The notes below the pieces were generated by a model. That model was not told the origin of the DNA and did no database searches. It saw nothing but the letters and a program-made list of their open reading frames with translations. Positions 1 to 32,000 of a stretch of 32,000 nt of DNA are shown one piece after another; the stretch's first letter is position 1, and every line of letters starts with the position of its first letter. This DNA is from Okeania sp. (lineage in GTDB: Bacteria; Cyanobacteriota; Cyanobacteriia; Cyanobacteriales; Microcoleaceae), in the NCBI RefSeq assembly GCF_035285525.1, contig NZ_JAYKGW010000183.1, positions 1-32,000 of the forward strand, in the 5' to 3' direction. Position numbers and translations under genes: made by a program.

Positions 1-477
1 AAAAAAGTTTCTGTTAAGAAAGCAAAAACAAAACCAGTTATTAATTCTACGGTTCCTTATTTAGATATATCTTTAGCTAGAGTTGATAACCAACAACGTT
101 CCAAATTAAATGCTTTTTTTGGCAAAGAAGGAAGATGGAATAGAAAAACAGGTATTGTGATTCTTAGAGACTGGTTTGAAGTAGAAATTCTTGTCGATAT
201 AGCAACAACTAGAAATCCTATTTATCCTCAAGGAGATTTTATTGCCTACACTGATGATGGTTTAGTATTTCCCTGTCGAACTCCAGGCGATTATTATAAA
301 AATCTGAGGTCAAGAGATGACTTAAAAATTTTAGGTCATTAGATAAAAGGAAAACTACAAAAAAAAGAAGTTTTAGAAATATTTCAACCAGTCACAAGTC
401 AAACGTTAGAAGAATATGGTAAAGACTATATTCGGATATATAAATTATCAGACTCAGATTATTACTTAGAGTTTTAA
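1..477 (+). pseudogene. C-terminal (B3-like DNA-binding) part of an NgoFVII/BfiI-family type II restriction endonuclease; 5' end lies outside the window; in-frame TAG at 340-342
   Basis: Frame 1 is open from base 1. The translation ...FIAYTDDGLVFPCRTPGDYYKNLRSRDDLKILGH*IKGKLQKKEVLEIFQPVTSQTLEEYGKDYIRIYKLSDSDYYLEF fits my memory of the conserved tail of NgoFVII-type enzymes (tDDG..f.c ... LG.w.k.kL ... vt...L..YG...i.l.K....Y.leF). The TAG sits where W (TGG) is expected, and the frame continues to TAA at 475-477. Confidence 0.5.
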
Positions 478-590
478 ATAATAGTAATTTAGGTATATGT
501 TATTGTAGGAGTTTAGTTCCCAAATCGAATTTTTGTAAGATAAATCCTGAATAAAGGATATAATTAAATATAGTTTATTTATTAAATTGA

Positions 591-857
591 ATGATGAATA
601 TTATCTTAAGATCCGAACAAGAAAAATTTATTCAATCCCAAATTTCTAAGGGAAAATATACCAATATTCAATAGGCAATAGATGCAGCTTTAATACTATT
701 AGAAAAACAAGAACAAGATTATCAACAATGGCTTGATGAAACTCGCGCTCAGGTTAAAGTAGGTTTAAAACAATTAGAAAGGGGTGAAAAAGTTGATGGA
801 GAAATTGTTATTGCACAATTAAAAGAAAAATTTCAGCGGTTGCGAGAGGAAAATTAA
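591..857 (+). pseudogene. ParD/CC2985-type antitoxin with in-frame TAG at 672-674
   Basis: MMNIILRSEQEKFIQSQISKGKYTNIQ*AIDAALILLEKQEQDYQQWLDETRAQVKVGLKQLERGEKVDGEIVIAQLKEKFQRLREEN. This has the typical ParD-like layout (L..E...fI...v..G.Y.s.SEvi..aL.lL) and sits immediately upstream of a ParE-like reading frame. Confidence 0.55.
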
Positions 858-858
858 G

Positions 859-1346
859 GTGAATAAATATAGTTTATTTCAAGCAGCTATTCGTGACTTA
901 GATAAGATTTCTGATTGTTTTAGCAACTTTAAGGTGAACGTTTTGTTAAACGTTTTGATGATCAGTGTAAAAACGTAATTAACTTTCCTAGGATAGGGCG
1001 GAGTTATGGTCAAATTATGCCTAATTTCAGAGGTTTACCTTTAGATGGTTATATTATTTTTTATCAAGTAACTGAAGTTGAAATATAAATTGTGAAGATA
1101 GTTAGTGGGTAAGCATTCAGCTATCAGCAAAAGAAATCTTAAGCTCAAGGAGAATATTAAAATTAATATAGACTTGAAAACTGGCTTTTTTTTATAGTAA
1201 AATAAAGTTTCTGATTTTTCGGGAACCGTATAATAAAGCTTATATCAAAAACTAGAAGCACTCTTCTGATGGCTTATAGCTGACAGCTGAATGCTTACGT
1301 TAGTGGATATCGTAATTTAGAGTCTTTATTCTTAGACGACGAATAA
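859..1346 (+). pseudogene. ParE/RelE-family toxin, inactivated by a frameshift (~925-935), an in-frame TAA (~1086) and a MITE insertion
   Basis: The fragments VNKYSLFQAAIRDLDKISDCFSNFK / GERFVKRFDDQCKNVINFPRIGRSYGQIMPNFRGLPLDGYIIFYQVTEVEI*IVKIVSG / (MITE) / VSGYRNLESLFLDDE* together rebuild a ParE-like protein across two frames and across the 190-bp insertion. Confidence 0.55.
1109..1298. mobile_element. 190-bp MITE with terminal inverted repeats GTAAGCATTCAGCTATCAGC / GCTGACAGCTGAATGCTTAC, flanked by the 8-bp target duplication GTTAGTGG (1101-1108 and 1299-1306)
   Basis: TIRs and the direct duplication were read directly from the sequence. Removing the element plus one TSD copy restores the ParE reading frame (..IVKIVSGYRNLESLF..). 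Confidence 0.75.
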
Positions 1347-1407
1347 AATTAATACTCAATCCGATGATCGCCAAAAATAACTTTTGAGGATATTTAACTT
1401 CTTAAAT

Positions 1408-2601
1408 TTATCCTATCGGAGGCATACTCAACCCTTTTAAAGTCTGCTTCTTTTCTTCTTCAGTTAAACCTTTACTCTGCACTAATACTCCAAAATTTCC
1501 TAACCCTGTTGGGTCTATTAATGAATGTAATACCTCCCTACATCGGAAAACTTCTTCAATAGAAAATTCTTGATTATTTGATAATTCATTTAATCTATCT
1601 CCCAAACCTAACGCCATTAAAAATAAACCCTGTTGAGTAAAACCAATATTTTCTAATCCACACAAATTTCCCTGTTTTTCCAAAGCTGTAAAATCAACAT
1701 GAGCAGTAATATCTTGTCGCCCAATATTCCAATAAGGATTATTATTTCGGTGATGTTGATAATAACATTGTAGAGTTCCTTCTCTTCTCATGGGATTATA
1801 ATAACGTGGTGCTTGATAACCATAATCAATAGTTAATAAATAACCTTTCAGCAACTTATCACTAACAAATTTTATCCAATCTAAAGCTTCTAAATTTACT
1901 TCACTTTGATAACCATCAATATTAGGAAATGAAAGTAAATCTATATCGACTAATTTAAAATATTCAGCAATCTTAGGAGTGGAAACTTTATCGGTTATTT
2001 CTACAAATTTTTCCTGGGAGTCGGAGGTGACATAAATTTCTCGAATTTTCTGATTTTCTATCATAAATTTATGCACTGGAAAAGCATCTACCAACTCATT
2101 AGAAAAGAAACATCCGGTAATAGAATTATCGGAAATTTCATTCCAGTCACTCCACTGCACTTGATATGAATTTAGTCGTTGTTTTTGTTCTGCTTTTAAA
2201 ACTTCCGATTTTTCAATAATCAGATATTTAATTGTTGGGAAAAAATCCCAATGTGTTTTTTGGAGATAACCTAAAATTTGCTCCGCTAAAATTCCTTGAC
2301 CAGCACCCATTTCTACCAGAGTAAAATGATTAGGTTTTTGGAGAATATGCCACATTTGGAGAAATTGTTCTGCTAATAATTCTCCAAAGTCACTACCCCA
2401 ATGAGGAGAAGTTAAAAAGTCTCCTTGTTTGCCAATATTGACAGGATCGGTTCCATAATAACCATGTTGGGGATGATATAAAACTAAATCCATATATTCA
2501 GCAAAAGTAATTTGTTTTTTTTGAGATTTAGAAATGTGTTGATGGATTATTTCACACAAAATTTTGTTATTGTGGTTGATAGTTAGTTGTGGTTGATTCA
2601 T
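1408..2601 (-). CDS. MidA/NDUFAF7-type (DUF185) class I SAM-dependent methyltransferase
   Basis: 397-aa ORF. YMDLVLYHPQHGYYG...GDFLTSPHWGSDFGELLAEQF...LVEMGAGQGILA is the characteristic MidA-family N-terminus and SAM-binding motif. Confidence 0.85.
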   Translation of the reverse strand: MNQPQLTINHNNKILCEIIHQHISKSQKKQITFAEYMDLVLYHPQHGYYGTDPVNIGKQGDFLTSPHWGSDFGELLAEQFLQMWHILQKPNHFTLVEMGAGQGILAEQILGYLQKTHWDFFPTIKYLIIEKSEVLKAEQKQRLNSYQVQWSDWNEISDNSITGCFFSNELVDAFPVHKFMIENQKIREIYVTSDSQEKFVEITDKVSTPKIAEYFKLVDIDLLSFPNIDGYQSEVNLEALDWIKFVSDKLLKGYLLTIDYGYQAPRYYNPMRREGTLQCYYQHHRNNNPYWNIGRQDITAHVDFTALEKQGNLCGLENIGFTQQGLFLMALGLGDRLNELSNNQEFSIEEVFRCREVLHSLIDPTGLGNFGVLVQSKGLTEEEKKQTLKGLSMPPIG

Positions 2602-2906
2602 AAAATTAAGGAATAAAAATAAAATTTTTTCTCTATTATAAATATATATAGCAATCCTATTTGATTTGTGTCAAAATTTTAGTTGCTTTTAACGAACAGA
2701 TAAAAAGCAACAGGTGGGAGTTTCAGAGTTGATTTCTATTTTTTTAGTTACTTAGGGTTATTATAGCAATCCTAAATAGCTTGTAAAATTTGAATGGGAA
2801 AATTGAGTATAAATTAATTATATATTTCTAATTAGGGAAAGAAAAGTTTTCCCAATCCTGACTATTTATTGATAATTTTAACTAGCAAACATCAACATAA
2901 AATTAA

Positions 2907-3156
2907 ATGACCAGACGACCGACGACCAATTTGCTAAACAATACCTCGAAAGAATGAGTTTCACCCTGTTGGTAAAGTCAGAATTAATCGAAAAGTTCCT
3001 GGAGAAGTTAGACAAATAGATATTTATTTTTCTCCAGCTTCAAAAACTCCTACTTCTAGCCTGAATTTAGGGGTATTAAGTCAAATATTATGCAGTAATT
3101 GTTTAATTAAAACATTTATAAATCAACCCAGCTTGATTGAAACAAGAAATTTATAA
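2907..3156 (+). pseudogene. Frameshifted remnant of a cyanobacterial PD-(D/E)XK (Rpn/YhgA-like) putative transposase/nuclease family gene
   Basis: Two frames give DDQFAKQYLE... and ...VPGEVRQIDIYFSPASKTPTSSLNLGVLSQILCSNCLIKTFINQPSLIETRNL*. This resembles the N-terminal nuclease core (E.rQ.D.yF.P) of a family common in Nostocales. The identification is from memory only. Confidence 0.25.
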
Positions 3157-3534
3157 GTTAATTTTACCTCTCTAATTATATAGATAATAGTTTTCGTAAC
3201 TATGAATATTTATAGCGTGGATAAATATCTAATTATATAAAATGAAATTGTTGTCAAACTTCATAATAAATGCACTATCCTAAATGCTAAGATTTTCGTC
3301 ATAAAAAAACATTTTTCGTAGGCAACAAAATCTGAACCTTCCCACAAGTGTAGGCATCAAAACTTTTTAATCTCATATTCCTAAAGTATATCAACTTCAA
3401 GTTAAATAACTATGTCTAAAAATGTATTTTAATGGTATGTGATTCAGACATAAAGCATTACATATTTACCAACGTAGAAAGTTTTTTCCTATATTTAGAA
3501 TGTCAGCATTTCCTGGGCAATAATTACGTGAAAA

Positions 3535-5304
3535 CTATTTCTCTGTAACTGGTTTAGAAAAGCTATCAATTATCTTTTGCATATCCTCTTCTGTAAGAAA
3601 CTTAAGTAAACTAAAAGTGAATGGTTCTTGATTAAGATATTCAAGATAAGGTTGACTTAAATATAGTAATGATTGAGATTTATTTTGAAGATAAGACTGA
3701 AAAAATGCTAAACTTAATGCCTGAAGATAGGGATGAGTCAAATTCGGATCAGGACCAATTAATTCTTTTGGTAGTTCTATAGAACTAGAAGTTTCTTCTT
3801 CTTCAGCTATAAATGAAAAATGAGTTGCTGGTTTACTTATGACTAAATATTTTTCTGGAGTAGTTAAATTGATAAACGGATAAATTTGTTCTGGTATTGG
3901 TGGGGCAAAAATATCTTCAGTGCTAGAAACAATCATTGTTGGTATTTTTATCTGACTAATACCTTGACTTTTTTCTCCAAATATACTACTACTCACAGGG
4001 TTAATTGCTATTGCTGTTGCGATGCGTTTATCTCCTAAATTATTGATAGTTTCTTCTGGTAAAGTTATGGCTTGACACTGCAATAATAGAGATAAATTTA
4101 AGATAAATTTAGAGTCTTCACTTTCGCAATCTTTTCGTAGTTGTTGCAAACTTAAAGGAGCCCCCGCAGCACTTAAAGCAGTATATCCACCAAAAGATTG
4201 ACCTAATATTCCCACTTGTTGTAAATTTAGTTTACCTTGCCACTTAGAATCAGAGCCTATTTTTTTCTCTATTTCATCTAATAAATACTTAATATCTAAT
4301 GGGCGATTAATAAATTCTGTTCCATCTACAGGTCTGCTAAAACCTGCAAATATTTTTTCAACTTTTTCTGCATTTGAACCAATATGTTCTGGTACTATTA
4401 CAGCAAAACCATAAGATGCTAAATGTTCAGCAAGATAGACAAAACTATTTCTATCTGAACCTAAACCATGAGAAATAATAACTACAGGAATTAATTTATT
4501 TCCGGCAATATGGGGAATATAAATATCTACTGGAGAAGTATCGTCGCGATTTGGATTTCTAAAGGTAAAAGATTTTTTTTTCCATCTTGTATTGCCTGAC
4601 TTTCTTAAATCTAGTAAATTATTAAAATTCAGTTTATTGCCAGAAGACTCTAGATTTTTTGCTTGTTGTTGTAGTTCTTTTAAAATCCTATTTTGTTCTA
4701 CAAATCTTTCTGTTAACTGACGAACTAAATTAACACCTTCTTCAAGTTCTATATAAATATCTCCAGGAAAATTTTTCAGCAAATTAATAATTGTTATAGC
4801 ACCTGGTTCTTCAATAGTTAATTCAAAGGCTGTTTTAATTGCTAAACTACCATTTTGATTTTTTCCTGTTTGAATAATTTCACCTAAACGTTTTAATATT
4901 TCTTCTCCTGCTGGTTCTTCTATGAAAGCTTCTACAATACTAGGGTTTAAGTTAAAAGGCTGTTGTAAAACTTGTTGTAGGTCTTTTTTTTGCTTTATTA
5001 AAAGTTGCTGGAGTTCCTCTATTTCATCTTTGAATAATTCTGAATAAAGAATAAACTCATTTGTGTATTCTTCTTCTTTGGCAAAATTTTCGATAGATTC
5101 TACAGGTATTTTAATTTCAAAACCTGGCACATAAATTTCGATTGGTTCTTTGATATCAATGTTGATATTAATATCTGGAACAACAATGACAATTTTTTCA
5201 GCAGCAATAACAGGAGTAGGAGTAAAAACAGGTGATAATATACCTATTCCCAGGAAAAATATAAATCGTGAAATAGATTTGGTTATGAAGTTCTGAAGTA
5301 TCAT
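3535..5304 (-). CDS. Secreted alpha/beta hydrolase (dienelactone hydrolase / PAF-acetylhydrolase-like) with a cyanobacterial N-terminal extension (DUF1400-like)
   Basis: 589-aa ORF with an N-terminal hydrophobic signal-like segment. It has the HG oxyanion motif (VIISHGLGSD) and the nucleophile elbow GQSFGG. Confidence 0.8.
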   Translation of the reverse strand: MILQNFITKSISRFIFFLGIGILSPVFTPTPVIAAEKIVIVVPDININIDIKEPIEIYVPGFEIKIPVESIENFAKEEEYTNEFILYSELFKDEIEELQQLLIKQKKDLQQVLQQPFNLNPSIVEAFIEEPAGEEILKRLGEIIQTGKNQNGSLAIKTAFELTIEEPGAITIINLLKNFPGDIYIELEEGVNLVRQLTERFVEQNRILKELQQQAKNLESSGNKLNFNNLLDLRKSGNTRWKKKSFTFRNPNRDDTSPVDIYIPHIAGNKLIPVVIISHGLGSDRNSFVYLAEHLASYGFAVIVPEHIGSNAEKVEKIFAGFSRPVDGTEFINRPLDIKYLLDEIEKKIGSDSKWQGKLNLQQVGILGQSFGGYTALSAAGAPLSLQQLRKDCESEDSKFILNLSLLLQCQAITLPEETINNLGDKRIATAIAINPVSSSIFGEKSQGISQIKIPTMIVSSTEDIFAPPIPEQIYPFINLTTPEKYLVISKPATHFSFIAEEEETSSSIELPKELIGPDPNLTHPYLQALSLAFFQSYLQNKSQSLLYLSQPYLEYLNQEPFTFSLLKFLTEEDMQKIIDSFSKPVTEK

Positions 5305-6254
5305 TAATCCCTCCTAAATTATATTAATTAAAATAAATTATAACGTTTTTTAGTCTAATCAGGTAAATCTGTCTTTATTTATTTCCTTTAAACAATCAGC
5401 TATTAGTTGTCAGCTATTAGCAATATTTTTAGGCTATCCTCTATAATATACTCCTGAAATCCTGTGGATGGCAAATAGAGGGATGGGGAAAAAGTCTGTA
5501 ATTAAATATGTTTACTCTCCCGGAATAACCATTGAATAGCAAGTTCATAACTTCTCTCTAATGTCTAAATTTTATGTCAAGAAATATCCTGATCAAGCAT
5601 AGGTTTTAAGTAGCGAGTTTAAATTAATTATCAAATTTAAAAATTTTGAATAGGTCATTTCAGTTATCAGTTATCAGTTATCAGTAGAGAGTCAAATTTT
5701 GACTAAAGTCGGAGGCTTGAAATACTGAGTTAAATATTTCTCTTGGTCGAGAGATGGCGAGGTTTTATTGCCATCTTACCCTTCGGGAAGCTCCGCTGAC
5801 GACCGCTTTTTCATCCCCGAACCAGGGGAGGTACATACCCTCATTTTTTGGTAATAAATAATAGCAATAGGTATTTAGCTGTCAGCTCTTAGTTATTAAT
5901 TGCCAAGCAGGTAAAACAACCCTTGAAATTGAGAAACAATAAAAAGTTACCGAATCATTAATAGTTAATAATTAAGAGTTGATAGTTAATAATTATTCAT
6001 TCAACAATTCATTACTGGAAGCCTCCCCTAGGGCATAAATCAAAAAAATTCGTGATTAGTCAATACCCTTCTTTAAAGAAGGGGTAATTATTAATTATTA
6101 ATTGTTCATTATTAATTGCTGAATGTCGAAGTTTCTTTCCCAAAACTTAGAAGTAATTATTCATTTTAAGTCAAATATTAACTATTAGCCAAGTTTCAAT
6201 TATATGTGTTATAATTACTAACTGTTTTAAAATATATATAAAAACTTTACAACT

Positions 6255-6695
6255 ATGAAAAACAACTACTCTAAAACAGAGATTAAGAAAAAAATGCAAT
6301 CTAAAGGACTAAGAATTACTCCTCAGCGATTTGCAGTTTATACTAATCTTCTGTCTCGTTCAGATCATCCCACTGTTGAAGACATTCTCAATGAAGTGAA
6401 CCGCGAGTTACCAATTTCTTCTAAAGCAACTATTTATAGTGCTTTAACTGTATTAAGAGAAGTGGGTTTAGTGAAAGAAGTATTACTAGAAGAAGGACTA
6501 ACTCGTTATGATGCTAATATTAAACCCCATCATCATTTTTGCTGTCAAAACTGTGGCGCAATAGTTGATATAAATTGGGAAATTTTTAGTAATATAAAAT
6601 TAGATAAATTACCTCAAGGACTTCGTGCAGAAAGCTATGAAGTTATTGTTAAAGGGATATGCGATCACCAAGGTTGTCAACCAAAAGAGAGTTAA
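6255..6695 (+). CDS. Fur-family metal/peroxide-responsive transcriptional regulator
   Basis: 146 aa. LRITPQRFAVY...HPTVEDIL winged-helix region, the HHHF motif and paired Cys motifs (CCQNCG ... CDHQGC). Confidence 0.9.
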   Translation: MKNNYSKTEIKKKMQSKGLRITPQRFAVYTNLLSRSDHPTVEDILNEVNRELPISSKATIYSALTVLREVGLVKEVLLEEGLTRYDANIKPHHHFCCQNCGAIVDINWEIFSNIKLDKLPQGLRAESYEVIVKGICDHQGCQPKES

Positions 6696-6875
6696 GAATT
6701 AAGAATTAATAGTTTGTAAGACTTTATCCAACGGGGTTTGCTTTCCAAATCTCTTAAAAGTTGGATTTGGAGACCAAACCCCTACAGTTTTTTCTCACAA
6801 ATAACTTCTTATGGTTATGTATATTTTTAGCATTGTATTAAGCCCAAATTTATAGAGAAATGGTGTTACATAGAC

Positions 6876-6900
6876 GTAGGTTGGGTTGAGGTACGAAACA
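6876..6900 (+). repeat. Truncated copy of the dispersed GTAGGTTGGGTTGAGGAACGAAACCCAACA element
   Basis: Matches the 5' part of the copies at 28591 and, in reverse complement, at 29475-29543. Confidence 0.7.
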
Positions 6901-7059
6901 AAGGCAAAAATTTTTTCTTCCCTACTCCCTAATGCACTATTTTAGGTGAAACAGTCCAGTAGTGCGGGTATTTTACCCCCGCGAGTGTACTTCATAAAAA
7001 GGGAAAGCGCTGTATCAATTATTAATTATCCATTATTCATTATTCAAATAATTTTTATT

Positions 7060-7449
7060 ATGATGAAAATTAAAAGATTTAATCACGTTGCAATTATTTG
7101 CTCTAATTATGAAAAATCAAAGCATTTTTATGTGAATATTTTAGGCTGTGAAATTATTCAAGAAACTTGGAGAAAATCCCGTAATTCTTATAAATTAGAC
7201 TTGCGTGTAGGTGATAATAATCAAATAGAATTATTTTCCTTTCCTGACCCCCCAAAAAGGTTAACTCGCCCCGAAGCTTGTGGTCTAAGACATTTAGCAT
7301 TAGAAGTAGATAATATTGAGGAGTCTGTTGATTATTTAAAATCTCAAGGTCTAGAAGTAGAAAATATTAGAATTGATGAAATAACTGGTAAGCGCTTTAC
7401 GTTTTTTCCAGACCCAGATCAATTACCATTAGAAATTTATGAAAGTTAG
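7060..7449 (+). CDS. VOC-family (glyoxalase/bleomycin-resistance fold, YaeR-like) protein
   Basis: MMKIKRFNHVAIICSNYEKSKHFYVNILGCEI...QIELFSF...RPEACGLRHLALEVDNIEESVDYLKSQG. The tracked ORF starts at 6946, but its first 38 codons run through an AT-rich repeat, so ATG 7060 is the more likely start. Confidence 0.8.
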   Translation: MMKIKRFNHVAIICSNYEKSKHFYVNILGCEIIQETWRKSRNSYKLDLRVGDNNQIELFSFPDPPKRLTRPEACGLRHLALEVDNIEESVDYLKSQGLEVENIRIDEITGKRFTFFPDPDQLPLEIYES

Positions 7450-7865
7450 GGAGTAATTAATAGTTAACAATTAATAATTAAGGTTGACTGAAAAAATCTT
7501 TTAGTACGGGAATAGGACTCAGGATAAATGAAAATTACAAAGTAGGTAGTCAGAAGAATATTGGCTTAATTTTCATATCTAATACTACTCCATTGAGGCT
7601 CAATTTTTCCGCTTTCTCAACCGAAAAGCTAATACTTTTTCCTATTCTAAAATTTAAGCTGTCAGCTATCATCAATAAGATTTAGGGTTTATATAGCAAT
7701 CAGTTGTGATTTGCAAGAGTTTGTAATATTTTATGGTAGGGGTTTGGAAACCAAACCCCTACAGTTTTTTCTCACATCTGATTTCTGATTGTTATAGTAA
7801 GCTCTAATTTGGTGTAAATTGATAAAAATGTTATCTTAAACCAATTAATCTAGCTCAATTAATAA

Positions 7866-8111
7866 AGCTTTAAAACTTCAGTCAAAACACAATTCTGAAA
7901 ATCAGATAATAATCTGAAACTTAGGGAGTAGAGAATAGTAATTTGGCAAATAGAAAAAAAGTCAAACAACTTTACTTCAATAAAAACAATTCTCAAAATT
8001 AGATAATAATCTGAAACTTAGGGAGTAGAGAATAGTAATTTGGGAAATAGAAAAAAAGTCAAACAACTTTACTTCAATAAAAACAATTCTGAAAATCAGA
8101 TAATAATCTGA
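7866..8111. repeat. Tandem repeat, period 97 bp, about 2.3-2.5 copies, 92 bp upstream of the TVP38-family gene
   Basis: The string ACAATTCTGAAAATCAGATAATAATCTGAAACTTAGGGAGTAGAGAATAGTAATTTGG.AAATAGAAAAAAAGTCAAACAACTTTACTTCAATAAAA recurs at 7889, 7986 and 8083. Each unit holds overlapping palindromes TCTGA-aaa-TCAGA and TCAGAT-aata-ATCTGA. Confidence 0.9.
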
Positions 8112-8202
8112 TTAAAATCAACTTAAACTATTGTTTTTATGTCATCAAAATGATTATAATCTCAATCATAACTAAGATATTTTTCAAGGGAGTTAATATA
8201 TT

Positions 8203-8928
8203 ATGAACGACCTAAAACAAACCCCAAAAAAGCCAAAATTCAACAAACTACTTAAACCACTATTAATTATGTTTGGAGTTGCCACCCTTATAACTATTGC
8301 TCAGAAATTTTTTAACGTTCAAGAACTATTAAATAACGCCTTAAACTGGATTAATGAACTTGGTCATTGGGGTCCAATAGCCTTTATTACTATATACATT
8401 TTGGCTACAATTTTCTTCCTACCTGGTTCTCTAATAACCCTTGGTGCAGGTGTACTATTTGGTCCTATTTTTGGTTCAATTTATGTTTCTATTGCTTCAA
8501 CTATCGGTGCAACTTGCGCCTTCTTAGTTGGTCGATATTTAGCAAGAGGTTGGGTTTCCCAACAAATAGAAAGAAATGAACAATTTCAAGCTATAGACAA
8601 AGCTGTTGCTGATGAGGGATGGAAAATAGTTGGGCTAACTCGCTTATCCCCCATTTTTCCCTTTAACCTGCTAAACTACGCTTTTGGTGTCACTAAAGTT
8701 TCTCTACCAGACTATTTTTTGGCATCTTGGATTGGTATGATGCCAGCTACAGTAATGTATGTATATCTAGGCTCCTTGGCAGGAAGTTTAGCAACTTTAG
8801 GTACAGAAGGTCGCGAGCGGACTACAATAGAATGGGTTCTCTACGGAGTTGGTCTAGTTGCCACAGTTGCAGTAACTATTTATGTGACTAAAATTGCCAA
8901 ACAAGCTTTACAAAAGAAAATATCTTAA
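8203..8928 (+). CDS. TVP38/TMEM64 (DedA-related, SNARE-associated/VTT domain) membrane protein
   Basis: 241 aa with multiple TM segments. FLPGSLITLGAGVLFGP..G......G...G....F..GR and RL.P..PFNL.NY..G are the VTT-domain signatures. Confidence 0.85.
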   Translation: MNDLKQTPKKPKFNKLLKPLLIMFGVATLITIAQKFFNVQELLNNALNWINELGHWGPIAFITIYILATIFFLPGSLITLGAGVLFGPIFGSIYVSIASTIGATCAFLVGRYLARGWVSQQIERNEQFQAIDKAVADEGWKIVGLTRLSPIFPFNLLNYAFGVTKVSLPDYFLASWIGMMPATVMYVYLGSLAGSLATLGTEGRERTTIEWVLYGVGLVATVAVTIYVTKIAKQALQKKIS

Positions 8929-9210
8929 TTTTTATAGATCAAGACTTACGCAAAGAAACTCGTTTTCTACAGTAAATCATTGTTTTTGATACAAGACTTA
9001 CACAAAGGTACTATGTATAGAGTTCAAAAACTATTCCGCAATAGTTGTAGACACTATATATAGAGTCTCTGCGTAAGTCCTATGATTATAAACATCTACG
9101 CTAGTACCAGGTTTCTGGGTTCCCATAGCTTTAGTTCTGTAGATAACTTCTGCCAGCAAGAAGATTAAGCTTTATACTAAAAGCTGAGAATTTATGGTCA
9201 AAAAAATTTA

Positions 9211-10113
9211 ATGGCAGTTAGGAAAGACACAATTTACGAACAATTTCTTTCACCATTGGTCAATAACTTTTTGATTGACCAAGACGCAATAAAACATTTC
9301 CGCTATAGTATAGATTGGGAGGCAGAAAGCGATCGCCTCACCAATCCTACTTTGATTTATCCAGAATATTATACCTCCAGCAATTTCCACGGTATTGAAG
9401 GAGGTTATCTAACTATAGATGCAGCAGTTACTTACGACCCGATTACCCAATATGCTTTACCTCCCAATGAAACTTGGGTGAGGGAAGCTTTGGTTGATAC
9501 AATTCAAGTTAAACCGAGACGTATACTAGATTTAGGATGTGGCACAGGTTCTACAACATTGATGCTGAAACAGAAATTTCCCCAAGCAGAAGTTACTGGT
9601 GTAGACTTATCACCTTATATGCTTATCTGTGCTGAAACTAAAGCCAAAAAAGCAGGGTTAAATATTCAGTGGCGACATGATAATGCAGAAAAAACAGGAT
9701 TTCCAGATGCTTCCTTTGATTTAGTAACAATAGCTTTATTATTCCATGAAACTCCACCAAAGGTATCAAAGAATATCTTAAAGGAAGTTTTTCGACTTTT
9801 AACAGTAGGTGGTCAAGTTATTATTCTGGATGGCAACCAAAAAACTTTACGACAAACTGAGTGGCTGACAGAAATCTTTGAGGAACCTTATATTAAGTCT
9901 TATGCTAAAGGTAATGTCGATGCTTGGTTAGGTGCTGCGGGATTTGGTCTAGTAGAAACCCAGGATATATGGTTGGTACATCAGGTTAGTAGTGGGATTA
10001 AGTCAGTGTTAGGTCAAGACTCAGGGGTTATACCAGAAGTTAATTATAATTTATCAAATAATTGGGATAATGATAGTGGTAATTTTCCGGCTCCAGCTTA
10101 TTATAGGAATTAG
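9211..10113 (+). CDS. Class I SAM-dependent methyltransferase (Methyltransf_11/UbiE-like)
   Basis: 300 aa. Motif I ILDLGCGTGSTTLML, then VTGVDLSPYML, and post-I/II motifs (FDLVTIALLFHE, GGQVIILD). Confidence 0.8.
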   Translation: MAVRKDTIYEQFLSPLVNNFLIDQDAIKHFRYSIDWEAESDRLTNPTLIYPEYYTSSNFHGIEGGYLTIDAAVTYDPITQYALPPNETWVREALVDTIQVKPRRILDLGCGTGSTTLMLKQKFPQAEVTGVDLSPYMLICAETKAKKAGLNIQWRHDNAEKTGFPDASFDLVTIALLFHETPPKVSKNILKEVFRLLTVGGQVIILDGNQKTLRQTEWLTEIFEEPYIKSYAKGNVDAWLGAAGFGLVETQDIWLVHQVSSGIKSVLGQDSGVIPEVNYNLSNNWDNDSGNFPAPAYYRN

Positions 10114-10238
10114 CGTTTACAAATACAGCATATTTCGGAGTAGAGTTAAAAAAACTATTGCAACCTAGTTTTAACCACTATATTTAGGGTTGCTGCCTAA
10201 GTTCTAAATTATTTAGGTAGAGTTGTTTTTCTTATTTT

Positions 10239-10304
10239 CTACTCCCTACTCCCTACTCCCTACTCCCTACTCCCTACTCCCTACTCCCTACTCCCTACTC
10301 CCTA
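10239..10304. repeat. STRR-like heptamer array (ACTCCCT)x9
   Basis: Nine perfect tandem copies from 10241 to 10303, just upstream of the HAD hydrolase start codon. Confidence 0.95.
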
Positions 10305-10320
10305 AAAACTAATAATTGAA

Positions 10321-11013
10321 ATGACTTTGAAAGCTGTTTTATTCGATTTTAATGGTGTAATTATTAACGATGAATTTCTGCATGAAAAATTAATAGAGCA
10401 AGTGCTACTTGAAGAAAATTTGTTGCTTAAACCAGGAGAATATCAGAAATTTTGTTTAGGAAAAAATGATCGTACTTGTTTGGAAGATATTTTAATCCAA
10501 AGAGGTAGATATGTGAAAGAAGAATACTTAGAACATTTAATTAAACGCAAAACTTTAGCTTATCAAAAACAGTTAGAAAGTCTTGAAGAGTTACCAATTT
10601 ATTCAGATACCCTAGATTTTATCAATCTGGTTTCTCAAGCTAATTTGAAAATGGCTGTGGTTACTGGTTCTATCCAAAATGAAGTAGAATTAGTTTTAAA
10701 TAAAGCTAATTTAACTGATTATTTTCAGGTAATAATTGGTGGAGATCATGTCAAAGCTAGTAAACCAGAACCTGATGGTTATTTATTAGCAGTAGATATT
10801 TTAAATCAACAATATCCAGATATTAATCTCCAGCCTTCAGAATGTTTAGTAATTGAGGATACTTTTCCAGGTATTGAAGCTGCTAAAAGAGCAGGAATGT
10901 CTGTGGTTGGAGTTGCTCATACTTATCCTTTTCATATGCTCCAACGTTTGGCTAATTGGTGTGTTGATTATCTTACTGATTTAGAATTAGACAGAATACA
11001 AGAGGATAATTAA
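10321..11013 (+). CDS. HAD-IA family hydrolase (beta-phosphoglucomutase / CbbY-like phosphatase)
   Basis: 230 aa. Motif I AVLFDFNGVI, motif II VVTGS, and the K...(E)DT..GIEAAKRAGM motif III/IV arrangement. Confidence 0.85.
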   Translation: MTLKAVLFDFNGVIINDEFLHEKLIEQVLLEENLLLKPGEYQKFCLGKNDRTCLEDILIQRGRYVKEEYLEHLIKRKTLAYQKQLESLEELPIYSDTLDFINLVSQANLKMAVVTGSIQNEVELVLNKANLTDYFQVIIGGDHVKASKPEPDGYLLAVDILNQQYPDINLQPSECLVIEDTFPGIEAAKRAGMSVVGVAHTYPFHMLQRLANWCVDYLTDLELDRIQEDN

Positions 11014-12283
11014 TAATGGATAATGGATAATAGATAATTAACTGGACAATATAAAGTTCTTCTAAAAAACTATTTCAGTATCTACAGCTCTGACTAGAGA
11101 GTGTCTAAATTTAGTATCACTGAAACCGTCATTTTTTCAAGCTTGGTAATTAATAATGGATAATTGATAATAAGAATTATTTTTATTATCATATTATTTG
11201 TTAATTTTTTGTATAAAAAACTACTTTTTTTGTGCAAAAATTAGGAAGATTTCTACTGCTTAATTACCTGATAGGCAGATTAAATCTAAAAGTATTTACA
11301 AGTAAAGATTTTAGCCTTTTTATAGTCTTTGAAAAGTACCAAATTTTCAATTCACTTAACCCTTAAAAAGTGAGTATTTTGGTGTGATAGCAATTCCCAT
11401 GCATTATTGCTATACTTGAGGAATACTTCAGTCATCAAATAATTAACACAAACCAAATCATTTTTTGCCAATTTTAGCTAAGTTAATGTGAATTTTTCTG
11501 ATGTTTACTTCTCCCCCACTCCCTTACTCCCCTACTCCCCTGCTCAATCAAATCTAGAAAACTTTTTGAGAAATGGTATAACTATGGCAGAAAAATCAAG
11601 GAACAATGAAATTTTCCCCTACTTTTTCTGTCTTCTCCACTTTCCCCACTCCCCACGCTATAGTTTGCTGAAAAAGCAAACCCTAATTAGGACTTGCTGA
11701 TTAAATATTAAAGTCTTTCACAATTTTTATCACTACTTCCTCTATAAATCCCTATTCTGCTTAACTCTTCACTACTCCCTACTCCCTACCTTCACAACAA
11801 GACTTTTTCAGCAAACCCTAAGTAGGGTTAGCGTATGGAAATATGAAACCATTGACAGATAAAGTTTTTAGCAATTTTATGCCTGGAAAAAGTATCAGCT
11901 TTTAGGTCAAAAAGGTGAAAAAAGTTAGGAGAAAAAGTTTAGTAGGACAGAAAAATTAAGAGACAATTATTCCAGCTAATTCCTTTATAACTGCCATTCC
12001 TCCTGGATTTCAGCATTGCTGGATTCTGGCTCCTCCCCACTACTAAAAAACTTTTTCAGTAAACTCTAAGTAAAGAAACACATCAATTTGTAAAGATATT
12101 CGTAATGATTGTAACTTATTATGTGTAAGTTCCCCTTGTATTAGCAGGTTTAAGTTATTATTGATTGATAAATATAAAAGAATGGTTAAGAAAACTAAAA
12201 ATTAGGAAAATATGTGTCTAAGGATACGTCCTAATTATCATTCTTGAATAATCCTCTAAATAAAGACGGATATAAAACTTATC

Positions 12284-12529
12284 ATGGAGATTCTTATGAC
12301 TCCCACAATGTTACGTCAACTTTGGTCTGTAGTAGAAAGCTCTCAAGCTACAACATTAGTATCACTGGATGATGCCACCTTAGTTCAGTGGTTAGTCAAA
12401 CAGTTGAAAAGAAAAAGTACCCTAAATGGTAGGGAAGCAGATGTAATTAATGAATATATCGAATCTCGGTTATCCCTAATTAGGGATTTAGCTGAGGAAC
12501 GGTTGGGAAGTGAACCTTTACTGACCTAA
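12284..12529 (+). CDS. Small hypothetical protein (81 aa; start may be the internal ATG at 12296)
   Basis: Non-repetitive ORF with normal amino-acid composition inside an otherwise repeat-filled spacer. No family recognised. Confidence 0.45.
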   Translation: MEILMTPTMLRQLWSVVESSQATTLVSLDDATLVQWLVKQLKRKSTLNGREADVINEYIESRLSLIRDLAEERLGSEPLLT

Positions 12530-12783
12530 GAAACAGATTAAATGGGTCTTAGCAACTCAGAAGTTATGACTTCTGTCCTTTTGGGATGGAACAGATTAAG
12601 CTGTTTAAATGCAAAACAGTGAATTAGTATTTTTTACTATTAGGTCTAAATTTAAAATTAAAATCGAAAATCTAAACTATTTAGATAGAGAAGAAAAAAA
12701 GTTTTTGCTTGAGAAGTTCTAGCTTAAGACTATGCTAATTTTTAGTAGATCACTTTTTTCAAAATTAATAAAAAGAAAAAACT

Positions 12784-13854
12784 ATGCAGAAATGGGGATC
12801 TATTCTAATCGCAGCTATCTTGATGGTACTACCTCTAACAGCTTGCGAAACAGAAAGTACATCAAACCAAGCAGAATCTAGCCAAGAAACTCAAGAAACA
12901 ACCAGTCGTTTAGATACTGTCAAAAGTCGCGGTAAATTAATCTGTGGTGTAGATGGTGGTATTCCTGGATTCAGTTTTGTGGACCAGAACGGTGAATACT
13001 CAGGAATAGACGTAGATGTTTGTAAAGCGGTTGCTGCTGCTTTATTTGACGATCCAAATGCTGTGGAATACCGCAACTTAGACTCAACAGAGCGTTTTAC
13101 AGCTGTTAGCGGTGGAGAAGTAGATATGCTATCTCGAAACACAACCTGGACTATTAGTCGAGATACCAGTGTTGGCCTAGAATTTGCTCCTACTACATTC
13201 TATGATGGCCAAGGAATGATGGTTCGTGCTGATAGTGGGATTGAAAATTTAGAAGGTTTCCAAGGGAAATCAATTTGTGTTGAAGCTGGGACAACTACAG
13301 AATTAAACTTAACAGATAATCTTCGGGAAATAAATGTCGAAGCAGAAACATTAACTTTTCAACAAGCAGACCCTGCTTATGCTGCTTATGCAGAGGGACG
13401 TTGTGATGGGATGACCTCTGATAAATCTCAATTATTAGGTCGCCGTAGTACCCTACCAAATCCAGAAGAGCATATAATTTTGGGTGTTACTATGTCCAAA
13501 GAACCTCTAGGTCCAGTAACGATAAATAATGATTCTGGTTGGTTTGATGTGGTTAAATGGGTGACTTATGCTTTGATAGAAGCAGAAGAGTTAGGTATTA
13601 CTCAAGCAAATGTAGATGACTTAAAAGCAAATTCTGAGGACCCTACAATCAGACGCTTTTTAGGAGTCGAGGGAGACCTGGGTAAAGGTTTAGGTTTAAG
13701 TAATGATTTTGCCTACAGAGTAATTAAGAATGTTGGTAACTACAGTGAAGTTTACAGTCGTAGTTTAGGAGAAGAATCTCAATTTAAGTTACCTCGTGGT
13801 ATGAATGATTTATGGACTAAGGGTGGATTACTTTATTCTCCTCCTTTCCGTTAA
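12784..13854 (+). CDS. natF: Amino-acid ABC transporter substrate-binding lipoprotein, AapJ/BztA family (N-II system NatF-like)
   Basis: 356 aa. Lipobox LPLTAC. KSRGKLICGV..G.PGFS...G.Y.G.DVD.CKAVAAA.F.DP..V......ERF.A...GEVD.LSRNTTWT.SRD...GL.F..T.YDGQG and the ending ...GGLLYSPPFR match AapJ-type binding proteins. Followed by two AapQ/AapM-type permeases and the ATPase. Confidence 0.88.
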   Translation: MQKWGSILIAAILMVLPLTACETESTSNQAESSQETQETTSRLDTVKSRGKLICGVDGGIPGFSFVDQNGEYSGIDVDVCKAVAAALFDDPNAVEYRNLDSTERFTAVSGGEVDMLSRNTTWTISRDTSVGLEFAPTTFYDGQGMMVRADSGIENLEGFQGKSICVEAGTTTELNLTDNLREINVEAETLTFQQADPAYAAYAEGRCDGMTSDKSQLLGRRSTLPNPEEHIILGVTMSKEPLGPVTINNDSGWFDVVKWVTYALIEAEELGITQANVDDLKANSEDPTIRRFLGVEGDLGKGLGLSNDFAYRVIKNVGNYSEVYSRSLGEESQFKLPRGMNDLWTKGGLLYSPPFR

Positions 13855-14458
13855 TTAGCTATTAGCTTTTAATATTTCTTGACGGAATGCTCCGCAAACA
13901 GCCATCAGTATTTTAGCATTTTTGGATTGATTCGACAATTCTATAAATTAGTGCTAACTTGACCATAACTTTATAATAGCAGAGATTTGGGAAAAAATCT
14001 ATGATTTAATTTCCCAAATCTTGAAAAAATTTAGTTTCATTTATCTAGTCTCTACAAAATTCATAATGGATAATTGATAACGAAAACTATGACAATCTCT
14101 AAATAGGTTAGCTGGCAAGATTCATAACACAAATAAAATAGAGCTACTATATCTTGGAATTATCCACTCATTATTAATTATTAATTATCCATTATTAATT
14201 AGGCTTTGCGTATGGAAATCTGAAAAATATGACAGATAAAATTTTTAGTATTTTTAGGTTCTGAGAAAATGCAACTTTTTGGATAGCTCTGTTACGGTTC
14301 CCGAAAAATCAAAAAGGAGCGTATTTTGGGGAAGAGTTGATCTCAAAAAATACCCCCCATCGCCAATCCCCCTATCTTCTTAAAAAGACTTTTTCAGCAA
14401 GTTCTAATTATTAATTATTAATTATCCATTATTAATTATTCCCTACTCTCTAAAAAAA

Positions 14459-15625
14459 ATGATTCACGAGAAAAATCAAAAAATTCCTCTATGGCGAGAT
14501 GAGAGATTTTGGCGTATTGCCCTGCAAGTTCTTGTCATAGTAATTTTGGTTGGGGTAGCAGCTATAATGATTAGCAACCTCAGCCGTAATTTAGCACAAC
14601 AAGGTACAAAGTTTGGCTTTAGTTTCCTAAATAATGAAGCAGGATTTAGTATTAGTGAAAGTTTGATTCCTTACGCACCGAAAGACCCTTATAATCAAGT
14701 TTTATTAGCAGGTTTAGTTAATTCTCTGCGAGTCATGATTTTAGGAATTTTCTTCACCACAATAGTGGGAATATTAGCAGGAATTGCTAGTTTTTCTGAG
14801 AATTGGTTACTCCGAAATTTGAATCTAATTTATGTGGAAGTTGTCAGAAATACTCCTTTATTATTGCAGTTATTTTTCTGGTATTTTGCGGTTTTTTTCA
14901 CTTTGCCAAGACCACAAGAAAAATTAGAATTACCCGGACCGATATTTATGAGTAAACGAGGAATTGCTATTCCTTGGCCGGAAAATAATTTGAATGTTTG
15001 GTTATGGTTAATAGTTTTAGTTATAGGAGCGATCGCTGCAATTTTTATTTGGCAATGGCGGAATAAATTAATGACAGAAAAAGCAGCGTCTGGTCAACCA
15101 CAAAATATAGCTTTAATTAGTATGGGAATTATTGCCATATTTATTATTATATTTGGATTAGGTTGGCAAGCACCTAGAGTAACAAATGCTGGAGGAACAG
15201 AAGGGGGATTAAATTTAACTTTAGAACTTTCAGCTTTATTGGTAGGATTGGTATTTTATACAGGAGCTTTTATTGCCGAAATTGTTCGTTCTGGTATTCA
15301 AGCAGTACCGAAAGGGCAATGGGAAGCAGCGAGGTCTTTAGGATTAAAGTCTGGTTTAGTAATGAGATTGGTGATTTTTCCTCAAGCATTACGAGTGATG
15401 ATTCCACCATTAAATAGTCAATATATGAACTTAGCAAAAAATTCTAGTTTAGCAATAGCTATTGGTTATCCAGATTTGTATGCTGTGGCGAATACTACTT
15501 ATAATCAATCAGGTCGTCCAATAGAAGTATTTATCATTTTAATGGTAGTTTATCTTACCATCAATTTGATAATTTCATTGTCTATGAATTTCTTGAATAA
15601 AACTGTTCAATTAAGAGAAAGATAA
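14459..15625 (+). CDS. natG: Amino-acid ABC transporter permease, AapQ/BztB family (NatG-like)
   Basis: 388 aa, polytopic. The EAA-loop region is AFIAEIVRSGIQAVPKGQWEAARSLGL. Confidence 0.88.
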   Translation: MIHEKNQKIPLWRDERFWRIALQVLVIVILVGVAAIMISNLSRNLAQQGTKFGFSFLNNEAGFSISESLIPYAPKDPYNQVLLAGLVNSLRVMILGIFFTTIVGILAGIASFSENWLLRNLNLIYVEVVRNTPLLLQLFFWYFAVFFTLPRPQEKLELPGPIFMSKRGIAIPWPENNLNVWLWLIVLVIGAIAAIFIWQWRNKLMTEKAASGQPQNIALISMGIIAIFIIIFGLGWQAPRVTNAGGTEGGLNLTLELSALLVGLVFYTGAFIAEIVRSGIQAVPKGQWEAARSLGLKSGLVMRLVIFPQALRVMIPPLNSQYMNLAKNSSLAIAIGYPDLYAVANTTYNQSGRPIEVFIILMVVYLTINLIISLSMNFLNKTVQLRER

Positions 15626-16324
15626 TATCAGTTATTAGTACCTCCTACTGAACGAACTAGGAGGCTTGAAAATACAGAATATTCTTTTTTTATTCTCTTG
15701 AAACTAAAGTTTGAGGCTGAGTTGATAAACTAAAAAATCTTCGGGGTTGGTGAATCAAGCTATGAAAGTTAAACTTAGCTAAATATATAATAACTTTTCT
15801 GTTAAGAGTTAGCCGATGAGTATTAATAAACAATTCACAATCATAGCCAAAAACACCAATGCCAAATCTTCTTATCATAGAAGTTAAAGTTAACAATCCT
15901 AGGGGCGGGTTTCTCAGTTAAGTTAACGAGCTTTTCACATACATTTAGTTAGATAAGCCCCCCTAATTAGGGTTTACTAAAAAAAACAAAATGTAGGGAG
16001 AGTGAGAGCTTTGAAGCCCACCCCTAACCCCTCCCAGGAGGGGAAAACAGAGTCAAGTAGAACGAATAATTTTTCCTAATTTTTTCTGTCTCGTATTATC
16101 CCAAAATTATCAATTTTTGAGGGTAAGTTAATTGAAACAGGCACACTTTTTTCAATTATAAAAAGGCTAAAAATTTTATTGAATAGTGCTTTGAGATTTA
16201 ATCAGTAATTCCTAATTCTTAAGAACTATATTTCATGTACTGAGAATCTACTGTATCTATACATTTTTTCCTTTTTTTTTGAACATTTATTTACTTCTTC
16301 CTTCTTCCTTCTTACTTCTATAAT

Positions 16325-17536
16325 ATGAAAATAATAAATACAACTAAATCTTCAGCTCCACCATTTGCCGAAACTAATTCTCTAGAATGGCTGAGAAAAA
16401 ATTTTTTTAGTTCTTGGTACAATACCTTAATCACTTTAATATTATTCAGCGTAATTATTTCGGCAATAACTAACTTTATTTCCTGGGCAACAACTCAAGC
16501 AGAATGGCAAGTAATTGATACTAACTTACCATTATTAATGGTAGGTAGATATCCCAGAGATCAATATTGGCGAATCTGGGTAATAGTTGGCATAATTTCT
16601 AGTTTCTCTGGTTTTTCTTGGGGAATTATTGCCAGAAAAGCAACTACATTATTTACATTACCAATATTAATTTTTATCGCCTTTTTACCCGCTATTCTAT
16701 TATTAATCCCTGTAGATATACCATTTAAAATATTGCTAGTGGGAATGGTAATTTTACTTATTGTTGCTGCCTGGATAGGCAAACAATTAGGCAGAAAAAA
16801 TAATAACTTAGGTAAATATTTATCCTTGGCTTGGTTTATTGCTTTAATATTAATTCTCTGGTTAATTGGAGGTGGATTAGGATTAAAATCTGTATCTACA
16901 AATGACTGGGGTGGTTTAATGCTAACTATATTAACTTCTGTAGTTAGCATTTTATTATCTTTTCCATTAGGAGTTTTATTGGCTTTAGGTAGACAAAGCA
17001 AATTGCCAGTAATTAGAATATTTTCTATTGGTTATATTGAAATTATTAGGGGATTACCTTTAATTTCAATTCTGTTTATGGGGCAAATAATGATTCCTCT
17101 ATTCTTGCCAGATGGAATGAGACCCGATAGAATTTTACGAGCAATTTTAGGATTAACTTTGTTTAGTTCCGCTTATTTAGCAGAAAATATTAGGGGTGGT
17201 TTACAAGCTGTACCTAGAGGTCAAAGTGAAGCGGCAAAAGCATTAGGTTTAAATACTCCATTGAGTGTGGGATTAATTGTTTTACCTCAAGCTTTAAAAG
17301 TAGCTATTCCATCAATTGTTGGTCAATTTATTAGTCTATTTCAAGATACAACTTTATTATCAATTGTCGGATTAGTAGAATTGTTAGGTATTAGTCGTTC
17401 GGTTTTAGCTCAACCTCAATTTTTAGGAGATTATGCAGAAGTTTATTTATTTGATGGTGTACTTTTTTGGATTATTTGTTATGCTATGTCAGTCGGTAGT
17501 CGGCAGTTAGAGAAAAAGTTAAATACTACTCATTAA
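16325..17536 (+). CDS. natH: Amino-acid ABC transporter permease, AapM/BztC family (NatH-like)
   Basis: 403 aa, polytopic. The EAA loop is AYLAENIRGGLQAVPRGQSEAAKALGL. Confidence 0.88.
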   Translation: MKIINTTKSSAPPFAETNSLEWLRKNFFSSWYNTLITLILFSVIISAITNFISWATTQAEWQVIDTNLPLLMVGRYPRDQYWRIWVIVGIISSFSGFSWGIIARKATTLFTLPILIFIAFLPAILLLIPVDIPFKILLVGMVILLIVAAWIGKQLGRKNNNLGKYLSLAWFIALILILWLIGGGLGLKSVSTNDWGGLMLTILTSVVSILLSFPLGVLLALGRQSKLPVIRIFSIGYIEIIRGLPLISILFMGQIMIPLFLPDGMRPDRILRAILGLTLFSSAYLAENIRGGLQAVPRGQSEAAKALGLNTPLSVGLIVLPQALKVAIPSIVGQFISLFQDTTLLSIVGLVELLGISRSVLAQPQFLGDYAEVYLFDGVLFWIICYAMSVGSRQLEKKLNTTH

Positions 17537-17683
17537 TTAGGGAATAGGGAACAGTAAAGAAGACAAAAAAACATGAAATACTAGATTTTCATAATAATTA
17601 GTAGGTACTCAAAACAATAATTTTTATGAAAAAAATTCAATCTAGATTTACATCTCATTTGAAAATAGTATACTAACTCTAAG

Positions 17684-17853
17684 GTCAGGATTCAGCAGTC
17701 AGCTATTGCTTTTATCTCAAACTAAAAGCTTTATGATACGGTTGCTGATAAATCAGAAATTTTTCTAAGTATAAAATTATGTTTTCTAGCATATATTCGT
17801 TTAAATATCCTCCTTAAAGTTGATGTTTTTATTACTGATAGCTGAATGCTTAC
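17684..17853. mobile_element. 170-bp MITE of the same family as 1109-1298 (degenerate left TIR GTCAGGATTCAGC, right TIR GCTGAATGCTTAC), flanked by the 8-bp duplication ACTCTAAG (17676-17683 and 17854-17861)
   Basis: TIRs and TSD were read directly. The internal core ATACGGTTGCTGATAAATCAGAAA is the reverse complement of the core in the first copy. Confidence 0.7.
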
Positions 17854-17895
17854 ACTCTAAGTTATTTGTGAAAAAAACTATTTTGTAAAAGTGAA

Positions 17896-18753
17896 ATGAA
17901 AGTTAGAAAATTTGCAGAACATAAAATTATTTTGGGAGATATAATTTCTGTTTTGGATGATTGTGTAGAAGACAATAGTATTGACCTAATATTTGCTGAC
18001 CCTCCCTATAATATTGGTAAAAAATTTAATGGCAAACAAAAAAAATGGGATTCTGATGATGAGTATATAAAATGGTGTTATCAATGGCTAGATTTATGTA
18101 TGAGGAAATTAAAAAAAACAGGTAGTATTTATATTATGGCAGCAACACAATATATGCCGTATATAGATATTTACTTAAGAGATAAAATTACTATTCTTTC
18201 CCGAATTATTTGGTATTATGATAGTTCGGGAGTTCAGGCAAAAAAATATTTTGGTTCTTTATATGAACCAATTTTATTTGGAGTAAAAGATAAAAATAAT
18301 TACACCTTTAACTCTGAAGAAATAAAGGTTGAAGCTAAAACAGGTGCAGTGCGTAAATTGATTGATTATCGCCAACAAAATCCAACAGTTTATAATTCTC
18401 AAAAAGTGCCGGGAAATGTGTGGTATTTTCCTAGAGTGAGATATAAAATGGCTGAGTATAGAAATCATCCAACTCAAAAACCAGAAGCTTTATTAGAAAG
18501 AATTATTAAAGCAAGTAGTCATCCTGACGATGTGATTCTAGATTTATTTGCTGGAACTTTTACCACTTCTGTAGTTGCTCAAAGATTGGGAAGGAAATCT
18601 ATCAGTATAGAAATAGAAGAAGAATATGTAAAATTAGGATTAGAAAGATTGAATTTTGTTTCTGATTTATCGGGAACCGTAAATCAAAGTAATCATGCTA
18701 TTTTAAACGGTCGAGATATTCAATTAACTTTAAACCTAAATATAGGTGATTAA
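17896..18753 (+). CDS. Type II DNA methyltransferase, beta-class N6A/N4C (N6_N4_Mtase family)
   Basis: 285 aa. Motif IV FADPPYN lies near the N-terminus, HPTQKPEALLERII follows, and motif I VILDLFAGTFTT lies near the C-terminus. This is the circular-permuted beta order. The stop TAA abuts the ATG of the next gene. Confidence 0.9.
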   Translation: MKVRKFAEHKIILGDIISVLDDCVEDNSIDLIFADPPYNIGKKFNGKQKKWDSDDEYIKWCYQWLDLCMRKLKKTGSIYIMAATQYMPYIDIYLRDKITILSRIIWYYDSSGVQAKKYFGSLYEPILFGVKDKNNYTFNSEEIKVEAKTGAVRKLIDYRQQNPTVYNSQKVPGNVWYFPRVRYKMAEYRNHPTQKPEALLERIIKASSHPDDVILDLFAGTFTTSVVAQRLGRKSISIEIEEEYVKLGLERLNFVSDLSGTVNQSNHAILNGRDIQLTLNLNIGD

Positions 18754-19853
18754 ATGGAACATGAATTTACAAAAGTAATCAAGAATGCTTTGAAAGATAC
18801 TTATGGAAATAAATCAGAATTAATATACTCAATTTCTCCTATTTTACAATATATTAACCTGAAAACTAGAGCTGCTAATCGAGGCTCAAAAGCTAGAAGT
18901 TCTTTTGGAAACCTATATGCTATTTATGTCTTAGTTGAAGATTATCTGCAAAAGGGTTTTGACGACAATGGTAAATATATTTCCTATGAAGGTAGCAAAT
19001 ATTCTCAACTTTTATGCAGACAAAGGAAATTACCTTTTGGTCAAAAATTACAAAATCATGCCTTAAACCATAGACTAAACCAAGAGTTTAAAAAATATTT
19101 CCCAACTTGTGATTATGTTCCAGTTATTAGAGAGACTTCAAACAATAGATATTGGTTCAATGAAAATCTACTATTTTGTATAATTGAAGAACAAACTTAT
19201 AATCTAGCTAAAATCATTATTGAAATAATTGAGATGTATATTTCTACAAAAACAAATGCTTTTGAAGACTTCATTAAATCTTGCCAGCCAATAAGTCAAT
19301 TAACAGAAGTAAATCCCAATGAAGCTGTTGATTTTATTGTTAAACTTCTACAACCAAATATAGATGCAAGATTGTTTGAAATTGTTAGCTATAGCATTTT
19401 GAAATATTATTACTATAAACAGACTGTATTTTTTGGTTTTGATCTACAAGATATACAACAAGAAAACTTGAAATTATACAAAACAGGGCGAACTAATGCC
19501 AATGATGGGGGCGTAGATTTTGTAATGAAGTCATTAGGTAGATTTTTTCAAGTTACAGAAACAACGGATTTCAAAAAGTCCTTTTTAGATATTGATAAAA
19601 TAGAAAAAGATCCCTATATTTCATTAAGTCTACGGAAAGTAAGGATAAATTACTTGAAAAAATTAGAAAAAATTCACAAAAGCAATACTCTGTAAATCTA
19701 ATAGTTGAGAAATATATGAACTGCATAGAAGAAATCATCAATTTGCCAACCATCATAGAACGTTTTTACCAGAATGTAGAAATAGGATATTTAAGTAATA
19801 TATTGGAAGAAGTAATTAAGCAGAGCCAAATAGAATTTAACTATGAAGTATAA
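18754..19853 (+). pseudogene. Cognate type II restriction endonuclease (family not identified), apparently frameshifted near 19600-19625
   Basis: Frame A stops at 19695. The -1 frame is open from ~19603 to TAA 19851-19853 (..LYFIKSTESKDKLLEKIRKNSQKQYSVNLIVEKYMNCIEEIINLPTIIERFYQNVEIGYLSNILEEVIKQSQIEFNYEV*), which is about 83 stop-free codons in AT-rich DNA. A PD-(D/E)XK-like segment is NANDGGVDFVM...FFQVTET..K. Confidence 0.55.
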
Positions 19854-19989
19854 TAATTACCAAAAGTTAATATGAAAAATGATAGAGTAGAAAGAATAAT
19901 TTTCTAGTTAGGGTGGCTACAAAATATTATAACCTTTTAATATTAATAGCTATTCCCTGTTCCCAGTTAAGTGTTCCCTAAATAAGAAA

Positions 19990-20769
19990 ATGACACAAAT
20001 AAAAACAGAAAAAACTGATACACTAATAGATGCTAATATCGGAATTATTGCTACAGATGTTCATAAATGGTATAGCAATAATTTTCATGTTCTCCGTGGA
20101 GTAAGTCTCACAGTTAAACGTGGAGAAGTAGTAGTAATTATGGGTCCGAGTGGCTCTGGTAAATCAACTTTTATCCGTACCTTTAATGCTCTAGAAGAAT
20201 TTCAAAAAGGTAGCATTATTATTGATGGTATTAACTTATCCTACGATTTGAAAAATATTGAGACTATTCGACGGGAAGTGGGGATGGTATTTCAACAGTT
20301 TAATTTGTTTCCTCATCTCACAGTTTTGCAAAATGTTACCCTCGCTCCCATTTGGGTACGTCGATGGCCGAAAGCTAAGGCCGAAGAAGTGGCAATGCAA
20401 CTTTTGGAAAGAGTAGGTATTTTGGAACAAGCGAAAAAATTCCCTGGTCAACTTTCCGGAGGTCAACAACAAAGGGTAGCGATCGCTCGTGCTTTAGCAA
20501 TGCAGCCCAAAATTATGTTATTTGATGAACCGACTTCAGCATTAGACCCGGAGATGGTACGGGAAGTTTTGGATGTGATGCGGGGTTTAGCAGAAGATTC
20601 AGGAATGACGATGGTAGTGGTGACTCACGAGGTAGGGTTTGCACGGGAGGTAGCAGATAGAATAGTGTTGATGGCGGATGGGTTATTGGTAGAAGAAGCG
20701 ACTCCAGATGAATTTTTCCAAAATCCCAAAGAAGAACGTACCCGGAAGTTTTTGTCACAGATATTGTAG
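19990..20769 (+). CDS. bgtA: Amino-acid ABC transporter ATP-binding protein (GlnQ/AapP family; BgtA-like)
   Basis: 259 aa. Walker [11 protein letters not shown]-loop, signature [15 protein letters not shown], Walker [14 protein letters not shown]-loop VTHE. Confidence 0.9.
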
Positions 20770-20849
20770 AGAAATCTGTGGTTAGTTGAAGATGATTATG
20801 ACTGGGTGGATAGTCGTCTTTATATCTAGAGAAATTTTTTAGTTTGATG

Positions 20850-20892
20850 GCGATCGCTTTTTAGGAAATAGGAAAGCGATCGCATGGTTTTT
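20850..20892 (+). terminator. Intrinsic terminator downstream of bgtA built from two HIP1 sites
   Basis: An 11-bp perfect stem, GCGATCGCTTT (20850-20860) / AAAGCGATCGC (20873-20883), with a 12-nt loop, followed by ATGGTTTTTA. Confidence 0.6.
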
Positions 20893-21003
20893 ATTACAGC
20901 AACTAAACCTGAGTATAGTTGAACTTAGGGGCGATATTAAATAAAGTGCTACAATATTTATTAATTTCAATAATAATGAAGTGTACTGATAACTGAAAAA
21001 CTA

Positions 21004-21643
21004 ATGAAAAAAACCCAAATACAGATACCCACAGATACTTGGATAACAGCAACCTGGCAAGAATATATCCAAACTATTGACGATCCTAGTTACGAAAAAG
21101 CCAAAAGTTATTACCACAACGGACAATTTAGAATCGAAATGCCACCAGCAAACAAGCAAAGTAAAGACCATATAGTTATTACTACCATAGTTAACTTATT
21201 TGCAATGGCAAATAAAGATTAAGGTAGATGGCAGAAATGAATGTATTTATCGCAAAACAGGACTTCGAGCAGCTCAACCAGAGGCTTCCTTTTATTTTAG
21301 AGAAAATGCAGATGTAGTTTCTTGGGAAGCATCTATTGTTGACTTAGATATTTATCCTCCACAAAATTTAGTTATAGAAGTTGCCAATACTTCCCTTTCT
21401 GATGATAAAGGGGAAAAGCGTTTGCTGTATGAAGCCATGAATGTTGCTGAATATTGGATAGTTGAGGTACAGAAGCTAGAAGTTATTGCTTTTGCTATTG
21501 CTAATGGAGGTAGCAAAAGAATTAACCAGTCTCAAGTTTTGCCTGGTTTAGCAATTTCTTTATTAGAGAAAGCACTGCAACGTACTCGTCGAGAAAATCA
21601 ACTGGAAACTTACACTTGGTTATTCAGTCAGTTTCAGTCGTAG
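21004..21643 (+). pseudogene. Uma2-family (DUF820) putative restriction-type endonuclease, split by a +1 frameshift near 21200-21222
   Basis: ORF 21004-21222 (..YYHNGQFRIEMPP...) and ORF 21200-21643 (..YRKTGLRAAQPEASFYF..PPQNLVIEVANTSLSDDKGEKRLLYEAMNVAEYWIVEV...SQVLPGLAISLLE) together give a complete Uma2 architecture. Confidence 0.75.
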
Positions 21644-21717
21644 AGTTGGCGCTTGGTGGAGCGTTGGCGAAGCAAGTGCGGCAGCTATATCGCTAATTCT
21701 GAAATCATACCCTATTT

Positions 21718-21745
21718 GTAGAGAGCGAATGGAACTCGCCTCTAC
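21718..21745. terminator. Hairpin between the convergent Uma2 pseudogene and the adh gene (possible bidirectional terminator; also a member of a dispersed GTAGAG...CTCTAC hairpin repeat type)
   Basis: GTAGAGAGCGA-atggaac-TCGCCTCTAC. The stem was read directly. No strong U-tract follows. Confidence 0.35.
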
Positions 21746-21763
21746 TGTGCCGAAATGAAAACT

Positions 21764-22789
21764 CTATTCCGCAGTTAAAACAATCCGATAACGAGCTTTG
21801 TTTGCTAATACCTTATCTATTGCTTCATTAATTTGAGAAATAGGCATAGTTTCAATCATTGGTTTAATTTGATGAACTGCTGCAAATTCTAACATTTCTG
21901 TCATAAAACTCCGACCACCAACTACACTACCAGCGACTGCTTTTTGCTCGAAAACTAAAGGTAATAAAGGTATATTTAAGGTGGAAACAGGAAGCCCAAG
22001 TAAACAGAAAACACCATTCTTAGCTAATAAACCAAAAGCTTTATCCCAATCAACTTCTGATGAAACAGTGCTAAGCAGTAAATCTACACTACTACTAGCT
22101 GCTGCGATTTCTTCTTCACTTTTCCAATTACAAAAATGATGCGCTCCAAATTCTTTGGCTTCTGCTTCTTTATCCGGTGAAGTAGAAAAAGCAGTCACCT
22201 CTGCTCCCATTGCTCTAGCAAATTTAATGGCTAAATGTCCTAATCCTCCTATTCCTATTACTCCTACTTTTGTGCCAGGATATTTGACATAGGTGCGCAG
22301 GGGAGTATAAACTGTGATTCCAGCACAAAGCAATGGTGCTGCACTTGCAGAATCTAAACCATCAGGTATTTTGTAGGCAAAATCAGCAGGAGCGCGTAAC
22401 TTGTCAGCAAACCCCCCATGATTTCCCACAATTAAACCTGTGTAACCTTTACGACAAACATTTTCTTCTCCTCGTAGACAAGCATCACAGACTCGGCAAG
22501 AATTACGAATCCAACCAAAACCGACGCGATCGCCAATTTTCAGAGAGGTTACATCTGCACCTACTTGAGTAACATTTCCGACTACTTCATGGCCAGCAAC
22601 TAGAGGAAAACTACTCACTTCCCAGTCATTGTCTCTCATGTGAATATCAGTATGGCATAAACCATTATGGGTGACTTGAATTTCTATGTCATTAGCACTT
22701 AAAGGCTTAGGTTCATATTCCCATTGTTTGAGTTTTTCACCTACTTTCAAAGATGCGTAGGCTGTAAATGTTTCAGTAGTGGACATCAT
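21764..22789 (-). CDS. Zn-dependent NAD(P) alcohol dehydrogenase (cinnamyl-alcohol dehydrogenase / YahK / AdhA-like MDR)
   Basis: 341 aa. GLCHTDIH, GHEVVG, structural-Zn Cys cluster C..C..C.......C, and Rossmann motif GIGGLGHLA. Confidence 0.9.
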   Translation of the reverse strand: MMSTTETFTAYASLKVGEKLKQWEYEPKPLSANDIEIQVTHNGLCHTDIHMRDNDWEVSSFPLVAGHEVVGNVTQVGADVTSLKIGDRVGFGWIRNSCRVCDACLRGEENVCRKGYTGLIVGNHGGFADKLRAPADFAYKIPDGLDSASAAPLLCAGITVYTPLRTYVKYPGTKVGVIGIGGLGHLAIKFARAMGAEVTAFSTSPDKEAEAKEFGAHHFCNWKSEEEIAAASSSVDLLLSTVSSEVDWDKAFGLLAKNGVFCLLGLPVSTLNIPLLPLVFEQKAVAGSVVGGRSFMTEMLEFAAVHQIKPMIETMPISQINEAIDKVLANKARYRIVLTAE

Positions 22790-23078
22790 AAGTTTCCGTG
22801 TGAAAAAATTATTACTATTTATATTAACTCTAGATGTTCCCTATCTCCCTAATATCACCTTCTTTAATTAAGGTTTGTTAAAAAAGTCTTTTTGCCCTTG
22901 GTAGGGAAGAGTTAGAAATAATGACTATTATACCAAACATTAAACTTTATATCATACTATAAAATAGTGAAAAAATAGCCCCATATTCACCATTCCCTCT
23001 ATCCACCTAATTTTATAGTTCCCAAAGCGATCGCCAACTTAAATAAATTGACTAGCATCATCAAAAATGGGTGAGTTT

Positions 23079-23225
23079 AAAAAATGTGTTAAATTTCCTG
23101 TTTGGGAATATAATTAGGGTAAATTTGTGAAAAAATTACAGATATACTGCTTTAGCTATTATTGAAGTTTTCTGCTGATTGAATTCAGTGTCGGTAACTA
23201 TTTATTATTTAAAGAAACTGTCACT
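23079..23225 (+). repeat. Decayed duplicate of the promoter, leader and first ~18 codons of the AAA-ATPase gene (partner copy 23476-23622, offset 397 bp)
   Basis: The two ~147-bp stretches are near-identical. In the upstream copy the start codon reads CTG instead of ATG and a stop follows after ..KETVTF. Confidence 0.85.
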
Positions 23226-23482
23226 TTTTAATTACTGAAAATATTCTTTAATCAGCAAAATTAACTTCTTTTATCAATTAACTCATCAGGATAGAAAAGT
23301 ACACCCTAATTAAACTATAAGAAACTACTAGGTGCTAAAGTATTCGGAGAAGTTAGTTAAAAACAGCCCAAATATTGTCTAAGATGGATTTGCTATAACC
23401 AAAACCCTGAACAGTAGGGCCGAATGACATTTCCTCCTAGTGTAGTCTAGCGAGCTGTAATTAGTTTCTACTTATAAAAAAT

Positions 23483-23511
23483 TTGTTAAATTTGCTATTT
23501 AGGAGTATAAT
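23483..23511 (+). promoter_or_regulatory. Sigma-70-type promoter for the AbiL-like operon
   Basis: TTGTTA (23483-23488), a 17-nt spacer, then TATAAT (23506-23511), about 57 nt upstream of ATG 23569. The duplicated copy has GTGTTA-17-TATAAT. Confidence 0.5.
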
Positions 23512-23568
23512 TAGGGTAAATTTGTGAAACAAACACAGATATACCACTTTAGCTATTCTTGAACTTTT

Positions 23569-24858
23569 ATGCTGATTGAATTCAGTGTCGGTAACTATTT
23601 ATCTTTTAAAGAAACTGTCACCTTGAGTATGGTGGCGACAAATGTTAGTGCCAAGAATAAAAGTGTTGATGAAAATAATGTTTTTGATGTTGATGAAGAG
23701 TTAAGTTTGCTCAAAAGTGTTGCTGTTTATGGTGCTAATGCTAGTGGCAAAAGTAATTTGATTAAAGCAATGGCTTTTATGCGTTGGTTTGTGCTTAATT
23801 CATCAAAAGAAACTCAGATAGAAGATGCTATTAATGTGGAAGAGTTTAAATTAAGTACGGAGACTGAGGGAAAGCCTTCTTATTTTGAAATAGTCTTTAT
23901 TTTAGAAAATAAATTATATAGATATGGTTTTGAAGTAGATGAAAAACAGGTTATTTCTGAGTGGTTATTTTATGTACCAAAAGTAAGAGAAAGTAAGTTA
24001 TTTGAACGGGATGAAAATGGTATCAAGATTCCTACTAAGATTTTTCAAGAAGGAAAATTAATCATAGATAAGACGAGAAATAATGCACTTTTTCTTTCTG
24101 TAAATGCTCAATTTAACGGCAAAATTTCTACAAGTATTTTGCGATGGTTTATGGATTTGAATATAATTTCAGGATTACATAGTGATTTATATAAAAGAGT
24201 TACAGTTCAATATTTTCAACAACATAGTGAATATAAAAACGAGATTATTCAATTTATTAGACAATGGGATTTAGGTATTGATAATATTGAAATTGACACA
24301 ATAAATATTTTACCAGAACAATTTTCTCAAATTTATTCAGAAGAATTTAGAAAACGTATGAGCGATGTAGGAGTGCAAGCTGATGAAATTCAAACATATC
24401 ATAAAAGATATGATTCTAAAGGTAAAATAGAATCTATAGTAATATTTGATTTTGAAGAAAATGAGTCAGATGGTACTCAAAAATTATTTGCTTTTGCAGT
24501 ACCAATTTTGCAGAGTTTAAAAAATGGAGAAATTTTAATAATAGATGAACTTGATGCTAGATTACATCCCATAATTAATCGTACAATAATCGAGCTATTT
24601 AACTCTAATCAAACTAATCCTAAAAATGCTCAACTAATTTTTACAAATCATGATACTAACTTACTTAATAGTAAGATGTTCAGATTAGACCAAATATGGT
24701 TTACAGAAAAAGATCGGCAAGGAGCAACCGATTTATATTCTTTAGTTGAATATGAAATTAAAAACGAAGAAATTTTTAAAGATGATTATATTAAAGGTAG
24801 ATATGGAGCAATACCTTTTCTTGGAGATTTAACCGAATTATTTGAAAAAAATGGGTAA
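23569..24858 (+). CDS. AAA_15/AAA_21 (ABC/SMC-like) ATPase, AbiLi/RloA-like defence component
   Basis: 429 aa. FSVGNYLSFKE N-terminus, Walker A GANASGKSN, Walker B/D-loop ILIIDELDARLHP, and a C-terminal ..IKGRYGAIP tail typical of this ATPase family. Overlaps the start of an RloB-domain gene. Confidence 0.8.
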   Translation: MLIEFSVGNYLSFKETVTLSMVATNVSAKNKSVDENNVFDVDEELSLLKSVAVYGANASGKSNLIKAMAFMRWFVLNSSKETQIEDAINVEEFKLSTETEGKPSYFEIVFILENKLYRYGFEVDEKQVISEWLFYVPKVRESKLFERDENGIKIPTKIFQEGKLIIDKTRNNALFLSVNAQFNGKISTSILRWFMDLNIISGLHSDLYKRVTVQYFQQHSEYKNEIIQFIRQWDLGIDNIEIDTINILPEQFSQIYSEEFRKRMSDVGVQADEIQTYHKRYDSKGKIESIVIFDFEENESDGTQKLFAFAVPILQSLKNGEILIIDELDARLHPIINRTIIELFNSNQTNPKNAQLIFTNHDTNLLNSKMFRLDQIWFTEKDRQGATDLYSLVEYEIKNEEIFKDDYIKGRYGAIPFLGDLTELFEKNG

Positions 24859-25501
24859 AAAAAAAGCATCTGGTAAAAATCATCAAAATTCTCGGAATGA
24901 GAAAAGTAAATATGCTCGCTCAAGAAATGAAAAAGTAAAAACACGAAAAGCAAAAGAGCGTTTTTTAATAGTTTGTGAGGGCACAAAAACTGAACCAAAT
25001 TATTTTAAAAGTTTTCCTGTTCCTAAAGATGTAATTGAAGTTGATGTACTAGGTGTTGGTAAAAATACGATTAATTTAGTTGAAAAAGCTCTAAGAATCA
25101 AACAAGAAGATGGTGATTACGATAGAGTTTGGTGTGTATTTGACAAAGATTCGTTTCCACCAAAAAATTTTAATGCAGCAATAAAATATGCCGAAGATAA
25201 TAATGTTGAAGTCGCATATTCTAATCAAGCTTTTGAAGTTTGGTACTTGTTACATTTTGACGATCCTTATATCCCAAAGTCTCGCAAAGACTATGAAAAA
25301 CTTTTAACTAAAAGGATGAATCAAAAGTATGAGAAAAATAGCAATGAAATGTACAAAATGTTGCTTGATAGACAACCTCAAGCAATTAAGAATGCAGAGA
25401 AGTTATTAAAACAATATAATCCACCTAATCCTGCTAATGATAATCCTTCCACAACAGTACATTTATTAGTTAAAGAACTGAATAGATTTGTTCGTAAATA
25501 A
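24851..25501 (+). CDS. RloB-domain protein (AbiLii-like), partner of the ATPase
   Basis: ERFLIVCEGTKTEPNYFKSF ... VWCVFDKDSF ... VAYSNQAFEVWYLLHF matches the RloB family signature. ATG 24851 overlaps the ATPase stop by 8 nt. The tracked ORF uses TTG 24842. An A9 run (24857-24865) lies in codons 3-5. Confidence 0.8.
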   Translation: MGKKKASGKNHQNSRNEKSKYARSRNEKVKTRKAKERFLIVCEGTKTEPNYFKSFPVPKDVIEVDVLGVGKNTINLVEKALRIKQEDGDYDRVWCVFDKDSFPPKNFNAAIKYAEDNNVEVAYSNQAFEVWYLLHFDDPYIPKSRKDYEKLLTKRMNQKYEKNSNEMYKMLLDRQPQAIKNAEKLLKQYNPPNPANDNPSTTVHLLVKELNRFVRK

Positions 25502-25596
25502 GTGTAGCGATCGCCTTTCTCATTATTCTCTCAATTCACTTAACATTTTCATTCTCTGAGAGCTACCTATAAAAAAAATTGGAAAGAAAATAAAGC

Positions 25597-25625
25597 TTGC
25601 ATTCTCGAATCAAATCTGATAGTAT
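25597..25625 (+). promoter_or_regulatory. Promoter-like element, repeat copy 1
   Basis: TTGCAT (25597-25602), a 17-nt spacer, then TAGTAT (25620-25625). Confidence 0.45.
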
Positions 25626-25631
25626 TATGTT

Positions 25632-25740
25632 ATTGGGGTAAACTCGCCTATATACTAGACTTTTTATTCAACTCAAGAAGTAAGGACGATTTCCCATAGG
25701 GAATGCTGCGACCCAATCGCGAATCGCCCCTAGATTTTTA
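25632..25740 (+). ncRNA. Candidate sRNA, unit 1 (~109 nt; predicted from promoter and terminator only)
   Basis: The predicted TSS is ~7 nt after TAGTAT. The terminator hairpin spans 25679-25733 (arms AGTAAGGACGATT / AATCGCCCCTAG) and is followed by ATTTTTA. No ORF. Confidence 0.3.
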
Positions 25741-25920
25741 CCGTGACTAAATTTGGCAATTTTAATAATGTCCGCTGGCACTACATTTATTAGTTAAAGA
25801 ACTGAATAGATTTGTTCGTAAATAAGTGTAGCGATCGCCTTTCTCATTATTCTCTCAATTCACTTAACATTTTCATTCTCTGAGAACTACCTATAAAAAA
25901 AATCGGAAAGAAAATAAAGC

Positions 25921-25949
25921 TTGCATTCTCCAACAAAATCTGATAGTAT
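25921..25949 (+). promoter_or_regulatory. Promoter-like element, repeat copy 2
   Basis: TTGCAT (25921-25926), a 17-nt spacer, then TAGTAT (25944-25949). Confidence 0.45.
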
Positions 25950-25955
25950 TATGTT

Positions 25956-26065
25956 ATTGGGGTAAACTCGCCTATACACTAGACTTTTTATTCAATAAAA
26001 GAAGTAGGGACGATTCGCGATTGGGTAGGAGCATTCCCGTTTGCGAAATCGCCCCTAGATTTTTA
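25956..26065 (+). ncRNA. Candidate sRNA, unit 2 (~110 nt)
   Basis: Same architecture as unit 1. The hairpin spans 26003-26058 and is followed by ATTTTTA. Confidence 0.3.
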
Positions 26066-26245
26066 CCGTGACTAAATTTGGCAATTTTAATAATGTCCGC
26101 TGGCACTACATTTATTAGTTCAACAACTGAACAGATTTGTTCGTAAATAAGTTGAGCGATCGCCTTTCTCACTATTCTCTCAATTCACTTAACATTTTCA
26201 TTCTCTGAGAGCTACCTGTCAAAAAAATCGGAAAGAAAATAAAGC

Positions 26246-26274
26246 TTGCATTCTCGAATCAAATCTGATAGTAT
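26246..26274 (+). promoter_or_regulatory. Promoter-like element, repeat copy 3
   Basis: TTGCAT (26246-26251), a 17-nt spacer, then TAGTAT (26269-26274). Confidence 0.45.
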
Positions 26275-26280
26275 TATGTT

Positions 26281-26368
26281 ATTGGGGAAAACTCGCCTAT
26301 ATGCTAGACTTTTTATTCAACACAAAAAGTAGGGACGTTTCATGGAACGTCCCTACTGTGGTTTATTC
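26281..26368 (+). ncRNA. Candidate sRNA, unit 3 (~87 nt)
   Basis: Same promoter. A perfect 12-bp stem, AGTAGGGACGTT (26328-26339) / AACGTCCCTACT (26346-26357), with a 6-nt loop, followed by GTGGTTTATT. Confidence 0.3.
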
Positions 26369-26414
26369 AAATGAAAATCGCTATAAGTCATCTAACGATT
26401 TATGGCTCAAAATA

Positions 26415-26780
26415 CTATCTAGCTACAGGAAGCAATAATTCGTTGGCGGGAGCGCCCCGTGAAACTTCTTCCCACTGGGGAGCGATGGGAGCGTATTTAC
26501 AATAACAGATGACGATGCGGGTATCGGTGTCAAAACTGGCAAACTTTTCGACCCGCGTTACTATCCAATCTCCTTCTCTGGCATGAGTAATAGCATCTTG
26601 GTCGTCAGTTTTATAGGCACGAGTACGATCGCCTATTTCGGGAATCGTCGGATTTTCTTCAGCGCTCCAGTTTTCTTCTAAAATGTCAGTTAGACTTTGA
26701 CGAGGCATCAGTATTCGTTCTTCCCATCCATGTTCGCTCATACCTTCTGTTTTATAAACTATCCAGGTTTCAGTTGTCAT
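26415..26780 (-). CDS. Hypothetical protein (121 aa from ATG 26780), third gene of a three-gene operon
   Basis: MTTETWIVYKTEGMSEHGWEERILMPRQ... GAGGA lies 8 nt upstream of ATG 26780, and the ATG overlaps the stop of the preceding gene by 11 nt. By eye the GC content is higher than the surroundings. No family confidently recognised. Confidence 0.6.
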   Translation of the reverse strand: MTTETWIVYKTEGMSEHGWEERILMPRQSLTDILEENWSAEENPTIPEIGDRTRAYKTDDQDAITHAREGDWIVTRVEKFASFDTDTRIVICYCKYAPIAPQWEEVSRGAPANELLLPVAR

Positions 26781-26949
26781 AGCGGTTATCCTCAAAAGTT
26801 GTTTGTTCTCCCTCAAAGACGCAATCGACTTTGAGGATTTTGTCTTTATTTGGGCGGACTTCTACAAGTTTCCAGCCATATTTCTGCTCCATCTCCCGAC
26901 ATTTTGCGGGATCGGTGGCAGAGTGAATATTTTTGCTATTTTTAGACAT
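26770..26949 (-). CDS. Hypothetical small protein (59 aa from ATG 26949), second gene of the operon
   Basis: MSKNSKNIHSATDPAKCREMEQKYGWKLVEVRPNKDKILKVDCVFEGEQTTFEDNRYDN. It starts 6 nt after the stop of the upstream gene and overlaps the downstream gene, which indicates translational coupling. Confidence 0.5.
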   Translation of the reverse strand: MSKNSKNIHSATDPAKCREMEQKYGWKLVEVRPNKDKILKVDCVFEGEQTTFEDNRYDN

Positions 26950-26955
26950 CAAGCT

Positions 26956-27219
26956 TTATCCTACAGATAGACTGTGTGTCTGTGATTTTTTGGCGATCGC
27001 TTCCTCCTGTAGTAGCTCTTCTAACTTTGCTCTGACTTTATCCTGCCAGTTTGGAATATTTTTGATAGTTGCTAAGTCATTAGAGTCAATTCTCAATGCG
27101 AGTAAAGCTTTGTTTGGTTTCTCTGGGTTTTTGGCTTGAAAAGCATACTTAGAAATTCCTGGATTGCCTCCTGGTCTTCCAGGTCGGGAACTCTTTGCTT
27201 TGTGTTTAGTCGCGATCAT
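26956..27219 (-). CDS. Small basic protein with a predicted ribbon-helix-helix (CopG/Arc-like) layout; first gene of the operon and probable autoregulator
   Basis: 87 aa. Basic Gly/Pro-rich N-tail (KSSRPGRPGGNPGI), then a beta-strand-like ALLALRIDSND, helix LATIKNI, and helix NWQDKVRAKLEELLQEE. GAGGA lies 7 nt upstream of the ATG. The fold assignment is an inference from the residue pattern. Confidence 0.5.
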   Translation of the reverse strand: MIATKHKAKSSRPGRPGGNPGISKYAFQAKNPEKPNKALLALRIDSNDLATIKNIPNWQDKVRAKLEELLQEEAIAKKSQTHSLSVG

Positions 27220-27254
27220 TCTTTGTCCTCAATCATGTCCAATCCTTTGTTCAT

Positions 27255-27274
27255 ATTATAGCACGTTAACACGC
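27255..27274 (-). promoter_or_regulatory. Extended -10 promoter (TGcTATAAT) for the three-gene operon, with an adjacent GTTAACACGC motif (site A, 27265-27274)
   Basis: The minus strand reads GCGTGTTAACGTGCTATAAT. The -10 is ~35 nt upstream of ATG 27219. The same 10-mer recurs at 27311-27320. Confidence 0.45.
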
Positions 27275-27297
27275 AAAGAAATATTTTATATTAATGG

Positions 27298-27326
27298 TTG
27301 ACATTTATATGTTAACACGCTATGAT
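27298..27326 (+). promoter_or_regulatory. Divergent near-consensus promoter with GTTAACACGC (site B) filling the last 10 nt of its spacer
   Basis: TTGACA (27298-27303), a 17-nt spacer, then TATGAT (27321-27326). No plus-strand ORF follows. Confidence 0.45.
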
Positions 27327-27386
27327 AATAAACGTATAAATTAAGAGGCCAGCATTCAGCCGTCAGCAGTAATTGACAAAATATCA

Positions 27387-27621
27387 TTAATTTTCATAAG
27401 TTTTAGCTATTGATCCTGTTAATAATTTATGGCGCTCGGCTATTGGCAAACGAGCAATTTCTTTGAGAGATAACTGATTTTTAGAATCAACTTCAGATAG
27501 TTTCAATTTATGTTGAATAAACTGCAATATTGTCTAGCACTTCCTGTTGTTTTTCAAGTGGTAATAATTTCAGATTATCTATGATTTCTTGTTCAATATT
27601 ATTGTTTATTATTGCTGTCAT
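27387..27621 (-). pseudogene. Small antitoxin-like gene, frameshifted (235 nt)
   Basis: MTAIINNNIEQEIIDNLKLLPLEKQQEVLDNIAVYST* continues in another frame as ..FIQHKLKLSEVDSKNQLSLKEIARLPIAERHKLLTGSIAKTYEN*. A GGGAG SD precedes the ATG. The 3' end abuts a solo MITE-type end (CAGCATTCAGCCGTCAGC, ~27350-27369). Confidence 0.4.
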
Positions 27622-27637
27622 AAAAGTAATCTCCCAT

Positions 27638-27835
27638 TCATAAAATGCGGCGATCGCTCACCCCATCTTTTACATCACATTCCCCAGAATTTTTACCTAA
27701 ATCCCAAATAGAAGGTGTTTTTTTGATGGTGGTAATAATAATTTTCCCATTTTCTTGAATAATGTCAAATTCTTGGTTTTCTCCTAACAATTCTTTAGGT
27801 ATTAATAAGCCTTCTTCTGTTGCTGTTAATTTCAT
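27638..27835 (-). CDS. AbrB/MazE/SpoVT-fold antitoxin (VapB-like), copy 1, without an intact toxin partner
   Basis: MKLTATEEGLLIPKELLGENQEFDIIQENGKIIITTIKKTPSIWDLGKN... is a paralogue of 29582-29794 and shares most residues with it. Confidence 0.65.
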   Translation of the reverse strand: MKLTATEEGLLIPKELLGENQEFDIIQENGKIIITTIKKTPSIWDLGKNSGECDVKDGVSDRRIL

Positions 27836-27902
27836 GTTTAATTACCTCAATTCATTTTGTAAATTAATTCATTAAAATCGCCCTATTTCAGAATGGCAAT
27901 AC

Positions 27903-28290
27903 TTATCCCAAATTTTCAATTTCCTGTAATACATCTACCAAAGTAGGAGCATTTGAGGAAATAACATTTTCTTGACTTCCATCATCTTTATGGTGGGGAA
28001 AATTTGGTAAGTTTAGCTTTTTATGATGTTCAGTATTGTCATAGCGGAAAATCAGATTATTTGAGGCAGTCATATATTGATAGGAATACATATCGCGCTC
28101 TATTGTTAATTCTAAATCTACAAATTTTCGCACCATTAAAACAGAATTATCTAGAAACTTTATTTCCCCTCGAATCATACCTTCGCGCATCACTTCTTTG
28201 AGAGGTTATAATCTGAAAATTTTGCACTATTTCACAAGCTACTATTAAGTCGTAAAGTTGTTGGAAGTAGTCTTCAAATAACAAATTCAA
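27903..28290 (-). pseudogene. TumE-family (DUF6516) toxin-like gene with a probable N-terminal frameshift near 28195-28205
   Basis: The 96-aa ORF contains ..IRGEIKFLDNSVL...DMYSYQYM....LIFRYDNTEHHKKLNLPNFPHHKDDGSQENVISSNAPTLVDVLQEIE, which is the TumE/DUF6516 signature. The expected N-terminus (LNLLFEDYFQQLYDLIVACEIVQNFQIITSQ) is in another frame. The total of 388 nt equals 129 codons plus 1. Confidence 0.55.
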
Positions 28291-28564
28291 TATCTCCCAA
28301 TTTTTATATCTTTTCTTCGAGTCGTTTCAACATCAAAGCTTCCCCTATCCATTCATCTAATTCTAATGTTTATTCAAATTCATCATTCTCATATCGAAGC
28401 AGAAATTCTTGAGTAGGTAACTGATATTTTTATTCAAATTATAAGAGTCTTTTTTTAGTTTGAGAAATTCCCGATTTCAGGGATTTTATCCTGTCAAACC
28501 TCATCTTTTCAATCATGTTTTTTAATGATTCTGGGTCTCGACATTTAATTTTTAGTTCTGGCAT
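28274..28564 (-). pseudogene. Partner gene of the TumE-like toxin (putative antitoxin) carrying four in-frame TAA codons and no frameshift
   Basis: MPELKIKCRDPESLKNMIEKMRFDRIKSLKSGISQTKKRLL*FE*KYQLPTQEFLLRYENDEFE*TLELDEWIGEALMLKRLEEKI*KLGDIEFVI*. An AAGGAG SD lies upstream of ATG 28564. The tracked ORF 28439-28621 borrows its N-terminus from a repeat element. Confidence 0.5.
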
Positions 28565-28590
28565 ATTTATTATCTCCTTTAAAAGTAATT

Positions 28591-28759
28591 GTAGGTTGGG
28601 TTGAGGAACGAAACCCAACAATAGAAATCTCCATAAAAGAGGAAATAGGGAAGAATAATTGATAATTTATGGATAAAAATTGATTCTACTTTTTATTTTT
28701 GGAAATTTCTAATAGTAAAGCTTTGTTGGGTTGAACGATAGTGAAACCGAACTTACGGC
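28591..28759. repeat. Dispersed element GTAGGTTGGGTTGAGGAACGAAACCCAACA...TTGGGTT...ACGGC, interrupted by a nested MITE
   Basis: The left part (28591-28620) and right part (28712-28759) match the uninterrupted, reverse-oriented copy at 29475-29543. Confidence 0.7.
28622..28711. mobile_element. 90-bp MITE (TIR TAGAAATCTCCATAAAA / TTTTTGGAAATTTCTA) nested inside the element above
   Basis: It belongs to the same family as 29826-29938, with a shared core GGGAAGAATAATTGATAATTTATGGATAAAAATTGATTCTACTTTTTATTTTTGGA. Confidence 0.7.
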
Positions 28760-28804
28760 TGATAACTGATAACTTTTTAGTTAGGTTAGTAACTATATCA
28801 ATTA

Positions 28805-29215
28805 TCATGGTAACATTTTAAAGCCAGCTTGAAAAAAATGGTTATCTAAAGTTAAAGCTGTAACTATCTTTCGTTGTTTCATAATTATAAATGATAAACA
28901 ATGAGTTAGAGAATAGGATTTATCTTGATGCTTTTGAAAATATTGCCATCCTTAATTAAATAGATTTTGATCGATATTAATCAATTCTATCTCAGGACTT
29001 TCTAATAGTTGATTACCAACTTCCACTGCTTTATAATGAAGGTTTCTACTATTGAAGAAAGTTACAACTTCATCAAAAATATACGTTGTTGTTACTAAAA
29101 AAGGCTTAGATTTTACTAAAAAATTCCAATTTTCTAATACTTGTTGATGAGCGTCTTCACTTTTGATTTCTAGAGCCAAAATATAGCTAGTATCCAAAAA
29201 ATAGATTTCTTTCAT
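28805..29215 (-). pseudogene. PIN-domain VapC toxin with in-frame TAA at 28952-28954
   Basis: MKEIYFLDTSYILALE...FDEVVTFF...LFN*GWQYFQKHQDKSYSLTHCLSFIIMKQRKIVTALTLDNHFFQAGFKMLP*. The PIN acidic residues are present and the frame is preserved through the stop. Confidence 0.65.
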
Positions 29216-29295
29216 TGTTGATTATAAAGATAACGGTCGTGATTAATTGCGCCATCGTTTACATCGCATTCCACAGGTGTTGCTGTTAATTTCAC
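29212..29295 (-). pseudogene. Internally deleted VapB (AbrB-type) antitoxin remnant, ATG changed to GTG
   Basis: VKLTAT|PVECDVNDGAINHDRYLYNQQ* retains only the first 6 and last ~21 codons of the paralogues. Its TGA overlaps the VapC ATG (ATGA). Confidence 0.6.
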
Positions 29296-29474
29296 GTTTA
29301 ATTACCTCAATTAATTTTGTATATTAATTCATTAAATAGAAGCGATCGCCAATTAAAAAATTAAAATAATCGCCAACTGATAACTGATTTTATGGTTCAA
29401 TCCAGTCTTCACAAGCTGCAATTAAAATATTAGCAACTCGATTATCGAGAGCTTCTTTGAACGCTTCTGTCTTC

Positions 29475-29543
29475 CGCGTAGCGGTACGATAGTGAAACCC
29501 AACCAAACCCTACTGTTGGGTTTCGTTCCTCAACCCAACCTAC
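29475..29543. repeat. Uninterrupted copy (reverse orientation) of the GTAGGTTGGGTTGAGGAACGAAACCCAACA element
   Basis: CGCGTAGCGGTACGATAGTGAAACCCAACCAAACCCTACTGTTGGGTTTCGTTCCTCAACCCAACCTAC. It truncates a VapC paralogue after codon 14. Confidence 0.7.
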
Positions 29544-29585
29544 GGCTAAAGTATAGCTAGTATCCAAAAAATAGACTTCTTTCAT
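29544..29585 (-). pseudogene. 5' stub (14 codons) of a second VapC PIN toxin gene
   Basis: MKEVYFLDTSYTLA.. is almost identical to the start of 28805-29215. The rest has been replaced by the repeat element. Confidence 0.6.
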
Positions 29586-29794
29586 TGTTGATTATACAGA
29601 TAACGGTTGCGATCGCTAACCCCATCTTTTACATTAAATTCCACAGGATTTTTACCTAAATCCCAAATAGAAAGTGTTTTTTTGATGCTGGTAATAATAA
29701 TTTTTCCATTTTCTTGAATAATCTCAAACTCTTGGCTTTCTCCTAATAATTCTTTAGGTATTAATAAGCCTTGTTCTGTTGCTGTTAATTTCAT
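29582..29794 (-). CDS. AbrB/MazE/SpoVT-fold antitoxin (VapB-like), copy 3, intact
   Basis: MKLTATEQGLLIPKELLGESQEFEIIQENGKIIITSIKKTLSIWDLGKNPVEFNVKDGVSDRNRYLYNQQ. Its stop overlaps the ATG of the VapC stub (ATGA). Confidence 0.7.
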   Translation of the reverse strand: MKLTATEQGLLIPKELLGESQEFEIIQENGKIIITSIKKTLSIWDLGKNPVEFNVKDGVSDRNRYLYNQQ

Positions 29795-29825
29795 ATTTAA
29801 TTACCTCAATTAATTTTGTAGATTA

Positions 29826-29938
29826 ATAGACATCTCCAGAAAAGAGGGAACGCTTAACACAACCGCGCTTAACTGGGAAGAAGAATTGATAATTTATAGA
29901 TAATAATTGATTTTACTTTTTATTTTTGGAGATGTCTA
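29826..29938. mobile_element. 113-bp MITE with perfect TIR TAGACATCTCCAGAAAA / TTTTTGGAGATGTCTA, inserted in the conserved vapB upstream leader
   Basis: The two other vapB upstream regions read ..TTTTGTA.ATTAATTCATTAAA.. without interruption (27858-27880 and 29316-29338). Here the same string is split at TAAT, so a TSD of 2-4 nt is possible. The element carries an extra ~30-nt insert (GAACGCTTAACACAACCGCGCTTAACT) that the 28622 copy lacks. Confidence 0.75.
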
Positions 29939-30046
29939 ATTCATTAAAATTACTATATTTCAAAATTGCCATGCTTATGCTATCTTTAAACACTATAGAT
30001 TGGGCGCTGCGTTACACTCCGTTAACGCATCCTAGTGGGCTGAAAA

Positions 30047-31075
30047 CTACGAAACAGAAGAACACCTGCTAACTTCAATATTCTTCCTGAGTTGCGACAG
30101 GAACTTATTTGAGGTAATTCTCACTAGAATTGAAGCGATCGTATCTCGATGCAGTGTCTTTTCCTTCGAGTAAAGCATCTGCTTACACGTTTTGTGTTCT
30201 TGCTTGAGGTACGCCAGACAATCAGCGTAAACCCCCTTGTTTACCATTATGTCTAGAATTTCGCGATATTTACTGTCGTCAATAGCTTCCAGTCTCAATT
30301 CTTCGAGTCGTTTCCTCTCTTGCTCATTACATCTTTGAGTCATTAAATAAACTGCCAACGTGAGTTTTCCATTTATAAAGTCTGAAAATTGATCCTGATA
30401 TGGTTTTTCCAGCTTTGATAAATTCTCAACTGGCAGTGCAAAATCACCGAAATCATTTGCAGCTTGAGTAGCGGCTCCATAGATAGCCCCCATTTCATAA
30501 AGTAGTTCGTCAGGCTTTCCTGCCACAATCGAGCCTGCAAAAAAACAACTCCCGTAAAATACACCAGAAAGCAGTCTACACCGCAGTTGATAAGCCTCTA
30601 GAAAATTATCGTAGTCTTGATATTCACTTATTCTAGAAACCTGTAGGTCTCGAATATCCATCATCTGACCAAGATAAACTTGGTGGTTTATTTGACTCAG
30701 AAGTGGTAAAACTGATGTCAGACTATGCTCTTCTAGAATTTGTTGGGCAATTTCTCTAAGTTGAAACCCAGATATAACTAGCTTTCGTTTATTTTCAGGG
30801 CTATCATACCCATGCTTTTCATCAAGAAACCAGTTAATCACATAAGTTGAGCAGTTTAGGACCTCAAAACTTGCACAAACTGGAAGAATCTCCTTCCAGT
30901 TTTGACCTCCGTTAATTTCATAACCTGTTCTGATCTGGAGATCCCGTAATCGAGGGTGGCCATGTCGCTTCATCGGAAGTAGCTTCACTTCCGGACTCAA
31001 CTTGTCCATATAGTGTTTGATAAGTATATCTGTTGCTTGTGACGTCTCTTCCATGAGATTGAAATACTGGCTCAT
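30047..31075 (-). CDS. Divergent trans-isoprenyl diphosphate synthase-like protein (polyprenyl synthetase fold) with altered Asp-rich motifs
   Basis: 342 aa that aligns by eye along its length with short-chain prenyl diphosphate synthases. The FARM position reads FLDEKHGYD (DExxxxD instead of DDxxxxD). VYLGQMMDIRDL corresponds to GGQ..D. The SARM position reads QAANDFGDF (NDxxD instead of DDxxD). It is followed by INGKLTLAVYL, corresponding to GK.T.P. Confidence 0.6.
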   Translation of the reverse strand: MSQYFNLMEETSQATDILIKHYMDKLSPEVKLLPMKRHGHPRLRDLQIRTGYEINGGQNWKEILPVCASFEVLNCSTYVINWFLDEKHGYDSPENKRKLVISGFQLREIAQQILEEHSLTSVLPLLSQINHQVYLGQMMDIRDLQVSRISEYQDYDNFLEAYQLRCRLLSGVFYGSCFFAGSIVAGKPDELLYEMGAIYGAATQAANDFGDFALPVENLSKLEKPYQDQFSDFINGKLTLAVYLMTQRCNEQERKRLEELRLEAIDDSKYREILDIMVNKGVYADCLAYLKQEHKTCKQMLYSKEKTLHRDTIASILVRITSNKFLSQLRKNIEVSRCSSVS

Positions 31076-31839
31076 TTGTCACCCCCTTTCTGATAAATTC
31101 GGTATTGATCGTTTTGGTAAGAAATTAGTTGGAAGCCTGCTGAACTCAACATACCTTCTACATAATCGAGTTCGAGTAATCGCATTTGTACTCTTTGATG
31201 TTCCGTAATACTCTCATGTTTGTGACACACATAATCAATAATGAGATATTGCTCCCCATCAACCCAATTTTTGCTAACGGTTCTTTCAAACGACATTTCC
31301 CCATCAAACTTATCTAATTTACTGTGATTAGCATTTGATGTGGTAATAATTAAATACCCTCCGTCATATAAGTGTGCAGCAACCCGTTCAAAACTTTGTT
31401 GAATAGCATCTATATCCTGGATATGGCTAGCAAGTAAAAAGGTATCACTATCACGAATAAAAGCCCAAGCACCACCACGGGAATAGGCAGCATCAAATGT
31501 CTGATCGAGTTCAAGATTACATACATCTTGACAATAGAGTTCTACTTGAGAACCCAAGCAAGTCTGAGCTTGAGCAAGTAGCGACGTGCTTGTATCTATC
31601 CCAGTGATTTGGAGTAGAGGTTTCAACTGAATAAGTTGTTCTGCTAGCAAACCAGTTCCGATTCCTATATCCAAGATTTTTTGCCGATTTCCCAAAATCT
31701 CTAGCAGTTCGGTTGCAATTGCTCTATAATCTCGGTTCCTTCCAATGAAAGCATTATAGAAATTGGACATACCTTTGTATAGATCGGCATCACGGGATTC
31801 GAACTTGGCTATCACCTGTTTTATATCAGAGTTGTTCAT
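31072..31839 (-). CDS. Class I SAM-dependent methyltransferase, translationally coupled to the prenyl-synthase-like gene
   Basis: 255 aa. Motif I ILDIGIGTGLLAEQL, post-I ITGIDTS, and LYDGGYLIITT. Its TGA overlaps the downstream ATG (ATGA at 31072-31075). Confidence 0.8.
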   Translation of the reverse strand: MNNSDIKQVIAKFESRDADLYKGMSNFYNAFIGRNRDYRAIATELLEILGNRQKILDIGIGTGLLAEQLIQLKPLLQITGIDTSTSLLAQAQTCLGSQVELYCQDVCNLELDQTFDAAYSRGGAWAFIRDSDTFLLASHIQDIDAIQQSFERVAAHLYDGGYLIITTSNANHSKLDKFDGEMSFERTVSKNWVDGEQYLIIDYVCHKHESITEHQRVQMRLLELDYVEGMLSSAGFQLISYQNDQYRIYQKGGDK

Positions 31840-32000
31840 ACTCCAAGAAATTCCTAAAACTTTGGCTGTTTTTTCTAACTATAACAGAACTTGTGTAAAG
31901 ATACTATATAGTCTTAATATAAAATCCGTCAGAATTCAGAATTTCCTCCGGAATACTCCGCAAACAGAATTCAGAATCCAGAAGGGAAAAGAACTCAGAA

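Follow-up and report, generated by a model that had tools for sequence, protein, structure and literature searches.

Genes and features of the locus

The stretch analysed here, called the window, comprises the 32,000 nucleotides at positions 1 to 32,000 of contig NZ_JAYKGW010000183.1 of an Okeania assembly (GCF_035285525.1), and it contains a two-gene AbiL operon with a tandem array of repeats at its 3' end. The first gene of the operon (23569-24858, + strand) encodes AbiLi, an ABC/SMC-type ATPase of 429 aa (Pfam AAA_21, 4.7e-47; PADLOC AbiLi, 4.9e-103) whose second PADLOC match is AriA (1.9e-43). The second (24842-25501, + strand), which overlaps the first at 24842-24858, encodes AbiLii/RloB, a Toprim/OLD-type protein (Pfam RloB, 1.9e-49; PADLOC AbiLii, 8.2e-35) to which a database protein annotated as 'RloB family protein [Okeania sp.]' (P0001) is 100% identical, with its start at the ATG at 24851. 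Together they form the gene pair that characterizes AbiL, an AbiLi ATPase followed by an AbiLii RloB/Toprim protein.

Upstream of this live operon lies the ghost of a second, tandem AbiL operon (23041-23271, + strand), composed of the AbiLi promoter/leader and about 19 codons, with the ATG changed to CTG, fused to an RloB 3' flank of the type found in three relatives (L003, L004 and L014). The repeat search finds 89% identity between 23078-23227 and 23475-23624, and the BLASTN matches of the ghost fall at 2582-2765 and 4687-4720 of L003 and at 2675-2719 of L014. This ghost points to turnover of AbiL operons at the locus. Homology blocks terminate at HIP1 sites. Neither a plasmid nor a phage origin is indicated by the collections searched, with no BLASTN match in PLSDB and no match in three exact-block scans of IMG/VR.

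A tandem array at the end of RloB

A single tandem array extends over 25458-26341 according to TRF (period 325, 2.7 copies, 92% matches, score 1505); the repeat search of the window gives start-to-start distances of 324 and 325, and the alignment of the three copies begins at 25458, 25782 and 26107. By BLASTN, units 1 and 2 are 92.0% identical over the full unit and units 1 and 3 are 93.6% identical over 234 nt. An earlier note on this DNA had described three tandem 324-bp units; the repeat is confirmed by TRF, alignment and BLASTN alike, and its third copy proves incomplete, homology to the first two ending inside the hairpin, near 26341.

Every unit opens, as had also been noted, with the 3' end of the RloB gene, which accounts for its first 44 nt. 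Unit 1 (25458-25781, + strand) carries the genuine RloB tail (25458-25501), a HIP1 site (25507-25514), a spacer, the core module described below, a hairpin that contains an insert, and the filler segment called Y. In unit 2 (25782-26106, + strand) the RloB tail is an orphan (25782-25825), and HIP1 (25831-25838) is followed by the core module, by a hairpin in which the insert is inverted relative to unit 1, and by filler Y. The incomplete unit 3 (26107-26367, + strand) has an orphan RloB tail that has diverged (26107-26150), HIP1 at 26156-26163, and then the core module with a clean palindromic hairpin behind it. The RloB tails of units 1 and 2 are identical, and that of unit 3 differs at three positions. 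The latter reads VQQL, and because its Q codon is the allele of most related RloB genes (VKQL in L002, L003, L004, L007 and L012), the tail of unit 3 was not newly copied from the end of the live gene.

The two junctions of the array are identical to each other, and the array has therefore grown by duplication, not by separate insertions. Divergence between copies of 4-8% implies that the duplications did not happen very recently, and the array could be maintained by selection. Long tandem repeats are frequent in these Okeania-type genomes, one example being a 313-nt repeat in L001 that is present in 2.3 copies and includes a CobW-like gene's 3' end; the tripling seen here looks like an ordinary local duplication of that kind.

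The core module and its promoter-like region

Within each unit lies a core module of about 105 nt, made up of a promoter-like region and the first ~45 putatively transcribed nucleotides. In the first copy (25578-25680, + strand), an A-rich upstream block precedes a -35 hexamer TTGCAT (25597-25602), a TG (25617-25618) and a -10 hexamer TAGTAT (25620-25625), after which a putative start near A25632 would open a conserved non-coding 5' segment of ~45 nt ending in CTAGACTTTTTATTCAAC, as aligned with L001, L002 and L007. The second copy (25902-26004, + strand) has its -35 at 25921-25926, its -10 at 25944-25949 and a predicted start near 25956; the third (26227-26329, + strand) has its -35 at 26246-26251, its -10 at 26269-26274 and a predicted start near 26281. 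In every unit the arrangement is the same, TTGCAT-N17-TAGTAT with a TGn extension, then about 50 nt with no ORF, then a hairpin. All copies share a sharp right edge of the core, after TTATTCAAC...AAAAAGT.

In the window, TTGCAT-N14-TG-N-TAGTAT is present at three sites and no others (25597-25625, 25921-25949 and 26246-26274), where 0.00 occurrences are expected, and the hexamer pair with its N17 spacing and TGn is invariant in all six distinct copies from four lineages. The promoter proposed for each unit thus stands as an exactly recurring, invariant motif and falls short as a consensus promoter: only 7 of its 12 hexamer positions agree with the sigma-70 consensus, and the sites are absent from the listing of the promoter scan, which returned 22 sites against 18.8 expected and therefore says little for or against. 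The case for a promoter, argued from sequence, is carried by the TGn-extended -10 and by conservation rather than by consensus strength. Inspected by eye only, the invariant block fits neither a LexA box nor an NtcA box. A proposal that the module is a homologue of the AbiLi promoter/leader, that is, the start of a lost downstream operon, was set aside on account of an unconvincing alignment.

Hairpins and filler

Hairpin 1 (25676-25739, + strand), followed by AUUUUUA, has an outer stem resembling the palindrome of copy 3 and an insert of ~31 nt in its loop; it folds weakly on the + strand (-14.5 kcal/mol, z = -1.1), and the segment 25680-25745 that spans it reaches -21.3 kcal/mol (z = -2.7) on the - strand. 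Hairpin 2 (26005-26057, + strand), followed by AGAUUUUUA, is this element again, its insert turned round, and folds at -25.8 kcal/mol (z = -3.4); the two inserts show up as an inverted-repeat pair, 25699-25739 and 25998-26038, with 85% complementarity. Hairpin 3 (26328-26357, not assigned to a strand) is a 13-bp palindrome, AGTAGGGACGTTTCATGGAACGTCCCTACT, with the shape of a two-way terminator. It folds at -20.9 kcal/mol (z = -5.0), is the only one of the three that the terminator scan scores as terminator-like, on both strands, and probably serves the convergent ORF at 26415-26816 (- strand) as terminator too.

Hairpin 3 is one copy of a dispersed element, further copies of which are found in L002, L004, L005, L006 and L014. 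The array hairpins are not homologous to the sequence that follows the module in L001, L002 and L007; terminators differ in each lineage, and in L001 there is none nearby. The expectation of a strong terminator hairpin in every unit is thus realized by hairpin 3 and, as far as folding goes, by hairpin 2, but not by hairpin 1, which is weak on the + strand, nor are the hairpins conserved. From their sequences, they are best regarded as derivatives of the dispersed palindrome and not as part of the module. Filler Y (25736-25781, and again 26060-26106, + strand) has a relative in the intergenic DNA that separates DUF433 from DUF5615 genes in L007 and L008, with 89% BLASTN identity between unit positions 279-316 and L007 2172-2209 and L008 2239-2276.

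Conservation and distribution of the core

Identity between lineages amounts to 83-93% in the core and to 53-64% in the adjoining spacer. When copy 1 is aligned with L007, matches number 39 of 61 in the spacer, 26 of 29 in the promoter, 5 of 5 from the -10 to +1, 36 of 42 over +1 to +42, and 10 of 27 beyond; against L001 they number 34 of 64 in the spacer and 24 of 29 and 38 of 42 in the core. For comparison, AbiL coding DNA is 79-95% identical per 100 nt between the window and L006, so that the core is kept like coding DNA while its flank decays. On neither strand does the core have a frame that is free of stop codons in all lineages. No ORF of at least 30 aa is common to all units on either strand, and the reading of the ~50 nt behind each -10 hexamer as free of ORFs holds in the sense that no shared or conserved ORF is found there on either strand. 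The core of ~105 nt thus appears to be non-coding and under purifying selection, its conservation being observed and its function presumed. Conservation includes the DNA upstream of the -35 in addition to the putatively transcribed part, and a DNA-level site, for protein binding or recombination, would fit it equally well. Between the invariant blocks, a patch at +3 to +26 is unusually variable, with six differences within 24 nt between L002 and L007.

Outside the window, three further Okeania-type lineages carry the core, each of them once. In the first (L006 = L007 = L008) it follows an intact RloB gene, 76% identical; in the second (L002) it follows an RloB fragment (residues 144-219), AbiLi and most of RloB having been deleted; in the third (L001) it stands in a housekeeping context, flanked by HIP1 on both sides, with no RloB within 8 kb, and the MAG concerned carries an AbiL operon on a different contig (L004). 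Where it is associated with RloB, the core keeps its strand and its distance behind the RloB 3' end, in two intact-operon lineages and one remnant. Among eight closely related AbiL operons (RloB identity at least 69%), two have the core behind RloB and six do not (P0002, P0005, P0006, P0009, P0010 and P0019). In L007, ~195 nt, from HIP1 to TTTTTGCGA, replace 8 nt of L012 between identical flanks, and the module is for this reason a discrete unit.

An exact 22-mer of the core was found in one contig among 185,579 species genomes and a 20-mer in one metagenome contig; the family as described here consists of four lineages, and these scans, which needed an exact 20- to 22-mer, would miss diverged copies. 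An nhmmer profile search of 105 kb (the window and 15 loci) gave no extra copies, and a translated-frame search of the module against the protein collection gave no matches, further copies not being reached through spurious ORF calls.

These distributions bear on the proposed link with AbiL. That the module has travelled with AbiL operon ends is in part upheld, by the core behind RloB in L006-L008 and in the L002 remnant and by the allele in copy 3, while the tripling looks like local duplication. A tandem array as a feature of AbiL is contradicted by the single copies everywhere else, and a regular co-occurrence with RloB genes by its presence in only two of eight related operons and by its position away from RloB in L001.

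RNA family, structure and pairing

If the module is transcribed, its RNA belongs to no family recognized in the window: an Rfam 15 cmscan of the whole window, with E up to 1, gave five weak matches, none of them in 25000-26500, and ARAGORN gave no tRNA or tmRNA. The block GACUUUUUAUUC may resemble the anticodon arm of tRNA-Lys; it has no stem-loop fold, and the module is not tRNA-like. The consensus fold of +1 to +59 reaches only -4.3 kcal/mol, and of the 11 pairs predicted by RNAalifold none shows compensatory changes (covariation term -0.06 kcal/mol). Two weak hairpins are predicted in the RNA, at +3 to +19 and at +28 to +50. The description of each unit as a self-contained sRNA gene therefore needs dividing: the shape is that of a small non-coding gene, with a core conserved like coding DNA, but the terminators come from a dispersed palindrome and covariation is not seen. 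Pairing with the module's own operon, which the earlier note had envisaged, does not exceed chance: 31 and 44 of 100 shuffles give a duplex at least as good as the best in the window. An antisense pairing with AbiLi was also considered and rejected, the 20/22 match at 2888-2909 of L006 not being kept in the window.

Origin and possible function of the array

On balance, the array is probably a locally amplified 3' flank of the AbiL operon that carries a candidate sRNA gene in each unit. The amplified segment would have begun with the final 44 nt of RloB and ended at the first downstream hairpin. It would have been duplicated in tandem with ~90 nt of filler at the junction, consisting of the hairpin-loop insert and a scrap of another intergenic region; a second duplication would then have taken the whole unit, including that junction, and would have been followed by the 4-8% of point changes and by the flip of the insert. 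Each module would be an sRNA gene that is transcribed in the direction of the operon, from near A25632, A25956 or A26281 to whichever hairpin lies downstream. The conserved 5' part of the predicted RNAs (~85-110 nt) would be mostly free of structure, with a weak AU hairpin at its end, and the RNAs would pair with targets in trans. Because the RloB stop and module 1 are not separated by a terminator, this module would also be the 3' UTR of the operon, much as in 3'-UTR-embedded sRNAs that have a promoter of their own. Triplication would increase dosage, yet would be a lineage-specific accident rather than design. The adjacency to AbiL would follow from shared descent and recombination of operon ends, and a functional partnership between AbiL and the RNA is unsupported.

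It is unlikely that the array is a functionless recombination scar, the debris of gain, loss and unequal crossing-over of AbiL cassettes, and that the similarity between lineages reflects recent horizontal spread instead of selection. The unit is indeed a patchwork of RloB tail, HIP1, dispersed palindrome, flipped insert and DUF433/DUF5615 intergenic scrap; a ghost operon lies next door, homology blocks stop at HIP1 sites, tandem repeats are common in these genomes, and covariation of structure is not seen. However, a core that is 86-93% identical beside a spacer that is 53-64% identical, within one stretch, is unlike either uniform neutral decay or a single recent transfer, and L001 has retained the core after the loss of any RloB context.

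An RNA dedicated to this AbiL subtype, whether antitoxin-like, decoy or regulatory, which would bind the AbiLi/RloB complex or pair with the mRNA and of which three copies would give the dose, seems improbable. The position of the module, directly after the RloB 3' end in two intact-operon lineages and one remnant, is what such an RNA would lead one to expect; the MAG in which the module lies away from RloB has an AbiL operon elsewhere, so that action in trans is possible; the variable patch at +3 to +26 lies between invariant blocks; and related ATPase + Toprim systems act on RNA, as do PARIS AriB and P2 Old (PMC12409363, PMC12445682). Against this, six of the eight related operons have no module after RloB, the module is single-copy everywhere outside the window, its duplexes with its own operon are no better than those of shuffles and the antisense match of L006 is not kept, and in L002 it persists despite the loss of AbiLi and most of RloB. 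In its most ambitious form, in which the module would be the first RNA partner of an ATPase + Toprim defence of the AbiL/PARIS class, this reading must be called quite improbable. A 3'-flank sRNA, possibly trans-acting, would then hold back or adjust the RloB nuclease, for example by imitating its substrate or serving as a decoy, and the patch at +3 to +26 would evolve with its target; the proposal draws on the adjacency in two of eight operons, the clustered substitutions and the cutting of tRNA by related Toprim effectors.

Very doubtful, too, is a small non-autonomous mobile or cassette-like element, HIP1-bounded and ~195 nt long with an outward promoter, that inserts into 3' flanks and has built the array by repeated insertion or recombination. 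Its presence in L007 and absence from L012 between the same flanks, its occurrence at an unrelated locus in L001 with HIP1 on both sides, and the sharp right edge common to all copies would suit such an element. Nevertheless, no terminal inverted repeats or target-site duplication are seen on reading the ends of the L007/L012 junction, copy number is very low in the exact 22- and 20-mer scans and in the nhmmer search of 105 kb, and the identical junctions of the array speak for duplication and not for separate insertions.

A small protein gene starting at the ATG beside the -10 box (MLLG...), or a gene on the opposite strand, deserves next to no credence: in L007 and L008, gene callers do annotate a 58-aa ORF that begins with this ATG, and L002 has a 75-aa ORF in the same frame, but the frame stays open for only 4 codons in copies 1 and 2, for 18 in copy 3 and for 16 in L001, the 58-aa product of L007 has no homologue among 5.8 billion clusters, all six differences between L002 and L007 in the common part change the amino acid, and the ATG, 1 nt past the -10 hexamer, is upstream of any start that the promoter could give.

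Significance of the locus

With the array read as an amplified operon flank, the locus illustrates the turnover of defence islands, in that a live AbiL operon stands beside an internally deleted one and alternative 3' flanks are joined at HIP1 sites; it also catches the duplication of a gene end in three steps. The genomes of Okeania and Trichodesmium are unusually rich in non-coding DNA, and telling gene repeats from debris is a practical problem in them. An RNA component of AbiL/PARIS-class systems, if true, would matter for the biology of phage defence; it has little support at present.

Comparison with known systems

The earlier note had likened the array to NsiR1 and to the type III antitoxins, and both likenesses are of shape only. 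NsiR1 is reportedly (Ionescu et al. 2010) a tandem array in heterocystous cyanobacteria that specifies a short ncRNA, with a promoter and a terminator in each unit. It lies upstream of hetF and has a heterocyst-specific promoter with a DIF motif, TCCGGA, near -35. Tandem units, each with a promoter-like site, a terminator-like hairpin and a short non-coding stretch, are common to both. The Okeania array differs from it by having TTGCAT in place of TCCGGA, by its position beside AbiL and not hetF, by giving no Rfam match, and by a module that is single-copy in every relative found. The heterocystous setting does not apply either, the source being Okeania, a non-heterocystous member of the Microcoleaceae.

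In ToxI/AntiQ, repeats of ~35 nt precede the toxin gene, share its transcript and are processed by an endoribonuclease of the ToxN/AbiQ fold. Repeated non-coding DNA beside an abortive-infection gene is what the Okeania locus has in common with these type III antitoxins; its units, by comparison, measure 324/325 nt, lie downstream of both genes and have a promoter-like site each. No ToxN or AbiQ is found among the Pfam and PADLOC results, the neighbours being an ABC ATPase and RloB/Toprim.

A closer likeness in architecture is offered by sRNAs of the DapZ/MicL type, which are embedded in mRNA 3' regions of enterobacteria and have their own promoter. There, as here, a promoter or promoter-like site lies within the end of the upstream gene or just past it and points in the same direction, and in Okeania, too, sRNA and mRNA would have a terminator in common. 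DapZ and MicL are single-copy enterobacterial genes with proven, Hfq-dependent targets, whereas the Okeania module is a candidate sRNA gene, based on sequence, that has been triplicated.

As regards the neighbouring genes, no host-encoded RNA partner is known to have been described for PARIS or P2 Old. PARIS, with its AriA ATPase and AriB Toprim protein, and P2 Old belong to the same broad ATPase + Toprim/OLD class as the AbiL pair (PMC13064643). AriB of PARIS and P2 Old cut tRNAs (PMC12409363, PMC12445682). The Okeania module is not tRNA-like.

A close parallel for the array as a whole comes from Trichodesmium, a close relative of Okeania. In T. erythraeum IMS101, a tandem array of seven units lies in non-coding DNA, each unit of 736-973 bp with the duplicated 3' part of the adjacent gene and with its own transcription start, and the array yields the most abundant ncRNA of the cell, ~260 nt long, with the gene fragments on the strand opposite the ncRNA (Pfreundt et al. 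2014, PMC4143802). Both arrays are long tandem repeats in which each unit holds the 3' part of a neighbouring gene; that of Trichodesmium has seven units of 736-973 bp and is known to be expressed, while that of Okeania has 2.7 copies of 324/325 bp and is known here from DNA. If the module is transcribed, it would provide a second case beside the one expressed tandem-repeat array of Trichodesmium, and one with a defined conserved core of ~105 nt.

The Repeat Array and the Make-Up of Its Units

The AbiL operon of the window comprises AbiLi, an ABC/SMC-type ATPase (23569-24858), and the Toprim/OLD-type AbiLii/RloB (24842-25501); both assignments by Pfam and PADLOC agree with the AbiL-like defence pair proposed in the earlier note. 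AbiL has been classed with PARIS as a combination of ATPase and Toprim (PMC13064643). The G+C content of the operon (26-31% over 23600-25600, against ~40% in the adjoining alcohol-dehydrogenase gene at 22000-22800) fits a defence island acquired by horizontal transfer; the window sequence had no match in PLSDB, and exact-block scans of IMG/VR gave none either.

The 3'-terminal 44 nt of RloB form the opening of each unit of a tandem array (25458-26341; TRF: period 325, 2.7 copies, 92% matches, score 1505) that is far above chance expectation. Alignment places the copy starts at 25458, 25782 and 26107, and a repeat search of the window gives start-to-start distances of 324 and 325; of the three 324-bp units described from the sequence, the tandem repetition is thus real, but the third is partial. 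The composite motif TTGCAT-N14-TG-N-TAGTAT is found in the window at 25597, 25921 and 26246 only (0.00 expected). This motif, with its TG making an extended -10, marks a candidate promoter in every unit, although the -35 and -10 hexamers are weak (7/12 matches to the sigma-70 consensus) and unlisted by the promoter scan. No ORF common to the units was found, and the array region matched no Rfam family at E up to 1.

A unit is pieced together from six elements: the 44-nt RloB tail; the cyanobacterial palindrome HIP1 (GCGATCGC), beginning 5 nt past the stop codon; a spacer of ~60 nt; a core of ~105 nt, hereafter the module, in which an A-rich block, the -35 and the extended -10 are followed by ~45 nt that end in CTAGACTTTTTATTCAAC and an A-run; a hairpin; and, in units 1 and 2 only, a 46-nt filler, Y, similar to intergenic DNA that separates DUF433 from DUF5615 genes at L007 and L008, two of the related loci fetched for comparison. 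HIP1 occurs at 14 sites in the window, against 0.05 expected, and coincides exactly with several homology breakpoints; it marks the left-hand boundary of the module in every lineage (window 25507, 25831 and 26156), of the remnant of a second AbiL operon (23027-23034) and of a 219-nt repeat pair (27650 and 29609). This pair belongs to a region, 27650-29940, where duplicated small-gene cassettes are clustered (repeat pairs D2, D5, D6, D12 and D17), among them a TumE-toxin-like ORF (27903-28193, minus strand) and partners beginning MPELKIKC. A MITE-like palindrome, GTAGGTTGGGTTGAGGAACGAAACCCAAC, lies at 28591-28624, 29510-29543 and 6871-6899 and also in L001. At 10239-10304 there are 9.4 tandem copies of the heptamer CTACTCC, and intergenic runs of the TAATTAT type are numerous in the window; heptamer runs in intergenic DNA are typical of repeat-rich filamentous cyanobacterial genomes.

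The predicted fold energies of the hairpins are -14.5 kcal/mol (z = -1.1) in copy 1, -25.8 (z = -3.4) in copy 2 and -20.9 (z = -5.0) in copy 3. The copy-3 hairpin alone has the form of a textbook terminator, a correction to the intrinsic terminator proposed for each unit. It is a clean 13-bp palindrome (26328-26357, AGTAGGGACGTTTCATGGAACGTCCCTACT), is also terminator-shaped for the convergent ORF 26415-26816 and, with ~40 nt of flank, constitutes a dispersed element recovered by BLASTN in L002 (741-775), L004 (2509-2579 and 7952-7981), L005, L006 (1512-1582) and L014 (511-576), mostly just upstream of AbiLi. Units 1 and 2 have this same palindrome as their hairpin, but with a ~31-nt loop insert that is inverted between them (25699-25739 vs 25998-26038, 85% complementary) while the stem arms are unmoved; hairpin 1 consequently folds well on the minus strand only. 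The opposed orientations are a hairpin-loop flip, later than the duplication.

Origin of the Array and Local Turnover

The junction from Y to the RloB tail is identical between units 1 and 2 and units 2 and 3 and was thus formed once and copied afterwards; copy 3 has neither the hairpin insert nor Y. The simplest history has two steps of duplication: a tandem duplication from RloB tail to hairpin would have captured the filler at the junction, the whole unit would then have been duplicated again, and 4-8% divergence and the flip of the insert would have followed. The copy-3 tail keeps a Q codon, as in most related RloB genes, and is therefore older or from another allele, which partly bears out the earlier contention that the module did not arise from one recent local duplication. 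Even operons with proteins of ~70% identity share 87-95% of the final ~45 nt of RloB, and this conserved end lends itself to unequal exchange at precisely the point where the unit starts.

The operon remnant at 23041-23271 consists of a second promoter and leader of AbiLi with its initial ~19 codons, the ATG being altered to CTG (23041-23227), fused to an alternative RloB 3' flank of the type seen in L003, L004 and L014 (23228-23271); this implies a tandem AbiL operon copy that suffered an internal deletion of ~1.9 kb. Long tandem repeats are frequent in these genomes. The window has an intergenic 97-nt repeat at 7875-8111 (2.4 copies, 94%). In another Okeania lineage (L009-L011), where AbiLi is truncated to 89-124 aa, there are two tandem arrays, one directly past RloB (L009 3688-4247, also in L010 and L011; periods of 66, 86 and 152 nt, starting ~45 nt past the stop) and a further 127/404-nt array at 5596-6518. 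In L001, a 313-nt repeat (2745-3479; 2.3 copies, 92%) includes the 3' end of a CobW-like gene (1942-2988) and adjoins the single module copy; it is a further instance, the second, in which a gene end and its flank have been duplicated in tandem.

Distribution and Conservation of the Module

An exact 22-mer across the -10, scanned in 185,579 species genomes, matched one contig, from a cyanobacterial MAG (L001), and a separate 20-mer scanned in metagenome contigs matched one (L002). The contexts of eight RloB proteins, 69-77% identical, were compared by BLASTN. The module is present at equal distance past the stop of an intact RloB (P0003, the same in L006, L007 and L008), next to an RloB fragment (residues 144-219) in L002, where AbiLi is deleted, and in L001, where an FGE-sulfatase-like fragment and the CobW-like gene lie either side and no RloB occurs within 8 kb. 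It is absent beside the intact RloB of L003, L004/L005, L009-L011, L012/L013, L014 and L015, where homology to the window ends at or before HIP1. No repeated module was found outside the window, the relatives carrying single copies.

Compared with L007 and L001, respectively, copy 1 is identical at 39/61 and 34/64 positions in the spacer, 26/29 and 24/29 in the promoter, 5/5 and 5/5 from -10 to +1, 36/42 and 38/42 over +1 to +42, and 10/27 and 8/27 beyond the module. In AbiL coding DNA, identity between the window and L006 is 79-95% in each 100-nt stretch; the core thus equals coding sequence in its conservation whereas the adjoining spacer has decayed, a pattern that argues for purifying selection on the core and makes it unlikely that the module is a functionless scar. 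The predicted core structure amounts to two weak hairpins (consensus energy -4.3 kcal/mol), and no compensatory base pairs were found in the consensus fold. L002 and L007, nearly identical in their other non-coding DNA (5 differences in ~355 nt), differ at 6 of 24 nt in a patch (L002 1134-1157, L007 816-839) corresponding to the predicted +3 to +26 of the module RNA and bordered by two blocks that never vary, TCTGATAGTATTATGTTATTGG and CTAGAyTTTTTATTCAA; the clustering could stem from gene conversion, from relaxation in a linker or from diversifying selection.

Relation to AbiL and Other Readings

The attachment of the module to RloB, central to the earlier note, is real but partial: they adjoin in 2/8 related operons and one remnant, whereas the other six operons lack the module, and in the MAG shared by L001 and L004/L005 module and AbiL operon lie on separate contigs. 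Base pairing between the predicted RNA and its own operon is in the window no better than for shuffled sequences (31 and 44 of 100 reach the observed energy); in L006, 3/100 do so, and an antisense match of 20/22 to the 3' region of AbiLi at that locus is lost in the window. The array also departs from the make-up that defines type III antitoxins, to which it had been likened, in repeat length, position and partner toxin. A dedicated RNA partner of AbiL is thus distinctly improbable, and descent together with recombination of operon ends accounts best for the association; only a functional AbiL link, if true, would sharply raise the interest of the array.

L007 and L012 have like flanks separated by ~195 nt (HIP1 to TTTTTGCGA) in the former and 8 nt in the latter, so that the module is a discrete unit, either wholly present or absent; that it is a small mobile cassette is nevertheless very improbable. 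A small protein gene can be dismissed almost entirely: every reading frame of the core is interrupted by stops in some lineage, no relative was found for the 58-aa ORF annotated in L007, all of the L002/L007 differences inside it (6/6) alter an amino acid, and a search with the open plus-strand frame of the core gave no match.

A Non-Coding Array with Candidate Promoters

The best-supported account of the observed repeat, its patchwork make-up and the distribution, conservation pattern and lack of coding potential of the module is local amplification of the operon's 3' flank, with a conserved non-coding module as the payload. Judged from its sequence, this module is most likely a gene for a small RNA, its promoter being of the extended -10 type; transcription from the predicted start would end at whichever hairpin comes next, and the RNA may act in trans, with a possible effect of dosage. 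As no terminator lies ahead of it, the module would double as the 3' UTR of the AbiL mRNA.

The earlier note drew its comparison from NsiR1, the hosts of which are heterocystous, unlike the source, Okeania sp. The closest known parallel is instead in Trichodesmium erythraeum, where seven tandem repeats, each with a transcription start of its own and a duplicate of the neighbouring gene's 3' part, jointly yield the most abundant ncRNA of the cell (PMC4143802). If transcribed, the Okeania array would thereby join a known kind, that of promoter-bearing tandem non-coding units in the Trichodesmium/Okeania lineage.

Follow-up and report, generated by a model that had tools for sequence, protein, structure and literature searches.

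The window, by which we mean the whole 32,000-nucleotide stretch of Okeania sp. DNA that was analyzed, carries three small genes (P1, P2 and P3) that follow each other on the minus strand. The genes and their signals are as follows, in the order of transcription.

27298–27326, plus strand: divergent promoter-like site (TTGACA-17-TATGAT) from a promoter scan, overlapping the distal repeat copy
27311–27325, minus strand: distal direct-repeat copy TCATAGCGTGTTAAC from a repeat search, operator-like for P1
27265–27279, minus strand: proximal direct-repeat copy TCTTTGCGTGTTAAC, 46 nt from the distal copy and abutting the −10 element
27255–27263, minus strand: extended −10 element TGCTATAAT, read from the sequence, putative promoter
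27219–26956, minus strand: P1, 87 aa, ATG start
26949–26770, minus strand: P2, 59 aa from the ATG, or 60 aa if an upstream in-frame TTG is used
26780–26415, minus strand: P3, 121 aa from the ATG, or 133 aa from the TTG in the mechanical open reading frame list
26328–26357, minus strand: intrinsic-terminator-like hairpin with a 12-bp stem followed by TTTTTGT, 3´ of P3 at the operon end

Gene organization and promoter region

The open reading frames and the sequence confirm the tight packing of the three genes described in the original prediction. P1 ends with a TAA at 26958–26956, which is followed by 6 nt (AGCTTG) and the ATG of P2, while P2 and P3 overlap by 11 nt, with the P3 ATG lying inside ...CGCTATGACAACTGA. 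The Shine-Dalgarno sequences, all of which had been considered good, are so for two of the three genes: P1 and P3 are preceded by GAGGA (6 nt and 8 nt upstream, respectively), whereas the P2 site is weak and consists of just a GGA within the last P1 codon. The GC content is 0.41–0.46 over positions 26250–27150 compared with 0.27–0.35 in the flanks, and all three reading frames are intact, unlike those of their neighbors; both features had been noticed before. The location also stands, between an AbiL module (AbiLi/AbiLii, 23569–25501, matched in PADLOC) and toxin-antitoxin (TA) remnants (TumE and a PIN fragment, 27903–29215). The island around the trio contains many decayed TA genes and a triplicated repeat. 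An Rfam scan of positions 25400–27600 yielded nothing credible.

Each of the three genes has homologues elsewhere, and the dN/dS values of P2 and P3 are 0.08–0.22 when compared with five close relatives, which is indicative of purifying selection on these two; P1, P2 and P3 are therefore real genes and not chance reading frames. The only promoter region lies upstream of P1, no terminator was found between the genes, and the terminator-like hairpin follows P3, at the edge of a 325-nt tandem repeat. The three genes thus very probably form one transcription unit.

The core GCTATAAT of the extended −10 element is invariant across all five aligned P1 loci, and locus L049 has an A in place of the T of the extended −10 TG. 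The GCGTGTTAAC repeats, which abut TGCTATAAT, are conserved among the P1 loci, and both become GCTTGCCTAC in L049. The distal copy is kept in L043, L046 and L047 and covaries with the proximal copy in L049. TGCTATAAT is presumably the promoter element of P1 and of the whole operon. P1 itself is basic (pI 10.1) and has an N-terminal basic tail. Since it is basic and has its own extended −10 promoter and two co-varying direct repeats in front of it, P1 is probably an autoregulatory DNA-binding protein.

In several respects, P1 resembles the ribbon-helix-helix (RHH) repressors of the CopG/Arc/MetJ/omega/ParG type: it is likewise a small basic protein whose basic tail is N-terminal, its own promoter is overlapped by the repeated operator-like sequences in front of the gene, and genuine RHH proteins hold its position in other P2-P3 loci. 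However, no RHH model or profile fits the P1 family. A Pfam search for RHH domains found no match across all 13 family members, no match was found with the family profile in the PDB, and an hhalign comparison of P1 with the genuine RHH neighbors of P2-P3 gave a probability of 0.2. Because this comparison failed, we do not class P1 as an RHH protein, and the earlier RHH-like assignment could not be confirmed. The hallmarks of the family are a conserved GRPGGNP motif and the C-terminal PNWQDKVRAKLEELLQEE; neither GRPGGNP nor PNWQDKVRAKLEELL is an RHH signature.

Mobility of the P2-P3 pair and origin of the operon

Comparison with related loci divides the operon into two segments.

26998–27328, minus strand: P1-module homology block, with 70–79% nucleotide identity to stand-alone P1 loci (blastn)
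26433–26963, minus strand: P2-P3 cassette, with 85–92% nucleotide homology in unrelated contexts (blastn and flank comparison)

The P1-module block takes in the promoter/operator region together with the greater part of the P1 coding sequence. We found 14 homologues of P1, all in Okeania/Microcoleaceae, where they are stand-alone genes; the ancestral partner of P1 is apparently a divergent gene of 393–424 aa, which is absent here. The P2-P3 cassette starts 14 nt upstream of the P2 ATG and provides the stop codon of P1. The 85–92% identical relatives of the cassette, which include a Prochloron metagenome-assembled genome, have entirely different flanks, and none of the P2-P3 loci examined elsewhere contains P1. 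By these comparisons, the locus is a mosaic operon in which a P1 module is joined to a P2-P3 cassette. The original prediction had treated the trio as a possible syntenic unit and had named its absence elsewhere as a refutation; P1 and P2-P3 occur together only on this contig. Because P1 does not accompany P2-P3 at any other locus examined, conservation does not extend to the trio.

What is conserved as a functional unit is the horizontally mobile pair of P2 followed by P3, which is translationally coupled. This pair is confined to cyanobacteria, in which the search recovered about 500 proteins. In most loci anchored on P3, with P3 identities as low as 35%, the gene directly upstream is P2; among the informative metagenome loci anchored on P2, this order holds for 72 of 75. 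Of 84 non-redundant pairs, 82 have a P2 stop and a P3 start that are −14 to +8 nt apart. P2-P3 thus has the arrangement of a type II TA system, namely two adjacent and coupled small genes. The distribution is patchy, with several copies per genome. Homologues of the pair are encoded on plasmid alpha of Nostoc/Anabaena PCC 7120 (BAB78377 and BAB78378) and in Cylindrospermum PCC 7417 (Cylst_0106/0107); a literature search with these accessions and with guessed asr729x locus tags found nothing. Plasmid carriage, which had been proposed as a check, was found: P2-P3 is present on five plasmids, including pCC7120alpha. All-versus-all clustering of the neighbors in 33 loci found no conserved third gene. 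The proposed role in phage exclusion found no support in PADLOC, PHROGs or viral contigs, and P2-P3 had no match in the GenBank phage collection or IMG/VR. Many P2-P3 loci lie directly downstream of housekeeping genes such as rplI. The orientation of the upstream gene, examined as a test for a promoterless hitch-hiker, shows no significant bias (31 versus 21, p = 0.21).

Small regulator genes recur in front of the pair. RHH or helix-turn-helix (HTH, XRE) proteins account for 11 of 61 small reading frames upstream of P2-P3 and for 1 of 48 downstream (Fisher p = 0.011). Rivularia-type loci have a co-directional RHH gene that overlaps P2 by 4 nt, Anabaena plasmids have a divergent RHH_5 gene upstream of the pair, and PCC 7120 has an XRE HTH gene (BAB78376) at this position. 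Since these unrelated RHH/XRE genes recur just upstream, a regulator followed by P2 and P3 is a repeated architecture with non-homologous regulators. The earlier idea of a regulator as the front end of the module therefore holds for the approximately 20% of P2-P3 loci with an RHH/XRE gene just upstream, but P1 is not found at that position in them, and approximately 80% of the loci have no adjacent regulator.

The two genes of the pair are asymmetric in their occurrence. Intact P3 with an absent or disrupted P2 was found in at least nine loci, whereas every P2 found has at least a remnant of P3 downstream. In one case an intact P2 stands beside a truncated P3, and that P2 is substituted at conserved positions. 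If P3 is taken as the antitoxin, P2-P3 shows the pattern expected of a TA system, which is mobile and patchy with orphan antitoxins and few orphan toxins. Three independent contigs encode a fusion of a P3-like domain with a HigA antitoxin HTH (TIGR02607, 78 bits versus a cutoff of 47.7); the HigA domain is seen only in this remote fusion (P0312) of one lineage. The fusion locus lacks P2 and contains a second, free P3 gene. A tandem P3-P3 fusion also exists.

Sequences and predicted folds of P2 and P3

The AlphaFold models of P2 and P3 are confident. P2 is predicted to adopt a compact β-α-β-β fold (pLDDT 80), in which H9, C17, W26 and C43 are invariant; H9, C17 and C43 are kept in at least 84 of 85 unique sequences. 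P3 is acidic and predicted to be all-β, with T65, H66, R68, D71, W72, E78 and C92-x-C94 as invariant residues, of which H66, C92 and C94 are kept in at least 92 of 93 unique sequences. The P2 family (median pI 4.5) and the P3 family (median pI 5.5) are acidic, P2 more so overall. The invariant His and Cys residues of the two proteins suggest a shared P2-P3 metal site, although no known metal-binding motif or fold was matched. A CDGSH-like reading of the CxCxxxP of P3 was rejected, as P3 lacks the remainder of the motif.

None of the three proteins belongs to a characterized family, as originally stated for P2 and P3: searches with P1, P2 and P3 returned nothing above noise in Pfam, NCBIfam, PADLOC or PHROGs, and the profiles of the three families found no match in the PDB. 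Among the defense systems of PADLOC-DB 2.0, only the neighboring AbiLi/AbiLii are matched. The structural comparison that had been proposed as a check gave, for P2 and P3, no significant fold match. In Foldseek searches against the PDB, the best E values were 0.54 (P3) and 0.34 (P2) and the TM-scores did not exceed 0.5, and nothing with E < 0.03 was obtained for P3 in the PDB and BFVD or for P2 in the PDB. The leading candidates (Atg31, a chromo-barrel, ACT/TusA-like β-α-β units and small phage reading frames) were rejected as generic. Neither P2 nor P3 belongs to a known toxin superfamily by sequence or fold.

A possible tripartite TA-like module and its alternatives

The statements on gene anatomy and comparative distribution are, with high confidence, much more secure than any TA-like function. 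With that grading, we tentatively favor, as one possible explanation, a tripartite TA-like module in which P2 would be the effector and P3 the neutralizer. The promoter-poor P2-P3 cassette has landed exactly at the 3´ end of the unrelated P1. Because P1 has its own promoter and the cassette lies at its 3´ end, this promoter would now drive all three genes. P2 and P3 would most likely work together in a complex, which the shared Cys/His metal site may stabilize. The module would serve addiction or stress/defense in the style of omega-epsilon-zeta or paaR-paaA-parE, with P2 as the effector or toxic partner and P3 as a neutralizing partner that may persist alone or fuse to a HigA-type DNA-binding domain. 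The regulator would provide transcriptional control in trans, and P1 would re-create here the layout of RHH/XRE followed by P2 and P3 with a non-homologous regulator. A bolder version of this proposal, which we consider rather unlikely, holds that P2-P3 is a new TA/defense family restricted to cyanobacteria, with two new folds, a P2 effector and a P3 neutralizer, joined by an intermolecular Cys/His metal clasp (H9/C17/C43 of P2 and H66/C92/C94 of P3), that may work with any type of regulator (RHH, XRE, HigA-fused or P1-type).

The tripartite TA-like module is favored by the conservation and mobility of the pair, the upstream regulators, the asymmetry of P2 and P3, the P3-HigA fusion, the Cys/His invariance and the features of a regulator in P1, namely its pI of 10.1 and the covarying repeats at its promoter. 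In tripartite TA systems, a small regulator gene is followed by two linked small genes, which are co-transcribed from a promoter before the regulator (PMC4803016). The layout of omega-epsilon-zeta (pSM19035) and paaR-paaA-parE (E. coli O157:H7) is that of P1-P2-P3; like P2-P3, these systems are mobile, plasmid-associated and patchy, and the RHH class of omega is also that of the regulators beside P2-P3 in the Rivularia-type and Anabaena loci. In contrast, neither the sequences nor the folds of P2 and P3 resemble those of epsilon/zeta or PaaA/ParE, with no match to zeta (UNAG kinase) or ParE (RelE/ParE fold), and P1 is not demonstrably an RHH protein. The regulator is also missing from most P2-P3 loci and non-homologous between lineages, and the proposed order of P2-P3 places the toxin before the antitoxin. 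This reverse order is that of higBA/hicAB, in which a small first gene precedes a larger second one (~110–145 aa). Their second partner may carry or be fused to an HTH, as in the one lineage with the P3-HigA-family fusion, and persists as an orphan, as does P3. However, no HicA (PF07927), HicB, HigB or HigA match was found in the proteins of the window; P2 is β-α-β-β and not dsRBD-like as HicA, P3 is all-β and not RNase-H-like, and, unlike HicAB/HigBA, both are acidic. Membership of P2-P3 in HicAB/HigBA is therefore rejected. Against the TA-like reading more generally, P2 and P3 resemble no toxin or antitoxin and lack the basic character typical of RNase-type toxins, many of the loci without an adjacent regulator follow housekeeping genes, and one locus pairs an intact P2 with a truncated P3. 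In addition, the P3-HigA fusion fits a sensor or oligomerization domain equally well, and P1 is linked to the pair in this genome alone, which might be an accident without functional consequence.

Several of these observations also bear on a serious but somewhat unlikely alternative, in which P2-P3 would be a non-toxic cyanobacterial accessory module: a heteromeric Cys/His metal/redox complex (sensor, chaperone or carrier) with a conditional role, whose expression is limited by a local regulator (P1, RHH or XRE), with P3 as the core and P2 as a dispensable modulator. The invariant His/Cys of both proteins and the many invariant polar residues of P3 suggest a ligand or active site. The acidity of both, the location of many loci beside housekeeping genes without a regulator, the persistence of P3 beyond P2 and the lack of toxin-like homology or fold are all consistent with such a complex, and the P3-P3 tandem and P3-HTH fusions fit a dimerizing sensor domain. 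On the other hand, patchiness, horizontal transfer, cassette boundaries, plasmids and multiple copies are more typical of selfish or defense modules than of core physiology; the enrichment of RHH/XRE regulators upstream and the failure to match a known metal-binding motif or fold also count against it.

It is quite unlikely that the trio is a meaningless accident of island shuffling, with P1 as the remnant regulator of a lost divergent gene, P2-P3 transcribed by read-through and the regulator link due to chance. The combination is confined to this contig, the 393–424-aa partner of P1 is absent, and the island is rich in decayed TA genes and carries the triplicated repeat, as such an accident would have it. 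Yet non-homologous regulators are enriched upstream of the pair elsewhere, some of them overlapping P2 by 4 nt, all three reading frames are intact among decayed neighbors, and the join is seamless, with a P1 stop codon that comes from the leader of the cassette and stands 6 nt ahead of the P2 ATG, so that coupling is preserved. A type II TA system of canonical order (P2 antitoxin, P3 toxin, P1 an extra repressor) agrees with the gene order, the sizes (~60 aa then 120–145 aa) and the translational coupling of most type II pairs, with the greater acidity of the P2 family and with the many enzyme-like invariant polar residues of P3, but is very improbable because the P3 found without P2 in at least nine loci should be lethal if it were a toxin neutralized only by P2, and because the fusion partner of a P3-like domain is an antitoxin-type HigA HTH, the compact P2 lacks DNA-binding or disordered antitoxin-like features, and the P3 fold matches no known toxin.

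If P2-P3 is a TA or defense system, it would add two protein families without detectable relatives to the known repertoire and would provide a clean natural case of regulator swapping around a constant two-gene core. Since P2-P3 is present in genetically tractable strains (PCC 7120 and PCC 7417), the hypothesis is directly testable. If P2 and P3 instead form a metal/redox-binding heterodimer, they would represent a new type of small-protein complex in cyanobacteria. In both cases, about 500 entries of public databases that are called "hypothetical proteins" would become defined as a two-gene family.

Gene anatomy and mosaic origin

Three intact genes, P1, P2 and P3 (the names also denote their products), are packed on the minus strand of the window, as originally predicted, in the following setting:

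27219..26956, minus strand: P1, intact ORF of 87 aa
26949..26770, minus strand: P2, intact ORF of 59 aa
26780..26415, minus strand: P3, intact ORF of 121 aa
26357-26328, 3′ of P3: 12-bp hairpin with a T-run
23569-25501: AbiLi and AbiLii (PADLOC match, E = 5e-103 and 8e-35)
27903-29215: TumE toxin gene and truncated PIN gene

The P1 stop codon is separated from the P2 ATG by 6 nt, and the P3 ATG lies 11 nt within the 3′ end of P2. The expected neighbors (AbiLi/AbiLii on one side, TumE and the truncated PIN gene on the other) are in place, and the GC content is raised as described (0.41-0.46 over the three genes, 0.27-0.35 in both flanks). The Shine-Dalgarno sequences, which had been called good, are so for P1 and P3 (GAGGA) but not for P2, which has GGA alone. 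The gap between abiLii and P3 is filled by a tandem array (25458-26341; 2.7 copies of a 325-nt unit, 92% matches), each unit of which comprises the last ~14 abiLii codons (...LLVKELNRFVRK and the stop), the downstream intergenic region and a hairpin. The repeated small ORFs with PADIIKIAKFSHGKNLGAI arise from this array, and the terminator hairpin is perfect only in the copy adjoining P3. Immediately upstream of the P1 promoter, beside the intact TumE gene (27903-28193), small minus-strand ORFs at 27387-27621 and 27638-27835 have no Pfam matches and resemble an antitoxin-like gene that a frameshift has split into two overlapping fragments, together with an ORF of 65 aa.

P3 homologues are restricted to cyanobacteria (Okeania, Prochloron, Hormoscilla, Rivularia, Nostoc, Anabaena, Dolichospermum, Lyngbya, Phormidium and Gomphosphaeria). 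By tblastn and HMM searches, P2 was located directly upstream of P3 in most of 42 fetched P3 loci, at P3 identities down to 35%, and P1 in none of them. The 14 P1 homologues all come from Okeania or Microcoleaceae, and in all ten loci with P1 that were fetched, from four clusters of homologues, P1 stands alone with no following P2-P3, which argues against the trio as a conserved syntenic unit. The window is composed of two blastn blocks: 27328-26998 matches the stand-alone P1 loci, including the promoter region, and 26963-26433 shares 85-92% identity with P2-P3 cassettes whose flanks are entirely unrelated to one another. The cassette has a short conserved leader (...TAAATAGAATAAAGCYTGATG), which supplies the P1 stop codon in the window. 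These two blocks and the leader-derived stop reveal that P1 received the P2-P3 cassette at its 3′ end, at a junction unique to this contig within the loci sampled. A Prochloron didemni P4 MAG scaffold (L007, 7823-8348) is 92% identical in nucleotide sequence to window 26958-26433, far above expectation for Okeania/Prochloron, which indicates that the sequence was transferred horizontally not long ago or that the scaffold is mis-binned.

P1 and its promoter region

Members of the P1 family are basic (pI 10.1) and have in common a GRPGGNP motif and, at the C terminus, a helix-like segment, PNWQDKVRAKLEELLQEE. The original assignment of P1 as RHH-like gains no support from Pfam run over all 13 family members, from the PDB profile or from hhalign against genuine RHH proteins. 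Upstream of P1, two direct repeats of the TAGCGTGTTAAC type (27325-27311 and 27279-27265) are spaced 46 nt apart, and the proximal one directly adjoins an extended -10 element, TGCTATAAT. The repeats are kept elsewhere among P1 loci; L049, the most divergent of these, has both copies altered together to GCTTGCCTAC. Because they co-vary as expected of operators co-evolving with a repressor, P1 is probably an autoregulator.

A near-consensus (11 of 12) divergent promoter-like site on the plus strand, TTGACA-17-TATGAT (27298-27326), overlaps the distal repeat. In the P1 loci L047 and L049 this place is taken by a divergent gene of 393-424 aa without a Pfam domain; the window lacks that gene and has only TA fragments beyond the site.

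The P2-P3 family

P1, P2 and P3 match nothing in Pfam, NCBIfam, PADLOC or PHROGs, and profiles of the three families found nothing in the PDB sequence set, which bears out the earlier failure to place P2 and P3 in any characterized family. Within the libraries and literature searched, the families are undescribed. A fused P2+P3 profile retrieved 501 proteins (E of 1e-3 or better) that fall into P2-like (60-72 aa) and P3-like (121-146 aa) groups. Every named source among the 120 listed is cyanobacterial, and all 120 are "hypothetical" with no Pfam domain; Cylst_0106/Cylst_0107 of Cylindrospermum PCC 7417 form an adjacent P2/P3 pair. The P3 profile matched only 171 clusters among 1.84 billion representative proteins. 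The pair is under purifying selection (dN/dS 0.08-0.22), and the P3 start lies -14 to +8 nt from the P2 stop in 82 of 84 non-redundant pairs. AlphaFold2 models from deep alignments predict a five-strand all-beta P3 (pLDDT 79.9) and a beta-alpha-beta-beta P2 (pLDDT 80.1); the Foldseek comparison proposed for such models returned no significant match in PDB or BFVD. H9, C17 and C43 of P2 (85 unique sequences) and T65, H66, W72, C92 and C94 of P3 (93 unique sequences) are essentially invariant, and both families are acidic (median pI 4.5 and 5.5, respectively).

At least nine loci have an intact P3 beside a P2 that is truncated, frameshifted or interrupted, or no P2 at all. In 72 of 80 P2-anchored metagenome loci, P2 is followed directly by a full P3. 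Three others have a partial P3, none has a P2 without any trace of P3, and the remaining five are uninformative because they run out at the contig edge. Intact P2 with a truncated P3 was found at a single locus, where P2 is substituted at conserved positions. On three contigs, an antitoxin HTH of the HigA family (TIGR02607, 78 bits) forms a single protein with a remote P3-like domain, and a free second P3 gene follows the fusion gene. In L055 (metagenome contig, 4001-5035, GC 55%), which lacks P2, the 212-aa fusion is followed 67 nt on by a free 109-aa P3-like gene; the region resembles a divergent switch, and on its flanks lie a Cas3-like helicase gene and numerous small genes without annotation. 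A tandem P3-P3 protein and an RHH fused to the C-terminal half of P3 were also found. Recurrent in-frame deletion chimeras (P0148, 81 aa; P0247, 109 aa; L067, 640-911), from at least two lineages, begin with the first two-thirds of P2 (up to and including CVFEGE) and continue with the last third of P3 (...IVICYCxY...).

Clustering of neighbors at 33 loci found no third conserved gene, and the contexts vary from ribosomal-protein operons to restriction-modification, NB-ARC/AAA and CHAT gene neighborhoods. The pair was not found in phage and IMG/VR collections. Five plasmids carry it, among them pCC7120alpha of Nostoc PCC 7120 and pANACY.05 of Anabaena cylindrica. On the latter (L053, 1-2704; 20.6 kb), a setting rich in maintenance and defense genes, it lies near genes for a DNA methyltransferase, an ATP-binding protein, a site-specific integrase and ParA, as well as a DUF4276 gene set and a RelE/ParE-HTH pair. 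Two copies are present in the genome of L013 and L015, and at one metagenome locus of the downstream control set a second pair follows the first at no more than 400 nt; the modules thus also occur as tandem or adjacent duplicates.

Small DNA-binding genes unrelated to P1 recur just upstream of the pair: a co-directional RHH gene with a 4-nt overlap with P2 in Rivularia-type loci, a divergent RHH_5 gene on Anabaena-type plasmids and an XRE (HTH_26) gene 66 nt upstream in PCC 7120. Within 400 nt upstream, 61 small ORFs (52 non-redundant loci) include seven RHH and four HTH genes, compared with one RHH gene only among 48 small ORFs downstream (Fisher p = 0.011). The regulatory front end originally envisaged is therefore right in kind, although that specific trio is not conserved. 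A 91-aa protein (MDRxHYDKLSxEEKLxFLE...) conserved at two Nostocales loci (L027, 7512-7787; L030, 7530-7805), with no above-threshold Pfam match, is encoded co-directionally, 2-8 nt ahead of P2, and may represent a further alternative first gene.

Function of the pair

It is securely supported that P2 and P3 constitute a mobile module of their own, autonomous and confined to cyanobacteria; here the module is very probably driven by the promoter of the captured, probably autoregulatory gene P1, and the two products almost certainly work together. We tentatively favor a tripartite TA-like module, in which P2 would be the effector, P3 would neutralize P2 and the regulator would act in trans, on the grounds of mobility, coupling, the recurring regulators, the occurrence of P3 as an orphan and its fusion to HigA. 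So read, the layout would be similar to omega-epsilon-zeta and paaR-paaA-parE, which are tripartite modules of a regulator and two genes (PMC4803016), and the P1-P2-P3 architecture is a variant of such modules. Against this reading, P2 and P3 lack toxin-like homology or fold, both are acidic, an adjacent regulator is missing at most P2-P3 loci, and the P3-HigA fusion is ambiguous because its locus lacks P2. Nearly as likely, and itself doubtful, is a non-toxic Cys/His metal- or redox-binding P2-P3 heterodimer. That the linkage of P1 to P2-P3 is a neutral accident we regard as unlikely. The canonical order would make P2 the antitoxin and P3 the toxin, which is improbable since P3 survives without P2. 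The function of P2-P3 is testable in PCC 7120.
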